From contig NZ_SMFV01000001.1 of NCBI RefSeq assembly GCF_004339575.1, positions 175,119 through 239,118 of the forward strand: a DNA stretch of 64,000 nucleotides, given 5' to 3'. The position numbers and the translations under genes were made by a program. This DNA is from Phorcysia thermohydrogeniphila (lineage in GTDB: Bacteria > Aquificota > Aquificia > Desulfurobacteriales > Desulfurobacteriaceae). This document shows positions 1 through 64,000 of this stretch, piece by piece (the stretch's first letter is position 1; every line of letters starts with the position of its first letter). The notes under the pieces were generated by a model that did no database searches, was not told where the DNA came from, and was given only the letters and a program-made list of their open reading frames with translations.

Positions 1-229
1 TTTCCATAAATTTCTTATTGCACCTGCTACAGGTGAGCTCTACCTCACCCTCTATTCTACCTTTTACTCCGTAACCGACAGGCCTCTTATAGACCTCCAC
101 ACGGAGCTTAAAAGAGGTAGCAGAGCTCACCTCTTCTTTGGGGAGCTCTAAGAGTTTTGGCTGTATTTCAGTCTCAACCCTTATCGGCTCTCTAGCCGTA
201 ACCTCGTTAAGGTTAATTCTCCTCTTCAT
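1..229 (-). CDS. DUF177/YceD-like protein, N-terminal part; the gene continues beyond the window start
   Basis: Minus-strand ATG at 227-229 translates MKRRINLNEVTAREPIRVETEIQPKLLELPKEEVSSATSFKLRVEVYKRPVGYGVKGRIEGEVELTCSRCNKKF with no stop to the window edge. The CxxC motif and overall pattern recall the YceD/DUF177 family. Confidence 0.5.
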   Translation of the reverse strand, partial: MKRRINLNEVTAREPIRVETEIQPKLLELPKEEVSSATSFKLRVEVYKRPVGYGVKGRIEGEVELTCSRCNKKFME

Positions 230-328
230 GGCTTTAGCCTATGATAAGATTGCCTTGAAATTTGGAGGATAAAGTTATGCACGAATAGACACTTTTGCAA
301 ACCTTTAAACCTTTTACGGAGGAATACA

Positions 329-1180
329 ATGAGAAAAGTTCTACTCACCATACTTGCTCTTTTTGCACTTTCACTTCCTGCAAGCGCCAAGATAGTTGAT
401 TACATAGTCGCCGTTGTCAACGGAGAACCGATACTCTACAGCGAGCTGGTTGATTACGCCAAAGAAAACCGCATACCGGACTTAAGAGCAGCAAGGGATT
501 CACTTATTGAGAAGAAAATCCTGTTGACAGAGGCAAAGGAAGAAGGGTTAACGGTTTCAGACAAGGAAGTGGAGGAAGCCTTAAAGGACTTTATGAAGCA
601 GGGCGGGTTTAAAACGGAAGAGGAGCTAAAAAGAGCTCTAAAAGCCGAGGGACTTACCTTAGAAGATGTAAAGGAGAAGATAAGAGAACAGCTATTAGTC
701 GCTAAGCTCATAGCGAGAAAGGTAAAGTCAAAGGTCAAAGTCACAGACCTTGAAGTAGAGAAGGTATGCAGAAAAGAAAAGAGCTCCAGCGTGAGAGAGG
801 TCTACTACATATTTACAAAGGATAAGGGCAAAGCAGAGAAAGCTTTAGAAGTTTTAAAGGCAGGAGTTCCTTTTGAAAAAGTAGCCAAAGAGTACTCAGA
901 GGACCCAATCACGGCAAAGAAAGGTGGTTACCTTGGCGAAGTTAGGAAAGGCACGCTCATTAAGCCCTTAGATATAGCAGTCTGGAGCACGGAACCCGGT
1001 AGGTTCAATCTGGTTCAGACAAAAGACGGTTACTTCATCGTTTACGTTAAATCGCAAAAGAGCAAAGGCTGCGATAGGGAGAAAATCAGGCGGGAGCTCT
1101 ACATGAAGAAGTTTCAAGAAACTCTCAAGGCTTTCATTGATGAACTCAAGAAGAAAGCAAGCGTAAAGGTCTATATTTAA
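329..1180 (+). CDS. Periplasmic peptidyl-prolyl cis-trans isomerase, SurA-like (SurA N-domain plus one parvulin domain)
   Basis: GGAGG RBS 7 nt upstream of the ATG. N-terminal signal peptide MRKVLLTILALFALSLPASA. Parvulin-like C-terminal block (VREVYYIF...GGYLGEV...). K/E-rich chaperone-like N-domain. Confidence 0.75.
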   Translation: MRKVLLTILALFALSLPASAKIVDYIVAVVNGEPILYSELVDYAKENRIPDLRAARDSLIEKKILLTEAKEEGLTVSDKEVEEALKDFMKQGGFKTEEELKRALKAEGLTLEDVKEKIREQLLVAKLIARKVKSKVKVTDLEVEKVCRKEKSSSVREVYYIFTKDKGKAEKALEVLKAGVPFEKVAKEYSEDPITAKKGGYLGEVRKGTLIKPLDIAVWSTEPGRFNLVQTKDGYFIVYVKSQKSKGCDREKIRRELYMKKFQETLKAFIDELKKKASVKVYI

Positions 1181-1208
1181 GGATTCAAAAACCTTCCTTG
1201 GAGGAAAA

Positions 1209-2063
1209 GTGGTAGTAGTCAAGCTAAAGCCCCTTGAAGAGATTTTAGAAAAGTTAAGAGGCTTCAGGAGAGTCTTTATTTTTGGCTGTGAGCTCGGCTC
1301 TGGAAGGTGCAAGAACGGTGGACTGAGAGAAGCTCTGAAATTAGCAGGAAAGTTAGACGAGAAAGGATTTGAAATAGTAGGAATAACAAGCCCCGGAGGA
1401 ACGTGTGTTCTTGAAAAAGTAGACATAGTAAAAAAGGATAAAGCAAAGGCAAAGAAAAGAATCGTAGAGAACTTGATAAACAAGTTAGAGAAAGAAGTAG
1501 AAGAGATAAATAAATTACGGGAACTATCTAAACATGAGGGACTACTATCCAGACTCCTCAGGGAATATGTTCTTAAAGAGAAAGAAGAACACGTAGGATT
1601 GTTAAAAAAGGAACTTTCACCGTTACTATTACAATTGTCAGCGATAGAAGGATTATCAAAAGCCGATGTAATACTCTCCTTAGCCTGTGGAGCAGGAACT
1701 CAGCTCATAGCCGAAAATGTTGACATTCCCGTAATAACGGGTGTTACTACCCTTTTTATAGGTGCAGAGAGGGAAGGAAGATTTTTTAACGAGTACTGTA
1801 TAGCCTGTGGAGACTGCATCATCTCCGATACAGGTGGGATATGTCCCATAGCCCGCTGTCCAAAGTCCCTCACAAACGGACCCTGTGGCGGCGCTATTGA
1901 AGGACAGTGTGAAGTTGACAAGGAACTTCCCTGCATCTGGTACAGAATTGCAGAGAGAATGAAGAAGATAGGAACGTTTAATAGGTTAAAGGAAACTGTC
2001 CCTCTTAAAGATTACAGCAAGTCCGTATATCCCAGAAGGCTAATTCTGGAGGAGAAGTCTTGA
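1209..2063 (+). CDS. metV: MetV-like protein (methylene-THF reductase C-terminal-domain family, Zn-ribbon/Cys-rich)
   Basis: GTG start. C-terminal CIACGDCIISDTGGICPIARCPKSLTNGPCGG matches the MTHFR_C/MetV cysteine motif as I recall it from acetogen MetV. 4-nt overlap with downstream metF. Confidence 0.65.
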   Translation: MVVVKLKPLEEILEKLRGFRRVFIFGCELGSGRCKNGGLREALKLAGKLDEKGFEIVGITSPGGTCVLEKVDIVKKDKAKAKKRIVENLINKLEKEVEEINKLRELSKHEGLLSRLLREYVLKEKEEHVGLLKKELSPLLLQLSAIEGLSKADVILSLACGAGTQLIAENVDIPVITGVTTLFIGAEREGRFFNEYCIACGDCIISDTGGICPIARCPKSLTNGPCGGAIEGQCEVDKELPCIWYRIAERMKKIGTFNRLKETVPLKDYSKSVYPRRLILEEKS

Positions 2064-2947
2064 CCTTTGGAGAGAAGCTAAAAGCAGGAAAGTTCCTGAT
2101 AACGGCAGAAGTAGCTCCCCCAAGGGGAACAGACTGGAAAAGCGTTGTAAAGGGGATAGAACCCTTACGGGGAAAGGTAGACGCCTTTAACGTTACCGAC
2201 TGTCAGAGGTCAATGGTCAGGATGTCGGCCTTGGCCATGTCAAAGCTCCTCCTTGACAGTGGCTTTGACCCGATACTACAGCTTACCTGTAGAGACAGAA
2301 ACAGAATAGCCCTCCAGTCTGACCTTTTAGGTGCAGCAGCTTTTGGCATTAAGAACATCTGCCTGATGACAGGAGACTTTACGACCCTCGGAGACCAGAA
2401 GGACGCAAAACCTGTCTTTGACGTAGACTCAGTAGGGCTGATAGAGACGGCCAAAAGGCTTACAGAAGGATACCTCCTAAACGGTAAAGAGTTAAAGGGA
2501 GTCCCAGAGTTCTGTATAGGGGCAGTCTTTAATCCCTTTGCAGGGCCCTTTGAACTTCAGATTATGAAGCTGGAGAAGAAGATAAGGGCTGGAGCTCTCT
2601 TTATCCAGACCCAGCCAGTTTACGACGTGAAAGTGGCAGAGGAGGTTAATAGCCTCATATCGGAACTCGGAGCTGTCCCCATCATAGGACTACTTCCCAT
2701 TAAGAGCCTAAGGATGGCCAACTTTATGAAGAAACTCAACCCAACTTCTATTCCTGACTCCTTGGTAGAAGGGCTTGAAAAGGCCAATGACCCAGCAAAG
2801 TACGGCTGGGACTACATCATAGACTTAGCCCACGCCATTGCAGAGTTTGGAAGGGGCATTCACTTTATGCTTGTTGGAAAGACAGAAGAGCTTGCCTCCT
2901 TTATAGACTACTTAAGAAACCACGAAAGGTACAACCACAAGTTTTAG
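2060..2947 (+). CDS. metF: 5,10-methylenetetrahydrofolate reductase
   Basis: 295-aa ORF with typical MetF TIM-barrel blocks (FLITAEVAPPRG, NVTDCQ, LQLTCRD, CLMTGD). Coupled to metV. Confidence 0.85.
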   Translation: MTFGEKLKAGKFLITAEVAPPRGTDWKSVVKGIEPLRGKVDAFNVTDCQRSMVRMSALAMSKLLLDSGFDPILQLTCRDRNRIALQSDLLGAAAFGIKNICLMTGDFTTLGDQKDAKPVFDVDSVGLIETAKRLTEGYLLNGKELKGVPEFCIGAVFNPFAGPFELQIMKLEKKIRAGALFIQTQPVYDVKVAEEVNSLISELGAVPIIGLLPIKSLRMANFMKKLNPTSIPDSLVEGLEKANDPAKYGWDYIIDLAHAIAEFGRGIHFMLVGKTEELASFIDYLRNHERYNHKF

Positions 2948-2961
2948 GGAGGAAAACTTAC

Positions 2962-3648
2962 ATGAACGACCTGCCGGTGCACGTCGGCATAATAATGGAT
3001 GGAAACGGTAGGTGGGCAAAGAGGAGAGGGCTTCCAAGGATTGAGGGTCACAGGAAAGGAGCTGAGGTAACTGAGAAGATAGTTATAGCCGCAAGCAGGC
3101 TTGGGATAAAGTACCTCTCTCTCTACGCTTTTTCAACAGAAAACTGGAAAAGGCCAAAGGAAGAAGTTGAGTTTCTCTTCCACCTAATGTACGAGTACGT
3201 GAAAAGTAAGCTCCAGCTTTTCCTTGATAACAACGTAAGCTTTAGGGCTATGGGAAGGCTTCATCAGCTCCCCGAATACCTTCAAGAAGGTTTTAAGGAA
3301 ATAGAGGAAGAAACTCGCCACTGCACCGGCATGACGGCTGTCTTTGCCGTTAACTACGGAGGAAGGCAGGAGATTATTGACGCAGTTAACAGGGCACTAA
3401 AGGCAGGAGAAAAGGAGATAAACGAAGAAGTAATAAGGAGATACCTCTACATTCCAGAACTCCCCGACCTTGACCTTCTCATAAGGACGAGCGGGGAGTT
3501 AAGGATTTCCAACTTCCTCCTCTGGCAGTCGGCCTACACGGAGCTCTGGTTCACTAAAACCCTCTGGCCAGACTTCACAGAAGAAGAGTTCTTGGCTGCC
3601 ATTGAAGACTACAAGAGGAGAGAACGCAGGTTCGGCGGTCTAAAATGA
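2962..3648 (+). CDS. uppS: Undecaprenyl-diphosphate synthase (cis-isoprenyl transferase)
   Basis: HVGIIMDGNGRWAKRRGLPRIEGH and ...NYGGRQEI... plus the RxSNFLLWQ signature of UppS. Confidence 0.9.
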   Translation: MNDLPVHVGIIMDGNGRWAKRRGLPRIEGHRKGAEVTEKIVIAASRLGIKYLSLYAFSTENWKRPKEEVEFLFHLMYEYVKSKLQLFLDNNVSFRAMGRLHQLPEYLQEGFKEIEEETRHCTGMTAVFAVNYGGRQEIIDAVNRALKAGEKEINEEVIRRYLYIPELPDLDLLIRTSGELRISNFLLWQSAYTELWFTKTLWPDFTEEEFLAAIEDYKRRERRFGGLK

Positions 3649-4397
3649 GAGAAAGGCTCATAGGTGCGCTACTTGTTGTAACTTACGCTTTAACTATGGT
3701 CTTAGCTCCTAAAGATTTCTACATCTCCTTAGTTTACCTCCTCGGTATAGGAATGGTGGCAGAGCTCTTTGCAATATCCAGAATGGAGAGCGCCAAAACG
3801 GCAGCTGCTGTTATTTTTTCAATCCTCTACTTTGCAGGGATACACATCCCCCACATCTCCTTCCTGATTCCCTCGGCAGGAATTCTCTTTCTATTCAGCT
3901 ACTTCATACTAATAGAGGGAAAGGTTCCGGAAAAGTTTTTGGTAACTGCTGGGTTCTTTATATACTTGAGCATGGGAGTTATAGCCATAGGGAAACTTTC
4001 TAAGGAGCTCTTCATACTCCTCCTCAGCATCGTCTGGTCGGTTGATACCTTTGCCTACTTAGTAGGCAAGTATTTCGGCAAACACAAGCTAATACCGGAA
4101 ATTAGCCCTAAAAAAACCGTTGAAGGAGCCGTTGGCGGCACAGTTGGAGGAGTAATTACTGGAAGCCTCATCGGGAACCACTTGGGAGTTCTTGAGTTCT
4201 CCGTGCTCACATTTTTTATACTTGCCACTCTAACAGCTATATCGCAGATTGGAGACCTACTTGAGAGCTTTATTAAAAGGTTCTTTGGAGTCAAGGATTC
4301 TGGCAATCTAATCCCCGGACACGGAGGACTTCTTGACAGACTTGACAGCAGCTTAGCAGTTGCTCCATTCTTAGTCATCATTGGAGGTCTGCAGTGA
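3645..4397 (+). CDS. cdsA: Phosphatidate cytidylyltransferase
   Basis: Polytopic membrane protein with the C-terminal CTP-transferase signature SPKKTVEGAVGG...GDLLESFIKR..KDSG..IPGHGG.LDR.DS. 4-nt overlap with uppS. Confidence 0.85.
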   Translation: MRERLIGALLVVTYALTMVLAPKDFYISLVYLLGIGMVAELFAISRMESAKTAAAVIFSILYFAGIHIPHISFLIPSAGILFLFSYFILIEGKVPEKFLVTAGFFIYLSMGVIAIGKLSKELFILLLSIVWSVDTFAYLVGKYFGKHKLIPEISPKKTVEGAVGGTVGGVITGSLIGNHLGVLEFSVLTFFILATLTAISQIGDLLESFIKRFFGVKDSGNLIPGHGGLLDRLDSSLAVAPFLVIIGGLQ

Positions 4398-5383
4398 GAA
4401 TAGAGATAGGACACGGTAGTGGTGGAAGGCTTACTCGCGAGCTTATAGAGAAAGTATTCCTAAAGCACTTTGACACTCCAGAGCTAAAACCCCTACAGGA
4501 CGCATCGTGCATCTCTATAAGCGCAGAATCAATAGCCATAACTACAGACTCCTACGTCATTAGACCCCGCTTCTTCCCCGGCGGCAACATAGGGAAACTC
4601 AGCATCTGTGGAACAGTTAACGACTTAACAGTAAGCGGTGCAATACCTAAGTACATATCTGTTGGGTTCATACTTGAAGAAGGACTTCCCTTAGAAGAGT
4701 TAGAGAAAATCGTTGAAAGCATGGCAGAAACGGCCAAAAGAGCAGGAGTAAAAATAGTTACCGGCGACACGAAAGTAGTTGAAAGCGGAAAGTGCGACGG
4801 CATATACATAAACACAACTGGCGTAGGCGAGGTTGTAAGAGAGCTCTCTCCTCAGAATTCTGAACCCGGAGACGTTGTAATCGTAACCGGCTACGTAGGA
4901 GACCACGGAACGGCTATCTCCTTAGCGAGGGAAAACTTTGAAATTGAAACGCAAATTAAGAGCGACTGCGCCCCTCTTAACTCACTCCTTACACCACTCT
5001 TTGAGCTTGACGGCCTTCGTTGGATGAGGGACCCGACGAGGGGAGGACTTGCAACTGCACTGATTGAGTTTTCAGAAAGCGCTGGGGTAGGCGTCAAACT
5101 CTACGAGGAAAAGATACCGATAAGAGAAGAAGTTAAGTTCATCTCTGAGATGATAGGATACGACCCTCTGTACCTTGCAAATGAAGGAAAGGCAGTAATT
5201 ATCGTAAGTAAAAAAGACGCTGAGAGAGCTCTTGAAATCTTAAAGTCCCACCCATTGGGCAAAGATGCCGAAATAATAGGTGAAGTAACGGAAGACTTTA
5301 AAGGAGTAAGGTTAATAACTTCCATAGGTGGAGAAAGGCGGCTTGAACTCCTTGAAGAGGACCCCTTGCCGAGGATTTGCTAA
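4394..5383 (+). CDS. hypE: Hydrogenase maturation protein HypE (carbamoyl dehydratase, AIR-synthase-related)
   Basis: GTG start overlapping the cdsA stop. N-terminal IGHGSGG, PurM-like fold and the diagnostic C-terminal PRIC motif. Confidence 0.9.
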   Translation: MRIEIGHGSGGRLTRELIEKVFLKHFDTPELKPLQDASCISISAESIAITTDSYVIRPRFFPGGNIGKLSICGTVNDLTVSGAIPKYISVGFILEEGLPLEELEKIVESMAETAKRAGVKIVTGDTKVVESGKCDGIYINTTGVGEVVRELSPQNSEPGDVVIVTGYVGDHGTAISLARENFEIETQIKSDCAPLNSLLTPLFELDGLRWMRDPTRGGLATALIEFSESAGVGVKLYEEKIPIREEVKFISEMIGYDPLYLANEGKAVIIVSKKDAERALEILKSHPLGKDAEIIGEVTEDFKGVRLITSIGGERRLELLEEDPLPRIC

Positions 5384-6145
5384 ATGGAGACTTTTGGGGA
5401 GCTCCTTATAGTTACCCTCTCTTACCTCCTTATACTGGCCGTAGTTCTATTAGACAGGAAATTTGAAATAGGTCTGTGGAGGGAGCTCCTAACTTCCTCA
5501 GTTCTCTCACTAATTCAGCTCATTGGTGTAGGCTTTGTAATCCTCTTCCTCTTTAAGCTACAGCTAAAAGCGGTTTACCCTCTGTTTATCCTCCTCTTTT
5601 ACGTAAATGCCGCAATAATCTCAACCAAGAGGTTCACGTTCAAGGGATACAGCAAAAGAACAGGGTTCTTAATATCGTTCATATCAATTGCCTCAATCTC
5701 CTCTGTGTCCCTCCTGTTCCTTTTTTTGAGCGGAATTTTGAAAATAAAAGCAAACAGCATCATACCCTTGGCCGGAATAGTCACAGCAGCCGGAATGAGG
5801 AGCCTGTCCTTAGCCTTTAAGTACTACGCCACGAGGCTAAAGGACCTTGAGGATATTATCGTTTCTATGGCAGCGCTGGGAGCCTCAGACACGCAAATTT
5901 TTAAGTTCATCTTCAGGGAAATTATAAACGACGTAACAATTCCCACGAGGGATATGCTCCGCTCTGCAGGTATAGTCCACATACCGGGAGTAATGGTGGG
6001 ACTGCTCTTAGCTGGAACGTTACCGCTAAAGGCTGCTGTAATTCAGTTTGCCATTCTCGCTACAATGATATTTCAGTTCTTTTTCGTACCGAGCTTAGCC
6101 CTCTTCACCCTGATTGCAACGTGTGGCCTTAAAATTGAAAAGTAG
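5384..6145 (+). CDS. UPF0014/FetB-like ABC-type permease (integral membrane protein)
   Basis: 253-aa polytopic membrane protein of a size typical for the YbbM/FetB family, with an IPLAGIVTAAGMRS-like block. Inserted between hypE and hypD. Family assignment is from memory and is weak. Confidence 0.45.
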   Translation: METFGELLIVTLSYLLILAVVLLDRKFEIGLWRELLTSSVLSLIQLIGVGFVILFLFKLQLKAVYPLFILLFYVNAAIISTKRFTFKGYSKRTGFLISFISIASISSVSLLFLFLSGILKIKANSIIPLAGIVTAAGMRSLSLAFKYYATRLKDLEDIIVSMAALGASDTQIFKFIFREIINDVTIPTRDMLRSAGIVHIPGVMVGLLLAGTLPLKAAVIQFAILATMIFQFFFVPSLALFTLIATCGLKIEK

Positions 6146-6147
6146 AG

Positions 6148-7206
6148 GTGGAGGAAGTGGTGAAGGGAAGAATAAAAGAACTTGTAGAGGCAATTCATAA
6201 GCTCGCCCCAAAAGGGAAAAAAGTGAAAATTATGAACGTCTGTGGCTCTCACGAGCACACGATAACGGTAAGTGGAATGCGCTCACTGATGCCCGAAAAC
6301 ATAGAGCTCGTCCCCGGCCCCGGCTGTCCTGTGTGCGTCTGCTCTGAGAGCGACATAATAAACGCAATAAACCTCTCTAAAAGGGATGATACCATCCTCG
6401 TAACCTACGGGGACATGCTGAGAGTTCCCACAAGGATGGGTTCAATAAGGAGCAACGGTGGAAACTACAGGATGGTCTCTGCACCCCACGAGGTTTTAAG
6501 GATAGCTAAGGAAAATCCCGATAAAAACGTTGTTTTCTTCTCTATCGGCTTTGAGACAACCACAGCTCCAACAGCTGCTCTAATAGAAATGGGACTTCCA
6601 GAAAACGTAACTATACTCACATCCCAGAAGTTAACTCCAGAAATAATGGAAGTTTTAGTAAAAGACTCCGAAGTTGGTGTTGACGCCTTTGTAGCTCCGG
6701 GTCACGTATCGGCAATAGTTGGAGCAAACGCTTGGAGAGTATTTCCGGAAAAGTACGGCATACCAACAGTAGTCGCAGGCTTTGAACCTGACAACTTACT
6801 CTTAGCAATCCTCAAAATATTGATTCAGCTCAGAGAAAATAGAGCAGAACTTGAAAACGTTTATAGAGGAGTAGTTAAACCCGAAGGGAACAGAAAAGCA
6901 CAGGAGCTAATGTACAAGTACTTTGAAAAGGCAGACGTAAACTGGAGAGGAATAGGAAGAATTCCAAAGTCTGGCCTTGAGCTAAAGGAAGAGTACTCCC
7001 ATATTAACGCAAAGAAGGTGTTTAACTTGCCGGAGGTTGAAGAGGAGAAAGTCCCCGGCTGTATCTGCGATAAGATAGTTCTCGGAAAAGCCTATCCCAA
7101 GGACTGTAAGCTCTTCGGAACAGCCTGCACCCCCTCAAACCCCAAAGGCCCCTGTATGGTCTCCGGGGAAGGTGCGTGTAACATCTGGTACAGGTTTAAC
7201 CAGTAA
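6148..7206 (+). CDS. hypD: Hydrogenase maturation protein HypD
   Basis: CGSHEHT, GPGCPVCVC, FETT and C-terminal CPVC-type motifs characteristic of HypD. Confidence 0.9.
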   Translation: MEEVVKGRIKELVEAIHKLAPKGKKVKIMNVCGSHEHTITVSGMRSLMPENIELVPGPGCPVCVCSESDIINAINLSKRDDTILVTYGDMLRVPTRMGSIRSNGGNYRMVSAPHEVLRIAKENPDKNVVFFSIGFETTTAPTAALIEMGLPENVTILTSQKLTPEIMEVLVKDSEVGVDAFVAPGHVSAIVGANAWRVFPEKYGIPTVVAGFEPDNLLLAILKILIQLRENRAELENVYRGVVKPEGNRKAQELMYKYFEKADVNWRGIGRIPKSGLELKEEYSHINAKKVFNLPEVEEEKVPGCICDKIVLGKAYPKDCKLFGTACTPSNPKGPCMVSGEGACNIWYRFNQ

Positions 7207-7218
7207 AGGAGGAACACT

Positions 7219-9048
7219 ATGTTCAAATTCCTTGGCTTTGGAGGAAAGAAGAGCGAAAAGAAGAAGGTTGAAAAAGAGACAAAAGAGAAACCCTTAAACA
7301 GGAGAGCCTTTGATAGGTACGCCGTAGAAGGCTTAGGGGCTGTAAATAACATCTCAAAGGGAGGCTGTGAACTAAAGAAGGAAAACTACGAGGAGGTAAA
7401 GAGCGAACTATTAGAGGTGGAAATAGGTGGAGAAAAGGTTAAGTCTATCGTCGTTGAGGACAGGGCAACCTGTATTCACCTCAAGTTTATGGAGGAGTTT
7501 AAGAACAAGGAGCTCCTAAAGAAACACGTTAAAAGGTTAAAGGAGTACGAAAAGCCAGAAGAAAAGCCAAAGATAGACTTTCAGAGTTTTGAGGAGGGAA
7601 ATTCAGAGCTTAAGGTGATTATAAACCTGCTCTCAGAGATAAATAACCCCAACACGACTACGGAAAAGTTAACAAACTACATAGAGAAACTCCCAAAGGT
7701 TAAAGAGGCCGTTTTAAGGGTTGCAAACAGCGTAGAGTCGGCAGCCAAGGAGAAGATAACCTCCCTAACAACAGCAATAGCAAGGATTGGATTTGAGAGG
7801 CTAAAAGAGGTTGTAAGGAGCACGATAGTAAAGGAGCTCTCCTTTGAAAATAAGGATCTTCCAAACTTTGAACACCTTGAAAGCTTTAGCGTCCTAAAGT
7901 CAACCTTCCTAACCGAAATTCTCCCTTATACCACCTTTAGGGATACAGGAAACGAGGCAAGACTCCTTTTTACAAGCGAAACGACTCCCCTCTCCTTTTT
8001 CACAAAGCTAAATGAGGACTTTAAGAAGTTCTACACCTCAGTAAACAGGCTCTACTCCCCTTACTCCCGCTACTTAGAAAGGCTTCACTTTGGAACGGAC
8101 TTTCTAAAACTTGGAAAAGAATTCATAGTTGAGTACTCAGACCTTTTCAAGTACCTATACGACGGCTACATCCTTGCCCACCTATACCTATACCCTTCGC
8201 TGAATTTACCAGAGGATTTAAAGATATCCCTCAGCAGGAGAAAACTTGACTTTAGCTACATCTCCTACCTTACCTTCCTGACAGTCCTTGCCATCGTAGG
8301 AAGGGACAAGAAAAGCGCCTACATACTCTTAGGCAGGCTCAAAAGGCTCGGAATGAGCGCCGATAAGGCCATGGAATTCCTGTCAACCGTCGTTGAAAAC
8401 GCAAACGATGCTCTCTACCACATGGGACTCAGAAGAAGCCTCAGGATGTTCTCCTACCCAAGCCGTTCTGTAAGGGCCCAAAGGATATTCCCCGTCAGGG
8501 ACAACATCTACTTTAAGTACTTAGTAGAGAGGGTTTCCTCTGCTAAAAGGAGGCTTGTCCTAAGGCACGAGGACAGAACCTTTACGGGATACATACCGTA
8601 CATCATCCTAAACGCAGAGGAGTTTGGCTTTAGGAATAAAGCCTTCTGCATAATTCCCTGTGAGAACCTCAGCGACTCAGAAATTGACCCAGAGGACTTT
8701 TCCAGCTTTGACATTATCGTTTTTAGGAACGTAGACCTTTTACCCGAAGAGCTCCTCAAAGACTTTGAAAAAATCTGGAAGGGCTTTGAGGGTACAGTTA
8801 TCTGCACCTACTCCACCTACTCCTTCTTAGACTGGGAAAAGCCGGAGCTCCACAGAATTTTAAGGGAGTACGTGGTGGATATCCCCTCCTTCTTATACGA
8901 AACAAAAAACCACGAGTTTATGGTTGAAAGGGTTAAGGAGGAACTGGAGGAGGTCTTAGGCAGGAGCTCCTTTGACAGAAGTTTGATTTTTGTTAATGAA
9001 ACTACAGAGAGGGTGATTTATTCTTACCTTAAAACCTTTAAGCTTTAG
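7219..9048 (+). CDS. PilZ-domain plus HDOD-domain signalling protein (putative c-di-GMP receptor) with an uncharacterised ~350-aa C-terminal region
   Basis: N-terminal RRAFDR...NNISKGG matches the PilZ RxxxR / (D/N)xSxGG c-di-GMP-binding motifs. LKVIINLLSEINNPNTTTEKLTNYIEKLPKVKEAVLRVANS matches the HDOD consensus (...DP.l.a.vLrlANS). RBS AAGGAGG 5 nt upstream. Confidence 0.6.
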   Translation: MFKFLGFGGKKSEKKKVEKETKEKPLNRRAFDRYAVEGLGAVNNISKGGCELKKENYEEVKSELLEVEIGGEKVKSIVVEDRATCIHLKFMEEFKNKELLKKHVKRLKEYEKPEEKPKIDFQSFEEGNSELKVIINLLSEINNPNTTTEKLTNYIEKLPKVKEAVLRVANSVESAAKEKITSLTTAIARIGFERLKEVVRSTIVKELSFENKDLPNFEHLESFSVLKSTFLTEILPYTTFRDTGNEARLLFTSETTPLSFFTKLNEDFKKFYTSVNRLYSPYSRYLERLHFGTDFLKLGKEFIVEYSDLFKYLYDGYILAHLYLYPSLNLPEDLKISLSRRKLDFSYISYLTFLTVLAIVGRDKKSAYILLGRLKRLGMSADKAMEFLSTVVENANDALYHMGLRRSLRMFSYPSRSVRAQRIFPVRDNIYFKYLVERVSSAKRRLVLRHEDRTFTGYIPYIILNAEEFGFRNKAFCIIPCENLSDSEIDPEDFSSFDIIVFRNVDLLPEELLKDFEKIWKGFEGTVICTYSTYSFLDWEKPELHRILREYVVDIPSFLYETKNHEFMVERVKEELEEVLGRSSFDRSLIFVNETTERVIYSYLKTFKL

Positions 9049-9059
9049 GAGGAAAGAGT

Positions 9060-9413
9060 ATGAGGATAGCCATACCGGTAGACGAAAGTGGAAAGGTTGT
9101 CAGCATGTTCGGTTCAGCTCCTGCTTTCTTAATAGTTGACACGGAAAAGGGTGAAAAGGAAACCGTTCCCAACCTTAACAGCTGTGGTGGGTGTAGCGTC
9201 GGCTGCAGTGGAGGAAAGAGCCCTGCAGACCTTTTAGCCGAGAACAACGTTGACGTCCTCTTAATAGAGAAACTCCCAAAAGAGCCCTTTATGAAGCTTG
9301 CAAGAAGGGGAATTGTCGTTTACCAGCTCCCAACAGATGTTAAAAGTGCCGACGAGGCTGTAGAACTCTTTAAAAAGAAAGAGCTAAAGGTTCTCTACCT
9401 TCCCGCCAGTTAA
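9060..9413 (+). CDS. Dinitrogenase FeMo-cofactor-biosynthesis-domain (NifX/NifB C-terminal-like) small protein
   Basis: MRIAIPVDESGKVVSMFGSAPAFLIVD... is typical of PF02579-type proteins. Carries an unusual Cys-rich insert CGGCSVGCSGG. GGAGG RBS. Confidence 0.6.
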   Translation: MRIAIPVDESGKVVSMFGSAPAFLIVDTEKGEKETVPNLNSCGGCSVGCSGGKSPADLLAENNVDVLLIEKLPKEPFMKLARRGIVVYQLPTDVKSADEAVELFKKKELKVLYLPAS

Positions 9414-9422
9414 GTCCTTCTT

Positions 9423-9447
9423 CCCCGCTCAACTGCGGGGATTTTTC
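9423..9447 (+). terminator. Rho-independent terminator after the surA..nifX-like gene string
   Basis: CCCCGC-tcaact-GCGGGG hairpin followed by ATTTTTCC, 10 nt after the stop codon. Confidence 0.5.
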
Positions 9448-9527
9448 CAAAATTTCCAGTTTTCTTTTTAAACAAGAAAAAAACATCATCATATAGAGAA
9501 GAGTTATCAGCTTTTCCTTCTTTATAG

Positions 9528-9566
9528 ATGCAACTTAGTTGCAATCAGTAATAAGAAGCATTATTA
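9528..9566 (+). promoter_or_regulatory. Putative sigma70-type promoter (TTGCAA-17-TATTAT) overlapped by a perfect 7-1-7 palindrome, TGCAACTtAGTTGCA
   Basis: Palindrome at 9528-9542. -35 TTGCAA at 9538-9543, 17-nt spacer, -10 TATTAT at 9561-9566. Lies ~40 nt upstream of the peroxiredoxin ATG (9606). Confidence 0.35.
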
Positions 9567-9605
9567 TTAAGACGAACAAAAATACAACACAAAAAGGAGG
9601 AGAGA

Positions 9606-10211
9606 ATGGCTCTCGTAGGACAAAAAGCTCCTGAGTTCTGCCTCAACGCTTACGACCCAGTAAAGAAGGAGTACACTACCGTTAAGCTTTCCGACTACGC
9701 AGGAAAGTTCCTCGTACTCTGCTTCTACCCAGCAGACTTTACATTTGTATGCCCAACAGAAATTGCAGCCGTAAACGCAAAGATTGACGAGATTAGGGCT
9801 CTCGGCGCAGACGTTCTTGCAATTTCTACAGACACCCACTTCAGCCACCAGCTCTTCTGTGAAGTTGAGCCACTCCTCAAGGACCTCAAGTTCCCACTTG
9901 CAGCAGACCCAACAGGAGAAACTGCAAGGAAGTACGGCGTTTACATTGAGGAAGCCGGCCTTGCAAGAAGGGGTAGGTTCATCATCAACCCAGACGGCGT
10001 TATAGTAGCTGAAGAAGTTCTCAACCCACCTGTTGGAAGGAACGTCAACGAGCTCCTCAGACAGCTTGCAGCTTGGAAGCACGTCTACGAGAATCCAAAC
10101 GAGGCTTGCCCTGCTAACTGGAGGCCCGGCAAGAAAACCCTTAAGCCCGGTCCAGACATTGCCGGTAAAGTTGGAACTGTTATCACAATTGACGAGATTC
10201 TCGCCGAGTAA
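9606..10211 (+). CDS. Peroxiredoxin (2-Cys Prx/AhpC family)
   Basis: Strong RBS AAAGGAGGAG. FTFVCPTEI peroxidatic-Cys motif. Full-length Prx fold of 201 aa. Confidence 0.9.
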   Translation: MALVGQKAPEFCLNAYDPVKKEYTTVKLSDYAGKFLVLCFYPADFTFVCPTEIAAVNAKIDEIRALGADVLAISTDTHFSHQLFCEVEPLLKDLKFPLAADPTGETARKYGVYIEEAGLARRGRFIINPDGVIVAEEVLNPPVGRNVNELLRQLAAWKHVYENPNEACPANWRPGKKTLKPGPDIAGKVGTVITIDEILAE

Positions 10212-10215
10212 TTTC

Positions 10216-10240
10216 GGGGGGCTTTGCCCCCTTAACTTTA
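10216..10240. terminator. Bidirectional hairpin terminator between convergent prx and bamA
   Basis: GGGGGC-ttt-GCCCCC stem-loop flanked by T/A-rich sequence, between stop codons at 10211 (+) and 10242 (-). Confidence 0.5.
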
Positions 10241-10241
10241 C

Positions 10242-12599
10242 TTAGAATGGAAAACCAAAGGATATGTGAAGCCTTCCGGGACCTTGGTGGGGAACTTTCT
10301 TAAGCTTATAGCCGTAGTCAAAGCGTAAAGGCCCTACAGGAGTTAGATACCTGAAACCTACACCAACAGACGAATACCAGTCTGAAAGGTTAACATCAAA
10401 GTCCTTAAATTTCTCAAAGACATTTCCTGCATCGTAGAAAAAGGCCAACTGTAAGTTCTCCTTAAAAAGGTAACGCAGCTCAAAACTCAAAAGCCCGTAA
10501 GCCTCTCCTCCTACAAAGTTCCCTTTCTCATCAACTGGAGATATAGTTCCGTACTTATACCCCCTAACGCTTTCAGCTCCTCCAAGGTAGAACCTGTCCT
10601 GAATAGGAATTAAACTCCCTCCGACTGGCTGTATTAAACCAACTCCCCACCTAAAAGCAGCAGTAAATTTTTCAAAGGGAGAAAGAAGGTAGAGAAACTT
10701 AAAGTCTCCCTGATAGTAATCGGTATCCCCTCCTAAGAGGCTGCCGCTAAAAGAGAGCTTAAACCTTGAAAGGAAACCTTTAGACGGATTCGTAACGCTA
10801 TTCCTCTTGTCGTAAGTCTGGATGTAAAAAATAGTCCTTTTAACGAACCTTCTCTCTGTGTTTATAGAGGTATCCCTTACTTTTTCTCTTGCGATTTCCA
10901 TTCCAAAGGTCTGACTGAAAACCTGCGAAGCCTTTCGGGAAAGAGAAAACCTATAAAGAACCCTGTCCGTGATAAAGCTCTGGAAAATTTGCTCCTTTTT
11001 AATAACCGAATATGAAGTCTCGTACTTCTTGAAGGGAAAAGCTGGTTTGCTCAGCTTAAAAACGGCATCGTAACCTTCTTTCTGCCTAAAGTTCCCGAAA
11101 AGGAAGTACCTAACACCAAGTCCCAGTGGAGAAGTGGATGAGAGAAAGCCGTTCAGAATATACCCGGAATCTGTACCCAAACCCACAAAGCCTCTAAGGT
11201 GTAACCTATTCCCCTCTCTAATCTTTATTACCTCGTTGATACATCCATCTGCCTTAAAGTCGTCAATAGTTACAGAGGAGAAAAGCCTACTCCCTATAAG
11301 GCGGGAATATTGACCGACAACTCCTTCCCTTGAGTAGACCTGTCCCGGGGAAAGGGTGAATAGGTTCTTTATCCATTTAAAGTTAGTTCTCTTAAGCCCT
11401 GAAACGAGGACAAAACCAAACCGGTAAAGTTTACCCGGAGATATCGCAACGTTGAGGGTTACAGCCTTTTCTTTCTCTAAATCCTCAAAAGTTTCAGAAA
11501 CGTCAACTCTAACATCGGGATAGCCCTTCTTGGCATAACACTCAATTAATTTACTTTTCAGCTCTTCCAGCCTTTTCACAGAAAAAGGAAAGGGAAGCTT
11601 TAATCCCAATTTTGTAAAACACGCCTCCGAATCACCTGTAACCCTTACGGCCGTAACTACATACTTCTTTCCCCTTTTAACCTTGAACTTCAAGCTACTA
11701 CCAACAAGAGTGTAGGTAACTTCAACGTCCCTGTAACCTTCCTCAAGCAATTCTCTCTTTAAATAGAACCTAAGCCTTTCCAGCTTTTCTTCGGAGAAAG
11801 GAGTATTCACAATATCAGAAAATCCTTGGGGCACCTGCAGACCATCGGGAATGAGGAGCTCCTTAACTAACACTCTTTTACCTTCATTAACGATAAAGAC
11901 TACAGTAGCCGAACCGTCCTCTTCCTTTACCTCTACATCTACCTTTACGTATGGAAATCCCCTGTTCCTGTAGAACTTTTCAATGTTTTTCCTTGAGTTC
12001 TCAAGCTCAAACTCATCAACCGAACGGGCAGTCCGAAAGGTAAGAAGGGAGGAGAGCTCCTTACTTGAAAAATGGCTGTTACCGACAAACTTGAAGGTGT
12101 ACTTCTTTCCCGGCTTAACACTTACAGAAAGGGTAGGAGGACGGAAAGAGTAGCTAACTGAAACGTTGTAAAAACCCTTCTCAAAAAAGAAATTTTCTAC
12201 CTTCTCAACTACAGATTTAACCCTGTTAAGATCAAAAGGCTTTCCTTTAAGGGATGAAAAACTTTTCAAGAGGAAAGGACGAAACTTTTCGGGAGAAACA
12301 ATCTGAAGTCTTTCAACGTAAAGAAGCGGCCCTGAGCTAACGTTTACAACAAGGGTATAGCAGTCAGGAAAACCAAGACGCTCAAAACGAACAGTAGCCT
12401 CACGGTAGCCGGAGGAACGAAGCTTTAGAAGGAGAAGCTGTTTAACGTTCTCTAAGGACTCAGGAGTTAGCCTTTTTCCTTTAAGTAGGAGCTCCACAGT
12501 TCTCTTAACTTCTGTAAGCTGTTCGGGCAGTCCTTTAAACTCCACCCTTCTGACAAGACTGCAGCTTTTAACGATTACCTTTTCTCCCTTCACCTCCAC
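10242..12599 (-). CDS. bamA: Outer membrane protein assembly factor BamA. The annotated GTG start is probably too short; the signal peptide is encoded upstream, to ~12806
   Basis: POTRA repeats followed by an Omp85 beta-barrel ending ...RLHISFGFPF. The upstream in-frame sequence (no canonical start) encodes [22 protein letters not shown]. Confidence 0.9.
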   Translation of the reverse strand: MEVKGEKVIVKSCSLVRRVEFKGLPEQLTEVKRTVELLLKGKRLTPESLENVKQLLLLKLRSSGYREATVRFERLGFPDCYTLVVNVSSGPLLYVERLQIVSPEKFRPFLLKSFSSLKGKPFDLNRVKSVVEKVENFFFEKGFYNVSVSYSFRPPTLSVSVKPGKKYTFKFVGNSHFSSKELSSLLTFRTARSVDEFELENSRKNIEKFYRNRGFPYVKVDVEVKEEDGSATVVFIVNEGKRVLVKELLIPDGLQVPQGFSDIVNTPFSEEKLERLRFYLKRELLEEGYRDVEVTYTLVGSSLKFKVKRGKKYVVTAVRVTGDSEACFTKLGLKLPFPFSVKRLEELKSKLIECYAKKGYPDVRVDVSETFEDLEKEKAVTLNVAISPGKLYRFGFVLVSGLKRTNFKWIKNLFTLSPGQVYSREGVVGQYSRLIGSRLFSSVTIDDFKADGCINEVIKIREGNRLHLRGFVGLGTDSGYILNGFLSSTSPLGLGVRYFLFGNFRQKEGYDAVFKLSKPAFPFKKYETSYSVIKKEQIFQSFITDRVLYRFSLSRKASQVFSQTFGMEIAREKVRDTSINTERRFVKRTIFYIQTYDKRNSVTNPSKGFLSRFKLSFSGSLLGGDTDYYQGDFKFLYLLSPFEKFTAAFRWGVGLIQPVGGSLIPIQDRFYLGGAESVRGYKYGTISPVDEKGNFVGGEAYGLLSFELRYLFKENLQLAFFYDAGNVFEKFKDFDVNLSDWYSSVGVGFRYLTPVGPLRFDYGYKLKKVPHQGPGRLHISFGFPF

Positions 12600-12784
12600 A
12601 TCATATCCAAGGTGGTAAAGGAGAGAGGAGGTAACAGAAATACAGTCGCTAAACTGACAAACTTGCGGAAGCTGGTCATTTATCTGCTTAAGAAGCTTCC
12701 TGTCAAAAGAGACGCCCTTATCAACCTCTACGACGACAGAAAACGCCCTTACCGGCCAAAGCAGTAAAAAAAGGAGTAGGAAAA

Positions 12785-13708
12785 TTAAACAATTCCCTTT
12801 ACGTATGGCGTCCCCCCGAAGAAAATCTCTCTGACTTTACCCTCCTCTATAAGGAGAGAAACTGCCCGTTCAACTTCCTCCTCAGAAACGCCTAAAGCAG
12901 AAGCTATCTCATCAATCGGACAGGGTCTTCTGACAACAATGCCGTACACCTCGTTTTTAAGCTCAAGAGCTCCCATCTTCCTCTTTTCTCTTTTGAAACC
13001 TGCAACGATTTCCGTAGAAGGATATCCTACCCTTTCCTTTATCTTTTCAAGCTCTAAAAGCGAGAGTCCCTTGACGCTATAAGCCGGCGGCCTAACAACC
13101 GTATTAAGTTGCCACTTGTGAGGTTTTAACTGGTGAATTATCTCTCCTATTTTTTCCACTTCCTCCGGACTGTCATTAACGCCCTTAACAAAGAGGGTCT
13201 CCACCCAGACCTCGCAAGGTGTCTCTTTAATGAGCCTCTCTATACCTTCTACGAGCTGTTCCAATTTAAGCCCTTCAACCGGCCTATTAATCTTCTCAAA
13301 TGTAGACTGAGTCGCTGCGTCAAGGGATGGAAGGACAACGTCTATTTTTTTTACCTCTTCAAGAACATCGTCTCTATAAAGGAGAGAGGAGTTTGTTAAA
13401 AGAGCTAGCCTATACGAGTAATTCTCTTTGAGAAAATCAACGAGCTCACCTAACTTAGAGTAAAGGGTAGGCTCTCCGTAGCCGGAAAAAGTTATAAAGT
13501 CTATATCGGGTGAAGCTTTCAAAAACTCTCCAAGCTCCGATTTGACAGAATCAAGGGGAACGTATTCAAGTCTTGAAGTCGTTTTTTCGCTTGTTTTCCC
13601 TACCTCACAGTAGAGGCAGTCCATACTGCAGACTTTGTAAGGGACAAGGTCAACACCTAAAGAGAACCCAAGGCGACGGGAGAAAACTGGCCCAAAAACG
13701 TACTTCAT
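12785..13708 (-). CDS. Radical SAM domain protein with a C-terminal winged-helix-like region
   Basis: N-terminal [30 protein letters not shown] (CxxxCxxC). 307 aa. Its 3' end overlaps the likely bamA 5' end by ~22 nt. Confidence 0.7.
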
Positions 13709-13788
13709 TGCTCCTCCTAAGGAAAGGAATGGGTAAAATATCTACTCAAAAGAAATTTATACAAAAACTTGGAAACAGAGAGGAAAAA

Positions 13789-15309
13789 ATGGACAGAGCT
13801 CCAGAAATCAGGGAGCAGTGGAACACTAAACTTGGACTCATCCTCGCAATGGCCGGAAATGCAGTAGGTTTAGGAAATTTCCTCAGATTCCCCACTCAGG
13901 CCGCAGAAAACGGCGGCGGCGCCTTTATGATTCCATACATGATAGCAATGCTCATAATAGCGATACCACTAATGTGGACAGAGTGGGCAATTGGAAGGTA
14001 CGGGGGCGCAAGAAACCACGGAACAACGCCTGCGATATTTAAGCTCTTTTGGAAACATCCCATTGCCAAGTATATCGGAGTCCTTGGACTTTTTATTCCC
14101 TTTGTGGTCCTCTGCTACTACATCTATATAGAGTCATGGACCCTTGGCTACGCTATCTTCTCACTCTTTGGAATGCTTCCCCACCCAGACCCAAGCCTAC
14201 CACAGGACCAGTATTTAAAACCCTTTTCAGAATTCCTCCAAAATTACACAAAACCCTCAGTAGTTGCCTACATCTTTTTCCTCATAACCGTAGCCTTTAA
14301 CGCTTACATCCTCTACAGAGGGATAAGCGGAGGTATTGAAAAGTTCGCAAAAATAGCAATGCCCACCCTTTTCATTTTGGCCTTCATCCTGATGGTCAGA
14401 GTCATCCTCATAGAAACGCCAAACGGAACTGCAGTTCAGGGACTTGACTTCCTGTGGCACCCAGACTTTTCTCAGCTCTCAAACCCAAAGGTGTGGCTCG
14501 CCGCAGCAGGTCAGGTATTCTTCACTCTAAGTCTTGGATTTGGAGCAATAATCACCTACGCGTCTTACATTAAGAAAGACGACGACATAGTTGCTTCAGG
14601 ACTTTCCGCAGCTTCTCTTAACGAGCTGGCAGAGGTTATCTTAGGCGGTTCTATCGCCATTCCTGCAGCCGTCGCCTTCTTTGGAGTAGTCAACGCTCAA
14701 GCTGTTGCAGAGAGTGGAGCCTTTAACCTTGCCTTCGTTAGCCTTCCAGCGATTTTCTCCAACCTCACGGGAGGAAACGTAATAGGTTTTATATGGTTCT
14801 TCCTCCTCTTTTTTGCCGGAGCTACTTCTTCTGTAGCTATCAGCGTGCCAATCGTCGCCTTCTTGCAGGACGAGTTCAAACTCAGCAGGAAAACGGCAGT
14901 TACTGCAACCCTCATCTTTATGTTCTTGGTAGCCCAAGTACCGATATTCATGCCGAGAGCTCTGGACGAGATGGACTTCTGGGCTGGAACCCTCTTAGTG
15001 GTTCTCTTTGCGCTCCTTGAAGTCGTAATATTCTTCTGGCTCTTTGGAGCTAAGAAGGCGTGGGAAGAGATAAACAGAGGAAGCCTCTTCAGAGCTCCAA
15101 GGTTCTACTTCTACGTCCTAAGGTACGTAACTCCTTTAGTCCTATTTGCAATACTTGCAACTTGGAGCGTAACGATTCTTCCCAAAGTGCTCCTAACGGC
15201 CGACCTACAGGTCTGGATAGCAAGGTTCGTAATGGTATTCATCTTTGCCCTCCTGCTCTTTATGGTTTACCTTGCAGATAAAAGAAAAACTGTAGAGGAG
15301 ATGAAATGA
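13789..15309 (+). CDS. Sodium-dependent transporter, neurotransmitter:sodium symporter (SNF) family
   Basis: ATG at 13789 with [39 protein letters not shown] is the NSS signature. 12 predicted TM helices. The ORF-track start at 13573 is an artefactual extension that overlaps the radical SAM gene. Confidence 0.85.
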
Positions 15310-15400
15310 CAGGGAGCTCCCTCCTATTTATGATTTTCTCTTGGATGGTGGTCTTTGGATTTGTAGTTTTCTGCTTCACGGTTATACTGAGAGAGGGAAA

Positions 15401-18115
15401 ATGATAAGGCTCAGAAGTCTTAAGCTACACGGATTCCTCTCTCACAGGGAAACGGAGCTCACCTTTGATGACGAGGCCTACGTAATCCTTGGGGAGAACG
15501 CCTCAGGAAAGACCTCCATCCTCAGGGGAATCTTCTTTGCACTCTTTGGGAAAGACTTTACTGCCGAAAAGTTAGAGAGGGTAGTAAACAGGGACTCAAC
15601 GAGTTTACAGGTGGAGCTCTCCTTCCTCCACAGAGGGACTAACTACAGGATTAAGAGGAAGTTCTCGGCGCTAAGGAAAAAGAGCGAGGCAGAGCTCTAC
15701 AAAGGAAACGCCTTATATGCAAGTGGCGTAAAGAACGTAAACTACGTAATTGAAAAGGAGCTCGGCCTTGACTCACATCTATTCAGGAACACGGTTTACG
15801 TTCCACAGGGAGAGATACTCACCCTCTTTAACCTCCAGAGGAAGGAAAAGAGACAGGTTCTAAACAGGCTACTGGGCTTAGAGGAAATCGGTAAAAGGCA
15901 CGAGGAGGTAAAGAACTTTATATCAAGGCTTAAGGCCCTAAGGGACTCCCTCCTTAAAAGTCAGGAACTCTTAGAGGAGATAAAGTCTGAGCTTTTAAAA
16001 ACGGAAAAGGAAATAGAAGAAAAAGAAGAGGAGCTAAATGAAAAGAGAGAACAGTTAAAGGAAGAGGAGAAACTATTAAAAGATCAGGAAAATCTCTACG
16101 AGAGCTTAGTAGAGAAGAGAGAGAAGTTCCTAAGGCTCACAGACAGCCTCTCCCGTGTAGAGAAGGAGATAAGGGAAAGGGAAGCCGAGCTAAAGGAGCT
16201 ATCCCAGAGAATAGAGAAGGTAGAAGCCCTTAAAGGGAAAATTCCTGAGTTAAGGGAGTGTGTTAAGCTCCTCAAGCCCCTAAAGGAGATAAAGTCCCTC
16301 CTTTCTCAGATTGCAGAAAAGAAAAATGAGCTCTTAGCCCTCCAGAAGGAAACCTTAAACCTTGAAAGGATAAAGGAGGAGGTGGAGAACCTCCAGAGTG
16401 AGATACCGGAAATTGAGAAGGAGCTAAGGGAAACGGGAGCTCTCCTTGAGGAAAGAGAGAAGGAGCTAAAAGAGGCCGAAGAGAAGTTAAGGGAACTGAG
16501 AGAAACCGAAAGGTTTTATAGGAGCCTTTTAACCTCCCTTAAGGAAAACGAAGAAAGGCTTAAAGGAGTTGAGGAGGAGATTGAAAAAATCCCAAAGGTA
16601 GAACCTCAAGAAAGGGCCAAGGAGGTAGAAAGGTTAAAGTCAGAAGTGGAAAAGATAAGGGAGGAACTCTCAGCTCTAAGGGTCAAAATCTCTGAGGCCA
16701 AGAGGAAAGAAAACCTACTTGAGGAAACAAACAGCCCAGAGTGCCCCGTATGTGGCTCTCCGATGGAGGAGGAAAAGAGGAAAAGACTCCTACAGGAGAG
16801 CAGAAAAATAGTAAGAAAGGCTGAAGAAGAACTAAAAAGGCTTGAGGAGCTCCTTGAATCTAAGGAAAGAGCCCTTAAGGAGTCCGAAAAACTACTAAAG
16901 GAGGAACTTGTTAACGCAGAAAGGAGGAAGGCCTTAAAGGAGGAAGAGAAGAGACTGAAGGAGAAACTAACAACACTTCAGAGGAAGCTAAAAGAGCTAA
17001 ACTTTAAAGAGGAAGAAATCTCTTCACTTGAGAGAAGGGACTCAGAGCTAAAGAGGGAAGTAGCCAAGCTAAAGGAGAGGAAGGAGCTCCTAAGGAAGAG
17101 ACTATCTGAAACGGACAGGAAGCTAAAGGAGCGCAGGACTAAGTTCTCAGAGGAAAAACTGAGAGAGCTCCAAAAGAAAATAAGAACTATAGAAAAAGAG
17201 ATAGAGGAGCTCCTTTCAAAGATAAAGGAGATAAAGAGGGAGCACAACCTCAAGGTATCAAAAGCGAGGGAAGTTGACGGTGAAATAGAGAAACTTGAAA
17301 AGCTAAAAGAGGAGCTAAATAAGATAGAGGGCGAGGTCAAAAACCTACCTGCCTACATTGAAGAAAAGGGCAAGAAAGAGAAGAGACTGAAGGAACTTAC
17401 AGAGGAGAGGGAAAACCTCTTAGAGGCCATAAAGAGGCTTGACTTTAAAAAGGAAGCCCTTGAGACCGTTGAAAAGACCTTGAAGAAACAGAAGGAAACT
17501 GTTGAAACCCTTAAAAGCTCCATCTCTAAGCTTGAAGGGGAGTTAAAGGCTCTGAGGAAAAAGGTAGAGCTTGACAGGGAAAAACTGAAGAGAAGGGAAA
17601 AAGAGTCTAAACTCCTTGCAAAAACGGAGGATTCTTTAAGAATCCTCAAAGCAGTCTCAGAGGGTATCCACCCAGAAAAAGGCTTCCTCCAGAAGGTTAG
17701 AAAATCCCTCCTGCCACAGATTTCCCGCTACTGCAGGGAGTTCTTTGAGGAGTTTGACTTTGAGTTTGGGGACTTGGAAATCTCCGAGGACCTCACGGTA
17801 ACTTTTAGCGTTCCCGGTGGTGGGAGGGTGGAGCTCTCAGACTTTTCAGGTGGACAGCAGATAGCCTTTGCCCTCTCCCTCAGGTTTGCAATGGCACGCT
17901 ACTTTGCCCAGAACTTTGAGCTCCTCATACTTGATGAGCCCACAATTCACCTTGACCAGCAGAGAAGACAGGCACTAACAGACCTGCTACTAAAGCTAAA
18001 AGTTAAAATACCCCAGATGGTAATCGTTACCCACGACCCGGAGCTTGAAGTCGTCGGAGACAGAGTTATAAGAGTTAAAAACGTTAACGGAGTTTCAGAA
18101 GTAACCGTAAGCTAA
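15401..18115 (+). CDS. sbcC: SbcC/Rad50-family SMC-like ATPase with zinc hook
   Basis: ATG at 15401 (RBS GAGAGGGAAA). Walker A GENASGKTS, a ~600-aa K/E-rich coiled coil with central CPVCG zinc hook, C-terminal signature/Walker B LILDEPT. No adjacent sbcD/mre11. Confidence 0.8.
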   Translation: MIRLRSLKLHGFLSHRETELTFDDEAYVILGENASGKTSILRGIFFALFGKDFTAEKLERVVNRDSTSLQVELSFLHRGTNYRIKRKFSALRKKSEAELYKGNALYASGVKNVNYVIEKELGLDSHLFRNTVYVPQGEILTLFNLQRKEKRQVLNRLLGLEEIGKRHEEVKNFISRLKALRDSLLKSQELLEEIKSELLKTEKEIEEKEEELNEKREQLKEEEKLLKDQENLYESLVEKREKFLRLTDSLSRVEKEIREREAELKELSQRIEKVEALKGKIPELRECVKLLKPLKEIKSLLSQIAEKKNELLALQKETLNLERIKEEVENLQSEIPEIEKELRETGALLEEREKELKEAEEKLRELRETERFYRSLLTSLKENEERLKGVEEEIEKIPKVEPQERAKEVERLKSEVEKIREELSALRVKISEAKRKENLLEETNSPECPVCGSPMEEEKRKRLLQESRKIVRKAEEELKRLEELLESKERALKESEKLLKEELVNAERRKALKEEEKRLKEKLTTLQRKLKELNFKEEEISSLERRDSELKREVAKLKERKELLRKRLSETDRKLKERRTKFSEEKLRELQKKIRTIEKEIEELLSKIKEIKREHNLKVSKAREVDGEIEKLEKLKEELNKIEGEVKNLPAYIEEKGKKEKRLKELTEERENLLEAIKRLDFKKEALETVEKTLKKQKETVETLKSSISKLEGELKALRKKVELDREKLKRREKESKLLAKTEDSLRILKAVSEGIHPEKGFLQKVRKSLLPQISRYCREFFEEFDFEFGDLEISEDLTVTFSVPGGGRVELSDFSGGQQIAFALSLRFAMARYFAQNFELLILDEPTIHLDQQRRQALTDLLLKLKVKIPQMVIVTHDPELEVVGDRVIRVKNVNGVSEVTVS

Positions 18116-18125
18116 CTTTTCGGAG

Positions 18126-19088
18126 GTGGAGTTGATAAAAGTAACCTTGGAACTCAGCCCAGAGGACTTCTACACGATAGTGGGACACAGGGAAGAGAAC
18201 CTCAAAAAGCTTGCAGAGATTCTAAACGTTCAGCTCGGTTCCCGTGGCAATGAAATAATGATAAGCGGTAGCGTAGAGAACGAGGAGAGGGCTAAGAGGT
18301 TCTTTAAGGAGCTTGAAGGGCTTGTAAAGTCTGGACACAAGCTAACAAAGGCAGACGTTGATATGTACATGACGCAACTCTCAAGTGGAAGAGAGGCGAA
18401 AATAATAGAAACTGCAGAGGAAATCGTTACCACCTACAGGGGAAAGAAAATCGTCGCAAAGACGCCGACACAGAAGAAGTACATAGAGGCCATAAGGAAG
18501 AACGACATAGTTTTTGGCGTTGGGCCTGCAGGAACGGGAAAGACCTACTTGGCCGTTGCAGCAGCCGTCTCCTACTTTAAGAGCGGAAAGATTAACAGGA
18601 TTATCCTCACAAGGCCTGCCGTTGAGGCCGGAGAGAAGCTCGGATTTCTGCCCGGAACTCTTCAGGAGAAGATAGACCCCTACCTTAAGCCCCTCTACGA
18701 CGCCCTATTTGAGATGATTGAGCCGGAAAAGGTCAACTCCTTCTTAGAGAGGAACATATTTGAGATAGCTCCACTTGCATACATGAGAGGAAGGACTCTA
18801 AACGACGCCTTCATAATCCTTGATGAAGCCCAGAACACGACAAAGGAACAGATGAAGATGTTCCTAACGAGGCTCGGTTTTGGTTCAAAGGTTGTCATAA
18901 CCGGAGACATAACACAGATTGACTTACCGTCAAAGGAAAGGTCGGGACTCGTTCAGGCCCTTAAGATTCTTAAGGACATAAGGGGAATTGAAATCGTAGA
19001 GTTTTCAAGGAAAGACGTTGTAAGACACAGACTCGTTCAGGAGATAATAAAGGCCTATGAAGAGCATGAAAGCGGAGAAGAGGGATAA
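18126..19088 (+). CDS. phoH: PhoH-like ATPase (KH domain plus PhoH)
   Basis: GVGPAGTGKTYLAVA Walker A and the PhoH family blocks (ILTRPAVEAGEKLGFLPG, ILDEAQN). Confidence 0.9.
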   Translation: MELIKVTLELSPEDFYTIVGHREENLKKLAEILNVQLGSRGNEIMISGSVENEERAKRFFKELEGLVKSGHKLTKADVDMYMTQLSSGREAKIIETAEEIVTTYRGKKIVAKTPTQKKYIEAIRKNDIVFGVGPAGTGKTYLAVAAAVSYFKSGKINRIILTRPAVEAGEKLGFLPGTLQEKIDPYLKPLYDALFEMIEPEKVNSFLERNIFEIAPLAYMRGRTLNDAFIILDEAQNTTKEQMKMFLTRLGFGSKVVITGDITQIDLPSKERSGLVQALKILKDIRGIEIVEFSRKDVVRHRLVQEIIKAYEEHESGEEG

Positions 19089-21117
19089 CTGGTATACCTA
19101 CGGGCTGATACTCCTTTGCGCCGTCTTGGCTACATTCATTATGCTCCCCTTTAACTTTATAAACATACCGGAGCTCCGTCCGGGAGACATCAGCCCCGTT
19201 GACATACGCTCCCCCGTAAGCGTAAGAGTTGAGGATATAGGAGCAACGGAAAGAGCTCGGGAAAAAGCACGCCAGAAGGTAGAACCTATCTACAGGTACG
19301 ACCCTTCTGCTGAAAGAGAACTGGACGAAAGCCTAAAAAAATTCAAGGAGCTAACCCCTGAACAGAGGAACATCCTAAAGGACATCCTCTTTTCTTACTA
19401 CAAGAGAGGAATAATCTCTGAAGTCCCTGAAGGTTACCAGAACATAACTATCATCCTACCGTCAGGTAAGAAAGTTAAGAAGAACATTGAAGAGCTCCTG
19501 CAGCTAACCGAGATTGAGAGCCAGCTAAAAAACGACCTTTCTCACTTCTTCAGGAACAAAGAGCAGATTGAAAAAATTGCAAGCAGACTCGCGCAAGTAA
19601 TTAGGCCAAACTACGTGTTTCAGAGAGAAAAAACGGAAACCCTATGGAAAGAAGCAGAATCAAAAGTTAAACCCGTCTATATAACACTGGAAAAAGGGGA
19701 AATCATCGTAAAGAAAGGAGAAAAGGTCTCCCCGGAAGTTGCTAAAAAGATTGAAATTCTCCGAAAGGAAAAGAGCCGGGGTAAGGAGTCTAACAAGTAC
19801 ATTTCTCTCTTTCTCCTCTCCATTATCCTCTTCTTCCTAATGGTAAAGCTCTACGGAATTACAAGCCCATCGGCCTTCAACCTGAAAAACGTTATCTTCT
19901 CCTTTTCCATAGTTACCCTTGACATACTCCTCATAAGGGGATTCACCTTCATAGCCAAGCTACTACTTGAAACCCTCAACCTACCGGTAAACGAACACTT
20001 AATCTACGTTCCTGTAGTTACGTCAACAGTTTTCGCCTCAATGTTTATCACAAAGAAGGTAGCAACCATCCACAGCTTTCCCGTTTCAATTATCCCATCG
20101 TTCATTCTTTCAAAGCCGGAGCTCTTCATAATCCCTGTTGCCATAGGCAGCATCTTTTCCTGTATTGACTCAAGGAAGTATAGAGACAGAAACGCAATAT
20201 ACAAAAGTGCCCTCTCGGCAGGAATAGTCATCTCTATCCTACAGGTTCTCCTCCTTATTTATAAAGACGGCCTAAAACTCACGCCAGAAATGGTAGTCCT
20301 ACCAACCTTAGCCATTTTTGGCTCCCTCATTACAGGAATCGTAGTTAACGGACTAAGCCCCCTTCTCATCTATCTGTTTAAGTTCTCAACCGACATGGTT
20401 TACATGGAACTAATAAACCTTAATCACCCCTTACTTCGTAAGTTCATCCTCAAAGCCCCCGGAACTTACAACCATTCAGTAATGGTCGCAACCTTAGCAG
20501 AAGCTGCTGCAGAGGCCATAGGAGCAAACGCCCTCCTTGCAAAGGCAGGAGGCCTCTTCCACGATATAGGAAAGCTGAAAAACCCCCAAGCTTTTGTAGA
20601 GAACCAATCGGAAGGAATCAACATTCACGACAAGCTCCCTCCGGAAAAAAGCGCTGCAATTTTGAGAGCTCACGTTGAGTATGGAGAGGAGCTTGGAAGG
20701 AAGTACAAGCTCCCAGAGAGGATAATAGACATCATAAAACAGCACCACGGAACAAAGCTTATGAAGTACTTCTACCACAAGGCAAAGGAAATGTACGGTG
20801 AGGAAAAAGTAGACGAGAAAAAGTTCAGATACCCCGGCCCTAAACCCCAGTTTAAGGAGGCCGGAATCGTTATGCTTGCAGACACAGTAGAAGCCGCTAT
20901 AAGGTCTATGAAGGATAAAAACATTAACCTTGATGGGGCCATACACAAGCTCATAATGGAAACAGTAGAAGATGGACAGCTTAACCAGAGTGGACTCTCA
21001 TTAAAGGACATTTCCTTAATAGAAAAGGTCTTCAAGAAGGTGCTATCGGGGATTCACCACAACAGAATAGAGTACCCAGATGATGCAGACACTAAAGAAG
21101 ATAGTAAGAGGAATTAG
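19057..21117 (+). CDS. 7TM receptor with intracellular HD(HDIG) phosphohydrolase, PgpH/YqfF-like (c-di-AMP phosphodiesterase family)
   Basis: N-terminal extracytoplasmic domain, 7 TM helices, C-terminal HD domain with HDIGK and downstream metal ligands. Conserved position between phoH and dgkA. Confidence 0.8.
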   Translation: MKSMKAEKRDNWYTYGLILLCAVLATFIMLPFNFINIPELRPGDISPVDIRSPVSVRVEDIGATERAREKARQKVEPIYRYDPSAERELDESLKKFKELTPEQRNILKDILFSYYKRGIISEVPEGYQNITIILPSGKKVKKNIEELLQLTEIESQLKNDLSHFFRNKEQIEKIASRLAQVIRPNYVFQREKTETLWKEAESKVKPVYITLEKGEIIVKKGEKVSPEVAKKIEILRKEKSRGKESNKYISLFLLSIILFFLMVKLYGITSPSAFNLKNVIFSFSIVTLDILLIRGFTFIAKLLLETLNLPVNEHLIYVPVVTSTVFASMFITKKVATIHSFPVSIIPSFILSKPELFIIPVAIGSIFSCIDSRKYRDRNAIYKSALSAGIVISILQVLLLIYKDGLKLTPEMVVLPTLAIFGSLITGIVVNGLSPLLIYLFKFSTDMVYMELINLNHPLLRKFILKAPGTYNHSVMVATLAEAAAEAIGANALLAKAGGLFHDIGKLKNPQAFVENQSEGINIHDKLPPEKSAAILRAHVEYGEELGRKYKLPERIIDIIKQHHGTKLMKYFYHKAKEMYGEEKVDEKKFRYPGPKPQFKEAGIVMLADTVEAAIRSMKDKNINLDGAIHKLIMETVEDGQLNQSGLSLKDISLIEKVFKKVLSGIHHNRIEYPDDADTKEDSKRN

Positions 21118-21448
21118 CTTTGCCCTTGAAGGTCTTGTCTTTGCCTTTAAGAACGACCAGCACTTTCGGATAAATTCCTTTTTAAGCCTAACGGGAACGT
21201 TCCTTTCCTTAGCTCTACTTGAAGGATGCCTCTCACTCGTTCTTGCCTTTATAAACTACTCAATTCTTGTTGCAGAGCTCTTTAACACCGCCATAGAAAG
21301 GGCTGTTGATACAGCCACCTTAGAGTTTCACCCGCTTGCAAAAGCGGCCAAAGACGTTTCTTCCGCTGCAGTCCTAACGACCGGGATATTTGCCCTCTTA
21401 GCCGACCTAATCTACCTCCTGCCCGCCCTTCTCTCCGCTATCCTGTGA
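21080..21448 (+). CDS. dgkA: Diacylglycerol kinase (prokaryotic membrane DgkA)
   Basis: 122-aa three-TM protein with a DgkA-like ...ELFNTAIERAVD... block. Third gene of the phoH-pgpH-dgkA arrangement. Confidence 0.75.
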   Translation: MMQTLKKIVRGISFALEGLVFAFKNDQHFRINSFLSLTGTFLSLALLEGCLSLVLAFINYSILVAELFNTAIERAVDTATLEFHPLAKAAKDVSSAAVLTTGIFALLADLIYLLPALLSAIL

Positions 21449-21946
21449 AACGGCCATAGCTTTGAGTATTAACTTTTTTATTTCCGTCTCGTAGGATCTA
21501 ACGAGTCCCCCAACTACGTGGTAGTAAGCAAGAGCAACCACGGCGATAACTATACCCAAGGCCGTAGCCTGTAGAGCAAAAGCTATTCCCTTGCTTACGG
21601 CCGTTATGTCCGATACTCCCCTTTCTGCCATCGTCGTAAATGAATTCATGATGCCGAGAACCGTCCCAAGGAGCCCCAAAAGTGGAGAAGCCGTTATCAC
21701 AAAAGCTATTACCCCTCTACCCCTTTTTAGCTTTGAGACGTAGGTGTGGTAGAGAATCTCTACACCTCTTTCGTCCGCCCCTTCAGCCTCTTTAAGAAGG
21801 AGCTTTCTTTCAGCCGGGAAGGCAAAAACAAAGTAGAGAAGCCTTTCTATGAAAATGACACTTGCCAAGAAAAAGAGAAAGTAAAGGGAGAAAAATACAC
21901 CTTTATGAACTATTTCTAAGTCAATCACGGGTAAATCCTCCAGCAA
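21407..21946 (-). CDS. exbB: MotA/TolQ/ExbB proton-channel family protein
   Basis: Three-TM topology with an ExbB/TolQ-like motif ...ITASPLLGLLGTVLGIMNSF... Divergent from exbD-tonB. Confidence 0.8.
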   Translation of the reverse strand: MLEDLPVIDLEIVHKGVFFSLYFLFFLASVIFIERLLYFVFAFPAERKLLLKEAEGADERGVEILYHTYVSKLKRGRGVIAFVITASPLLGLLGTVLGIMNSFTTMAERGVSDITAVSKGIAFALQATALGIVIAVVALAYYHVVGGLVRSYETEIKKLILKAMAVSQDSGEKGGQEVD

Positions 21947-21990
21947 TGGACTATAATCATTTTATACCAAATCCGTTTCTCGGGGTAAGC

Positions 21991-22419
21991 ATGTTCCGAT
22001 TTAGAGATTGCGAGAGAGAAGAAAAACCTGAGCTAATAATAATTCCTATGGTTGATGTAATGCTCTTCTTGCTGGCTTTTTTTGTTCTCATAGCAGGAAG
22101 CATTATCCCCGGCCTTGCAATAAAGACCAACCCTCCCGAAACCATTCAAAAGTCCTCCTTCCAGCCCAAAAGGGAGGTAGTTACCATCACCATCAAGAAG
22201 GACGGCTCTTTCTGGTACGGAAAGCATAAGCTAACATTTAACCAGCTCGTAAGACTACTAAAGGGCTTTAAGAAGAAGAACCCTCAGGTCTCCCTTGCCA
22301 TAAACGCCGACAGGGAGGCAGACGTTCAGTCCCTCGTAAACGTCCTTGACGCAGCACAGAAGGCAAAAATCAACTCCATAGGACTCATAGCGAAGGAAAA
22401 GGATGAGAGCTCCCGTTAG
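21991..22419 (+). CDS. exbD: Biopolymer transport protein ExbD/TolR
   Basis: ATG at 21991. Single N-terminal TM (IIIPMVDVMLFLLAFFVLIAGS), then a periplasmic ExbD domain. The ORF-track start at 21862 is an extension. Confidence 0.8.
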   Translation: MFRFRDCEREEKPELIIIPMVDVMLFLLAFFVLIAGSIIPGLAIKTNPPETIQKSSFQPKREVVTITIKKDGSFWYGKHKLTFNQLVRLLKGFKKKNPQVSLAINADREADVQSLVNVLDAAQKAKINSIGLIAKEKDESSR

Positions 22420-23038
22420 ACTCCTGATAGCCTTAGCTGTTGCCACCCTCTTAGAGGCAGGCTTCTTCTTCATATCAAAGAGTGTGATTAAGCCTCCAAA
22501 GAGGGAGGTTAAAAGGGTAATAAAGATTTCTCTCCTAAAACCCCAGAGGAGAACCGTAACAGTAAAAAGGGAAGTTGGCCAGCCGGTAAAGAGAAGAACG
22601 CCACCACCTCCCCCTCAAAAGAGCAAGCCAAAGCTGAGCTCCCAAAAGCCGGCCAAACAGCTACCGGACAAAAAGAAGAGGGTGAAGAAAGAAAGGAAAC
22701 AGAAAAAACCCGGTGGTCTAAAACCCCTTCAGGGTAACCTTCCTCTAAGCTACGTTGAAGCTGTAAAGTCTGCCATAGAGGAGAACATCTTTTACCCCTT
22801 GGAGGCCATAGAGAAAGGGGAAGAGGGAATCGTTGAGGTGAAGTTTACCCTCAACAGGCAGGGGAAGGTGCTAAGCTGTAAGCCGGTAAAGGGGGCAAGC
22901 CGAATCCTTATGGAAGCTACATGCATAGCTATAGAGAGGGCAAAGTTTCCACCTATACCTGAAAGCGTAAAGAACAGAACCTTAAGCTTTCAGTTAGAGA
23001 TTGAGTATAACCTCAAAAAGGCCTTTGGAGGAGCTTAA
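22403..23038 (+). CDS. tonB: TonB-family energy transducer (N-terminal TM, Pro/Lys-rich linker, TonB_C domain)
   Basis: PPPPPQKSKPK linker. C-terminal GIVEVKFTLNRQGKV...ILMEA... TonB C-domain pattern. Overlaps the exbD stop. Confidence 0.7.
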   Translation: MRAPVRLLIALAVATLLEAGFFFISKSVIKPPKREVKRVIKISLLKPQRRTVTVKREVGQPVKRRTPPPPPQKSKPKLSSQKPAKQLPDKKKRVKKERKQKKPGGLKPLQGNLPLSYVEAVKSAIEENIFYPLEAIEKGEEGIVEVKFTLNRQGKVLSCKPVKGASRILMEATCIAIERAKFPPIPESVKNRTLSFQLEIEYNLKKAFGGA

Positions 23039-23572
23039 CTACTTCTCCGGCTTAACCCTCTCAATTCTGATAGAGGGAATCCTTAAGCTTTTAAGGCGCT
23101 TCTCAACTTCGGAAATCCTGCTGTCAAGCTCAGAAACCCTACCGGAAAACTCCTCCCTCAAAATAGAAAGAGCTGAGTGGAAGGTTTGAATTTCCTTCTC
23201 TAACCTCTCTGCTAGCTCCTCTATCCTCATTCTGGCATCTTCCTTTACACTCTCTGCGGCCTTCTTTAGCTCTCCCCTTAGGCCTTCAAGGGATACCTCA
23301 CTCCTTCTAACCTCTCCCTCAAGCTCCTTTACCAAGTCCTCCAGAGCCGACAATTTCTGCTCTAAGGAGGAGAGTGAGACCTTTAACTTTGGAATTTCCT
23401 CTTTAACAGACAGGTGTTTCTTCTTAAGGGCTTTTAGCTCCTTCTCAAGCTCTGACTGTTTTAGTTCAAGAACCTGAACCCTTGCCTCAAGGGCGTTTAC
23501 CTTTAGCTCCTGCTCCTTTGTGGCTGTGCAGGAGGCAAGAAGGAGAACTGCAAAAACCGTTAACCTTTTCAT
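23039..23572 (-). CDS. Coiled-coil lipoprotein of unknown function
   Basis: Signal peptide with lipobox LLLASC, then heptad-repeat E/K/L-rich sequence. Abuts the tonB stop convergently. Confidence 0.5.
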   Translation of the reverse strand: MKRLTVFAVLLLASCTATKEQELKVNALEARVQVLELKQSELEKELKALKKKHLSVKEEIPKLKVSLSSLEQKLSALEDLVKELEGEVRRSEVSLEGLRGELKKAAESVKEDARMRIEELAERLEKEIQTFHSALSILREEFSGRVSELDSRISEVEKRLKSLRIPSIRIERVKPEK

Positions 23573-23640
23573 CCTTCCCTCCTGTTTGGAAATTTTAGCA
23601 CTGCTACATTAAATTTCTATTAAAGCTTAATGGAGAAAGA

Positions 23641-26600
23641 ATGCTGAAGGCCGGAATAGACGTAGGTTCAACTACAGTTAAGGGTGTCCTACTTGACGAG
23701 AAAGGGAACATTCTCTTTGAGCACTACGAAAGACACGAAGCCCGCCAAGCCGAAAAGGTTCTGAAGCTCCTTGAAAAGTTTGAAGAAATTGCAGGAAAGG
23801 AATTCCACCTCTTTATGACGGGAAGTGGAGGAGGAGACTTAGCAAAAGCCCTAAGGGTTCGCTTTATTCAGGAGGTTAACGCCGTAAGTTTGGCAGTTGA
23901 AAGACTCCACCCAGAAACGAGCTCTGCCGTAGAGCTCGGTGGTCAGGACGCAAAGATGATTTTCTGGATAGACGCCGGCGGTTTTAGAAGAAAAATCACA
24001 ACGATGAACGACAAGTGTGCCGGCGGAACAGGTGCAACGATTGACAGGATAATATCAAAGCTAAAGCTTCCACTGGAGGTGGCTACATCCGTAAGGTTTG
24101 ACCCCTCTAAGGTTCACCCGGTAGCTGCAAAGTGTGGAGTTTTTGCCGAGACGGACATAAACAGCCTCCAGAAGGCAGGAGTTCCCGCCGAGGAGCTCCT
24201 CATATCTCTCTTCAATGCAATCGTCGTTCAGAACCTTGCCGTCCTAACAAGAGGACACACGCTAAGGCCAAAAGTTATTCTCCTTGGAGGTCCAAATACG
24301 TTCTTTCCGGCACTTGTAGAGTGCTGGCGCTACCACCTACAGAAACTCTGGGAAGAAAAAGGGGTAAAGTACGACAGTTTTTCCGTTTTCCTCCCAGAAA
24401 ACTCCCAGTACTTTGCAGCCATAGGTAGCGCCCTCTTTGCAGAGTTTGAAGAGAGTCCCTACAGGGGGAAAGACGGACTCCTTGAGTTTAGCAGGCGCTC
24501 CATCACAGTCTTTAAGGCAAGAACGGGAGAGAGAGGCCTCCTAAAGCCGGGAGAGGATCTTGAGGAGTTTCGCAGAAAGTACTCGGTAAAGCCCTTCTCT
24601 CCTCCAGTCTTTAAAAGAGGCGAAAAGGTTAAGGCCTTTCTCGGAATTGACGGAGGCTCTACCTCCACAAAGGCCGTTCTCATCAGTAAAAAAGGAGAGC
24701 TCCTTGCCACTGCCTATACCCTCTCCAAGGGAAACCCCTTAGAAGACGTAAAAGAGGTCGTAAGGAGTTTAAAGGAGCAGGTAGAAAGGTGGGGAGCAGA
24801 GCTCTCAGTCCTTTCAGTAGGAGTTACGGGCTACGCCAAGGACATGCTAAAAGAGACCCTCGGGGCAGACGTAGCTGTAGTTGAAACTGTAGCCCACACG
24901 ATATCTGCAAAGCACTTCTTTAAAGACGTTGACGTAATAGTTGACGTTGGTGGACAGGACATCAAGGTAATGATTTTAAAGGACGGTGAAGTAAAGGACT
25001 TTAAGCTAAATACACAGTGCTCGGCAGGAAACGGCTACTTCCTCCAGTCAACGGCAGAAAGGTTCGGATATAAGCCAGAAGAGTTCGCAGAGGTGGCCTT
25101 TAAGGCAGAGTACGCCCCACGGTTTAACTTTGGCTGTGCCGTTTTCTTAGAGCAGGACATCGTCAACTTTCAGCGCCTTGGCTGGAAGCCCCACGAGATA
25201 ATGGCAGGACTTGCAAAAGTTTTACCGAAAAACATCTGGCTCTACGTCGTTAAAGAGCCCAACCTCAGGAAGTTAGGAAGGCGCTTTTTACTTCAGGGTG
25301 GGACTCAGAGGAACTTAGCAGCCGTAAAAGCCCAGTACGACTTCATAAAGGAGAGAGTGCCTGAGGCCGAGGTCCTCGTTCACCCGATAGCCGGAGAGGC
25401 AGGAGCTTTCGGTGCAGCTATTGAAGCAATGAGGAACTACGACGGCCGGAGCTCCTTCCTCGGAATAGAGGCCCTCTTAAACCTTAACTTTGAGATAAAG
25501 AGCGATGAGACTACCCGCTGTAGTTTCTGCACGAACAGGTGCTTGAGAACATTTATCTACGTAAACACAAAAAAGGGAAAGAGGAGCTACATCATAGCCC
25601 CCTGTGAGAAAGGAACGGCAGAAAACATCTCAGGCGTAAAGGAGGTAGTCAAAAAGCTAAACAGAATCCGCGAAGAGAACCCCAACCTTCAGGAGATTTC
25701 AGCAAAGAAGGTTTTTGAGAGTTACCCGGTTAAAAAGGTTTACAGGGAAAAGAGAGGTTTCCTCTTCTGGAAGAAGAACGTAATAGACAGGAGGAAAAAG
25801 CTAAGGTTTGGAATTCCAAGAGTTCTAAACTTTTACGCCCTTGCCCCCTTCTTTAGGGGATATCTTGAGTCTCTCGGAGTTGAGAAGTTTATCTTTTCGG
25901 ACTACACCTCTGAAAAGCTTGTGAGGGAGGAGCTCCGTGGAGGAGCTATAGACCCATGCTTTCCAAGTAAAGTAGTCCTCGCCCACATTAGAAACCTCTT
26001 AAAGAAAAAGCCGGACGTTATATTCCTTCCAAAGGTTGCGACACTAAGGAGCATGTTTAAAGACAGCGAGGCCTCCCACGCCTGTCCGACGGTTACAGGA
26101 ACGCCAATATCTGTAAGGGCTGTCCTGACAAAGGAGGAGGACGTCTTTAAAAAGAACGGCATTACCCTCCTTGACCCCCTACTCCACTTTCACGATAGGG
26201 AGCTCCTTGAGTATGAAATGTTCACTACCTTTAAGGAGCTCTTAGACTTAAGTAAAGAGGAAAACAGGAAGGCCATAGAGGAGGGTTTTAGAGCTCTCTC
26301 CCAGTACCAAGAGGAACTCAGAAAACTTGGAGAGAAAGTATTAAGGAAGGTAGAGCTTGAAAACAGAATCGCCATTTTAGTTCTCGGAAGACCCTACCAC
26401 AACGACCCCGGAATAAACCACGGGATAACAGAGGAACTCCAAAAGAGAGGCTACCCGATACTGACAATAGACTCCTTGCCACTTAAGGAAGAGTTCCTTA
26501 AAAAGGTATTTAAAGAGAGAGACCCCTTCACAATTAGGGACATCTGGAAAAAGTCCTACAGCGAGAATACAAACAGGAAGGTGTGGGGAGCTCTTTACGC

Positions 26601-26850
26601 AGCAGGCCACCCTAACCTTGCAATATTAGACCTTTCTTCTTTCAGGTGTGGCCACGACGCCCCCATCTACTCCCTCATTGAGGAAATAGCCGAAAAAAGT
26701 GGAACTCCTTACTTCACCTTCCACGAAATAGACGAAAACCGCCCCTCCGGTTCAATAAAAATAAGGGTTGAGACGATAGACTACTTCCTAAAGGAAAGAA
26801 TCAAAAAACTCCTCCAGTCCAACCAACTCTCTTCCGAAGAGGCTGTATAA
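23641..26850 (+). CDS. CoA-substrate-specific enzyme activase-like fusion: two BadF/BcrA/HgdC-type ATPase domains plus a 2-hydroxyacyl-CoA dehydratase D-component-like C-terminal region
   Basis: Two acetate/sugar-kinase-fold starts (GIDVGSTTVKGVLLD; LGIDGGSTSTKAVLI), each with an activase Cys-containing block. The ~450-aa C-terminal region has Cys clusters (CSFCTNRC). Confidence 0.75.
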   Translation: MLKAGIDVGSTTVKGVLLDEKGNILFEHYERHEARQAEKVLKLLEKFEEIAGKEFHLFMTGSGGGDLAKALRVRFIQEVNAVSLAVERLHPETSSAVELGGQDAKMIFWIDAGGFRRKITTMNDKCAGGTGATIDRIISKLKLPLEVATSVRFDPSKVHPVAAKCGVFAETDINSLQKAGVPAEELLISLFNAIVVQNLAVLTRGHTLRPKVILLGGPNTFFPALVECWRYHLQKLWEEKGVKYDSFSVFLPENSQYFAAIGSALFAEFEESPYRGKDGLLEFSRRSITVFKARTGERGLLKPGEDLEEFRRKYSVKPFSPPVFKRGEKVKAFLGIDGGSTSTKAVLISKKGELLATAYTLSKGNPLEDVKEVVRSLKEQVERWGAELSVLSVGVTGYAKDMLKETLGADVAVVETVAHTISAKHFFKDVDVIVDVGGQDIKVMILKDGEVKDFKLNTQCSAGNGYFLQSTAERFGYKPEEFAEVAFKAEYAPRFNFGCAVFLEQDIVNFQRLGWKPHEIMAGLAKVLPKNIWLYVVKEPNLRKLGRRFLLQGGTQRNLAAVKAQYDFIKERVPEAEVLVHPIAGEAGAFGAAIEAMRNYDGRSSFLGIEALLNLNFEIKSDETTRCSFCTNRCLRTFIYVNTKKGKRSYIIAPCEKGTAENISGVKEVVKKLNRIREENPNLQEISAKKVFESYPVKKVYREKRGFLFWKKNVIDRRKKLRFGIPRVLNFYALAPFFRGYLESLGVEKFIFSDYTSEKLVREELRGGAIDPCFPSKVVLAHIRNLLKKKPDVIFLPKVATLRSMFKDSEASHACPTVTGTPISVRAVLTKEEDVFKKNGITLLDPLLHFHDRELLEYEMFTTFKELLDLSKEENRKAIEEGFRALSQYQEELRKLGEKVLRKVELENRIAILVLGRPYHNDPGINHGITEELQKRGYPILTIDSLPLKEEFLKKVFKERDPFTIRDIWKKSYSENTNRKVWGALYAAGHPNLAILDLSSFRCGHDAPIYSLIEEIAEKSGTPYFTFHEIDENRPSGSIKIRVETIDYFLKERIKKLLQSNQLSSEEAV

Positions 26851-26907
26851 ATCGTGAGGGGGGATTCCATCCCCCTCAAACTCCCCCTTCTGAAAACATC
26901 AAAAACC

Positions 26908-27168
26908 CATCTACTTTTCAGGGCAGACAACCGTGAGGGGGGATTATCATCCCCCCTCAGACTCCCCCCTATGAAGAACTTTAAAAACCTTCCACTTTTC
27001 AGGGCATTTCAACGAGTATCAAGAGGAAGATTAGACAGATAAGTTTTGCCAGCGAATTGTCGCAATCCCTTCCACTTTTCAGGGCATTTCAACCAAAGCG
27101 ACATTGAGAGCATGGAGATTGACGACCTGCCTCGTCGCAATCCCTTCCACTTTTCAGGGCTTTTCAAC
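26908..27168 (-). CRISPR. Orphan CRISPR mini-array: two intact 35-nt repeats plus two 5'-degenerate repeats, spacers 40 and 45 nt, leader on the right (27169-27398)
   Basis: Plus-strand GTCGCAATCCCTTCCACTTTTCAGGGC(A/T)TTTCAAC at 27059-27093 and 27134-27168. Truncated copies end at 27013 and 26931. Unique spacers. The minus-strand repeat is GTTGAAATGCCCTGAAAAGTGGAAGGGATTGCGAC. Confidence 0.6.
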
Positions 27169-27398
27169 AGGTCAAAATTTGAAGCATTGAAAATCAAGGG
27201 CTTCCCGTTCTAAAGAACTTTAGTAATAACTACAACTCGCTGTATTGCAACGTCTAAAGACCCAAAAAGGTTACACCTTCCTGAACTTTGTTTAGGTTGT
27301 TGAAATGCCCTAAGCCCTATTCAGCTTTCAAAGAACCCTATTTGTATTGTAGCAAAAGTTTAAAATTATCACGACTTAAAACCGTAGGAGGTTAAGGA

Positions 27399-29087
27399 AT
27401 GCTTACAGTCCTTTTCATAGTGGCCATCCTCCTATTTGGGCTGGCCTTCTTCACCTACGGTAGGTTCTTAAGGGATAAAGTCTTTAACCTTAACGATAAG
27501 AACAAAACCCCAGCCCACACGATGAAGGACGGAGTTGACTACGTCCCAGCTCCAGCGCCGGTTCTTTTAGGACACCACTTTTCTTCTATTGCAGGTGCAG
27601 GGCCTATTCTTGGCCCAATCAACGCAGCAACCTCTTGGGGATGGCTACCTGCCTACCTCTGGATAATAATCGGAAACATCTTCTTTGGTGGCGTTCACGA
27701 TATGAGCGCCCTCATTGCCTCCATTCGCAACAAGGCAAGGTCAATTGCAGAGATAGGAAGCACATACCTTTCAAAAAGGGCAGGCTTCATCTTTAAGCTC
27801 CTCATATGGCTTGCCCTTCTATACGTTATCGCCGTCTTCATAAACGTTGCCCAAATGACCTTTAACGCAAAGATGCCGGTAGTGGAAAACGGCCAGATTG
27901 TTAAGGAAATCCCCATCGGTGGGGGCGTTGCAACCTCTGCCATTATCTACATCGTTTTGGCAATAATCTTTGGTTTTCTCGTCTACCACTTTAAAAAGAG
28001 CCTTAAGCTTGCAACCCTCATCTTTGTCATCCTTGTCTACGGAGCTGTTTACGTTGGACAGCTCTTTCCCATAAACCTTTCAGCAAACGCTTGGAACATC
28101 ATTCTTCTCCTCTACGTTGCGATAGCCTCCGTTACGCCGGTCTGGATTCTCCTTCAGCCGAGGGACTACCTATCAAGCTTCCTCCTCTACGGCGCAGTTA
28201 TAGGAGCGGGAATTGGAATACTCCTCTCTTTTGGGAAGGTTGAATCTAACCTTCCGGCCTTCATAGGATTTTTTAGCTCCCACAACGAGCCCCTAATTCC
28301 CTTACTCTTTGTAGTTATAGCCTGTGGCTCTATCTCAGGATTTCACTCCCTCGTAGGCTCTGGAACAACGTCTAAACAACTTGACAAGGAAAGCGACGCC
28401 CTAACCGTTGGCTACGGTGCAATGCTCCTTGAGGGAGTTGTAGCCGTTATGTCAGTGATATTCGTGATGGCACTAACAACGACAGAGCTTGAGGCCCTCA
28501 GGAAGAGCTCCAACATAGGCGCTATCTACGGCGCAGGAATCGGGCGCTTTATGAACTTCCTTGGAATTCCCGAAACCGTCGGGATGGCCTTCGGTATGCT
28601 CGCCCTTTCTTCCTTCATCCTAACGAGCACAGATACGGGAACGCGCCTTGCCCGTTACGTATTTACAGAACTCACAGGGATTAAAAACCGCTTTATAGCC
28701 ACCGGAGCGTCCCTCATTATCCCTGCGCTCCTCGTCTTCCTCAAGTACAAAGAACCCCTCCCAAACGGAGAGGTCAAGGTTCTACCCGTATGGAAGGCAC
28801 TGTGGCCGGTCTTTGGAGCTACAAACCAGCTCATAGCAGCCTTAGCCCTGTTTGTGGTTATGATATGGCTGATAAAGACCGGAAAAGGACGCTACTGGTT
28901 CATACCGGGAGTTCCTGCTTTCTTTATGGCAGTGATTACTCTCTGGTCACTTGTTATGCTATTTATTAAGTGGAAATTCAGCGTAATAGGCATAGCTGCT
29001 CTAATTCAGGTAGTTTTAGCGACTTGGATATTCTACGAGGGAGCTCTAGCACTCAAGAAGTTACAGGAGGAAAGGCATGGAAGCTAA
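27399..29087 (+). CDS. cstA: Carbon starvation protein A (CstA family peptide/pyruvate transporter)
   Basis: RBS GGAGG. CstA family blocks (PAHTMKDGVDYVPA, GHHFSSIAGAGPI.GP). ~16 TM helices. Confidence 0.9.
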   Translation: MLTVLFIVAILLFGLAFFTYGRFLRDKVFNLNDKNKTPAHTMKDGVDYVPAPAPVLLGHHFSSIAGAGPILGPINAATSWGWLPAYLWIIIGNIFFGGVHDMSALIASIRNKARSIAEIGSTYLSKRAGFIFKLLIWLALLYVIAVFINVAQMTFNAKMPVVENGQIVKEIPIGGGVATSAIIYIVLAIIFGFLVYHFKKSLKLATLIFVILVYGAVYVGQLFPINLSANAWNIILLLYVAIASVTPVWILLQPRDYLSSFLLYGAVIGAGIGILLSFGKVESNLPAFIGFFSSHNEPLIPLLFVVIACGSISGFHSLVGSGTTSKQLDKESDALTVGYGAMLLEGVVAVMSVIFVMALTTTELEALRKSSNIGAIYGAGIGRFMNFLGIPETVGMAFGMLALSSFILTSTDTGTRLARYVFTELTGIKNRFIATGASLIIPALLVFLKYKEPLPNGEVKVLPVWKALWPVFGATNQLIAALALFVVMIWLIKTGKGRYWFIPGVPAFFMAVITLWSLVMLFIKWKFSVIGIAALIQVVLATWIFYEGALALKKLQEERHGS

Positions 29088-29418
29088 AAGCTTTGGAGAG
29101 AAGGTTTACTTTGTTGCAAACGGAATAAGGCTTCACATCAAAGAATTTTTCCTCAGGCTAACCGGGCTGTTTAACAGGTACGACTACTGCATATCCTTCC
29201 CTTCCGTTCCTGAAGGTTTAAAAGCAGAAAAGTACATTAAAGGCTTCAAAGCTGTTTCCGTGCCAATTCCCGACGAGATATTTGAAGGGTGTGGAGTTGG
29301 AATCCTCGTTAAGGCAGAGGACAAGGACAGGCTACTCAAACACTTTAAGGAAAACGGCATTCTCGTTTCCGGAGTCTTTAAGAGAACAGGCAACTCCTTT
29401 GTAGAGGTGAAAGAGTGA
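29077..29418 (+). CDS. DUF3343-family small protein (putative S/Se-carrier-like)
   Basis: The CISFPSVPEGLKAEKYIKGFKAVSVPIPDEIFEGCGVGILVKAED pattern fits the DUF3343 consensus as remembered. Overlaps the cstA stop. Confidence 0.5.
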   Translation: MEAKSFGEKVYFVANGIRLHIKEFFLRLTGLFNRYDYCISFPSVPEGLKAEKYIKGFKAVSVPIPDEIFEGCGVGILVKAEDKDRLLKHFKENGILVSGVFKRTGNSFVEVKE

Positions 29419-30395
29419 AGCTCTCCATCCTCGGTTCAGGAAGCTGGGGCTCTGCTTTAGCTGTCCACTTTGGCAGGAACGGCTTTTCTGTTATCCAGTG
29501 GTGTAGAGAGCCAGAAATCTCTGAGGAGATTAACAAAAAAAGAGAAAACAGCGTCTTCCTTGAAGGGGTTACCTACCCAGAAAGCGTAAGGGCTACAAAC
29601 TCCCCCCAAGAGGCAATCGGAGAAGCCGACGTAGTTTTATCGGTCATACCCACCCAGTTCACGGCAGATTTCTGGAAAAAGCACGAAGAACTGCTAAGGG
29701 GAAAACCACTCATATGTGCAAGCAAAGGAATAGACGTTAAAAGCCTAAAAACGCTCTCCCAGATATACTTCCAAATCTTTGGAGCTTGTGAGAACTACTT
29801 TGTCCTTTCAGGCCCAACCTTTGCAAAAGAGATAGCCTCCGGCCTCCCTGCAGCAGCCGTTATCGCAGGGATAGAGGAGGAAAAGACCCTACAGCTCGTA
29901 AAGGCCTTAAATACGAAGACCTTTCGCTTTTACGCCTCAGGCGACGTCTTAGGAGTGGAGCTTGGGGGAGCTCTAAAGAACGTCATTGCCATAGCAACGG
30001 GAATTGCCGACGGAATGGGGCTTGGGAACAACGCAAGGGCTGCCCTCATAACGAGGGGACTCCACGAGATAAGGCGACTCGGAAAAGCTATGGGAGCTAA
30101 GGAGGAGACCTTTTACGGCCTCTCAGGGGTCGGGGACTTAGTCCTAACGTGCACGGGTAACCTCTCCCGTAACAGACAGTTTGGTCTCTCTATCGGTAGG
30201 GGAGAGGGAAAGGTTGACGAAAAGTACGTCGTTGAAGGGGTCTACACAGTCAAGGCAGTCCACCAGCTTTCAAGGAAACTGAAAGTTGAGATGCCAATTA
30301 GCGAGGCGGTCTATAAAGTAATATATGAAGGGAGGAAGCCGGTAGAGGTTATGGAGGAGCTCCTCTCAAGACCCGTAAAGGAGGAAAACTGCTAA
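29415..30395 (+). CDS. gpsA: NAD(P)H-dependent glycerol-3-phosphate dehydrogenase
   Basis: GTG start. N-terminal ILGSGSWGSALA Rossmann motif and GpsA core blocks (GALKNVIAIA, GDLVLTCT). Confidence 0.9.
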   Translation: MKLSILGSGSWGSALAVHFGRNGFSVIQWCREPEISEEINKKRENSVFLEGVTYPESVRATNSPQEAIGEADVVLSVIPTQFTADFWKKHEELLRGKPLICASKGIDVKSLKTLSQIYFQIFGACENYFVLSGPTFAKEIASGLPAAAVIAGIEEEKTLQLVKALNTKTFRFYASGDVLGVELGGALKNVIAIATGIADGMGLGNNARAALITRGLHEIRRLGKAMGAKEETFYGLSGVGDLVLTCTGNLSRNRQFGLSIGRGEGKVDEKYVVEGVYTVKAVHQLSRKLKVEMPISEAVYKVIYEGRKPVEVMEELLSRPVKEENC

Positions 30396-30841
30396 TGGGC
30401 TGTTACGACCCAGAAAGGGACGACGACTTTCTACACCTCACACGCTTTGCAGAGGGAAGAATTCCCTCCTGTAGCATCAGGGACTTCTCAATCCCAAGCT
30501 TGAAAGAAGAAATAGAAAAAAAGCTCCTCAAGTTTAAGAACGCCCTAAGTGGCGAAGAAGAAAGGAAGCTAGAGTCAATAGTGTCAATAAACCAAAGAGT
30601 TGATTTTTCCTCAGAAAAAGCCCTCAGCTACAGGTTTCTCTTAGAAAACTACCTTTTTCCCTTCCTAAAACGCCTCGTCGTTTACAGGGTAAACGAACCT
30701 GAAGGGTTAAAGGAGCTCCTACTCCTCATTGACGTAATAGAAAAGGAGCTCTCCATCTCACCGATAAACACAAAAAACACAGAAGAGAGAATAGAAAGAG
30801 CCTTTGACGTCCTCATCTCCCACCTCTACCAGCACCTTTAA
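30395..30841 (+). CDS. Hypothetical protein
   Basis: 148-aa ORF coupled (ATGA-like overlap) to gpsA. No recognisable motif. Confidence 0.4.
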   Translation: MGCYDPERDDDFLHLTRFAEGRIPSCSIRDFSIPSLKEEIEKKLLKFKNALSGEEERKLESIVSINQRVDFSSEKALSYRFLLENYLFPFLKRLVVYRVNEPEGLKELLLLIDVIEKELSISPINTKNTEERIERAFDVLISHLYQHL

Positions 30842-30892
30842 AAGGGCGTATGGTAGAATCCTCTGGGTATCACCTTTGAAGGAGGAGAGGAA

Positions 30893-31597
30893 ATGATTGA
30901 ACGCTACATAGAAGACCTTGATGAGCTGAAGAGAAATTTCATTGAAATGGCAGATATGTCCAAAAAAATAATAAACGAGGCTATGGAAGCCCTGATTGAA
31001 AGGGACACAGAAAAGGCAGAGATAACCTACCAGTACGACAGGCTCATAGATTTAAAGGAGCTTGAGATTGAAGAAAAGTGCGTTAGAGTTCTTGCCCTTT
31101 ACTCTCCAGAGGCCACAGACCTAAGGTTCGTCGTCTCAATCCTAAAGAGTATAGTTGATCTTGAGAGGGTTGGAGACCTTGCAAGGGACATATGCGAGAC
31201 GGCAATTCACCTTGCAAAGCACCCTCCACTAAAGCCCTACGTTGACCTTCCGAGGATGCTCCAGATAGTAAGCGAGATGTTAAAAGACGCCGTAATGGCC
31301 CTCCTTCGTGGGGACACAGAGCTTGCAAAGGAAGTTATAGACAAGGACGACATAGTTGACAGCTTCTACGACAGGCTCTTTGAGGAGCTTGTGGAGATTG
31401 CAGAGAAGAACCCTGAGCACGGAAGCTTAGCCGTAAGGTTAATCCTCGTAGTTAAGTCCCTTGAGAGGGTCGGCGACCACGCAACGAACATCGCCGAGTA
31501 TGCCATATATTATAAGACGGGCGACGTCGTGAAACACAAGAAAGCCCAAGAGTACCTTAAGAAGCTGAAGGAGAAAGAGAATGGAGAGGAGAGGTAG
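30893..31597 (+). CDS. phoU: Phosphate-uptake regulator PhoU (two PhoU repeats)
   Basis: Duplicated ...DLERVGDLARDI... / ...SLERVGDHATNIAE... PhoU repeat signatures. Confidence 0.85.
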   Translation: MIERYIEDLDELKRNFIEMADMSKKIINEAMEALIERDTEKAEITYQYDRLIDLKELEIEEKCVRVLALYSPEATDLRFVVSILKSIVDLERVGDLARDICETAIHLAKHPPLKPYVDLPRMLQIVSEMLKDAVMALLRGDTELAKEVIDKDDIVDSFYDRLFEELVEIAEKNPEHGSLAVRLILVVKSLERVGDHATNIAEYAIYYKTGDVVKHKKAQEYLKKLKEKENGEER

Positions 31598-32420
31598 AGC
31601 TCCCGTCCTAATCGTCCTCCTGCTGGCTGTAGTCGCCATAGCCTTAACCCGCTCCCTCCACGTTATTGACGCCGGAGAGGTAGGAGTAAAGTTAAGGCTT
31701 GGAAAGGTGGACAAGGAGGAGCTCTACCCCGGTGTTCACATTGTTCTACCTTGGATTGAGAGCGTCGTAATCTTTTCAACCCGTGTTGAAAAAATAGACA
31801 TGACGACAAAAACGAGAAACCCAATTACAGCTTTAAGTATAGAAGGACTCCCCGTAAGGCTTGACGTAACAGTCCTTTATAGAATCGTTCCACAGAAGGC
31901 AGATGAAATTTACAAGAACTACGGAGTGGACTTTGCCGAAAAGGTAATCATCTCAATAGTGAGGGAAACTGTAAGGAACGTCATAGCTCGCTACAAGATA
32001 GAGGACCTCTACTCAACAAAAAGGGCAGAGCTCCAAAAGACCATTTACGACGAGCTCAAAAAGAGGCTACTCACAGCCCACATTCAGGTTGTAGACCTTC
32101 TTTTAAGGGACGTTAGGCTTCCTAAGAAGGTAGTTGAGAAGATAGAGGAGAAGTTAAGGGCAAAGGAAGAAGCTGAAAAGATGAAGTTTGTCATAGAGAA
32201 AGAAAGGCTTGAGGCAGAGAGGAAGATAACAGAGGCAAGGGGAATCGCCGAGTCAAACAGGATTATTGCAAACTCCCTCTCTGAAAAGTATCTCCAGTGG
32301 TACTACCTCCAGACCCTCAAAGAGCTTGCAAACAGCCCCAACAACACATTTGTAATTACCCCTTACGACAACAAACTAATCCCTATGTTAAACGTAAATA
32401 AAGGTAATGGAACTAAGTAA
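31581..32420 (+). CDS. SPFH/band-7 (prohibitin/HflC-like) membrane protein
   Basis: N-terminal TM, band-7 core (GEVGVKLRLGKV...) and a C-terminal coiled-coil region with an EAEK... repeat. Confidence 0.8.
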   Translation: MERRGRAPVLIVLLLAVVAIALTRSLHVIDAGEVGVKLRLGKVDKEELYPGVHIVLPWIESVVIFSTRVEKIDMTTKTRNPITALSIEGLPVRLDVTVLYRIVPQKADEIYKNYGVDFAEKVIISIVRETVRNVIARYKIEDLYSTKRAELQKTIYDELKKRLLTAHIQVVDLLLRDVRLPKKVVEKIEEKLRAKEEAEKMKFVIEKERLEAERKITEARGIAESNRIIANSLSEKYLQWYYLQTLKELANSPNNTFVITPYDNKLIPMLNVNKGNGTK

Positions 32421-33210
32421 TCCCCTTACCTACCTTCAGTACGGCTTCGGGATTAAAGCCCTTATATCGGCCATTCTTACCGGTATTACCTGCTCTGCCG
32501 CAGGCACTTACGTAATCCTCAGGAAGATGGCCTTTATAGGGGCAGGGCTTGCCCACGTTGCCTTTGCCGGCGTGACTTTCGGGCTCATGCTTGGAAGTTC
32601 CCCTCTTTTGTGGGCTTTCCTCTTTTCAGCCGTTGCAGGAACAGCCCTGTGGTATTTAAGCACCAAAAAGGCCATTCACTACGATGTAACCATAGGAGTT
32701 CTCTTTGCAACGAGTATGGGACTTGCCGTTATCTTTTTAAGCTTTTCAAAAAGTTACGGTTCAGAGGCCCTCTCCTACCTCTTTGGCAGTCCATTGAGCG
32801 TTGAAACTGTAGACCTTTTCCTCTTGGCCTTGGCGACTATCCTTACCTTCTCCTTTTACTTCTTCTTCTGGAGGGACATCTACCTAATAACCTTTAGTCA
32901 GGATATAGCTAAAGCTTCCGGATACAAGGTGGAGCTCCTAACCTTCACAGCCTCCTGTCTCATATCCTTAGTCGTAACCCTCTCAATTAAAGCAGTTGGG
33001 GCTCTCTTAGTATTTTCCCTCCTTGTTATGCCGGCAGCGTCAGCCTACAGGTTCTCAAGGAGTTACGGGGAGTTTTTCCTCCTCTCCGTCGTTTTTGGTT
33101 TTATTACTTCACTCTTGGGGATTCTCCTATCCTTTACACTTGACGTCCCCTCCGGAGCAGCGATAACCCTTATTTCTTTTTTGATTTTCCTCCTCTCAGC
33201 AGTTAAATAG
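32407..33210 (+). CDS. ABC-3 family metal (Zn/Mn) ABC transporter permease
   Basis: 8-TM protein with ZnuB/MntB-like conserved blocks (ILTGITCSAAGTYVILRKMAFIGAGLAH). Confidence 0.75.
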   Translation: MELSNPLTYLQYGFGIKALISAILTGITCSAAGTYVILRKMAFIGAGLAHVAFAGVTFGLMLGSSPLLWAFLFSAVAGTALWYLSTKKAIHYDVTIGVLFATSMGLAVIFLSFSKSYGSEALSYLFGSPLSVETVDLFLLALATILTFSFYFFFWRDIYLITFSQDIAKASGYKVELLTFTASCLISLVVTLSIKAVGALLVFSLLVMPAASAYRFSRSYGEFFLLSVVFGFITSLLGILLSFTLDVPSGAAITLISFLIFLLSAVK

Positions 33211-33236
33211 GAAAAGAGGAGCTCGGGAGAGCTCCC

Positions 33237-33815
33237 TTATCCCTTAATCGCCTTTAGAACCTCCCTTACTCTCTTACCAACGCTCCTTGCAGTCTGGAGT
33301 CCCCACTCGTCAATCTTAAACTCGCCGTCAACTTGCTTTGCAACAGCAGCCCCCCCAAAGTGGGCAGTGGGGTCTGAGTCTGCAACGAGAATCATTCCGT
33401 GAATTAGAGCCCACGCGTGAATTGCCTGTAAGGTATGCTCCTGTCCTCCGTGCTGCGTAGCTCCAACGGTTATTGCTGCACACACCTTGTCCTTTAACTC
33501 CCAGTTAACCCTTAAAGTTCTTGACCTGTCAAAGAGGGTTTTTAGCATTCCGGTTATTGAGCCAAAGTAAACGGGAGAACCAACGATAATGGCGTCGGCC
33601 TCTTTCATTTTTTTCTCTATCTCCTGATAGCCGTCGTTAACAATGCAGATACCTCCGTTCTTCTTGCAGGCGTTACAGACCTTACAGTACTCAAGTTTGT
33701 AGTCGCAGAGAGAAATAACCTCCGTCTCAAACTCAGAGAGCTCCTTTAAAGCCTCCTCTAACAGAATAAGAGTTGACCCTTTCCTATGGGAACCGTTTAT
33801 TGCAAGAACTTTCAT
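33237..33815 (-). CDS. NADPH-dependent FMN reductase / iron-sulfur flavoprotein (Isf) family
   Basis: Flavodoxin-like MKVLAINGSHRKGST start plus the compact Cys cluster CDYKLEYCKVCNACKKNGGIC typical of Isf-type flavoproteins. Confidence 0.7.
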   Translation of the reverse strand: MKVLAINGSHRKGSTLILLEEALKELSEFETEVISLCDYKLEYCKVCNACKKNGGICIVNDGYQEIEKKMKEADAIIVGSPVYFGSITGMLKTLFDRSRTLRVNWELKDKVCAAITVGATQHGGQEHTLQAIHAWALIHGMILVADSDPTAHFGGAAVAKQVDGEFKIDEWGLQTARSVGKRVREVLKAIKG

Positions 33816-34195
33816 TCTTTCTCCTCCTTTAACTTCTTAATAAATCCCGGCTTGACCTTAGCAATTATATCCGAAGGGGAAGCTGAAAGAACCTTTACAT
33901 TCTCAAATCCTTCACTCACAAGGTAAGAGTAGGCCAAGGTAGCCCTCACTTTTTCTGGACAGAAAGTAACTATAAGCTTGTCCTTAGGTAGTCTCTCCAA
34001 ATTTTCCGGAAGTTTGTAGAGAGGAATGTTTATTCCAAAGCCGACTTTAAAGAGCTCTACCTCCTCTTCAAACCTGACGTCAAGCAGTATAGCCTCGCCC
34101 TTTTTCCAGAGCTCCAAAAAGGCGTCAAGCCCTATCTTAGGTCCCCCAGCTGCGAAAAAGTCAAGATCCATTTGCTTTATGCGTTCCCTCAACAT
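33812..34195 (-). CDS. Rhodanese-domain sulfurtransferase
   Basis: Single rhodanese fold with active-site loop FCPEKVRAT. Confidence 0.7.
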   Translation of the reverse strand: MLRERIKQMDLDFFAAGGPKIGLDAFLELWKKGEAILLDVRFEEEVELFKVGFGINIPLYKLPENLERLPKDKLIVTFCPEKVRATLAYSYLVSEGFENVKVLSASPSDIIAKVKPGFIKKLKEEKE

Positions 34196-34217
34196 TCCAT
34201 CCTCCTTTCTTTATATT

Positions 34218-34961
34218 CTATATTAAGAATTTTAGCAAAAGTTTTACCCCAAACAAGAAGAAGATAATTCCCAAGAGTTTTTTAACCAGAGACGCACTGA
34301 GGTAACTATGACTAAGGTATGCCGCTAAGTATCCAGAAATAACAGCAGGAACTCCCGCAAATAGCACAACCTTCCAGTCAACGCTACCCATCTTCCAGTA
34401 GGTTAAAAAACCTATAAAAGAAGAAAAAGGAACTGCAAAGGCGGTAACAGCTGCAACCTTCTTAGGGTTAAACCCCGCTACTATCAACAAGGGAGATATT
34501 AGAGCTCCCCCTCCAACTCCCAAAAACCCAGAAACAAATCCTGCAAGAGAGCCGACAAAAAGAGGAAAGATGGGGGAGGAGCTCTCCCTGTTACCTCCCT
34601 TCTTCGGTATGTAAATCATAACTCCGGCAAAGAAAAGAAACAGTGCGAAGGCTAACCCAACTAACCTCTCCGGAACAAAGTGAGAAAAGTAAGCTCCCAA
34701 GGGAGAAAAGAGCATAGACGCCACAACTATTGGAAGGGCAAACTTAATATCCACGAGTCCCTTTTTAAGGTTATGAAGAGTAGCAGATAAGGTAGAAAGG
34801 ACGTTGGTAAAAAGTCCTGCAGACCTTGCTAAATGGAAAGGAACACCTAAGAACACCAAAATTGGAATGAGAGCAACAGCAGAGCCAAGCCCTCCAAGGC
34901 CAAAGATAAAGGAGACAAAAAAAGAAATTAACGATATTTCTAAATAGTCTCCTACTACCAC
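34218..34961 (-). CDS. TauE/SafE (DUF81) family sulfite-exporter-like membrane protein
   Basis: Two-repeat 4+4 TM architecture with Gly-rich helices (GLGGLGSA..; GVGGGALISPLL). Confidence 0.75.
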   Translation of the reverse strand: MVVGDYLEISLISFFVSFIFGLGGLGSAVALIPILVFLGVPFHLARSAGLFTNVLSTLSATLHNLKKGLVDIKFALPIVVASMLFSPLGAYFSHFVPERLVGLAFALFLFFAGVMIYIPKKGGNRESSSPIFPLFVGSLAGFVSGFLGVGGGALISPLLIVAGFNPKKVAAVTAFAVPFSSFIGFLTYWKMGSVDWKVVLFAGVPAVISGYLAAYLSHSYLSASLVKKLLGIIFFLFGVKLLLKFLI

Positions 34962-34975
34962 TTCCTTGTCTCTTG

Positions 34976-35749
34976 TTACTCTTCAGCTACTACGTAGTTT
35001 ATCAGCGTCCCTATACCCTCTATCTCAATTTCAACCCTATCCCCTGCACTTAAAGGACCAACCCCCGGAGGAGTACCAGTAGCTATAACATCTCCGGGAA
35101 GGAGTGTCATTACCTGTGAAATAAAAGAAACGAGCTCAAAAGGAGAGAAAATCATATCGGCAGTATTTCCCTCCTGCTTTACTTCACCGTTTACTCTGGT
35201 TACGATTTTGAGATTCATAGGGTCAATATCCGTTACAAGCCAAGGACCATAAGGTGCAAAAGTGTCAAAGGACTTAGCACGGGTATACTGAACGTCTTTC
35301 TGCTGTAAATCTCTGGCCGTTACATCGTTAAAGCAAGAATATCCAAGAATGTAGTCCTTAGCCTCTTCCGGGGAAACCTTCCTACACCTTTTCCCGATAA
35401 CAATCGCCAGCTCTCCTTCGTAGTCCACCCTCTCTGACATTTGGGGCAGGACAATTCTCATTTTGTTCGCAATAACGGCCGTTGATGGCTTCATAAAGAG
35501 AAGTGGCTCTTCCGGTAAAGGTTTCCCCATCTCTTCTGCATGTGCCTTGTAATTAAGGCCAACAGCAACTATCTTCGTAGGCCTCGTCGGGGACAGGAAC
35601 TTAACGTCTCTAAAGGACAAAACTTCATCTGTAGGAGTAATACTCTCCATAAGTTCAGATACTCTGGTTTCTTTTAAGGGCACTATTTCTCTACCCCTTA
35701 TAAGGCCAAAAATTGTTCTCTCCCCAGCTTTAAACCTACCTATTTTCAA
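34976..35749 (-). CDS. Fumarylacetoacetate hydrolase (FAH) family protein
   Basis: FAH-fold blocks (...[11 protein letters not shown]..., metal-binding E/D positions). 257 aa. Confidence 0.8.
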
Positions 35750-35770
35750 TATCTTCCCTCCCTAAGGTTT

Positions 35771-36601
35771 TCAGAAAACGGCAACACCGTACATCCTACC
35801 TGATACCTCTATTCTATCACCATCCGTTACTCTGACAGAAGTCGGAGCAAGAACTGTAAGGTTGACTTCTTCCGAAAATAGTCCAACAGAGTAAAGAGAT
35901 TTCCCCAAAACGCTTACTTTCCTGACAGAAGTTACTATGCCTATGATGGAGTAAAGGTTTTGAGTAGAGAGTATGCAGGTATCAAAGAGCTCCTCCGGAC
36001 GAGTTCTAAACTCCGCCAAGAGCCTTTCTGTTTCTCTCTCCCCGAGCTCCCTTTCAAGCTTTTCGGTAGCCTTTTCGTTCCCCCTAACTGCAAGTTTCAG
36101 AATTTCTCTGTTCTCATCGGCTATTTGGTCAAAGTGAACCGAAGGAGGTAACCTCTTAAGAGAAGTAGCGTAGAGCGTCAAAATGACATCTTGCTCGTGG
36201 GGAGTTCTTTCGGGAAGCTCGCAGAGGTTACACAGCTCAAAGTAGAAACTGCTACCTGAAGAGACCTCAACAGCCTCAACAAGAAGCGAAAATTCTTCCA
36301 AGGAATGAATCTTAAAGTTAAAGTCCTCAAAGGTGAAAAGGCTTCCGCCGCGGTACGCTAAATAACAGCCGAGGGAGAGTTCCTCCTTCCTTGAAAAGAG
36401 AGACCTTAAGTCCTTTCTCAGAAGATAGTGGTAGACGCTAAAAAGCTCGTTAACAGCCAAGCAGTTACAGACTAGTTTCTCTTGAGTATCTAAAAGGTCT
36501 TCAAATACAAAGTGTTTTACTTCTACTTCCTTTCCCCTTTCCTTAGCTTCTTCGCAAGGTTCTTCAGCAGTTAGACTCAGGATACTGAAACTATCGTCCA
36601 T
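35771..36601 (-). CDS. Hypothetical protein with a possible C-terminal OB-fold
   Basis: 276-aa ORF, acidic N-terminus. The C-terminal ~60 aa look like a beta-rich OB-fold. No family recognised. Confidence 0.4.
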   Translation of the reverse strand: MDDSFSILSLTAEEPCEEAKERGKEVEVKHFVFEDLLDTQEKLVCNCLAVNELFSVYHYLLRKDLRSLFSRKEELSLGCYLAYRGGSLFTFEDFNFKIHSLEEFSLLVEAVEVSSGSSFYFELCNLCELPERTPHEQDVILTLYATSLKRLPPSVHFDQIADENREILKLAVRGNEKATEKLERELGERETERLLAEFRTRPEELFDTCILSTQNLYSIIGIVTSVRKVSVLGKSLYSVGLFSEEVNLTVLAPTSVRVTDGDRIEVSGRMYGVAVF

Positions 36602-36610
36602 CCAATCTCC

Positions 36611-36645
36611 CCATAAAGTTAAAAAGGGGGAGTGGAGCTCCCCCT
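36611..36645 (-). terminator. Rho-independent terminator downstream of ndk
   Basis: On the minus strand: AGGGGGAG-CUCCA-CUCCCCCU hairpin (8-bp stem) 4 nt after the ndk stop, followed by UUUUUAACUUU. Confidence 0.55.
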
Positions 36646-36648
36646 CCT

Positions 36649-37074
36649 TTACTGCTCGTGAATCTCAAGCTGATTAAAGAAGAAAGGAATCTCATAAGCA
36701 GCAGACTCAGGAGAGTCGGATGCATGAACGGCGTTCCTTCCTACGTCAGTTCCGTACTTCTTCCTGATTGTACCCTCAGCAGCCTTAGCCGGGTCTGTAG
36801 CACCTATGATTTCCCTTACCCTTGCAATAGCGTTCTCTCCCTCAAGAACCATAGGAACACAAGGACCAGAGGACATAAAGTCTGTAAGCTCATCGTAGAA
36901 AGGCCTATCCTTGTGAACGATGTAGAACTTCTTGGCCTGTTCCTTTGTAAGGTGAACCATCTTTATCGCAAGGAGTTTCAGGTCGTTCTCCTGAAAAATC
37001 CTGATGATGTCCCCTACTGCGTTCTTCTTCACAGCGTCAGGCTTGATAATTACAAGAGTCCTCTCAACAGCCAT
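36649..37074 (-). CDS. ndk: Nucleoside diphosphate kinase
   Basis: Canonical Ndk sequence (ERTLVIIKPD..., NAVHASDS active-site His). Confidence 0.95.
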   Translation of the reverse strand: MAVERTLVIIKPDAVKKNAVGDIIRIFQENDLKLLAIKMVHLTKEQAKKFYIVHKDRPFYDELTDFMSSGPCVPMVLEGENAIARVREIIGATDPAKAAEGTIRKKYGTDVGRNAVHASDSPESAAYEIPFFFNQLEIHEQ

Positions 37075-37253
37075 TACTTCCCTCCAACCTTGAAATTTGA
37101 CCTGAATTATACCTTAATCTATCTACCCACTACAAACAGCATAAGGTACTCTTTACGCCACTTATTATCGGTTTTAATCCTATTTCTGTTAGACCCTTTC
37201 TTTTTTCCTTAAACAGTGAATCTATTGGACAGTAGAATTTTGGACAGCGCAAG

Positions 37254-37967
37254 CTAAAATAGGGATTTATCGGAATTTGTTGGTTTCCCGTTACAGGCGT
37301 TTTGTATCCCTTTCCTTATTTTCTGCAAATAGTTGTGGGCGAGGCGGGTTGGTTCTGGGAGTTTGTATTTTGTAACAAGGGAATTTACTAATGGAATAAC
37401 TTCTTCAAAGGTTATTAAATTACCGGGAGATACGTAAACGGGCTTTACGTTGTTTTTTGTTCTTAAGACAAAGCCAATTAGTTCTTGTGTTTTAGGGTCT
37501 ACGATTTTCTCGTAACATCCTTTCTCTTTACAGGGCTCTTTGAACTTGCCGTAGAGGGGTTTTTTGGCACAGCCTACGGTTGGGACTTTTTCTACTATGC
37601 CAAAGTGGGTAGCTATTCCAAGCCTCCTTGGGTGAGCTATTCCGTGGCCGTCTACGATTACAACGTCCGGTTTGTTTTTTAACTTTCTAAAGGTTTTAAC
37701 AAGGAGAGGAATCTCCCTAAAGGCCAGAAAGCCGGGATAGTAGGGAATTTTTATCTCTAAGACTTCCCACTGAACTTCTACGAGGGAGAGCTCCGGCCAC
37801 TTCAAAACTACAAAAGCTCCTATCCCGAGGGTTGGAGTTTTATAAGGGTCAAGGAAAGTAAGGTCGCAGCCAGCAACGAGTTTAGGTTCTTTTTTAAGGG
37901 GGTTAAGCTCTATTTTCTTTCGGAGTTCTTTTTGTGCCCTCTTAGCCTTAGAGAGGTTAAACTTCAA
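37254..37967 (-). CDS. nfi: Endonuclease V (deoxyinosine 3' endonuclease)
   Basis: VAGCDLTF..., FREIPLL, VDGHGIAHPRRLGIATHFG motifs of EndoV. Confidence 0.85.
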   Translation of the reverse strand: MKFNLSKAKRAQKELRKKIELNPLKKEPKLVAGCDLTFLDPYKTPTLGIGAFVVLKWPELSLVEVQWEVLEIKIPYYPGFLAFREIPLLVKTFRKLKNKPDVVIVDGHGIAHPRRLGIATHFGIVEKVPTVGCAKKPLYGKFKEPCKEKGCYEKIVDPKTQELIGFVLRTKNNVKPVYVSPGNLITFEEVIPLVNSLVTKYKLPEPTRLAHNYLQKIRKGIQNACNGKPTNSDKSLF

Positions 37968-38053
37968 TAATTCCTCCTATTTCTTTTTTAGGAAATCTAA
38001 TTCAGATATTTTGCCAAAGAACAGCAAGGACTTTCATGAAGTATTATATAAAG

Positions 38054-39124
38054 TTAAGTTTCTGTCCTTGCTAAAAGGACAAGCCCTACGGAAAGGAAGA
38101 GGAATAAGGGAGCAAAGGCTGAATAGAATGGAGGCAGAACTCCACTCTTACCAAGGCTTAGGAAGAAGGAAATCGTTATCCACATTGAAACTATTAAGAG
38201 GACTGCTATGACGAGGGTGTAACCCTTTCTGTTACGGGGGTTAAAAACTCCTAAAGGGATGCCTATAACTGCCACAACTACAGGCAAAAAGGAGAGGGAG
38301 AGTTTTGAGTACATTTCAACAAGGAAAGGAGTGACGTCGTAGCCTATCTTCCCGAGCTGTTTGACAAAGAGGAAGAGTTCCACGACCCCCATCGTCTCCG
38401 GCTCTATTTTGGAAAATACAAGGTCATTCCTGTCTATCCCAAGGTTTACCTCCATTTTCTTCCTAAATTTAAGGGACAGCTTTTCAAGATTCCTAAGGTA
38501 ACACTTTTTTAGCTCCCAAGTAGAACCTTCTACATTCTCTCCAGACTCTGCATCAATTCTCTCTACCGGTACAAAGTTTGGAGTTACCTTAAAGATGGAA
38601 ATTCTTTCAGCCCTTCCAGACTCTGGGAAAAAGCGTTCCATATAGACAAAGCGGTTATCGGCTGTCCTAAACCACAAAGAACCGGCCGAAACGAAAAGTT
38701 CTTTCTTTTTCTTGCCAAGGGCTTTAAACTTAATCTCGTTTGCTACTTTAACGGTAGGAGGAACGATAAATTCCTGTAAAAACAAGGAGGTAAAGGAGGC
38801 GGCAAGTCCTAAACAGATTATCGGTAGTGAGAACCTATAAACGCTTATACCTAAGGCCTTGACGGCCGTTAGCTCGCTTGTTGACGAAAAAGAGGACATA
38901 GTTACCATAGTGGCAATCAGAACGGCTATCGGTATTACACGAACGGCGTAAAGTGGTAACCTTGATAAAACGTAGGTGAACCCTTCCTTTAACCCTGCCT
39001 TCATGAAAGTATCAACGTTGCTTACGAAATCTATCACGACAAAAAGGACAAGAAATGTAGAGAGAGCAAGGATAAAGAACTTAAAGGACTCCTTAAAAAC
39101 GTACCTGTCTAAAGTCTTTACCAT
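38054..39124 (-). CDS. lptG: LPS export permease, LptF/LptG (YjgP/YjgQ) family
   Basis: 356-aa YjgP/YjgQ topology (3 TM, periplasmic jelly-roll, 3 TM). Second of a tandem pair. F versus G assignment is by order only. Confidence 0.7.
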   Translation of the reverse strand: MVKTLDRYVFKESFKFFILALSTFLVLFVVIDFVSNVDTFMKAGLKEGFTYVLSRLPLYAVRVIPIAVLIATMVTMSSFSSTSELTAVKALGISVYRFSLPIICLGLAASFTSLFLQEFIVPPTVKVANEIKFKALGKKKKELFVSAGSLWFRTADNRFVYMERFFPESGRAERISIFKVTPNFVPVERIDAESGENVEGSTWELKKCYLRNLEKLSLKFRKKMEVNLGIDRNDLVFSKIEPETMGVVELFLFVKQLGKIGYDVTPFLVEMYSKLSLSFLPVVVAVIGIPLGVFNPRNRKGYTLVIAVLLIVSMWITISFFLSLGKSGVLPPFYSAFAPLFLFLSVGLVLLARTET

Positions 39125-40197
39125 CTTCCACCAATGTCAAAGCGAAGAGTTTCCTTGATAGCCTGCCTATAGAGGTAAGCTGTCAATAAAAGGAATACAG
39201 CATCGGGCAGTAACGGCAGGAAAACCATACCGCTTTTTAAGGCTATCTTTTTTGAGAAGGTATAGAGAATGTAGTAACTAACAATTATTCCAAGGCTTAT
39301 AACTACACCCGTGCCTAGAGAGCCTCTCGGTATCAGAACGGCTATGGAGAAGGCGAGAATTCCGACTATAGCCGGAGCAAAAGCCAAACCTACCCTTTTG
39401 ATAAGCTCAACTTTAGACTCTTTTCCATCCATAGAGAGGAGCTGAAAAAAGTCTTTGTATTTAACAGCCTTAAACTGTTCTCTCTCCGAAAATTTGTAAA
39501 GTTTAACCGTATAGTTCTTAAAGTTTAGGAGTTTAAACTCAGAAGGTCTTTGCCAGTTTAGAACTTGGGCACTTCCATCCTCTATATCAAGGAACACGGT
39601 GTCTCCTTCCGTTCTCAGAACTCCTTTTTTTGCAAATATTGTCACAAGCTCCTTGTTCCTGCCTATAGTTACCATGAAGTTCTCAAGGTAGCCTTTCTTA
39701 GGGTATATCTTTTCGGCGTAAAAGGTTACTCCGGGGAAATTGGAGCTAAAGCTCTTTGGGGTTATGCTCATCGTTATCTTCTTTTTAAGGAGTTCCTCTA
39801 TCTCCTTCTTCATAGCAACGTTGCTCTTTGGCATAAGGAACATCAGTGAAAAAAAGGAAAGGAGCGAAAAGAGGAGTCCAAGGGCAAAAACGGGCTTTGA
39901 GAGCTCCTTTAAGCTTACTCCACAGGATCTCAGGGCTATGAGCTCGTTGTTGCTACCCATCTGTATGAATACGATTAAAACGGAAAGGACAAAGGACATG
40001 GGAATAGTGATTCCGAGAAAGGCAGGAACGGCCTTTAGGAGGACTGAGAAAAAGTCAAGAGCTGAAACTCCTTGCCCTAAAACGGTTTCTGCAATACTTG
40101 AAGCTCTATCCATTAAGATTACGAAAATGAAAAGTCCAAGGGTTAAGAAGAAGACTCTGAGTATCTCAAGAGAAACATATCTGTGAACTATCTTCAT
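39118..40197 (-). CDS. lptF: LPS export permease, LptF/LptG (YjgP/YjgQ) family
   Basis: 359-aa paralogue upstream of the other copy, overlapping it by 7 nt. Confidence 0.7.
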   Translation of the reverse strand: MKIVHRYVSLEILRVFFLTLGLFIFVILMDRASSIAETVLGQGVSALDFFSVLLKAVPAFLGITIPMSFVLSVLIVFIQMGSNNELIALRSCGVSLKELSKPVFALGLLFSLLSFFSLMFLMPKSNVAMKKEIEELLKKKITMSITPKSFSSNFPGVTFYAEKIYPKKGYLENFMVTIGRNKELVTIFAKKGVLRTEGDTVFLDIEDGSAQVLNWQRPSEFKLLNFKNYTVKLYKFSEREQFKAVKYKDFFQLLSMDGKESKVELIKRVGLAFAPAIVGILAFSIAVLIPRGSLGTGVVISLGIIVSYYILYTFSKKIALKSGMVFLPLLPDAVFLLLTAYLYRQAIKETLRFDIGGRW

Positions 40198-40203
40198 ATC
40201 AGA

Positions 40204-41088
40204 CTATTTCATCTTCTTAACGTATTTGTACCAGTCAACAACAATAGCGCTCGCTATAAAGATAGAAGAGTAGGTACCGACTATGATTCCAACAAGGAGA
40301 ACAAAGGCAAAGTCGTTTATCACTCCACCACCGAAGAGGTAAAGGCACAGAACAACGAAAAAGGTGGTTAAGGAGGTAATCAAGGTTCTTGAAAGTGTTT
40401 GATTTATACTGTCGTTAACGAGTTCTTCAAAGGGCTTGCTCCGCAGCAAAACCTTCATGTTTTCCCTAATCCTGTCGTAAACGACGATTGTGTCGTTGAT
40501 TGAGTAACCGATAACTGTAAGGAGCGCCGCAATTACGGGAAGGCTGAATTCCCTACCAACAGACATGAATATACCAATGGTTGCAAGTGTATCGTGAACA
40601 AGAGCTAAGATAGCTCCAAAGGCAAAAATCGGTTCAAAACGCCAAGCGACGTAAAGAAGAATGCCAATGAGGGCATAAATTAAGGCCATAGTTCCCTTCT
40701 CTCGGAGCTCCTTACCGACTGTAGGACCTATCATCTCAACCCTTCTTATCTCTGCCTTACTCCCGAAGGCCTCCTTTACAGTATGGGTTACCTTCTCAGT
40801 AACCTTGTTGGGGTCGCCAATAACAGGAGCTTTTATCAAGAACTCGTTCTCACTCTCAATGTTTTGAACTGTAACGCCGTCCACTTTACCCTTAAAGAGC
40901 TCCCTAAGCCTTCCCGTCGTTATTCCCTCTTCCTCTACCTTAACCTGAACGAGAACACCACCGGTAAAGTCTATACCGAACTGAGGACCTTTCACGAAGA
41001 CACCGTAAACCCAAGAACCTACTATCAGGAGCAGGGAAATCGCGTAGGCTAAGTACCTCTTTCCTATGAAGTTAAACTTCCTCTTCAT
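40204..41088 (-). CDS. secF: Protein-export membrane protein SecF
   Basis: SecF blocks (GIDFTGG...; C-terminal 6-TM SecD/F domain). Confidence 0.9.
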   Translation of the reverse strand: MKRKFNFIGKRYLAYAISLLLIVGSWVYGVFVKGPQFGIDFTGGVLVQVKVEEEGITTGRLRELFKGKVDGVTVQNIESENEFLIKAPVIGDPNKVTEKVTHTVKEAFGSKAEIRRVEMIGPTVGKELREKGTMALIYALIGILLYVAWRFEPIFAFGAILALVHDTLATIGIFMSVGREFSLPVIAALLTVIGYSINDTIVVYDRIRENMKVLLRSKPFEELVNDSINQTLSRTLITSLTTFFVVLCLYLFGGGVINDFAFVLLVGIIVGTYSSIFIASAIVVDWYKYVKKMK

Positions 41089-41105
41089 TAGCAGCTCCTT
41101 AAAGC

Positions 41106-42776
41106 TTAGATGCTGAAGATGTTTCTCTTGTACTTCACTATCACATCAAGGAGAACTTTCGTAACAAAGACGGCAGTAAACATACTTGAGAGAATACCGA
41201 GTGAAAGGGTAACGGCAAAACCTTTAATAGGACCTGTTCCAAACTGGAAGAGAACGGCAGCCGCTATGAGAGTTGTGACGTTTGCGTCAATAATCGTTCC
41301 CCAAGCTCTGGAAAAACCTGCCTCAACCGCAGAAAAGAGGTTCCTTCCTTTCCTAAGCTCTTCCCTTATCCTCTCAAAGATTATAACGTTGGCGTCAACG
41401 GCCATACCAATCGTGAGGATAAAACCGGCAATACCCGGAAGGGTTAACGTAGCACCAAGCAAAGCTAGGGAGGCCCACAAGATACAGACGTTCATAAGGA
41501 GAGCTAAGTCTGCGATAACGCCGGAAAGCTTGTAGTAGACAATCATGAAGAGCATAACGAGGATAAGACCTGCTATTCCGGCCTTTACTCCCTTCTCTAT
41601 GGACTCCTTTCCAAGGGAAGGACCTACTGTTGTTTCCTCTATGATTTTAACCGGAGCAGGCAGAGCTCCAGCTCTAAGGACAATTGAGAGATCCCTCGCC
41701 TCCTGATAGGAGAACTGTCCCGTAATCTGTCCCCTCGCTCCTATAGCAGAGCGAATCGTAGGAGCAGACTGAACTTTACCGTCAAGGACTATGGCAAGGC
41801 GTGTCCCCACGTGCTTTGACGTGTAGGCTTTAAATATCCTTGCCCCTTCAGAGTTAAGCTCAAAGCTAACGGCAGGCATGCCGTACTCATCGGTGCTCGG
41901 GTAGGCGTCTTTGAGGTAAGCTCCCGTGAGTATCGGCTCTTTCTTAACTATGAAGAAGGTATATCCAACCACCTTTCCTTCTTTGTTTTTAATCTCCTGA
42001 ATGAGAAGCTGCTGGTCTTCAGGAACTTCTCCGCCAAACTTTCTGACAAGCTCCTCTAAATTTTTCACTTCTATCTTTTCTTCTTTATCGCCCTTTATAA
42101 GGAAAAACTTTGGCCCAAAGGGTGAGGGCTTCACCGCCACGGTTGCCATAGAAGGAATAGTCCCTTTTAGTTTCGTAATTAGCTCGTCGGGCGTCCTTGC
42201 AACGTCAACAACTTCTTTAAACTCAAGCTTTGCAACTTTTCCTATTACCTTTTTAGCTCTCTCGGGGTCCTTTATTCCGGGGAGTTCAACTATGATTCTG
42301 TCCTTCCCGTTCCTTACAATTACCGGCTCGGCGACTCCAAGCTCGTCAACCCTGTTCCTTATCGTCTCAAGGGCTTGCTCTGCGAGCCTGTCAACCTCCT
42401 TCGTTACGTAGGAAGGCTTTATCTTAAGGAGTATTCTGTTTTCGGAAGTGGAAATCTCAAACATCTCACCGTAATCGTCCTTTATCATCTCTACAGCCTG
42501 AGGGACGTTCTCCGAGTCAAGGAGGAGGAGCTCTATATTCTTTCCATCCCTTTTGGCGCTTAAAAGGGGAATGTTCTCCTCCTCAAGTTTGTTCTTTATC
42601 TCTGCAAGGGCTGCTGAAACCTCGTCCTGAAGAGCTTTTTCAATATCTACCTGAAGGACAAGGTGCGTTCCCCCCTGAAGGTCAAGACCGAGAGTAACCG
42701 GCTTTGTAAGGACAACGTAAATGGAAGATATGAGAGCAATCAGGACAACCGCTATACGGAGCTTTAGGCTTTTCAT
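41106..42776 (-). CDS. secD: Protein-export membrane protein SecD
   Basis: N-terminal TM, large periplasmic domain, and conserved C-terminal SecD/F TM bundle (LGLDLQGG..., ...ALLMNVCILWASLALLGATLTLPGIAGFILTIGMAVDANVIIFERIRE). Confidence 0.9.
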   Translation of the reverse strand: MKSLKLRIAVVLIALISSIYVVLTKPVTLGLDLQGGTHLVLQVDIEKALQDEVSAALAEIKNKLEEENIPLLSAKRDGKNIELLLLDSENVPQAVEMIKDDYGEMFEISTSENRILLKIKPSYVTKEVDRLAEQALETIRNRVDELGVAEPVIVRNGKDRIIVELPGIKDPERAKKVIGKVAKLEFKEVVDVARTPDELITKLKGTIPSMATVAVKPSPFGPKFFLIKGDKEEKIEVKNLEELVRKFGGEVPEDQQLLIQEIKNKEGKVVGYTFFIVKKEPILTGAYLKDAYPSTDEYGMPAVSFELNSEGARIFKAYTSKHVGTRLAIVLDGKVQSAPTIRSAIGARGQITGQFSYQEARDLSIVLRAGALPAPVKIIEETTVGPSLGKESIEKGVKAGIAGLILVMLFMIVYYKLSGVIADLALLMNVCILWASLALLGATLTLPGIAGFILTIGMAVDANVIIFERIREELRKGRNLFSAVEAGFSRAWGTIIDANVTTLIAAAVLFQFGTGPIKGFAVTLSLGILSSMFTAVFVTKVLLDVIVKYKRNIFSI

Positions 42777-42789
42777 TACATCCTCTCCC

Positions 42790-43461
42790 TTAGAGGTCTG
42801 TGCCGTTAATCCTTAGCCTGAACCTGAAACCAAGCCTTTCAGTCGCCTTCCTGCACATTTCCATACGGGGCTGAAAGATACTAAAGTAGTCAAGAAGGTC
42901 TGAAATTTCAGTATCTATCCTTAGAACAAGGCGTATTATACGATTTTCTTTCTCAACCTCTAAACCGCTGTAGAGGACAGCGTAGTTTACCCTATCGTGG
43001 ATGTCCTCCCTGATGGTTTTCCTGCTTCTAACCCTGTTCCTGTGAACGTGGGCCTTATCGGCTATAACGACTGCAGCTGCAACTTCCGTTGCCGGGAATC
43101 CGGTTTTTTCCTCGTGGTTCCCTATGGCAAAGGTTATCTCTGTCAAGTCGTCGTCAAGGAAACCTTTTCCTTTAAGGAGGTCGTAGGCGATGAGAGCTCC
43201 ACTCTGGGCATGGCCGTGACGGGATACAACGTGGCCGATATCGTGGAGAAGGCCGGCTATACCTGCAAGCTCTGCCTTCCTCTTGTCCCCTATCGTCTCA
43301 AGTATCAGGAAACGGGCTTTTTTAGCCACCCAAGCAACGTGCTTAATGCCGTGGTCGGTGTATCCCATGTGTTTAAGGAAGTAGTCTGCTCTGCTTATAT
43401 AGTAGAGAATTTGGGGGTCCTTAAGGAGCTCCCTGTAAGTTGGAAACTCTATTTCCTTCAT
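42790..43461 (-). CDS. HD-domain metal-dependent phosphohydrolase
   Basis: H..H...HDIGH motif (HGIKHV...LLHDIGHVVSRHGH). The 5' end overlaps birA by 41 nt, so the true start may be the internal Met. Confidence 0.65.
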   Translation of the reverse strand: MKEIEFPTYRELLKDPQILYYISRADYFLKHMGYTDHGIKHVAWVAKKARFLILETIGDKRKAELAGIAGLLHDIGHVVSRHGHAQSGALIAYDLLKGKGFLDDDLTEITFAIGNHEEKTGFPATEVAAAVVIADKAHVHRNRVRSRKTIREDIHDRVNYAVLYSGLEVEKENRIIRLVLRIDTEISDLLDYFSIFQPRMEMCRKATERLGFRFRLRINGTDL

Positions 43462-44152
43462 CGTTAAACCTCACGCTTACTTCTGCCGAAAAGAGCCTCT
43501 TAAGCTCTCCATCCTTCTCAAGCAAAAGATAACCTTCCCTGTCAATACCGAGAGCTTTCCCAGTATAGCAAAATCCGTTTTCAAGAACAGTTACTTCCTT
43601 CCCAATCATCGGGCAGAAAGACTCAAACTCTTTAACGTCAAAAGTTCCCTCCCTTAATTTTTCATAGTAGAGGATAAGGTTCTGGGATACCTTGAGAGCA
43701 AGCTCCCCTATATCGCAACGAATTCCTTCTACAAGGAGGGAAGTAGCAGGGTGGGAAAGTCCTTGGAGCTCTTGCAGAGTATAGGAAACGTTAACGCCAA
43801 CGCCTACGATAAGCCTATCGGAAAGGTTCTCCGGCAAAATGCCGGCAACTTTTTTACCGTTAACGTAAACATCGTTTGGCCACTTTAGGTAGAAGTCATC
43901 CTTAAACTCTTGGAGAGCTCTCAGAACAGCTACTCCAAAGGCAAGACCTGCAAGGGAGCTCTTCTTTGGGTGGAGAGGCTCAAAGAGCCCAGAAAGGTAG
44001 AGTCCTTTGTCGGGAAGGGAAAGCCAGCTCTTCCCCCTCCTCCCCTTACCTCCAGTCTGTCTCCTTGCGACTACAAAGAGGTTGCTTCTGAAAGGTATCC
44101 TCTTAAGGTACTCGTTTGTAGAGTCAACCTCCTCTAAGAAGACGAGCTCCAT
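43421..44152 (-). CDS. birA: Biotin--[acetyl-CoA-carboxylase] ligase, catalytic domain only (no HTH)
   Basis: ARRQTGGKGRRGKSW biotin-binding loop and BPL/LPL catalytic-domain blocks. Confidence 0.85.
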   Translation of the reverse strand: MELVFLEEVDSTNEYLKRIPFRSNLFVVARRQTGGKGRRGKSWLSLPDKGLYLSGLFEPLHPKKSSLAGLAFGVAVLRALQEFKDDFYLKWPNDVYVNGKKVAGILPENLSDRLIVGVGVNVSYTLQELQGLSHPATSLLVEGIRCDIGELALKVSQNLILYYEKLREGTFDVKEFESFCPMIGKEVTVLENGFCYTGKALGIDREGYLLLEKDGELKRLFSAEVSVRFNDEGNRVSNLQGAP

Positions 44153-45732
44153 TAAAAGTCCCCGTAGACAATCACGTCACCTGTCATCTCAGGGGGTATC
44201 TCCTCTCCAAGGATGTGGAGGATTGTAGGAGCTATATCTCCGAGGATTCCAACAACGGGAATGCCGTCAAACTCTTCTGGGAGCTCCACGTCGTTCTTAG
44301 TTCTCCTCTTTACCCCGTAAGCTCCACACATTCCCTTTATAACAACGAAGGGAACGTAGTTTGTCGTGTGGGCTGTCCAAGGGTTACCCGTTTCAGGGTC
44401 TATCATCTGCTCAGAGTTTCCGTGGTCTGCCGTAACTATGCAGATACCACCTTTCTCCAAGGTCGCCTTAACAACCCTCTTCAAACACTTATCAACGGCC
44501 TCTATGGCCTTTATCGCCGCCTGTAAGTTTCCAGTATGGCCAACCATATCTGGGTTTGCGTAGTTTAGAACTATGAGCTTGTACTCCCCGCTGTTTATCC
44601 TCTCAACGACTTTGTCCGTTACCTCGTAAGCGCTCATTTCAGGCTTTAAGTCGTAAGTGGCAACCTTTGGAGAAGGAACGAGAATCCTATCCTCTCCGGG
44701 GAAAGGTTCTTCCCTTCCACCGTTAAAGAAGTAGGTTACGTGAGCGTACTTCTCCGTCTCTGCAATCCTTAGCTGTTTATAGCCAAGCTTGGAGATTACT
44801 TCACCGAGAACGTTCTTAAGGTCCTGTGGTGGAAAGGCCACGTCAAAGGGGAAAGTCTCATCATAAAGAGTCATGGTTGCAAGGTATGTCGGTTTAACTC
44901 TATCCCTTTCAAAGCCGTTAAAGTCGTCAAGACCAAAGGCAGAGACAATCTGCCTCATCCTGTCAGCACGGAAGTTAAAGAAGAAGAGGACGTCTCCATC
45001 TTCAACCAAGCAGTCAGGAGAAATAACGTAAGGCTTGACGAACTCGTCGGTTTCTCCCTTCTCGTAAGCTTCTTGGAGAGCTCTCAGCGGATCGTTACAC
45101 TTTTCGCCTTCGCCCAAGACCATAGTCCTGTAAGCTTTTTCCGTCCTGTCCCAGCGCTTATCCCTGTCCATGTAGTAGTAACGGCCACCAAGGGTCGCTA
45201 TTTTTCCAACTCCGAGCTCCCTCATCTTTTCAATGAGAGCTCTTAAATACTTCTCGGCGCTCTTTGGTGGTGTATCCCTTCCGTCAAGGATGGCGTGAAC
45301 GCAAACCCTATTCAGGCCTACCTTTTTTGCCATCTCAAGGAGTGCAAAGAGGTGCTCTATGTGGCTGTGAACTCCACCGTCTGAGAGGAGTCCTACAAGG
45401 TGGAGCTTCTTACCTTTCTCTTTGGCTACATCAAAAGCCTTCCTGATAACCGGGTTATCAAAGAACTCACCGTTCTTTATGGATTTACTTATCCTCACAA
45501 TATCCTGCCAGACTATCCTTCCAGAACCGATGTTCATATGGCCGACTTCTGAGTTACCCATCTGGCCTTCTGGAAGTCCAACGGCCTCCCCGGAGGCTTT
45601 GAGGAGAGCTCTCGGATAGGTACTCCAGATGTAGTCCCAGAAAGGAGTATTGGCCAAGGCAATTGCGTTTCCTTCCCTCTTAGGGCTGTAACCGAAACCG
45701 TCAAGAACTATCAGCGTAACGAACTCAGCCAT
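44152..45732 (-). CDS. gpmI: 2,3-bisphosphoglycerate-independent phosphoglycerate mutase
   Basis: Full-length iPGM with conserved metal-binding and transferase blocks (LIVLDGFGYS, VGHMNIG, ADHGN). Confidence 0.95.
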   Translation of the reverse strand: MAEFVTLIVLDGFGYSPKREGNAIALANTPFWDYIWSTYPRALLKASGEAVGLPEGQMGNSEVGHMNIGSGRIVWQDIVRISKSIKNGEFFDNPVIRKAFDVAKEKGKKLHLVGLLSDGGVHSHIEHLFALLEMAKKVGLNRVCVHAILDGRDTPPKSAEKYLRALIEKMRELGVGKIATLGGRYYYMDRDKRWDRTEKAYRTMVLGEGEKCNDPLRALQEAYEKGETDEFVKPYVISPDCLVEDGDVLFFFNFRADRMRQIVSAFGLDDFNGFERDRVKPTYLATMTLYDETFPFDVAFPPQDLKNVLGEVISKLGYKQLRIAETEKYAHVTYFFNGGREEPFPGEDRILVPSPKVATYDLKPEMSAYEVTDKVVERINSGEYKLIVLNYANPDMVGHTGNLQAAIKAIEAVDKCLKRVVKATLEKGGICIVTADHGNSEQMIDPETGNPWTAHTTNYVPFVVIKGMCGAYGVKRRTKNDVELPEEFDGIPVVGILGDIAPTILHILGEEIPPEMTGDVIVYGDF

Positions 45733-45767
45733 TTCCGTCTCCCGCTCTCCGTAATTGAAAATTGTTC

Positions 45768-46520
45768 TCAGTAAGGATAGTCCCCGTAGTAGACTTTTTC
45801 AAGGTAAAGGCCGTCCGGCGGAGCTAAGAAGGGTGCAAAAGTGCGATCCCTCTTTTCCCTGATAAACTCTACGTCCTCAGGCCTTAACCTTCCCTTCCCA
45901 ACTTCAACCAAGACAGCAGTCATAACCCTTACCATGTGGCGAAGGAAAGATTTGCCAAAGAAAACAAACTCAACAACGTCTCCCTTCTTTAGGATTTCTA
46001 TAGCGTTAACCGTCCTTACAGGGTTAACCTGCTTCCTCTTGTCTGCCTTTGAGAAGGATGTAAAGTCGTAAGTTCCTATGAGGTACTTTTTCGCCTCCTC
46101 CATAGCGTCAAAGTCAAGCTCGTAGGGGAGAAACCACGCCCTTTTATACTCAAAGGGGCTCGGCACTTTCCTGTTAAATACCCTGTAACGGTAGCGCTTT
46201 CCTTGAGCACTCCTCCTTGCGTCAAAGTCTAAAGGAACTTCTTCAACGTTAACAATTTTTATATCTGGGGGAAGTAAACCGTTCAGGGCAAGCTGTATTT
46301 TGTAAAGGGGAATGTCCTTTTCTGTCTTAAAGTTTGCCACCTGTCCGAGGGCGTGAACGCCTGCATCCGTCCTGCTCGCCCCTGTAAGCTTAACCGGATG
46401 GTTGAGGATTTTCTCAACGACTTCCGTTATCTTACCTGCAACTGTCGGCTTTCCCGGCAAGATTTGCCAGCCGTAGTAGTTCGTCCCCAAGTACTCTATG
46501 GTGAGCTTAACGTTCCTCAT
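45768..46520 (-). CDS. truA: tRNA pseudouridine(38-40) synthase
   Basis: TruA blocks (LTIEYLGTNYYGWQ, GASRTDAGVHALGQV catalytic Asp). Confidence 0.9.
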   Translation of the reverse strand: MRNVKLTIEYLGTNYYGWQILPGKPTVAGKITEVVEKILNHPVKLTGASRTDAGVHALGQVANFKTEKDIPLYKIQLALNGLLPPDIKIVNVEEVPLDFDARRSAQGKRYRYRVFNRKVPSPFEYKRAWFLPYELDFDAMEEAKKYLIGTYDFTSFSKADKRKQVNPVRTVNAIEILKKGDVVEFVFFGKSFLRHMVRVMTAVLVEVGKGRLRPEDVEFIREKRDRTFAPFLAPPDGLYLEKVYYGDYPY

Positions 46521-46529
46521 AACTCATTG

Positions 46530-47219
46530 TTAGGCTTCAATCGTTGAAATTATGCGTTTTAACCTCTCACATCCTCCAACAAAACTCCTATTTTTACAAC
46601 ACTCCGCTTCTTTAATAGAAACCTTTATTTTTGAAGATGTAATATCAAGAAGCTTCTCATAGGCTAACACTATCTTCGCTCTCAAACGGAACTCGTGTTT
46701 TCCCCTTTCCTTGCTTAATAAAAGTACTGGAAAAGGTTCTAAGGTCATAAATAACTTTTTCGCAAATTCTTCATACTTCTCCTTAGGCGGGTATAGCAGA
46801 ACAAAGCAAATAACTTCCTTTGCTTCTTTCCAGAGTGTTTTATATTCCTTGCAAAATTCTACAAACTTCTTCACTACCTTTTTACAATAATCTTCTGCAA
46901 TTTTCTCCAATCTCTCTTCATTAATTTCTCCGTTCTTAAACAAGTCTCGGTAAGGTTTCCCATCTTTTTTGGTTGGAACAAAACGTTTATACTCTAAAGC
47001 CAAAATAACGATAGGTTCTTCCTGTGGAAACTCTACTACAACATCTATTTTAGGAGTAGAAGCTCTACCAATAACAGAATCTTGATGTTTTGACCAAGCC
47101 TCGTAGTGGAAAACGTCCATATCCAACAAAGTTTCATACTCTTTTTCTCTACAAGGGAATTCCTTTCTTTCATCAAGTTCCTTTAACTTTTTCCTGAATA
47201 CCGCTAAATCACCCTCCAT
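46530..47219 (-). CDS. Small partner protein of the OLD-type ATPase: uncharacterised, PD-(D/E)xK-like (or Toprim-like) putative nuclease
   Basis: 229 aa; its start lies 16 nt inside the ATPase gene. Candidate PD-(D/E)xK core PKIDVVVEF...(13 aa)...LALEYK, or alternatively a Toprim-like pattern E2 ... D33-M-D35. Lies inside the AT-rich segment. Confidence 0.45.
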   Translation of the reverse strand: MEGDLAVFRKKLKELDERKEFPCREKEYETLLDMDVFHYEAWSKHQDSVIGRASTPKIDVVVEFPQEEPIVILALEYKRFVPTKKDGKPYRDLFKNGEINEERLEKIAEDYCKKVVKKFVEFCKEYKTLWKEAKEVICFVLLYPPKEKYEEFAKKLFMTLEPFPVLLLSKERGKHEFRLRAKIVLAYEKLLDITSSKIKVSIKEAECCKNRSFVGGCERLKRIISTIEA

Positions 47220-48394
47220 AAAGGCTCTCCCAACAGGTCAAAAATCATTCCTACATTATCATTAGCACATTTTAATTGGCCATCCTCCGCTAAATAAAAG
47301 TCAACCTTCTCAGAAATTTGTTCAGTATAGTAACGCAGAGCTTGGACTATGTAAGGACTGTGGGTTGTTAGCAGTATCCTAGTCCCTAAGGTTTTGTGTA
47401 TCTCCACTAAAATCCTCACGTATTCAAGTTGCCACTTAGGATGAAGGTGAACTTCCGGCTCGTCAATTATAAGAATGGAGTTATAGGAAACTGTTCCATT
47501 TTCTAAAAGCAACAAGAGAATTCCGAAAGATTTTATTCCCGTTGCTGTGCCAAGCATTCTAAAAATTCTTCCTTCTTTTTCAAACAAAATCTCATCCTTC
47601 TCTAACTTAAGGTTTCCTCTTATAATACTCTTTATCTCCTTGGCAATCTCTAAACCATCTTCCGCTTTCTTTTCTCTTAACAGCTTTCTAACTAAATCCC
47701 TCATTATAAAAGGATATGGATACTTCAACCTATCCTTTTTTTTAATCACCAATCTATAGAAGAACTCAACCAAGTCCATAACAACGGGTGTACATATCAA
47801 AGTTGCATCTTTAAAAGGCCTAACTTTTTTACCATTTACTTCAGGGACACTGTCGTAAAAGGAAACGGATTCTGAAGTCAGTAGAACCTTATAGAGCTCT
47901 GTCCCATCTTCAGCTAAAAGGTATACCTCTCCTTTTTCATTCTCAGAAATTAAAGCGTCCAGAGCTCCAAAGTTATAAAGTACCTGACTGTAAAATTCCC
48001 GCCTTCTCCTTTCAAAAAAAGCTTTTTCCTCATTAACCCAAAGTTCCAGTTCCTTCACTTCTTTTCCTAATTCCTTACCTAATCCCTTACCGAAAAGAAG
48101 GTTATACAACTTTTCCACGTGTTTTTTAGATTTTACATCTTCTGGAATCTCCTTAACCAAGGAAGGTACAGTTTGGACTAACTTTGTTTTTATCTTCTCC
48201 AATAAACCTTTTCTTTTACCCTCCATGTAACTTTCAAGCTTATGTTCTGCTATATTATCCGCCTTAACTATAGAAAAAAGCATTTTTCCTACTGTGCTTT
48301 TTCCTGAATCATTTTCACCGGCAATGAGAGTTATACCACGCAAGTTAATATCTGCCGATTTTATAAGTCCTATATTTTTTAGAGTTAACCTCAT
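47204..48394 (-). CDS. OLD-family/AAA_21-type ABC ATPase (AbiLi/PtuA-like)
   Basis: Walker A GENDSGKST. Walker B plus signature IIDEPEVHLHP (the DEPE.HLHP motif typical of OLD/AAA_21 ATPases). H-loop LLTTHSP. Visibly AT-rich relative to flanking genes. Confidence 0.7.
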   Translation of the reverse strand: MRLTLKNIGLIKSADINLRGITLIAGENDSGKSTVGKMLFSIVKADNIAEHKLESYMEGKRKGLLEKIKTKLVQTVPSLVKEIPEDVKSKKHVEKLYNLLFGKGLGKELGKEVKELELWVNEEKAFFERRRREFYSQVLYNFGALDALISENEKGEVYLLAEDGTELYKVLLTSESVSFYDSVPEVNGKKVRPFKDATLICTPVVMDLVEFFYRLVIKKKDRLKYPYPFIMRDLVRKLLREKKAEDGLEIAKEIKSIIRGNLKLEKDEILFEKEGRIFRMLGTATGIKSFGILLLLLENGTVSYNSILIIDEPEVHLHPKWQLEYVRILVEIHKTLGTRILLTTHSPYIVQALRYYTEQISEKVDFYLAEDGQLKCANDNVGMIFDLLGEPLWRVI

Positions 48395-48483
48395 CTTTTA
48401 CTACTCCACCTTACTTGGTTGGGCAAATTTTATCACACAAAAACCATGTTAGAATCTTCCCGCAAATTTCACGGGAGTAAACT

Positions 48484-49080
48484 ATGAGAAGACTTTTAAC
48501 TGTTCTCTTCATCATCCTAACCGCTCAACCTGCCAGTGCAGACCTTAAGTGCTTCTTAGAGAAGCTAAAAAGTGTAAAGTCTATGAAGATACTTTTTAGC
48601 CAGAGGACAAAGCTCCCCGTGGCAGGTGACGAGGTAGACCTTTATAGTGGCGTGATTTACTACAAGAGGCCTTTACACTTTAGGTGGGAGTACAAAAAGG
48701 GTAGTGATATCCGAATTATTTCCAACGGGGAGCTCCTTGAAGTTATCTTCCCCTCAGAAAAGGAGTGTCAGGTTACAGAGCTCTCAGCCCCCAGCACCGT
48801 ATTCCCGCTGTTCCAGATTATTGAAAATCCGGAAAACCTTCGGAAACTCTTTAAAGTCTTAAAGGAGAGTAAGGACGGCGACAGCTGGGTGGTGGGGCTC
48901 TCCCCAACTTACAAGGATTCTACCTTTGAGAGAGTTACCCTATTCATTGACGGTAGCTGTAACCTCAGAGCCATAAAAACCTACCAGTTTGACGGAACGG
49001 AAGCCACCTACATTTTTAGAGAGGTAACTATAAATGAGGAATTACCGGAGAAGCTCTTTGAATTAGAAGCGTGCGAGTAA
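48484..49080 (+). CDS. lolA: LolA-like outer-membrane lipoprotein carrier
   Basis: Signal peptide MRRLLTVLFIILTAQPASA. LolA-like beta-barrel blocks (FSQRTKLPVAGDE..SG.IYYKRP..FRWEY). Followed by a GGCCGGC-aaaaa-GCCGGCC hairpin. Confidence 0.6.
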   Translation: MRRLLTVLFIILTAQPASADLKCFLEKLKSVKSMKILFSQRTKLPVAGDEVDLYSGVIYYKRPLHFRWEYKKGSDIRIISNGELLEVIFPSEKECQVTELSAPSTVFPLFQIIENPENLRKLFKVLKESKDGDSWVVGLSPTYKDSTFERVTLFIDGSCNLRAIKTYQFDGTEATYIFREVTINEELPEKLFELEACE

Positions 49081-49266
49081 GGTTTAGGCCGGCAAAAAGC
49101 CGGCCACGGAGGGTACCATGGGAATTGGAAGGTTGAAGGATGGTTTTTATTAATTTATGCGTTTATAAGAAAGTGTCAAGTATTGAATGATAACTTCTTC
49201 TTAAAGGAATAATCATCGCTAAAAGGTTAGGTTAAAATTAGTTCACTCTTCTGTGGAGGAACAGTT

Positions 49267-51312
49267 TTGAAGAGAACCGTCTGCACGTACTGCGGAGTTG
49301 GATGTGAAATAGGGTTTGACCCTGTAGAGGAAAAAGTTATACCTCTCAAAGAGGGCGTGGTAAGTAAGGGAAAGCTCTGCATAAAGGGTAATTTTGGCCA
49401 CGAGTACATCAACCACGAGAGCAGAATAAGGGGAACTCTCGTCAGAAAATCTTTCCTCCAATCCTTTGGTCTTTCTCCAGAAAACTTTGAGGAGCATGAC
49501 GAAAACTTTGTAAGAGTTCCCTACTCCTTGGCCTACGACCTTACGGCTAAAAAGCTTAAAGAGATAAAGGAAAAGTACGGAAGGCACTCCTTTGCTGCCA
49601 TCGGTGGAGCAAGGACAAACTGTGAAAGCGCCTACCTTTTCCAGAAGTTTACAAGGGAAGTAATGGAGTCCCCCAACGTTGATAACTGTGCAAGGATATG
49701 CCACGCCCCAAGCCTTAGAGGGTTAAAGGAAACGGTCGGGGAAGGAGCTGCAACTGCTCCCTTTGATGAGATATACAACGCAGAGCTCATCGTCGTAATT
49801 GGCTCTAATACAACAGAAGCCCATCCAATTGTTAGCCACAGGATAATTGAGCAAGTCAGGAAAGGTGCAGAGCTTACCGTAATAGACGTAAGGGAAATTG
49901 GCCTCTTTAGGTTTGCAAAGCATAAGCTCCTGATTCCCTTTGACTCTAACCTACTCGTCCTAAACGCAATCGCAAGGGTAATCGTTGAAAGGGAACTCTA
50001 CGATAAAGAGTTCATAGAAAAAAGGACCGTAGGGTTTGAGGAGTTTAGAAAAGAGCTCTTAAATGACAACCTTTCTAAACCGGAAACTTTTAAGAAACTT
50101 CCCGGCTACGAACACCTCTTTAAGGCCATTCCAGAACTTGCAAGGGATATAGCAAGGAAGAAAACCGTTTTCCTGTGGGGACTTGGAGTAACAGAGCACA
50201 CAGACGGTAGCAAGGCCGTTATGGCAATTGCAAACCTTGCCCTTTTAACCGGTAACGTAGGAAAGCCCGGCACAGGTCTAATGCCCCTAAGGGGACAGAA
50301 TAACGTTCAGGGAGCTTGTGATGTTGGAATGCTCCCCTACTACCTTCCCGGATACAGGAAGCCAAAAGAAATCGGACTAACAACCCCAGAGGTCATAGAC
50401 GCCATCTTAGAGGGAAAGGTTAGAGCTCTCTGGGTAATGGGCGAGGACATTGCCCACGTCCACGCAAACCAGAGTAAGATTCACGGAGCTCTCCAAAAAC
50501 TGGACTTCTTAGTCGTCAATGAGCTCTTCCCTTGTGAGGTAACAGAATTTGCCCACGTGGTCTTTGGGGTTAAAAGCTGTTACGAGAAGACAGGCGTATA
50601 CATAAACGCAGAAAGGAGACTCCACCTTTCTGAGCCCCTATACACCTCAGAACTTCCAGACGACTGGGAAGTTATAGCCGAAGTCTCAAAAAGGCTTGGG
50701 AAAGACTTTGGGTTCAGAACCTCTGAGGACGTCTGGAACAGCCTGAGGGAGGAAGTCCCTAAGAAGTTTGGAGGGGCAGACTACAAGACCCTTAGGGAAA
50801 ACTTTTTAAACGCTCCCCAGTGGCCTGTAATAGACGGGAAAGGAACGAAAATCCTCCACAGGGAAAAGTTCTCAACAGAAGACGGGAAAGGACACCTTAG
50901 GTTTAACCCCTATAAGCCCCAAGGAATGGTTAAGGAGCTCCTTGAAAAAGGAGAGTTCTCAGACTTTTACCTAACGACCGGCAGAATACTCCTTCACTAC
51001 AACAACGCAAACCAGACCGGAAGGTGCAGGACATTAAACAAGTTTAAGCTCTTTAAAGAGGACGTTGTTTACGCAAGCGAAGAGGACAGGGAAAGGCTCA
51101 AAAACGCCAAGAGAGTAAAGCTTATCTCTCCCTACGGGGAGTCCGCCCCTCTGCCGGTGGAGTTTAACAGGCACATTAAGAAGGGAACTCTCTTTGTCTC
51201 ATTCCACAGGGCAAAGAGTAAGGTTAATTTCCTCTTTGGAGACGAAGCTGACGAGTTTGTAAAGACGGCCAAGTTTAAATCCATTAAGGTAAAGGTAGAG
51301 GTCGTTGAGTAG
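49267..51312 (+). CDS. fdhF: Formate dehydrogenase H-like molybdopterin oxidoreductase catalytic subunit (Cys-type, FdhF-like)
   Basis: TTG start, 8 nt after GGAGG. N-terminal CTYCGVGC 4Fe-4S motif. Active-site region NCARICHAPS matches the Sec/Cys-His of FdhF (here Cys). Alignable to E. coli FdhF throughout as I recall it. Confidence 0.75.
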   Translation: MKRTVCTYCGVGCEIGFDPVEEKVIPLKEGVVSKGKLCIKGNFGHEYINHESRIRGTLVRKSFLQSFGLSPENFEEHDENFVRVPYSLAYDLTAKKLKEIKEKYGRHSFAAIGGARTNCESAYLFQKFTREVMESPNVDNCARICHAPSLRGLKETVGEGAATAPFDEIYNAELIVVIGSNTTEAHPIVSHRIIEQVRKGAELTVIDVREIGLFRFAKHKLLIPFDSNLLVLNAIARVIVERELYDKEFIEKRTVGFEEFRKELLNDNLSKPETFKKLPGYEHLFKAIPELARDIARKKTVFLWGLGVTEHTDGSKAVMAIANLALLTGNVGKPGTGLMPLRGQNNVQGACDVGMLPYYLPGYRKPKEIGLTTPEVIDAILEGKVRALWVMGEDIAHVHANQSKIHGALQKLDFLVVNELFPCEVTEFAHVVFGVKSCYEKTGVYINAERRLHLSEPLYTSELPDDWEVIAEVSKRLGKDFGFRTSEDVWNSLREEVPKKFGGADYKTLRENFLNAPQWPVIDGKGTKILHREKFSTEDGKGHLRFNPYKPQGMVKELLEKGEFSDFYLTTGRILLHYNNANQTGRCRTLNKFKLFKEDVVYASEEDRERLKNAKRVKLISPYGESAPLPVEFNRHIKKGTLFVSFHRAKSKVNFLFGDEADEFVKTAKFKSIKVKVEVVE

Positions 51313-52051
51313 GTTAAAGAAGTCCTTAGGACAGCACTTTTTAAGGGACAAGAACGTAGTAAAGAGAATCGTTGACGCCGGAAAGCTCAGCCCTGAGGAT
51401 AGAGTCCTTGAGATAGGGCCGGGAGGGGGAGCTCTAACTGAGGAGATAGTCAGCAGAAACCTCAAGGAGTTTATAGCCGTTGAGATAGACCCAGAGTGGG
51501 TAAGCTTTTTAACAGAAAAGTTCGGAGATAAGGTAAAAATCATTAACGCAGACGCTACAGATTTTGACTTTTCTTCCTTAGGAGGGAAGTTCGTCTACTT
51601 TGGAAACCTCCCCTACAACGTCTCAACGGCCATACTCAGGAATCTACTTACCCACAGGAAAACCCTTAAAAAGGGTATCTTTATGGTTCAAAAAGAAGTT
51701 GCAGACAGGCTAACGGCAAAAAAAGGAAAAGAGTACGGCTACTTTCCCGCACTCCTTTCGCTCTTTTTTGACATAAAGAAGCTCTTTAACGTTCCCCCCA
51801 AGGCCTTCATCCCCCCTCCGAAGGTTATGTCAACAGTCATAGAGGTAACACCAAAAGAGTTTGAAATAGAAGAGAAAGAGATAAAGGAGTTTGAGAGCTT
51901 TTTAAAGAGAGCTTTCTCCCAGAGGAGGAAAAAGCTTAAGAAGAACCTCGGGCTAAAGGAGCTCCCGGAGGAACTAAAAGAGTTTAAAGACAAGAGAGCA
52001 GAAGAAATACCCCCGGAAGAGCTCCTAAGAATTTTTAGGCTTTTACGTTAA
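51305..52051 (+). CDS. rsmA: 16S rRNA (adenine1518/1519-N6)-dimethyltransferase
   Basis: KSLGQHFL start, EIGPGGGALT SAM-binding motif, NLPYN catalytic motif. Confidence 0.9.
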   Translation: MSRLKKSLGQHFLRDKNVVKRIVDAGKLSPEDRVLEIGPGGGALTEEIVSRNLKEFIAVEIDPEWVSFLTEKFGDKVKIINADATDFDFSSLGGKFVYFGNLPYNVSTAILRNLLTHRKTLKKGIFMVQKEVADRLTAKKGKEYGYFPALLSLFFDIKKLFNVPPKAFIPPPKVMSTVIEVTPKEFEIEEKEIKEFESFLKRAFSQRRKKLKKNLGLKELPEELKEFKDKRAEEIPPEELLRIFRLLR

Positions 52052-53046
52052 TTATCTCCCGATTTCTTCTCCTTCAGTATCTCCTCAAGCTCCTCTCTGC
52101 TGAAGAAGTACTCTTCATTACAGAAGTTGCACCTTATAGTTACGCCACCTTCCTCTATGAGCTCCTTTAAATCCTTTTCGGGAAGGGCGATAACCCCACC
52201 CTTTGCAACTTCCTTAGAACACTTACACTTAAAGGAGAGCTCCTTTAAGGCCAAGATGTGGGGAGTGAAACCTTCAAAGAGGAGCTCAACGATTTCTTCT
52301 GGCCTCTTTCCCTCCTTTATAAGGGCGCTGACCGGGGGGAGCTTCTTTACGTTCTCTTCAAGCTTTTCTATGGCCTTATCGGACGCTCCCGGAAGGGGCT
52401 GAACTAAGAAACCTCCGGCAGCCTCAACTTTTCCGGTCTCACCGACTAAAACGCCAATTGAAACGGCAGAGGGTATCTGCTCAGACTTTAAAAGGTAGTA
52501 GGCGATGTCCTCGGCTATCTCTCCCGAAACGAGGGGAACGGAGCTCTCGTAAGGCGTTCCAAAACCAAAGTCCTTAACGACAGTTAAAAAGCCACTACCG
52601 ACAGCTCTACCTATGTCAAACTTCTTCTTTCCGTTTACTTCCTTCACAAAAGTTTCAACCTGAGGGTTCTTAACAAATCCCCTTACGTTCCCCTTAGCGT
52701 TCGCCTCTGCTACCACGAGCCCAATAGGGCCGTCACCTTCAATCCTTAAAAGTAACCTTTGGTCGCTTGCGTGCTTTAAAAGGGAGGTTAAGAGAAGAGC
52801 TCCTGTTAGGGCTCTCCCGAGAACTGCCGTTGCTATTGGGGATGTTTTGTGTCTAAGTCTTGCTATATCGCAAAGGTTTGTAGTCTTAACAACAAAAGCC
52901 CTTAAAGCGTCTTCCTCCGTTACGGCTATTACGCCGTAGTCCCTGTCCTGAAAGTAGCTTTTTAGGTCTGACTTTACCTCCTCCGTAAGCTTTTTCATAA
53001 GCTTTTCTCTATCTGGAACTCCTACATTTTTCTCCTTCTTATCCAT
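52048..53046 (-). CDS. hslO: 33-kDa redox chaperone Hsp33
   Basis: Hsp33 fold plus C-terminal zinc centre CKCS...CNFC. Confidence 0.85.
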   Translation of the reverse strand: MDKKEKNVGVPDREKLMKKLTEEVKSDLKSYFQDRDYGVIAVTEEDALRAFVVKTTNLCDIARLRHKTSPIATAVLGRALTGALLLTSLLKHASDQRLLLRIEGDGPIGLVVAEANAKGNVRGFVKNPQVETFVKEVNGKKKFDIGRAVGSGFLTVVKDFGFGTPYESSVPLVSGEIAEDIAYYLLKSEQIPSAVSIGVLVGETGKVEAAGGFLVQPLPGASDKAIEKLEENVKKLPPVSALIKEGKRPEEIVELLFEGFTPHILALKELSFKCKCSKEVAKGGVIALPEKDLKELIEEGGVTIRCNFCNEEYFFSREELEEILKEKKSGDN

Positions 53047-53569
53047 CTCCTTCCTCCAAGAGTTTTAAGACTTTATCGGGAACAGAGTCCCTGTTCTCAA
53101 CAGTTAAACTTATAACGACACTACCTTTAAAACTACGAATCCGTCTGATTATCGGATGAACGTCCTTTACAGGAATCGTCAAAAGGGCGCGATTTTCGCT
53201 GTTTAGTAACTTTTCAACGAGCTTTACAAATTTTTGTGAAAGGAGCTCCATCTTACCCACTTCGTCAACAATCAACACCTTTTCAGTTTCGGTTAGAGCC
53301 CTCTCAAGGAAAGGAACAACCGTTTCCTCAAAACCTTCCACGTTCACCCTGTACCTACCGACTCTAAAAGGTGAGTTAAAGTCAACTGAGGCCAAGAGCT
53401 CCTCCTCCCCGTCAGTCCTAACAACCTTAAATCCCCACCGTTTCCCCGACTTCCTTATCTCTTCAGTCCAGAAACCAACAGCCTTTTCACCGAGTCTTTC
53501 TACAACCCTCTTTACTGCCGTCGTCTTACCCACTCCGGGTTTTCCCGTAAGAACGACCTTTAAGCTCAC
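53039..53569 (-). CDS. THEP1-like nucleoside-triphosphatase
   Basis: 176-aa P-loop protein (LTGKPGVGKTT) with THEP1/MJ1559-family organisation. Overlaps hslO by 8 nt. Confidence 0.7.
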   Translation of the reverse strand: MSLKVVLTGKPGVGKTTAVKRVVERLGEKAVGFWTEEIRKSGKRWGFKVVRTDGEEELLASVDFNSPFRVGRYRVNVEGFEETVVPFLERALTETEKVLIVDEVGKMELLSQKFVKLVEKLLNSENRALLTIPVKDVHPIIRRIRSFKGSVVISLTVENRDSVPDKVLKLLEEGDG

Positions 53570-54372
53570 CTCTGCCTCACAACCTGCAGGGTCTCAAGGT
53601 CAAGAACCATATTGTCGTAGGCTGCAAGAACTTTTATACCCGTTCTCTCAGAAATCCTTTTGGCCAACTCCCAAGGCTTTGCCTCTATCATCGTCCTTCC
53701 AAAGTGGGTAAGAATTGCAAGCTCTGGCTTTACGTTCGCAATTATCATTTCAGCTTCAGGGATAGAGAGGTGGCTTATGAGGGGATTTTTCTCCTTCATA
53801 GTTACGTTAAGGATTAAAAGATCCTTTGCAGAAGCGTAGCTTTCCTCTATTCCATCAAAATAAGCTGTATCGGATACGTACCCTATACTTCTCTTCCAGT
53901 TAAAGATCATTCCGTAGGTTTCAACGCCGTGGACGTGGCGAACGGGAAAGGTAACTGAAACAGACTCGGTGAGCTCCACAGTTAAACCTTCCTCTATGAC
54001 TATCGTCTCCTCTATATTTCCCCTCGTGAACTGAAGGACAACAGGGTCAATCTCAAGGGCGTCCCTCGGGCAGATGAGCCTTCCCCTCTTTTTCTTTCCT
54101 CCGAGAGTCATTGACTCAAGGATGTGGTTAACGTCGGCACAGTGGTCTAAGTGGCGGTGAGAGAGGATTACGGTATTTGTCCAGTGGGGTTCTATACCCT
54201 TTCTATGAGCGTGGATGAAAGCCCCGGGGCCGGGGTCAACGTGAACGTTATGGCCGTCAAAGTTAAAGTAGAGTCCTCCTGCCTGACGGCGAAAACCAAA
54301 GGCAACGTACCTTGCACCGGCAGTTCCAAGGAAAACCAGTTTATTCTTTAAGGTTTCCTCCGTTAACTTCAA
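53566..54372 (-). CDS. Metallo-beta-lactamase-fold hydrolase
   Basis: HxHxDH motif (SHRHLDHCAD) and MBL beta-sandwich pattern. Confidence 0.7.
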   Translation of the reverse strand: MKLTEETLKNKLVFLGTAGARYVAFGFRRQAGGLYFNFDGHNVHVDPGPGAFIHAHRKGIEPHWTNTVILSHRHLDHCADVNHILESMTLGGKKKRGRLICPRDALEIDPVVLQFTRGNIEETIVIEEGLTVELTESVSVTFPVRHVHGVETYGMIFNWKRSIGYVSDTAYFDGIEESYASAKDLLILNVTMKEKNPLISHLSIPEAEMIIANVKPELAILTHFGRTMIEAKPWELAKRISERTGIKVLAAYDNMVLDLETLQVVRQR

Positions 54373-55148
54373 GCCGGACAGATACCTCTCCTGCTCTTTC
54401 TGATGAACTCAACAAAGTCAAGGACTTCAGGAACGTCTTTAAACTCTTCTTCTACTTTCTTGAGGGAAACCTGAAGAGGCTCGTCCGTCTTAAAGACCAT
54501 CTCAAAGGCGGTGGTGAGAGCTCTTATCGTCTCCCTTGGAAAACCTCTCCTTTTCAATCCCACTATGTTTATTCCCTCAAGCCTTGCCCTATTACCTTGT
54601 GCCATAACGAATGGAGGAACGTCCCTATGAACGGCAGAGGCTCCTCCAACCATAGCGTGCTTGCCAATCCTGACGAACTGGTGAATGCCGGTTAAGCCGC
54701 CAACAATGGCGTAGTCCTCTATTTCAACGTGGCCGGCAATCTGAACGGCATTAGCTACTATAACGTTATTACCTATTATGACATCGTGAGCAACGTGAAC
54801 ATAGGCCATTAAGAGGACGTTATCACCTATTTTTGTAACCATTCCACCGCCTTCAGTGCCCCTGTGAATCGTTACGTACTCCCTTATCTTTACCCTGTTG
54901 CCTATAACGACCTTTGAAGGCTCTCCCTTGTACTTTAAGTCCTGAGGCTCTACCCCTATGGTGGCACTGAAGATGGTGCACTCCTCTCCTATCGTCGTGT
55001 CACCTTCTATAACAGCACCCTGCCTGATAACCGTGTTCTTTCCAATTTTTACCTGACTCCCTATGTAAACGTGAGGCCCTACAACAACCCCTTCGTCAAG
55101 CTCAGCACCTTTCTCTACAATTGCCGTTGGGTGAACCTTTACCATCAC
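54369..55148 (-). CDS. lpxA: Acyl-ACP--UDP-GlcNAc O-acyltransferase
   Basis: Left-handed beta-helix hexapeptide repeats along the whole length, plus a LpxA C-terminal helical domain. In the operon order lpxA after fabZ. Confidence 0.9.
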
Positions 55149-55582
55149 TTCCTCACTATCATTGCCATAAGTTCAGCTTCGCAAACGAGTTCCTCATCTA
55201 CGTAAGCTTTACCGTCAAGCTTTGAAAGCTTTTTCTTTATTACTTTCGGTTCTAAAACAAACTTTACCGTATCACCGGGACGAACAGGTTTCCTAAAGCG
55301 AGCCTTATCAATTCCCATAAAGTAAACAACGTACTCCTCAGGAGTTAAATCAAAGGACTTAAACATCAGGACGCAGCCAACCTGTGCCATTGCCTCTAAG
55401 AGGAGAGCTCCGGGCATTATCGGATGTCCCGGAAAGTGCCCCTGAAAGAAAGGTTCATTTATAGTCACATTCTTTATTCCAACAATTCTTTCTTTTGGAA
55501 CAAACTCTACGATTTTATCTACAAGAAGGAAAGGATACCTGTGGGGGATAAGTTTCATTATCTCCATTATGTTCATTTCCAT
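55145..55582 (-). CDS. fabZ: 3-hydroxyacyl-ACP dehydratase
   Basis: [10 protein letters not shown]...GHFP hot-dog signature. Confidence 0.9.
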
Positions 55583-56070
55583 TGACTTCCTCCTTGCTGC
55601 TCCTTTAGTAGAACAACGGCATAGGCGGAGATACCTTCCTCTCTACCCTCAAAGCCGAGCCTCTCTGTAGTAGTGGCCTTTATGGAAACGAAATTTTTAT
55701 CTATTTTGAGAATTTTTGCAATATTCTCCCGCATTAATTCCTTGTAGGGTTTTAGCTTTGGCCTCTGAGCAACGACTACAGCGTCAACGTTGTGAACTAC
55801 GTACCCTAAGGAGTTTACCTTCTCGTTAACCTCTTTAAGGAGCTTAAGGCTTGAAATACCTTTGAAGCGCTCGTCGGTGTCTGGGAAGTGTTCCCCTATA
55901 TCGCCTAAAGCGAGGGCTCCCAAAATTGCATCACATATGGCGTGAACAAGAACGTCCGCGTCTGAATGTCCCTTTAGTCCTTTTTCGTGAGGTATTTCAA
56001 CGCCACCAAGAATTAATCTGTACCCCTCCTCTAACCTGTGGACGTCGTAGCCGATACCAACCCTAAACAT
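55573..56070 (-). CDS. ispF: 2-C-methyl-D-erythritol 2,4-cyclodiphosphate synthase
   Basis: GIGYDVHRL...GHSDADV..HA..DA..GA IspF motifs. Confidence 0.9.
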
Positions 56071-56982
56071 TTAAGCAAGCCTGCTCTTTATGAGCTTCTC
56101 TATTTCCTCCCTTATTACTTTCTCTGCAATTTCTGGAACTACTTCCCAAACAACCTCTCTTATTATGTTCTCTACAAGTTCCTTATTGGATAATAACTCC
56201 TGCACTTCTGCCTTGGCTGCCTCTCCTACCCTCTCTTCCACTTTTTCCTTTGCAGTTTCAACCACTTTCTTCTCAACCTCAGGTACCTCTTCTTTTTGAA
56301 CAGGTATCTCCTCAGGCTGAATGCCAACTTCACCTAAATCTATTACATTTTCTTCCTCTGCTTTCTCGGGCTGAATGGTTACCTCTTCAAGCTGAACCTC
56401 TGGTTCTACCTTTGCTACCTCAGGCTCAGATTCAATCTCTATGGGTATTACCTCAAGCTCCTGCTTCTCCTCAGTCTCAGAAGGTATCTGGAGCTCTATC
56501 TCAGGAACAGACTCAACAGGAGATAGCTCTTCCAACTTCGGCTCAGCCGGCTTAAACTCCTCCTTCTCCTCCTTAGCTCCCGGCGGAACAGTAAACACAA
56601 GCTCCAGTTCCTCTTCCTTCTTGAGCTCAGGTAGCTTAGCCTTCAGCTCCCTCAGAGAAGCAATAAGCTCGTCAACTGTAAAAGGCTTCTTTAAAAGTTT
56701 TGCTGCCCCGAGAGTCTTTAAACGGCTTGCGTCAAAACCTTCTTTCTCATAACCAATAACGAGAACCGGAACTCCTAAGTTTAAAAGCTGAGGGAGAACG
56801 TCATAAGCCTTGGCGTTCTGAACCGTCATATCAAGGATGATTACGTCAGGCTTCTCAGCAACGGCAAGGTTTGATATTTCTTTCGGAGAGTAAGCGTGAA
56901 CTACCTCAACACCCCTAAGAGAGAGAACCTTCTCCATCAAGATATGCCACGTCTTTTTATCGTCGGCAAACAGAACTTTCAT
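56071..56982 (-). CDS. CheY-like receiver (REC) domain protein with a long acidic Glu/Pro-rich repeat linker and a conserved C-terminal helix
   Basis: N-terminal REC fold with phospho-acceptor D in ILDMT. ~130 aa of E/P/V low-complexity repeats (PEVxxxEPEV...). No DNA-binding output domain. Confidence 0.7.
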   Translation of the reverse strand: MKVLFADDKKTWHILMEKVLSLRGVEVVHAYSPKEISNLAVAEKPDVIILDMTVQNAKAYDVLPQLLNLGVPVLVIGYEKEGFDASRLKTLGAAKLLKKPFTVDELIASLRELKAKLPELKKEEELELVFTVPPGAKEEKEEFKPAEPKLEELSPVESVPEIELQIPSETEEKQELEVIPIEIESEPEVAKVEPEVQLEEVTIQPEKAEEENVIDLGEVGIQPEEIPVQKEEVPEVEKKVVETAKEKVEERVGEAAKAEVQELLSNKELVENIIREVVWEVVPEIAEKVIREEIEKLIKSRLA

Positions 56983-57692
56983 CTTCCAGCTCCCTCAAGT
57001 TCTTTCTTTATCCCTGAAAGTAGAACCACAAGTTCCTTTGAGGTAATAGCTTCTCTATCAATAGTTTTGAGCAGCTCGTTTCTATCACTTTCCCTTAGAC
57101 AGTTTGCCATAACGATGAGTTCGCTCTTCACCATGTTGGCGTTTATCTCTTTTGCAAGCTTTATGGCAGATTCAAGGGAAGTAAGAACAGAAGCTAAATT
57201 AGCAGAAGATGTAGAAGTTTTTGGCTGTTCTTTTTGTGCTAAGAGTAGTGACTGCAAGTCGTTCCTTATTATGAGGAGGTTATCTTTAATCTGAGTAAGT
57301 AAAGAGTTATCTACTGCTGGTAGGGAGATATCAAACTCCTTTAGTATTTCCACCGACCTTTCAAGAGCTTGACGGCTACTGCCAGTAATTCCAACGTTCT
57401 CCATTTCATTTTTAAGGTTCTCAAGTTCCGTCTGGAGCTCACCGAGCCTATCCCTAACTTCGTCTATGCTCTCTCGGGTTAAAACTCCCACCTTTGCTTT
57501 GAGCTCGTTTATGATATTCTCCACAGCATCTGCCAAAGTTTCAAGCTTAAGAGTCCTTTTGTCTGGCTCAGATTCTACTTTTTCTTCCTTTTTACCTGTA
57601 AACTTCGCTATAAATAGGCCTACAATAATACCTAAAGCTCCAAAAACAGCAGCTACTACCGCCGTTACTACTCCTACATCCATGAGTTTCAC
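56979..57692 (-). CDS. Membrane-anchored coiled-coil protein
   Basis: N-terminal TM (VVTAVVAAVFGALGIIVGLFIA), then heptad-rich sequence. 4-nt overlap with the REC gene. Confidence 0.45.
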   Translation of the reverse strand: MKLMDVGVVTAVVAAVFGALGIIVGLFIAKFTGKKEEKVESEPDKRTLKLETLADAVENIINELKAKVGVLTRESIDEVRDRLGELQTELENLKNEMENVGITGSSRQALERSVEILKEFDISLPAVDNSLLTQIKDNLLIIRNDLQSLLLAQKEQPKTSTSSANLASVLTSLESAIKLAKEINANMVKSELIVMANCLRESDRNELLKTIDREAITSKELVVLLSGIKKELEGAGR

Positions 57693-57703
57693 CTTCCTAA
57701 GTT

Positions 57704-58273
57704 TTAAGATTCCAGTATAAGTATATCGTAAATTCTACTAATTGGTAAACCCATAACGTTAAAAAAGTCTCCATCTATGCGCTCAATTAGGAGAGCTCCT
57801 ATCCCCTGAATCCCGTAAGCTCCCGCTTTATCAAGGGGCTCTCCCGTAGAAACGTACCACTCTATCTCTTCAGGACTAAGTCTTTTAAACTTAACTCTAC
57901 TCTCCTCAAAAGAGCTAATCAGCTTTCCGTTAGGGAAAAGAAGAGCAAATCCTGTAATAACTGTATGCCACCTGCCAGAAAGTCTTTTTAGGTACTCTAC
58001 CGCTTCCTCTTTACTTTCAGGCTTTCCGAGTATTTCATCCCCAAGAACAACAATCGTATCGGCAGAAAGGGCAACCTCTCCATCTTTTAACTCGTTCTTT
58101 ACGCTCAGAACTTTCTGTTCAGCGTTCTTTACGGCTGTTTCAACTGGAGTTGAGTAGAGTTTCTCTTCTGCTTTTGCCCTTACTACCCTAAAGTTCACCC
58201 CTACCATTGAAAGGATTTCTCTTCTCCTTGGGGAGGAAGAGGCAAGGAGTATATTAAGGTCCGTTAGCCTCAT
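57704..58273 (-). CDS. maf: Maf-like nucleoside-triphosphate pyrophosphatase
   Basis: ILLASSSPRRREIL N-terminus and a Maf fold. Confidence 0.85.
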   Translation of the reverse strand: MRLTDLNILLASSSPRRREILSMVGVNFRVVRAKAEEKLYSTPVETAVKNAEQKVLSVKNELKDGEVALSADTIVVLGDEILGKPESKEEAVEYLKRLSGRWHTVITGFALLFPNGKLISSFEESRVKFKRLSPEEIEWYVSTGEPLDKAGAYGIQGIGALLIERIDGDFFNVMGLPISRIYDILILES

Positions 58274-58961
58274 TAATTACCCCCAGAGCTTTGAGCATCT
58301 CTTTAGCAGCCTGCTGTTCAGCACTTTTCTTGGATTTCCCGGAGGCAACGGTTCTGAGCTCCTTCACCCTACACTCAACTGTAAAGGTCTTGTCGTGCTC
58401 CGGTCCTTCAGACTTAATAAGAGCGTAGGAAGGAATAACCTTAAACTCTCTCTGGGTTATCTCCTGAAGGTAGCTCTTAAAGTCCTTGTAGGTTACGGCG
58501 CTCTCTAAAATTTCCCACATTTTTTTTAAAAAGCGCTCTAAGAACACTCTCCTTGCTTCGTAAAAACCACCGTCAAGGTATATTGCCCCAAAGAGGGACT
58601 CAAAAACATCACAGAGGAGGGAGGACTTTTTCCTCCCCCCAGAAAGTCTTTCTCCCTTTCCCAAAAGGAGGTAGTTGCCAAGGTCTACAGTTTTTGCAAG
58701 CTCAGAAAGAGAGGATTCACTAACAAGGTAGGCCCTTATCTGGGAGAGCTCCCCTTCAGACTTATCTGGAAATCTCTTTATGAGCTCCTCACTGACAATA
58801 AGGCCGATAACAGCATCACCTAAGAACTCAAGGACTTCGTAGTTTTCTTTCGTGTCCTTCTCAAAGGCAAAGGAGCGGTGGGTAAGGGCTTTAAGGAGGA
58901 GCTCCCTATTCCTAAACCTGTAACCTATCTTCTCCTCAAGCTCTTTGAGCCTGTGGTTCAA
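58254..58961 (-). CDS. rnc: Ribonuclease III
   Basis: RNase III signature (HRSFA...NYEVLEFLGDAV) plus a C-terminal dsRBD. Confidence 0.9.
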   Translation of the reverse strand: MNHRLKELEEKIGYRFRNRELLLKALTHRSFAFEKDTKENYEVLEFLGDAVIGLIVSEELIKRFPDKSEGELSQIRAYLVSESSLSELAKTVDLGNYLLLGKGERLSGGRKKSSLLCDVFESLFGAIYLDGGFYEARRVFLERFLKKMWEILESAVTYKDFKSYLQEITQREFKVIPSYALIKSEGPEHDKTFTVECRVKELRTVASGKSKKSAEQQAAKEMLKALGVINEANGP

Positions 58962-58972
58962 GCCAAACCCCG

Positions 58973-60205
58973 TTAAACTTTCTTTAAGACAAGGCAGGCG
59001 TTCGTTCCACCAAATCCAAAGGAGTTCTTGAGAACGTACTTAACGTCCATCTCAATAGCCTCGTTAGGAACGTAGTCAAGGTCACACTCAGGGTCTGGCT
59101 CCTCGTAGTTTATCGTAGGTGGGATAATTCCCGTTTTAAGGGTCATAACAGCTGCTATAGTCTCTACGCCTCCGGCAGCTCCTAAAAGGTGTCCTATCAT
59201 TGACTTAATACTGCTCACTTTGAGCTTGTAGGCATGGTCTCCAAAGACCGTTTTTATAGCCATCGTTTCATAGAGGTCGTTGAACTTAGTAGAAGTTCCG
59301 TGGGCGTTCACGTAGTCAATGTCCTCAGGGGATACTCCTGCATCCTTCAGAGCGTTCCTTATAGCTCTTGCAGCTCCCTCTCCGCCGGGAGCTGGAGCAG
59401 TCATGTGGTAGGCGTCACCGCTCGTTCCGTAACCAACTACCTCTGCAAGTATCTCTGCTCCCCTCTTCTTCGCGTGCTCGTACTCCTCAAGAACGACGAT
59501 TCCAGCACCTTCTCCCATTACGAAACCGTCCCTGTTCTTCTCAAAAGGCCTGCTTGCCTTTTCAGGCTCATCGTTTCTTGTTGAGAGAGCTCTTGCTGCT
59601 GCAAAACTGGCAATACCTAAGGGGGTAATTGCACTCTCTGCTCCACCAGCAATCATTACATCTGCATCGCCGTAGAGAATTGTCCTGTAAGCCTCTCCAA
59701 TTGCGTGAGTTCCGGTAGCACAGGCAGTAACAACTGAAATGTTAGGCCCTTTAAAGCCAAACCTTATTGAAACAAGGCCTGAGGCCATGTTGATAATCTC
59801 CATAGGAACACAGTAGGGAGAAACTCTCTTTGGCCCTTTTTCAAGGAGAACAGAGTGCTGAGTCTCTATGGTATGAATTCCTCCAATTCCAGAACCGATA
59901 AGGACTCCAACTCTTTCGGGGTCAATATTTGAATCCTCAAGGCCGGCGCTCTTCACCGCCTGAACGGCAGCTCCCATAGCAAACTGAATAAAGGGGTCGG
60001 TTTTCCTTACATCCTTTTTCTCAAAGTAATCAAGCGGGTTAAAATCCTTTACCTCTGCAGCAATCTGAACGGGAAAATTAGAAACGTCAAATTTTGTAAC
60101 CTTAGAGACCGCAGACTTACCAGAAGTTATGTTCTCCCAGAACTTCTTCAGGTTACTTCCCGCAGGTGAAACAACGCCCAGTCCCGTAATTACAACTCTC
60201 CTCAT
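58973..60205 (-). CDS. fabF: 3-oxoacyl-ACP synthase II
   Basis: KAS II blocks with active-site Cys (VVTACATG) and the His-His pair (YVNAHGTST; IGHLLGAAG). Confidence 0.9.
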
Positions 60206-60304
60206 TACCCGACTCCCGTTAGATTTTTAGCAAATTATAAACTTTTGGCTGCTTTAATGGTATAACTTTTAAGCTCGCAATAGACTCCTTAGTAGGAGGA
60301 GAGA

Positions 60305-62482
60305 ATGTATACAACTACTGAAGAGAGGGAGCTCCTACAGCTAACCGATGAACTCCTAAAGCAGGTAGAAGGTAAAGATAAAGAATACTGGAAAAATCTA
60401 TCCCTACAGGAAGCTAAGGAATTAGCTGAAAAGCTGAGGAATGTTATTAGATACCACGACTTTAAATACTACGTTCAGGCAAATCCCGTTATTTCAGACT
60501 ACCAGTACGACAAGCTCTTCCACGCTTTAGAGGCTATTGAGGAGGCACACCCTGAAGTAGTTACTCCCGACTCTCCTACACAGAGGATATCCCCCGCTTT
60601 TACAGGCGAGTTTGAGAAAGTAAAACACTTAGCAGAAATGACGTCCTTAGAGAACACCTACTCACCGGAGGATTTAAGGGAGTGGGACAGGAAAGTCAAG
60701 CAGCTCCTTGGGAAAGAGGATGTGGAGTACATCGTTGAGCCAAAGTTTGACGGCGCAAGCGTTGAGCTGGTCTATGAGGACGACGTTCTGAAAAGGGGCG
60801 TAACGAGAGGAGATGGCTTTGTGGGCGAAGACATAAGCGTAAACGTAAGAACTATCAGAACTATTCCCCTCAGAGCTCCCTTTTCCAAGTTCGGTATAAA
60901 AGTAGTCTCAATAAGAGCAGAAGTGATAATGCCTAAAAGCGTCTTTAGAAGGCTCAACAGGGAAAGGGAAGAAAAAGGCCTTCCACTCTTTGCAAACCCA
61001 AGAAATGCGGCGGCAGGAACTTTGAGGTTAAAGAACCCCACTGAAGTATCAAAGAGAGGCCTTGACTGCTACGCCTATCAAATCCTCTACTCTGAACCAA
61101 AAGAACTGTGCAACGATCTAAAAACCCAAAAACAGGTTCTTGAAATCCTTTCAGAGTGCGGCTTCAAAACTCCCCACATTCAGAAGGTCTGTAAGAACAT
61201 TGAAGAAGTAATAGAAACCGTCTTAAAGGCTCAGGAAGAGCGCGAAACTTGGGACTTTGAAGCCGACGGAATGGTCGTTAAGGTAAACAACATCTGTGAC
61301 TGGGAAAAGCTCGGCGAAACGATGCACCACCCAAGGTGGGCAGTGGCCTACAAGTTTCCGGCTAAGCAGGCAGTAACGAAACTCCTTGACGTCGTTTGGC
61401 AGGTTGGAAGGACGGGAGCTCTAACCCCGGTCGCAATCTTAGAACCCGTTGAAGTCGGCGGTGTAATCGTTTCAAGGGCGTCCCTCTTTAACCCAGACCT
61501 CATAAGGCAGAAGGACATAAGAATTGGGGACTACGTTTTAGTTGAAAGGGCAGGGGAAACAATTCCCTACATAGTTGCCCCCGTTAAGGAGAGGAGAACT
61601 GGCGAGGAAAAACCAATAACCGTTCCAGAGCACTGTCCGGTATGTGGAGCTCCAATCGTCAGAGAACTTGACGAAGCAGTTCCACGGTGTCCAAACATCA
61701 ACTGTCCTGCCCAGTTAAAAGAACACCTTATCTACTGGGGTAAAGTCTTAGACATAAGAGGCTTAGGAGAGTCTACGGCCAACATCCTCCTCAAAAAGAA
61801 ACTCGTTAGCTCAATAGCCGACCTCTACTACCTGAGAAAGAGGATGCTGGAACTTTTAAGGCTTCCCGGTTGGGGTTCTAAAAAGACGGAGAACCTCCTC
61901 AAAGAAATAGAGAAGTCAAAAGGAGCTCCCTTCTGGAAGAAGCTCACCGCCCTCGGAATAAGGCACGTAGGAGAAAAGACTGCTCAGCTACTTGCGCAAA
62001 AGTTTAAAGACATAGAAGAGCTAAAAAACGCAACCTTTATAGAGCTTGCAGGCATCCCCGGAATAGGCCCTGTTACAGCCACAAGCATCAAGAACTTCTT
62101 CGCGGCAGAACAGAACGTAGAGATGATAAAGAAACTTGAGGAGGCAGGATTTTTATTCAGGAGAACAGAAGAAGAGGAAAAGGAAAGAGAACTTCCCAAA
62201 CCCCTTGAAGGCCAGAGGGTAGTCTTCACTGGAGAGCTTGAACACTTTACAAGAAAAGAGGCTCAACGTATAATAGAACTGCTCGGAGGTAACCCTACAA
62301 ACTCCGTTACGAGGAAAACCAGCTTCATCGTTGTCGGGAAAAACCCCGGCTCAAAGTACCAGAAAGCTCAGAAACTCGGCGTAAAGATGTTAAACGAGGC
62401 GGAGTTCATAGAGCTCCTTAAAAGATTTTCTGCCCAAAACGAGGAAGTTAAAGAAATCCTTAAGGAGAAGGGAATTCTGTAA
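60305..62482 (+). CDS. ligA: NAD-dependent DNA ligase
   Basis: KxDG adenylation motif (EPKFDGAS), Zn finger CPVCG...CPNINCPAQ, HhH and a C-terminal BRCT. Confidence 0.95.
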   Translation: MYTTTEERELLQLTDELLKQVEGKDKEYWKNLSLQEAKELAEKLRNVIRYHDFKYYVQANPVISDYQYDKLFHALEAIEEAHPEVVTPDSPTQRISPAFTGEFEKVKHLAEMTSLENTYSPEDLREWDRKVKQLLGKEDVEYIVEPKFDGASVELVYEDDVLKRGVTRGDGFVGEDISVNVRTIRTIPLRAPFSKFGIKVVSIRAEVIMPKSVFRRLNREREEKGLPLFANPRNAAAGTLRLKNPTEVSKRGLDCYAYQILYSEPKELCNDLKTQKQVLEILSECGFKTPHIQKVCKNIEEVIETVLKAQEERETWDFEADGMVVKVNNICDWEKLGETMHHPRWAVAYKFPAKQAVTKLLDVVWQVGRTGALTPVAILEPVEVGGVIVSRASLFNPDLIRQKDIRIGDYVLVERAGETIPYIVAPVKERRTGEEKPITVPEHCPVCGAPIVRELDEAVPRCPNINCPAQLKEHLIYWGKVLDIRGLGESTANILLKKKLVSSIADLYYLRKRMLELLRLPGWGSKKTENLLKEIEKSKGAPFWKKLTALGIRHVGEKTAQLLAQKFKDIEELKNATFIELAGIPGIGPVTATSIKNFFAAEQNVEMIKKLEEAGFLFRRTEEEEKERELPKPLEGQRVVFTGELEHFTRKEAQRIIELLGGNPTNSVTRKTSFIVVGKNPGSKYQKAQKLGVKMLNEAEFIELLKRFSAQNEEVKEILKEKGIL

Positions 62483-62604
62483 TGGGTGAGGAGAAGTACC
62501 AAAAGATTATAAACATAATGGGGACTGCAATTGCAGTCCTCGTTATCCTTTTCATACTCCTTTCCTTCTACCTCTTTATGTTTACGGAGCTCCTTTCAAG
62601 GTAA
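62482..62604 (+). CDS. Candidate 40-aa single-TM small protein translationally coupled to ligA
   Basis: ATG overlaps the ligA stop (TAATG). MGEEKYQKIINIMGTAIAVLVILFILLSFYLFMFTELLSR. Overlaps the 3' end of convergent tolC by 23 nt. Below the ORF-track length cutoff. Confidence 0.3.
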   Translation: MGEEKYQKIINIMGTAIAVLVILFILLSFYLFMFTELLSR

Positions 62605-63874
62605 CGCCTGTAGCGTACTCAAGCTCTGCAAGAGCTCTGTTATAGTCAGCAAGAGCAGAGTTTAGGAATCCTTCTGCCCTTGCAAGGTAGGCTATGGCGT
62701 CAACAACTTCTGTAGAAGTACCAACGTGTTCCCTGTAACGTTCCCTTGAAGTTTTGAGGAGCTCCTTCGCATCCTCTACCATCGCCTCTGCCGCCTCTAC
62801 TCGCGCTTTTGCTGCCTTCAAGGAAGAAAGAGCAGCAACAACCTGAAGTCTTACAGCGTGCTTAGTCTCTTCAAGAGAAAGCTCTACCTGCCTCTTCTTA
62901 CTCTTTGCTTCTTTTAACTTCCAGAAGCGCTTTCCTCCCTGAAAAATCGGGAAGTTAACCAAAACACTAACAGCAGAAGCATCAAAAGTTCCTATTCCGG
63001 GGTACTGGTCAGTTCTATCATAGGAGAAACTAAGGAAAACGGCAGGCAAGAACTGGGAATAGGTAAGCTTAACGCCGTAATCTGCTCCCTTTTTGGTAGC
63101 TTGAAGAGCCTTTATAATTGGCCTGTTCTCAAGGGCTAAGTCTATAAGCTCTTCTTCAGACAGCTTAACTGGAACGTAATCAAGCTTTTCTCCATCTAGA
63201 GGGATATTCTCCAAAGAGTAACCAGTATCCTTTTTTAACTTCTCTAACGTTTTCCTGTAGGCACTTTTCGCTCTCTCAAGGTTCTCCTCTGCCTCCTTCA
63301 CCTTAAAGGCAGCTTCCAGTAAATCTCTGCGTGGAACAACTCCTTCGTCGTAGAAGGCTTTAACCGTTTTATAGTGCTCCTTAGCAGATTCTAAGATCTT
63401 CTCAGCTATCTCTACAGCAGACTTTGCTTCAAGGAGCGAGTAGTAATCCTTTTTTACTTCCGTTAAAACTTTTAGCACGGTTTCTTTAAACCTATAAAAG
63501 GTAGCAGTTTTAAGCTCCTTTCTGAGCTTAACACCAAAAGAAAGCCTCCCGCCAGTAAAAAGAGGTTGCCTGAGACTCAGCTTAAACTCGTAAAAGCTGC
63601 TTTCCAGTATCTCAAAGCGTGTCGCGGGAAGGCCGGGAAAGGCCATTGAGTACCCGGGAACGTCAGAAAGAGAAGTTCTCGTGTACTGGAGGCTAATATC
63701 CGGAAGGAAGTTTGCAATGGCCTCCCTGTACTGGAGCTCCGAGATTCTCTCCTCTTCCAGAGCTCTCTTTATTTCAGGATTGTTCTCAAGAGCAGCTTTA
63801 ACGATAGTAGAAAGAGTATCTGCCTTCACCGTAAAGGGTACCAAGAAAGCCAGTAAAAACGCTAAAAACCTCAA
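62582..63874 (-). CDS. tolC: TolC-family outer membrane efflux protein
   Basis: TTG start. Signal peptide MRFLAFLLAFLVPFTVKA. Two OEP-type alpha/beta repeats with coiled-coil helices. Confidence 0.8.
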   Translation of the reverse strand: MRFLAFLLAFLVPFTVKADTLSTIVKAALENNPEIKRALEEERISELQYREAIANFLPDISLQYTRTSLSDVPGYSMAFPGLPATRFEILESSFYEFKLSLRQPLFTGGRLSFGVKLRKELKTATFYRFKETVLKVLTEVKKDYYSLLEAKSAVEIAEKILESAKEHYKTVKAFYDEGVVPRRDLLEAAFKVKEAEENLERAKSAYRKTLEKLKKDTGYSLENIPLDGEKLDYVPVKLSEEELIDLALENRPIIKALQATKKGADYGVKLTYSQFLPAVFLSFSYDRTDQYPGIGTFDASAVSVLVNFPIFQGGKRFWKLKEAKSKKRQVELSLEETKHAVRLQVVAALSSLKAAKARVEAAEAMVEDAKELLKTSRERYREHVGTSTEVVDAIAYLARAEGFLNSALADYNRALAELEYATGVTLKGAP

Positions 63875-64000
63875 CTTTTAACTCCCTCAAAGGTTTTACC
63901 TATTAAAAGAGCAGGTATCAACGTCAGGATACCGCAAATAGTCGCAAAGAAGAATGCATCTCCAAAGGAGTGCCAGTAGGCAGCTTTTTGGAAAAGCATA
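63871..64000 (-). CDS. 3' end of an upstream membrane-protein gene (possible efflux-pump component), or a 42-aa mini-protein if the ATG at 63999 is the start
   Basis: Open frame ...LFQKAAYWHSFGDAFFFATICGILTLIPALLIGKTFEGVKS* running in from the window edge. TGA overlaps the TolC TTG start by 2 nt (translational coupling). Confidence 0.35.
   Translation of the reverse strand, partial: MLFQKAAYWHSFGDAFFFATICGILTLIPALLIGKTFEGVKS

What the first reader, a model, noticed from the sequence alone, without database searches (positions are those of the whole stretch)
26852..27398. Orphan CRISPR mini-array with a type-III-like repeat (…AAGGGATTGCGAC), decaying hairpin-containing terminal units and no cas genes in 64 kb
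Seen in sequence: two identical 35-nt direct repeats lie at 27059-27093 and 27134-27168 (one A/T difference), separated by a unique 40-nt spacer. A 45-nt unique spacer precedes them. Further left are two progressively degenerate copies, ...TTCCACTTTTCAGGGCATTTCAAC ending 27013 and ...TCTACTTTTCAGGGCAGACAAC ending 26931. Each is embedded in a duplicated ~81-nt unit carrying a strong GC hairpin (GAGGGGGGAT-tatc-ATCCCCCCTC). Read on the minus strand the repeat is GTTGAAATGCCCTGAAAAGTGGAAGGGATTGCGAC. From memory this shares the GTTG... start and the ...AAGGGATTGCGAC end with Thermus-type III-A/III-B repeats. Cas6 processing would leave the canonical 8-nt ATTGCGAC 5' handle. That similarity is recalled, not searched. 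Repeat decay toward the left places the leader at 27169-27398, with transcription on the minus strand. The leader contains an inverted partial repeat copy (GTTGAAATGCCCT at ~27297-27309, plus orientation), possibly the remnant of a divergent second array. Flanking genes are a CoA-enzyme activase and cstA, with no cas gene in the window. The array is therefore either trans-served by a distant cas locus or a decaying relic.
Basis: partly seen in the sequence, partly recalled or inferred. Interest (0 to 1): 0.65.

Follow-up and report, generated by a model that had tools for sequence, protein, structure and literature searches.

The report
Stand-alone two-spacer CRISPR array
This is a genuine but very small CRISPR immune-memory array in the deep-sea vent bacterium Phorcysia thermohydrogeniphila; it lies far from the type III-A cas genes that probably serve it, which is an ordinary arrangement, but its far end carries a conserved hairpin "cap" whose role is unknown.

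Summary
Two 35-nt repeats with one mismatch lie at 27059-27093 and 27134-27168. Two unique spacers, two degenerate repeat copies and a duplicated 81-nt hairpin unit complete the array. The repeat family GTTGAAATGCCCT-N10-AGGGATTGCGAC forms arrays of 2-48 repeats in Aquificota. In Desulfurobacteriaceae these arrays lie beside cas10-csm2-5-cas6-cas1-cas2 loci (type III-A). The 230-nt flank at 27169-27398 is homologous to nine other leaders, four of them next to cas1-cas2. This fixes the orientation as minus-strand transcription. The window holds no cas gene. The host, Phorcysia thermohydrogeniphila, carries a csm operon with cas6 and a second array on the same 525-kb contig, so the array is not an orphan at genome level. 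A relative with 88% CstA identity has an empty site with a 60-nt gap. The 91% lineage has the same leader but different spacers, or none. The locus is therefore a dynamic inserted cassette, not a dead relic. The "decaying" hairpin units are a conserved module found in 14 instances across about ten arrays or array variants. The inverted 13-mer is a conserved leader block, not a second array. The hairpin core also matches an unexplained, widespread intergenic motif. Verdict: an ordinary stand-alone mini-array, and a new member of a known kind.

The parts
27134..27168 (-). Repeat R1 (leader-proximal). Sense sequence GTTGAAAAGCCCTGAAAAGTGGAAGGGATTGCGAC, one mismatch to R2.
27094..27133 (-). Spacer S1, 40 nt, unique. 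Presumably the newest spacer.
   Evidence: No match in phages or plasmids, IMG/VR or any fetched locus.
27059..27093 (-). Repeat R2, the family-typical sequence GTTGAAATGCCCTGAAAAGTGGAAGGGATTGCGAC. Predicted hairpin CCCU/AGGG with a 10-nt loop.
27014..27058 (-). Spacer S2, 45 nt, unique.
26979..27013 (-). Truncated terminal repeat R3. The 3' part, including the ATTGCGAC tag, is replaced from GGAAGG onward by TTTTTAAAG. The same kind of truncation followed by a T-run occurs in L009, L020, L026 (twice), L164, L165, L167 and L172.
26933..26978 (-). Pseudo-spacer of cap unit A. Sense sequence ...GGGGGGAGTCTGAGGGGGGAT-gata-ATCCCCCCTCAC. The hairpin is at 26934-26959.
26898..26932 (-). Degenerate repeat R4. 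Its 5' end reads TTGTCT instead of GTTGAAA, and its 3' end is again replaced by a T-run.
26851..26897 (-). Cap unit B, a tandem duplicate of unit A. The hairpin at 26855-26878 starts 5 nt after the activase stop codon (26848-26850).
27169..27356 (-). Leader of about 190 nt up to the promoter. It is homologous to nine other leaders. Conserved blocks are CTTGATTTTCAATG (27185-27198), TCTTTGAAAGCTGAAT (27319-27334) and an extended -10-like TGCTACAAT (-10 hexamer at 27346-27351).
   Evidence: The -10 was read by eye; the sigma-70 scan found no full -35/-10 site.
27299..27311 (+). Inverted copy of the first 13 nt of the repeat, inside the leader. It is conserved in the orthologous leaders (L164-L167) and in L023, and partly conserved (GGGC-W-TT) in other leaders.
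23641..26850 (+). Flanking gene: CoA-enzyme activase (BcrAD_BadFG + DUF2229), convergent with the array.
27399..29087 (+). Flanking gene: cstA, divergent from the array. Its roughly 45-nt promoter and 5'UTR are retained from the empty-site state.

Best explanation
The locus is a functional-looking, stand-alone CRISPR array of the repeat family associated with type III-A systems in Desulfurobacteriaceae. The host is Phorcysia thermohydrogeniphila.

A cassette of about 500 bp (26851 to about 27356) lies between the stop codon of a CoA-enzyme activase gene and the cstA promoter. The cassette holds a leader with its own promoter, then R1-S1-R2-S2, then a doubled terminal cap.

Proposed mechanism:
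1. Transcription starts at the leader's extended -10 promoter and runs leftward on the minus strand.
2. The host Cas6 (Pfam PF10040) is encoded in the csm operon elsewhere on the same 525-kb contig. It binds the CCCU/AGGG repeat hairpin and cuts 8 nt before the repeat's 3' end.
3. This yields two crRNAs with an AUUGCGAC 5' tag. They are loaded into the Csm (Cas10-Csm2-5) complex.
4. Csm carries out transcription-dependent interference and cyclic-oligoadenylate signalling. A SAVED-Lon effector is encoded next to the csm genes.
5. The truncated repeat, T-run and G6/C6 hairpin end the transcription unit. They also insulate it from the convergent activase gene.

Shown here: the array anatomy; homology of repeat, leader and cap to cas-adjacent arrays; presence of csm and cas6 in the host; an empty site and spacer turnover in relatives.

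Inferred: transcription, Cas6 cleavage position, loading into Csm, terminator function of the cap, and how new spacers are acquired. No cas1 or cas2 was seen in the host.
For: 1. Repeat family. Arrays of 2-48 repeats with the same conserved flanks and a variable 10-nt loop occur in 24 genome loci. A compensatory stem variant CCCG/CGGG occurs in L028-L030 and in the host's second array. The fold is -8 kcal/mol with z = -2.25.
2. Link to cas genes. In Desulfurobacterium pacificum a repeat 1 nt different from the window's follows cas10-csm2-RAMPx3-cas6-Card1-x-Csx3-cas1-cas2-cas2. The same operon type is seen in L028-L041. L016 has cas1-cas2 directly upstream of a three-repeat array with this leader.
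3. Leader homology. Homology extends over about 230 nt across 10 arrays, with invariant blocks.
4. Host cas genes. CstA is 100% identical to the P. thermohydrogeniphila protein on a 525,043-nt contig. Csm1 of the same species lies on a contig of the same length. In the same sequencing run (SRR6479595), the locus holds cas10-csm2-RAMPx3-cas6 plus an array end with the same cap. Host Cas6 is 58.6% identical to D. pacificum Cas6.
5. Dynamics. The lineage with 88% CstA identity has only a 60-nt gap and no array. The 91% lineage has the same leader (78% identity) with different spacers, no spacers, or an internal cap. The rpsO-GNAT site carries mini-arrays with different spacers in two genomes.
6. 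The Logan assembly of the host breaks inside the leader, 24 nt from R1. This is expected if the repeat-proximal sequence is multi-copy.
Against: - No protospacer was found for either spacer in phage or plasmid collections, in IMG/VR half-spacer scans, or in any fetched locus.
- No cas1 or cas2 was found in the 17 kb around the host csm operon. No Phorcysia-labelled Cas1 appeared among 81 Cas1 homologues. Spacer uptake in this strain may therefore be impossible now.
- The sigma-70 consensus scan found no full promoter in the leader.
- R1 carries a substitution at repeat position 8.
- The host's cas-adjacent array uses a slightly different repeat (CCCG/CGGG stem, different loop). That its Cas6 accepts the window's repeat is assumed, not shown.
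- There are no expression data.
Confidence: 0.85

Rival explanations
1. Decaying relic. The array was once active but is now a non-functional remnant that is no longer transcribed or used, and it is slowly eroding from the trailer side.
For: Only two spacers remain. Two of the four repeat copies are degenerate. R1 has a substitution. No cas gene lies within 26 kb on the left side (window start to array) or 36 kb on the right side (array to window end). No cas1 or cas2 was detected for the host. No protospacers were found.
Against: The leader is intact and keeps all conserved blocks of the family. The "decay" is a conserved module also found at the ends of large cas-adjacent arrays, such as the 12-repeat array of D. 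pacificum. The host has an apparently complete csm-cas6 operon. The orthologous site in close relatives shows gain and loss of different spacers.
Confidence: 0.1
2. Non-immune, regulatory mini-array (CreTA-like, or a crRNA-like regulator). The two "spacers" would guide Cas complexes to host transcripts or promoters rather than to invaders.
For: Mini-arrays of 2-3 repeats with this leader recur at housekeeping sites. The spacers have no mobile-element match.
Against: Spacers differ completely between orthologous sites (L020 versus L004; the window versus L164-L166). This is the opposite of a conserved regulatory guide. There is no partial self-match in the window or the host cas locus beyond chance. 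The repeats are canonical, not psi-repeats. The array is not adjacent to cas genes or to a toxin gene.
Confidence: 0.03
3. Not CRISPR at all, but a dispersed intergenic repeat (REP or MITE-like) that happens to occur twice.
For: The trailer hairpin core matches a widespread intergenic motif that is part of a MITE in other bacteria.
Against: The 35-mer was never found dispersed in cellular genomes. In every bacterial genome or metagenome locus it sits in regularly spaced arrays with unique spacers. It is often next to cas1-cas2 or csm genes, and it has a homologous leader. One solitary copy was found, in a predicted viral contig (L163).
Confidence: 0.01

Closest known systems
Thermus thermophilus HB8 type III-A/III-B repeat family (Rfam CRISPR-DR36) processed by Cas6A/Cas6B
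   Same: 35-36 nt long. Starts GTTG and ends GGGATTGCGAC. Has an internal short G/C stem. The implied 8-nt tag is AUUGCGAC. It is served by a PF10040-type Cas6 and a Csm complex. The statement about the Thermus crRNA tag rests on my own knowledge; the similarity was tested.
   Different: Only 16.8 bits against a gathering score of 38, so it is not a member of that Rfam family. The middle of the repeat differs: the stem is CCCU/AGGG with a 10-nt A-rich loop, rather than GCCCC/GGGG.
Isolated CRISPR arrays far from cas genes (surveyed by Shmakov et al., CRISPR J 2020; cited from my own knowledge)
   Same: An array without adjacent cas genes whose repeat matches that of a cas-adjacent array in the same genome. 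It is presumed to be served in trans.
   Different: Here the leader, the empty site, the spacer turnover and a conserved terminal cap are documented for one specific lineage.
Dispersed arrays with a conserved long leader in Methanocaldococcus jannaschii (the LR/SR elements of Bult et al. 1996; cited from my own knowledge)
   Same: Many small arrays scattered among housekeeping genes. Each is preceded by the same conserved leader of 200-400 nt.
   Different: A different phylum and a different repeat. The cap module with a G6/C6 hairpin is, as far as I know, not described there.
Staphylococcus epidermidis / Streptococcus thermophilus type III-A (Csm) systems
   Same: The host operon is cas10-csm2-csm3-csm4-csm5-cas6. 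The expected mechanism is Cas6 processing, an 8-nt tag, 3' trimming, and transcription-dependent targeting with cOA signalling.
   Different: The array is not adjacent to the operon. The accessory effectors differ: SAVED-Lon and a PLD-HerA fusion in the host, and Card1 and Csx3 in relatives.
CreTA and other crRNA-like regulatory mini-arrays
   Same: Very small array-like units.
   Different: The repeats are canonical, the spacers are not conserved, the array is not next to cas genes, and no toxin gene is present.

Membership tests
CRISPR array (generic) | At least two near-identical direct repeats of 23-47 nt, separated by unique spacers of similar length | tested here: met
   Two 35-nt repeats with one mismatch, spacers of 40 and 45 nt, and two degenerate copies in register.
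CRISPR array (generic) | The same repeat forms arrays adjacent to cas genes elsewhere | tested here: met
   L016 (cas1-cas2), L026 D. pacificum (full type III-A operon plus cas1-cas2), L028-L041, and the host locus L172.
CRISPR array (generic) | A conserved A/T-rich leader on one side and a degenerate terminal repeat on the other | tested here: met
   Leader alignment A2 with 10 arrays. Where the last repeat is degenerate, the decay is at its 3' (ATTGCGAC) end.
CRISPR array (generic) | Spacers derived from mobile genetic elements | tested here: inconclusive
   No significant hit in phages or plasmids (E of 3 or more). No exact half-spacer match in IMG/VR. Vent viromes are poorly sampled.
CRISPR array (generic) | Transcription and processing into crRNAs | not testable with these tools
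   No RNA data. Only a conserved extended -10-like box read by eye.
Type III-A (Csm)-served array | The genome encodes cas10/csm1, csm2-5 and cas6 | tested here: met
   Host locus L172 holds HD-Cas10 (926 aa), Csm2_III-A, three RAMP proteins and a PF10040 Cas6.
Type III-A (Csm)-served array | The array is adjacent to the csm operon | tested here: not met
   No cas gene in the 64-kb window. The csm locus does not overlap the window.
Type III-A (Csm)-served array | crRNAs carry an 8-nt repeat-derived 5' tag (here AUUGCGAC) | not testable with these tools
   Inferred from the repeat sequence and the Cas6 family only.
Rfam CRISPR-DR36 (Thermus-type repeat) | Covariance-model score at or above the gathering threshold (38 bits) | tested here: not met
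   16.8 bits, E = 0.62. No Rfam family reaches gathering score anywhere in the window.
CreTA-like regulatory mini-array | Degenerate psi-repeats flanking a conserved guide with a partial match to a neighbouring toxin or host promoter, located beside cas genes | tested here: not met
   The repeats are canonical. Spacers are not conserved between orthologous sites. There are no self-matches. The array is not beside cas genes.
Dispersed REP/MITE repeat | Copies scattered singly in intergenic regions without regular unique spacers | tested here: not met
   There is no other copy in the window. All copies in cellular genomes lie in arrays. The only solitary copy is in a viral contig.

The most novel reading that the evidence does not exclude
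The terminal "cap" consists of a truncated repeat, a T-run, GGGGGGAGTYTGAGGGGGG-loop-CCCCCCTCA, and a 5'-degenerate repeat. It may be a discrete functional element rather than decay.

One reading is that it is a portable terminator or insulator hairpin. Its core is shared with MITEs and intergenic elements in unrelated bacteria. In this reading it closes CRISPR transcription units and lets leader-repeat-cap cassettes spread to new housekeeping sites. When it lies next to the leader, as in L164, L165 and L167, it would switch off the array downstream.

The alternative is that the element is mobile and targets CRISPR repeats.
Probability: 0.2. Interest if true: 0.55.

Novelty: new member of a known kind. 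Interest (0 to 1): 0.3.

Why it matters
As a CRISPR array the locus adds little. Isolated arrays served in trans by a distant type III system are common.

It is a clean natural example of how a minimal leader-repeat-cap cassette appears at a housekeeping site. Close relatives show the empty site, an occupied site, a site with no spacers, and a site with different spacers.

The conserved cap module, and the match of its hairpin core to a widespread uncharacterised motif, could lead to a defined array terminator or insulator, or to a repeat-targeting mobile element. Either would be useful for annotating array boundaries and orientation in Aquificota.

Tried and rejected
1. PADLOC scan of all 61 window proteins through one alignment. 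This was uninformative because generic ATPase families filled the 25-family list. I replaced it with Pfam scans and precomputed Pfam from encoding contigs.
2. NCBIfam scan of large ORFs beside Aquificaceae arrays. They were all housekeeping genes, with no effector genes.
3. Looking for the host cas1 through Cas1 homologues and cluster members. None came from the host sample. The host cas locus was finally found through Cas10.
4. Protospacer searches. No hits.
5. The sigma-70 promoter and terminator scan found no promoter in the leader and no canonical terminator at the hairpins.
6. Rfam on the window, on the region, and on 18 loci carrying the G6/C6 motif. Only the sub-threshold CRISPR-DR36 hit appeared.
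7. The metagenome scan for the hairpin was meant to collect more CRISPR caps. Only L054 was a CRISPR cap.
8. Gene-orientation statistics around that motif showed no bias.
9. A literature search for the motif sequence found nothing relevant.
10. Rejected idea: the inverted 13-mer marks a second, divergent array. It is a conserved leader block.
11. Rejected idea: the array site is orthologous to the array near exbD-tonB in L005. The gene order and side differ.
12. The idea that GGGGGGAG-TCT-GAGGGGGG is a purine mirror repeat forming a triplex was considered but not supported. In the MITE copies the first G-run has 4 G and the second has 6.

Full report
OBSERVATION

Two 35-nt direct repeats lie at 27059-27093 and 27134-27168 and differ at one base. 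Two weaker copies in register lie at 26979-27013 (83%) and 26898-26932 (69%). Spacing is 75, 80 and 81 nt. The 35-mer occurs nowhere else in the 64 kb at up to 3 mismatches, and none of 100 shuffles produced a match. Tandem Repeats Finder reports the 81-nt unit at 26853-27006 (1.9 copies, 84% matches). Each unit holds a strong G/C hairpin, at 26934-26959 and 26855-26878. The inverted 13-mer GTTGAAATGCCCT lies at 27299-27311. The spacers (27094-27133 and 27014-27058) are unique. Only short ORFs that run through the repeats cross the region.

THE REPEAT IS A GENUINE CRISPR REPEAT

I scanned species-representative genomes for GTCGCAATCCCT-N8-12-AGGGCWTTTCAAC. This returned 24 loci from Aquificales, Aquificaceae, Desulfurobacteriaceae and Thermovibrio MAGs.

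- In these loci the repeat forms regular arrays of 2 to 48 copies with unique spacers of 35-48 nt.
- Among 49 full-length repeat variants, the flanks GTTGAAATGCCCT and AGGGATTGCGAC are constant, and variation is concentrated in the 10-nt loop. This is partly by construction of the search pattern. One compensatory stem variant, CCCG/CGGG, was seen.
- The RNA folds into the expected small hairpin (-8 kcal/mol, z = -2.25).
- Where a terminal repeat is degenerate, the decay is at the ATTGCGAC end. This fixes the sense strand as the window's minus strand and places the leader at 27169 onward.
- Rfam gives only a sub-threshold match to CRISPR-DR36, the Thermus-type repeat (16.8 bits against 38). The recalled similarity is real, but the repeat is not a member of that family.

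LEADER

The 230 nt to the right of R1 are homologous to the sequence upstream of the first repeat in nine other arrays (alignment A2).

- A TAnAAT box preceded by TGn (TGCTACAAT; -10 hexamer at 27346-27351) recurs, though it is variable across leaders.
- Conserved blocks are TCTTTGAAAGnTGAAT, invariant at most positions (27319-27334), and a repeat-proximal CTTGATTTYCAA (27185-27198), which is conserved in most leaders but absent from L026 and L036.
- Four of these leaders (L026, L028, L032, L036) lie directly downstream of cas1-cas2 in type III-A loci.
- The generic sigma-70 scan found no full -35/-10 pair. The promoter assignment therefore rests on conservation and on my reading of an extended -10.
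- The inverted 13-mer lies inside this leader. It is present in the closest leaders (L023 and L164-L167), and the homologous position in the others reads GGGC-W-TT. It is a conserved leader block, not the remnant of a second array. Its role is unknown. It could pair with the repeat's 5' half in the transcript, or act as a second protein-binding site on the DNA.

WHICH CAS SYSTEM

Cas1 and Cas2 lie directly upstream of a three-repeat array with this leader in Thermovibrio sp. L016 (TIGR00287, E = 2.9e-55). Homologues of that Cas1 led to the Desulfurobacterium pacificum locus. Its gene order is cas10 (HD, Csm1_B), csm2, three RAMP genes, cas6 (PF10040), Card1, an unknown gene, Csx3, cas1, cas2, cas2, the leader, and a 12-repeat array. 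That array's repeat differs from the window's by 1 nt. The same architecture recurs in metagenomic relatives. The family is therefore tied to type III-A systems.

HOST AND ITS CAS GENES

- The window's CstA is 100% identical to the Phorcysia thermohydrogeniphila protein, which lies on a 525,043-nt contig.
- None of the annotated ORFs in the window is a cas gene.
- A Cas10 search found Csm1 of P. thermohydrogeniphila on a contig of the same length.
- The same sequencing run that carries the window's genes (SRR6479595) holds the locus cas10-csm2-RAMPx3-cas6. It is followed by a PLD-HerA fusion and preceded by a SAVED-Lon protease.
- About 4 kb upstream of cas10, at the contig end, is the end of a second array. 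Its repeat reads ..AATGCCCGAAAAAGTGAGCGGGATTGCGAC, and it ends in the same terminal module as the window's array.
- Host Cas6 is 58.6% identical to D. pacificum Cas6.
- No cas1 or cas2 lies in those 17 kb, and no Phorcysia-labelled Cas1 was among 81 Cas1 homologues. This is weak evidence, because many entries carry no name.

The array is therefore an orphan only within the window. An interference module and a Cas6 of the right family are present. An adaptation module was not seen.

HISTORY OF THE SITE

In relatives whose CstA is 88% identical, the activase stop and the cstA start are 60 nt apart, with no leader or repeat (L168, L169). In the 91% lineage the same leader (78% identity) lies upstream of cstA, but the content differs by sample:

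- L166 has at least three intact repeats with three other spacers.
- L167 has only a truncated repeat plus hairpin.
- L165 has a truncated repeat, a hairpin and a degenerate repeat.
- L164 has a cap next to the leader, followed by two spacers and a second cap.

None of these shares S1 or S2. Alignment of the junctions shows that cstA's roughly 45-nt promoter and 5'UTR are retained. The cassette from 26851 to about 27356 is therefore an insertion. A second conserved site (pnp-rpsO / GNAT) carries mini-arrays with different spacers in two genomes (L020 and L004). These data argue for a dynamic, used array rather than a fossil.

THE TERMINAL UNITS

The "decaying hairpin units" are a conserved module. 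It consists of a repeat whose last 6-8 nt are replaced by a T-run, then GGGGGGAGTYTGAGGGGGG-AW-loop-WT-CCCCCCTCAC, then a repeat whose first 4-6 nt are replaced. I found 14 instances: two in the window, L009, two in L026, L031, L054, two in L164, L165, L167 and L172, plus partial forms in L020 and L004. The apical stem pair varies as T-A, A-T or C-G.

The window carries a tandem duplication of this module. In the plus orientation the first hairpin starts 5 nt after the activase stop codon. It resembles the simple G5/C5 hairpins that follow ybgC in L009 and L016. I therefore propose that the module ends the array's transcription unit and insulates it from convergent transcription. This is inference. 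Neither orientation has a canonical U-tract after the hairpin.

AN UNEXPECTED FINDING

- In 111 unique hits, the three positions left free in the 5' part were always G, and the free position in the C-run was C in 108 of 111. The common core is GGGGAGTYTGAGGGGGG-loop-CCCCCCTCA.
- The first pair above the G/C run is Watson-Crick in 101 of 104 cases: C-G 76, A-T 24, T-A 1. The shuffle mean was 63 and the maximum 77.
- The contigs range from 32 to 76% G+C and carry no CRISPR arrays, except L054.
- The largest group is a roughly 230-nt MITE with inverted ends CTAGTTGTGCGTCTC...GAGACGGGACACTAG at CTAG sites.
- No Rfam family matches. There is no gene-orientation bias. I found no relevant literature.

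Why the CRISPR cap of Desulfurobacteriaceae shares this core is unexplained.

SPACERS

Neither spacer matches phage or plasmid collections (best E = 3), IMG/VR by exact half-spacer, or any fetched locus. This neither supports nor refutes function.

VERDICT

This is a real, small, stand-alone CRISPR array of a type III-A-associated family. It is most likely transcribed from its own leader and served in trans by the host's Cas6 and Csm complex. It is a new member of a known kind and of low to moderate interest. The conserved cap and its widespread hairpin core are the only unusual elements.

Noticed in passing
L043-L162 (metagenome contigs); core equals window 26934-26969 and 26855-26887: The motif GGGGAGT(C/T)TGAGGGGGG-loop(7-12)-CCCCCCTCA is conserved in at least 111 distinct intergenic sites. 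The contigs range from 32 to 76% G+C and are unrelated to CRISPR. The first apical pair covaries. No Rfam family matches and I found no literature on it.
   Followed up: partly
L044, L049, L051, L056 and others (group A of the motif hits): A MITE of about 230 nt with terminal inverted repeats CTAGTTGTGCGTCTC...GAGACGGGACACTAG. It is inserted at CTAG/TAG sites right after stop codons (an IS630-like target). It carries two G6/C6 hairpins, including the motif above.
   Followed up: partly
L163 4395-4429 (IMGVR_UViG_3300028398_000028, 14.7 kb): A predicted viral contig carries one solitary copy of the repeat, with 1 mismatch to the window's. It lies in a short gap between small ORFs. This is a virus-borne solitary repeat unit.
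   Followed up: no
L172 934-4174 and 11368-13308 (host csm locus, SRR6479595_10): Next to the host csm operon lie a SAVED-Lon protease (PADLOC CRISPR-Lon, E = 5.7e-70) with three small co-oriented genes (a CalpL-like cassette) and a PLD-HerA fusion (HerA, E = 7.6e-46). No cas1 or cas2 lies in these 17 kb.
   Followed up: partly
L016 6122-7695 and L009 2005-4972: A second cas1 is followed by a 211-212-aa protein with two Cas2 domains (a Cas2-Cas2 fusion). A ClpA/ClpB-like AAA protein of 334-338 aa lies between the mini-array and this cas1.
   Followed up: no
L012 3-2090 and L022 1-2142: Aquificales arrays are preceded by an unknown 237-258-aa protein, then cas2, cas1 and cas2. The unknown protein has no Pfam hit.
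   Followed up: no
window 46530-48394 (minus strand): A 396-aa AAA_15/AAA_21 ATPase matches the PADLOC families HEC-02A (E = 4.7e-30), PD-T4-4_A and PtuA. It is followed by a 229-aa protein with no family hit. This may be a two-gene defence system.
   Followed up: partly
window 15341-18115 (plus strand): A 924-aa SMC/Rad50-like ATPase (AAA_23, AAA_21) has its best PADLOC match to LmuB (E = 3.2e-40). It may equally be an SbcC-type repair protein.
   Followed up: no
L025 1-206 (Logan SRR6479595_28), equal to window 27193-27398: The independent assembly of the host sequencing run ends inside the leader, 24 nt from R1. This is consistent with the repeat-proximal sequence being multi-copy in the genome.
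   Followed up: partly

Follow-up and report, generated by a model that had tools for sequence, protein, structure and literature searches.

The window analysed here, a 64-kb stretch of Phorcysia thermohydrogeniphila DNA, has lolA and truA separated by an AT-rich insert of 1.9 kb, and the question that this insert raises is what its two genes are and how they came to lie there. The insert (46530-48394) consists of two overlapping genes on the minus strand, encoding proteins of 396 and 229 amino acids, exactly as an earlier note on this DNA had described, and Pfam confirms the identity of both flanking genes. The reading that we consider probable is that the pair is a horizontally acquired conflict (anti-phage) module, composed of an ABC ATPase and a PD-(D/E)xK nuclease, of the HEC-02/PD-T4-4 type. 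The features of the locus are as follows.

45768..46520, minus strand: truA, flanking gene (Pfam PseudoU_synth_1, 4.2e-38); its start codon is the boundary of the insertion
46521..46529, minus strand: spacer of 9 nt from the partner stop to the truA start
46530..47219, minus strand: partner gene (229 aa) for a predicted nuclease effector, divergent within a D...ExK (NERD-like, PD-(D/E)xK) family
46974..47114, minus strand: conserved core of the partner, residues 36-82, VFHYE40...PK57-I-D59-VVV...LALE76-Y-K78-RFVP82
47204..47219, minus strand: end of the ATPase gene and start of the partner gene, overlapping by 16 nt
47204..48394, minus strand: ATPase gene, 396 aa, AAA_15/AAA_21 by profile matches, predicted sensor or regulator subunit
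47357..47368, minus strand: H-loop, T343-T-H345-S346 (motif on the translation)
47453..47476, minus strand: Walker B, I307-L-I-I-D311-E312-P-E314, followed by VHLHP (motif on the translation)
47528..47545, minus strand: ABC signature-like motif, A284-T-G-I-K-S289 (motif on the translation)
48293..48319, minus strand: Walker A or P-loop, G26-E-N-D-S-G-K32-S-T34 (regular expression on the translation)
48395..48483, no strand assigned: divergent intergenic region between lolA and the ATPase gene, 89 nt
48484..49080, plus strand: lolA, flanking gene (Pfam LolA, 1.7e-22)

The AT-richness claimed earlier held up on calculation. The GC content of the cassette is 35.9% against 45.4% for the remainder of the window (z = -5.6 relative to all other 1865-nt windows), and the GC minimum of the entire 64 kb begins at 46536. 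The GC fraction is 0.35-0.39 over 46500-48500 and 0.45-0.50 on either side, and GC3 is 0.33-0.35 in the cassette compared with 0.48-0.55 in eight neighbouring genes. Among the hosts examined, the cassette lies 5-16 GC points under its flanks in six of eight loci, about 2 points under them in locus L040, and not below the flank in L001, where 347 nt of flank were compared. Low GC is a trait of the cassette in most of these hosts and thus cannot by itself date the transfer. The overlap between the two genes is closely preceded by a Shine-Dalgarno-like element (GGGAGAG), and the identical 16-nt overlap is present in L001, L002, L004, L043 and L045; translation of the ATPase and its partner appears to be coupled. 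No terminators were found within the cassette and no terminal direct or inverted repeats bounding the insert, nor were tRNA genes or Rfam families found across the whole 64-kb window.

On its profile matches, the 396-residue protein is an AAA_15/AAA_21 ABC ATPase of a defence-associated clade, the family assignment made previously. Both Pfam models match over nearly the full length and above their gathering cutoffs (AAA_15, 5.3e-17, 62.9 bits, cutoff 32.1; AAA_21, 2.5e-16, 61.1 bits, cutoff 27). The top PADLOC match is to a HEC-02A model (PDLC04214, 4.7e-30), followed by PD-T4-4_A (1.1e-26) and then by PtuA, NsnB and AriA; a second HEC-02A model (PDLC04213) matches residues 2-367 at 3.8e-26. 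The PHROG family phrog_14430 matches residues 1-364 at 5e-46, while PtuA, OLD and AriA among the PDB sequences each match at about 1e-6. Aligned by Smith-Waterman to the Dickeya HEC-02A protein that was tested experimentally, it scores 103, the shuffle maximum being 60.

The Walker A, Walker B and H-loop motifs that had been pointed out were all located on the translation, and the motifs run in the order Walker A, signature-like, Walker B (DE) and H-loop. The position of the signature-like motif with respect to Walker B appears to be that found in AAA_21 ATPases, and the Walker B region is matched by every defence ATPase profile. The protein ends 50 residues past the H-loop, there is no Toprim match in Pfam, and the GajA and OLD profiles match the ATPase part only. 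The label 'OLD-type' given to the pair is therefore valid loosely, for the ATPase clade, and fails for the rest because no Toprim domain is present. A housekeeping SMC/RecF/RecN ATPase was considered as an identity for this protein and rejected, as such matches occur at the level of the P-loop only (E > 0.001).

The partner, for which no family could be named earlier, has no match in Pfam, NCBIfam, PADLOC (0 families at E <= 1), PHROGs or PDB sequences, and PDB sequence searches with the partner or the partner-family profile returned nothing meaningful. Its relationship to a larger family runs through the partner of L004, whose ATPase is 43% identical to that of the window. The two partners are similar by BLASTP (E = 2e-6) and by Smith-Waterman alignment (score 107, reached by 0 of 2000 shuffles, whose maximum was 79), and hhalign of the window clade plus the L004 partner against 109 family representatives gave a probability of 88% (E = 2.8e-6). 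The link between the window clade and the family depends on this intermediate because the direct comparisons were not significant: the window clade alone gave no significant profile-profile match to the 178-aa family or to the P0124 clade, and an HMM of the 109 representatives did not detect the window partner (1.5 bits). The unannotated family comprises at least 546 clusters (E <= 1e-3, 50% identity).

Residues C23, D59, E76 and K78 of the partner are invariant in the 41 sequences of alignment A5. In 127 sequences of the family the equivalents D61 and E74 are invariant, K76 and the F-K-N columns are nearly so, and hhalign pairs the core residues of the window partner with the D...ExK motif of the family. 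E40, D59, E76 and K78 are putative catalytic residues. The AlphaFold2 model of the window partner, made from the 41-sequence alignment, is of low confidence (pLDDT 54), with strands at 58-64 and 70-78, and its Foldseek search against the PDB yielded noise only. A family relative could be modelled with confidence, and that model shows a restriction-endonuclease fold; both models run helix-strand(D)-strand(ExK)-helix-strand. Foldseek with the relative found no PDB match at E <= 0.001, the weak matches being mostly PD-(D/E)xK endonucleases. The PD-(D/E)xK core suggested in the earlier note is thus supported by the conservation of D59...E76-x-K78 across the remote family and by the fold of the relative.

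Matches of known profiles to the family are found on the same core. The NERD model (PF08378) matches 17 of 41 family members on the D...ExK core at E <= 5 (best E 0.0012), with scores not exceeding 17.6 bits in those members that were inspected one by one, under the gathering cutoff of 22.1, and does not match the window partner in Pfam. The HEC-02B profile PDLC04226 matches 20 of the 127 members, and the best match of this type (PDLC04225, 3.4e-7) is likewise to remote relatives only. No AriB, AbiLii/DUF4276 or PtuB-type match was found among the 127 in Pfam or PADLOC, and there was one stray ZorE match. As a separate observation, the window partner carries insertions particular to its clade and, at its C-terminus, a Cys-rich extension (C207, C208, C217), features that most relatives lack.

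HEC-02 (Hma-embedded candidate 02) of Dickeya dianthicola NCPPB 3534 comprises an ABC ATPase and a NERD-like protein, and protects against phage, both genes being required (bioRxiv 10.1101/2024.01.29.577857). As in the window, the ATPase comes first and is overlapped by a small same-strand partner, by 4 nt in Dickeya (coordinates 965326-966354 and 964820-965329) and by 16 nt in the window. HEC-02A is the best PADLOC match of the window ATPase, whose similarity to the tested protein is significant, and the partner family has the same C...D...ExK layout. The window partner, however, is longer than HEC-02B (229 against 169 aa), matches neither the HEC-02B nor the NERD profiles (PADLOC, Pfam) and lacks pairwise similarity to the tested HEC-02B. 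The window ATPase has a longer insert (396 against 342 aa in total), and the pair lies in a housekeeping operon, not inside Hma, RM or BREX, of a host that belongs to the Aquificota (Desulfurobacteriaceae).

PD-T4-4, an Escherichia coli system (Vassallo et al. 2022, PMC9519451), pairs a P-loop NTPase with a PD-(D/E)xK nuclease, which form higher-order complexes (bioRxiv 10.1101/2025.07.10.664194). The window pair has the same combination, a P-loop/ABC NTPase and a predicted PD-(D/E)xK nuclease, and PD-T4-4_A is the second-best PADLOC match of its ATPase. PD-T4-4_B, by contrast, matches neither the window partner nor the 127 family members, the PD-T4-4_A profiles have 460-474 positions where the window ATPase has 396 residues, and PD-T4-4 was found on an ICE-like element. 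Septu, PARIS, Gabija, OLD and AbiL have an ATPase of the same ABC clade and the general logic of sensor ATPase plus nuclease. Their effectors, however, have no counterpart in the window cassette: HNH in Septu (PtuB beside PtuA), Toprim/DUF4435 in PARIS (AriB beside AriA) and the DUF4276-like AbiLii in AbiL; in Gabija (GajA/GajB) and OLD the Toprim is fused in GajA and OLD themselves. Pfam NERD is a PD-(D/E)xK family with the D...ExK core seen in the partner family, from which it differs in that the matches to family members are all below the gathering score and the window partner has none. Because it is most like HEC-02 and PD-T4-4, the cassette belongs, as a distant variant, to a known type of two-gene anti-phage system and does not found a new one; the novelty that had been proposed from the shortness of the partner is weakened accordingly, since validated small NERD or PD-(D/E)xK partners already exist in HEC-02 (342 + 169 aa) and PD-T4-4.

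The horizontal acquisition proposed in the earlier note is supported by an empty site. In L029, a close relative with flanks about 91-96% identical, lolA directly adjoins truA and there is no cassette; the alignment resumes at window position 46521 on the truA side, and on the lolA side L029 aligns to 49189-48526 at 89.6%. A more distant relative, L002, has the cassette at the same lolA-truA site, at 90.1% nucleotide identity compared with 83-84% for the flanks. Cassettes of the same clade are found at other sites, between a GGDEF gene and der in L043 and between an rluB-like gene and a methyltransferase fragment in L045. The empty site, the greater conservation of the cassette than of its flanks and the other sites of the same clade indicate that the pair is mobile. 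Further pairs are carried by plasmids of Bacillus and Acinetobacter and by one contig that was deposited as phage and is unverified. Scans of metagenomes with the window-clade partner alignment and of viral contigs with the 178-aa family found nothing.

In Sulfurovum, hypervariable alleles of the cassette occupy a fixed site between purE and glyQ. Across these Sulfurovum-type loci, glyQ is 77-96% identical, the partner 39-81% and the ATPase 43-73%, so that alleles turn over rapidly at a site whose flanking gene is conserved. The divergences of ATPase and partner co-vary (rho = 0.73). Evolution of this pattern speaks for a conflict system.

Homology and architecture together suggest an anti-phage function. 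The ATPase and partner, made from overlapping and coupled genes, would assemble into a complex. The ATPase (K32, D311/E312, H345), in which a large insert separating Walker A from the signature motif is the variable part of the family, would detect an infection cue, and ATP binding or hydrolysis would license the partner. The latter would act as a metal-dependent nuclease of restriction-endonuclease fold, with the putative catalytic residues named above, cleaving nucleic acid and halting phage replication, possibly at the expense of the cell.

An unlikely alternative, although one compatible with defence and not mutually exclusive with it, is a selfish addiction or operon-hitchhiking module of no benefit against phage, kept by its place between a promoter and a housekeeping gene, on which its deletion would be polar, and/or by a toxin nuclease that the ATPase restrains. 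The partner stop abuts a housekeeping gene in eight of ten chromosomal contexts, and no terminator was found in the partner-truA spacer, so that transcription probably runs on from the cassette into truA, which would share its transcript. Pfam also labels AAA_21 'putative AbiEii toxin, type IV TA', and the Acinetobacter plasmid copy is near a RelE/ParE pair. The nearest characterised relatives, however, are validated defence systems, and allelic hypervariability at one fixed locus is more in keeping with an external arms race than with simple addiction. The clean empty site in a close relative with an intact truA argues further that absence of the cassette is tolerated.

It is also quite improbable that the system is a conflict module with a non-nuclease partner, either a degenerate, non-catalytic adaptor or sensor of restriction-endonuclease fold or a protein of some other fold, with the effector encoded elsewhere. 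Such a partner would fit with the failure of every profile to detect it, with the low-confidence model, and with the clade-specific insertions, the Cys-rich extension and the invariant C23; but the catalytic-type D and ExK and an upstream acidic residue are kept across 12-30% identity, such residues are usually lost in inactive homologues, and the cassette encodes no other candidate effector.

We regard as very unlikely a housekeeping pair for nucleic-acid repair or processing, with a small SMC/RecF/SbcC-like ATPase and a nuclease that are AT-rich by chance. The purE-[pair]-glyQ arrangement is stable over many Sulfurovum-type genomes, divergence broadly follows that of the host in three genomes, and PHROG and NCBIfam give weak matches to SbcC and RecN at the P-loop. 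Against this, presence varies among relatives about 90% identical, no pair lies beside truA in Desulfurobacterium MAGs, loci differ within one clade, copies are carried on plasmids and a phage-like contig, and at the same site the pair is far more divergent than the flanking genes. The P-loop matches to SMC, RecN and RecF, moreover, compare with 1e-20 to 1e-30 for defence ATPase profiles. A Toprim-like partner of the AbiLii/RloB/DUF4276 type, in an AbiL- or PARIS-like split OLD system, is highly improbable and was rejected: the earlier note had drawn it from E2 and D33-M-D35, which are all that the window sequence offers apart from weak AriA and OLD profile matches to the ATPase, whereas conservation of these residues fails already in the L004 and P0124 clades, no Toprim, DUF4276, DUF4435, AriB or RloB model matches the partner in Pfam or PADLOC, and the fold search with the partner family returns PD-(D/E)xK nucleases and not Toprim.

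If the pair is indeed a defence module of the HEC-02/PD-T4-4 type, the known range of these ATPase-controlled PD-(D/E)xK nucleases would take in thermophile-related Aquificota as well as the large unannotated partner family (at least 546 clusters at 50% identity). That family would escape current tools, and the PADLOC two-gene HEC-02 model cannot be satisfied at the window cassette because the partner scores nothing. The cassette represents no new principle of immunity. The lolA-truA site, which exists in both an occupied and an empty form at about 90-95% flank identity, provides a clean natural experiment, and the Sulfurovum purE-glyQ slot provides dozens of natural allele pairs for the study of sensor ATPase-nuclease co-evolution.

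A bolder and rather doubtful proposal is that this minimal ATPase-nuclease pair has a lifestyle not previously described for a defence-type module: with neither an integrase nor terminal repeats, it would spread by homologous recombination and insert itself immediately upstream of genes that are housekeeping or essential. The cassette would bring or capture a promoter, the downstream gene (truA, glyQ, a pgsA-like gene or der) would be read through from it, and this read-through would stabilise it. The fixed purE-glyQ slot of Sulfurovum-type Campylobacterota would then hold hypervariable, persistently AT-rich alleles of ATPase and nuclease that co-evolve. In the window clade, moreover, the partner, with its Cys-rich extension and its want of a profile match, could differ from HEC-02B in substrate or regulation.

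The junctions with downstream genes are close. In the eight chromosomal contexts mentioned above, the distance between the partner stop and the start of the housekeeping gene that follows on the same strand is -16 to +22 nt. Directly downstream of the partner are truA in the window and in L002, with the same 9-nt spacing, glyQ in L005, L036 and L038, a CDP-alcohol phosphatidyltransferase gene in L004, DegT in L040 and der in L043. In the Sulfurovum-type loci, glyQ is directly downstream in 44 of 79 and the ATPase upstream in 74 of 79.

A putative promoter lies in the lolA/ATPase intergenic region, in which a generic sigma-70 scan found no site. The region contains TGATAAAAT, which resembles an extended -10 element, and the ATPase gene has GGTGGAG as its ribosome-binding site. 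This spacer is 75% identical to its counterpart in the occupied locus L002, which has TGATAGAAT, whereas its identity to the spacer at the empty site of L029 is only 63%.

The cassette consists of two same-strand open reading frames (ORFs) between truA and lolA, at exactly the positions originally read from the sequence:

46530..47219, (-): partner gene, ORF of 229 amino acid residues
47204..48394, (-): ATPase gene, ORF of 396 amino acid residues

The ORFs have 16 nt in common, and a Shine-Dalgarno-like element for the partner sits within the ATPase gene. Pfam agrees with the naming of the flanks as truA (PseudoU_synth_1) and lolA, beyond which lie iPGM, a birA-like gene and a molybdopterin oxidoreductase. 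The AT-richness seen by eye is a strong anomaly on calculation: GC content is 35.9% over 46530-48394 vs 45.4% elsewhere in the window (z = -5.6), the GC profile is 0.35-0.39 over 46500-48500 vs 0.45-0.50 either side, and no 1865-nt segment of the 64 kb has a lower GC content than the one from 46536. The cassette genes have a GC3 of 0.33-0.35, their neighbours (n = 8) one of 0.48-0.55. The starts of the ATPase gene and of the divergently oriented lolA are 89 nt apart, and the partner stop lies 9 nt (46521-46529) from the truA start. No terminator was found in the window between the partner and truA, and an extended -10-like element, which is kept in L002 (a JGI contig with the cassette at the same site), lies upstream of the ATPase gene; truA is therefore probably transcribed by read-through from the cassette.

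Relatives of truA place the organism near Desulfurobacterium (Aquificota), with 77% identity to an uncultured Desulfurobacterium MAG. The MAG contig L029 (CAZQLZ010000063) is collinear with the window, with ~90% nucleotide identity through the oxidoreductase and lolA and 95.7% at the truA start, and has lolA next to truA with a spacer of only 98 nt vs 2004 nt in the window. L029 is a clean empty site. In L002 the order is lolA-ATPase-partner-truA, at the same site as in the window and with the same 9-nt spacing. The flanks of the window are 83-84% identical to those of L002 vs 91-96% to those of the empty L029, whereas the cassette is 90.1% identical to that of L002; the upstream spacer is 75% identical to L002 and 63% to L029. 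Because the flanks are less conserved than the cassette, and host relatedness does not predict which contigs carry it, transfer between lineages by homologous recombination is a better explanation than vertical inheritance with a precise loss, in line with the horizontal acquisition proposed in the earlier note. The same cassette clade occurs at two other sites, in L043 (ATPase 64% identical) between the end of a GGDEF-type gene and der/engA, and in L045 (84% identical) after an rluB-like gene and a 53-residue DNA-methyltransferase fragment. In more distant Desulfurobacterium MAGs neither lolA nor the cassette is beside truA, and no terminal repeats, tRNA gene or integrase were found with the insert.

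The lolA signal-peptide codons (48484-48525) of the window are nearer to those of the cassette-bearing L002 (…ILTAQPASADL…) than to those of L029 (…LLFTQPASADF…, one extra codon), yet L029 is otherwise the closer of the two; this is a weak hint that an imported recombination tract reaches into the 5' end of lolA. The L045 fragment (253-414), directly upstream of the cassette copy, is the N-terminal part of a DNA methyltransferase (…DSPYNIGKDFG…) and may be what is left of a restriction-modification system.

Low GC is not confined to this copy. Eight hosts with a GC range of 26% to 46% were compared (L001, L002, L004, L005, L006, L036, L038 and L040), and in six of them the pair is 5-16 GC points under its flanks, as in Sulfurovum NBC37-1 (29% vs 45%). 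The exceptions are L040, where the pair is only ~2 points lower, and L001, where it is no lower than a compared flank of 347 nt only. AT-richness is thus a common cassette trait and not simply a sign of recent arrival. The GC content of the pair largely stays low, tracking that of the host with an offset.

The motifs quoted in the earlier note are present in the ATPase, together with a signature-like motif:

residues 26-34: Walker A
residue 284: signature-like motif
residues 307-314: Walker B
residues 343-346: H-loop

The catalytic set of an ABC ATPase is intact. The suggested family assignment also stands, with AAA_15 and AAA_21 above the Pfam threshold. The best matches among defence profiles are HEC-02A (4.7e-30; a second HEC-02A model gives 3.8e-26 over residues 2-367) and PD-T4-4_A (1.1e-26); the next (PtuA, NsnB, AriA and GajA) are confined to the surroundings of the Walker B motif and H-loop. 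NCBIfam and PDB sequence searches returned the same clade (PtuA, OLD, AriA); RecN, SbcC and transporters were matched no further than the P-loop or Walker B motif. The strongest single profile match is phrog_14430 (5e-46, residues 1-364), a phage protein family of unknown function. No nuclease domain, Toprim or other, was found fused to the ATPase.

The partner has no match in Pfam, NCBIfam, PADLOC, PHROGs or PDB sequences, and among 5.8 billion proteins a word-indexed search gave only three close homologues, each adjoining the ATPase, whose own homologues number thousands. In every context inspected a small gene with no Pfam match overlaps the 3' end of the ATPase gene, including those on two plasmids (Bacillus cereus and Acinetobacter) and on a contig deposited, unverified, as 'Bacteriophage sp.'. 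The window partner scores 1.5 bits, under shuffled controls, against an HMM of 109 diverse representatives, and direct profile-profile comparison of its shallow clade with other clades was not significant. A link through the intermediate L004, whose ATPase is 43% identical to that of the window, does hold. The L004 and window partners are similar by BLASTP (E = 2e-6) and Smith-Waterman score (107; shuffle maximum 79, n = 2000), the window clade plus the L004 partner align to the 109-member family (hhalign, 88% probability, E = 2.8e-6), and the P0124/L004 partner clade aligns to the Sulfurovum-type family (E = 8e-6). C23, E40, D59, E76-x-K78 and P82 (window numbering) are superposed in all these alignments. 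An exhaustive HMMER search yielded 546 cluster representatives (E <= 1e-3), so the partner is no orphan but belongs, as a highly diverged member, to a fairly large family without annotation.

Only the D and E of a D...ExK motif are invariant in 127 family sequences, and the F-K-N that follows is nearly so. Sub-threshold Pfam NERD matches fall on exactly this segment in 17 of 41 members, PADLOC HEC-02B profiles match 20 of the 127 (best 3.4e-7), and further members match PDC-M29B, Cas4 and type II restriction enzyme models. A poor structural model of the window partner (pLDDT 54), uninformative in a fold search, has the same element order, with D59 opening a strand and E76-x-K78 on the next. 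The partner retains residues of the catalytic type found in PD-(D/E)xK nucleases, as had been guessed. All 41 members compared have an N-terminal Cys (C23), and almost all a C-terminal one. In the window clade a C-terminal extension contributes a further CC...GxC cluster (C207, C208, C217); these residues could form a metal site or disulfide. The unverified phage contig (L127, MT835532.1) encodes a 453-residue ATPase and an overlapping 192-residue partner (2179-4105; 130 bits to the family HMM) adjoining a relaxase-like ORF of 388 residues; despite its deposition as phage, the contig (40 kb) could be a plasmid or phage-plasmid.

HEC-02 comprises an ABC ATPase and a NERD-like PD-(D/E)xK protein, both of which are needed for phage protection (bioRxiv 10.1101/2024.01.29.577857); the tested Dickeya system encodes a 342-residue ATPase then a 169-residue partner, with a 4-nt overlap. 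PD-T4-4, which pairs a P-loop NTPase with a PD-(D/E)xK protein and assembles into higher-order complexes (bioRxiv 10.1101/2025.07.10.664194), was discovered on an ICE-like element (PMC9519451). The window module has this architecture in common with both. Its ATPase is significantly similar to Dickeya HEC-02A (Smith-Waterman 103 vs shuffle maximum 60), but its partner has no pairwise similarity to Dickeya HEC-02B, to which the family HMM aligns marginally (8.5 bits vs best shuffle 6.7), though on the right motif. Since the partner matches neither system's profile, the module is classed as a distant variant of the HEC-02/PD-T4-4 kind and not as a member. The earlier interpretation was largely right; the novelty it saw in a short partner is reduced, as small NERD-type partners of such ATPases have already been described and validated.

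By analogy with Septu, PARIS and Gabija as well as HEC-02 and PD-T4-4, a mode of action like that of the latter two is reasonably likely. The ATPase and partner would form a complex, the variable insert of the ATPase would sense an infection cue, and ATP binding or hydrolysis would release or activate the partner nuclease, whose target may be phage or host nucleic acid.

The partner stop lies -16 to +22 nt from a same-strand housekeeping gene start in 8 of 10 chromosomal contexts, and the genes directly downstream are truA, glyQ, a CDP-alcohol phosphatidyltransferase gene, DegT and der. The junctions are:

window, 46521-46529
L002, 2342-2350
L004, 2243-2253
L040, 6154-6169
L043, 2120-2141

The cassette appears to insert between the promoter and first gene of an operon. 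It is unlikely that the module is selfish, either embedded in operons or of a toxin type, and brings no antiviral benefit, and slightly less likely still that the partner is non-catalytic.

A single fixed slot, purE-[pair]-glyQ, holds the pair in Sulfurovum-type Campylobacterota, with an overlap of 7-11 nt into the glyQ start:

L005, 6001-7438
L036, 8001-9564
L038, 8001-9466
L046-L124, further loci

Of 79 metagenome loci, 74 have the ATPase upstream and 44 have glyQ downstream; the others are mostly truncated contigs. Identity at the slot is 77-96% for glyQ, 39-81% for the partner and 43-73% for the ATPase; at some loci glyQ is 92% or more identical yet the partners just ~40%. The divergence of ATPase and partner co-varies (rho = 0.73). 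Such a pattern at a site that is itself fixed resembles allele turnover or diversifying selection and would be expected of a conflict system. That both genes are far more variable than glyQ counts against a housekeeping repair pair, which is improbable even though divergence broadly tracks the host in three complete contexts. The Toprim/AbiL reading of the partner can practically be dismissed: E2, D33 and D35 of the proposed E2, D33-M-D35 arrangement are not conserved and no profile matches.

Elsewhere in the window, an 81-nt unit is present in 1.9 tandem copies at 26853-27006, with a G/C-rich palindrome (GAGGGGGGATTCCATCCCCCTC). At 16001-18000 purines are strongly concentrated on one strand (AT skew 0.39, GC skew 0.23), and short AG-rich tandem repeats of 21-23 nt at 16017-16071 and 17046-17087 probably encode a low-complexity charged protein segment.
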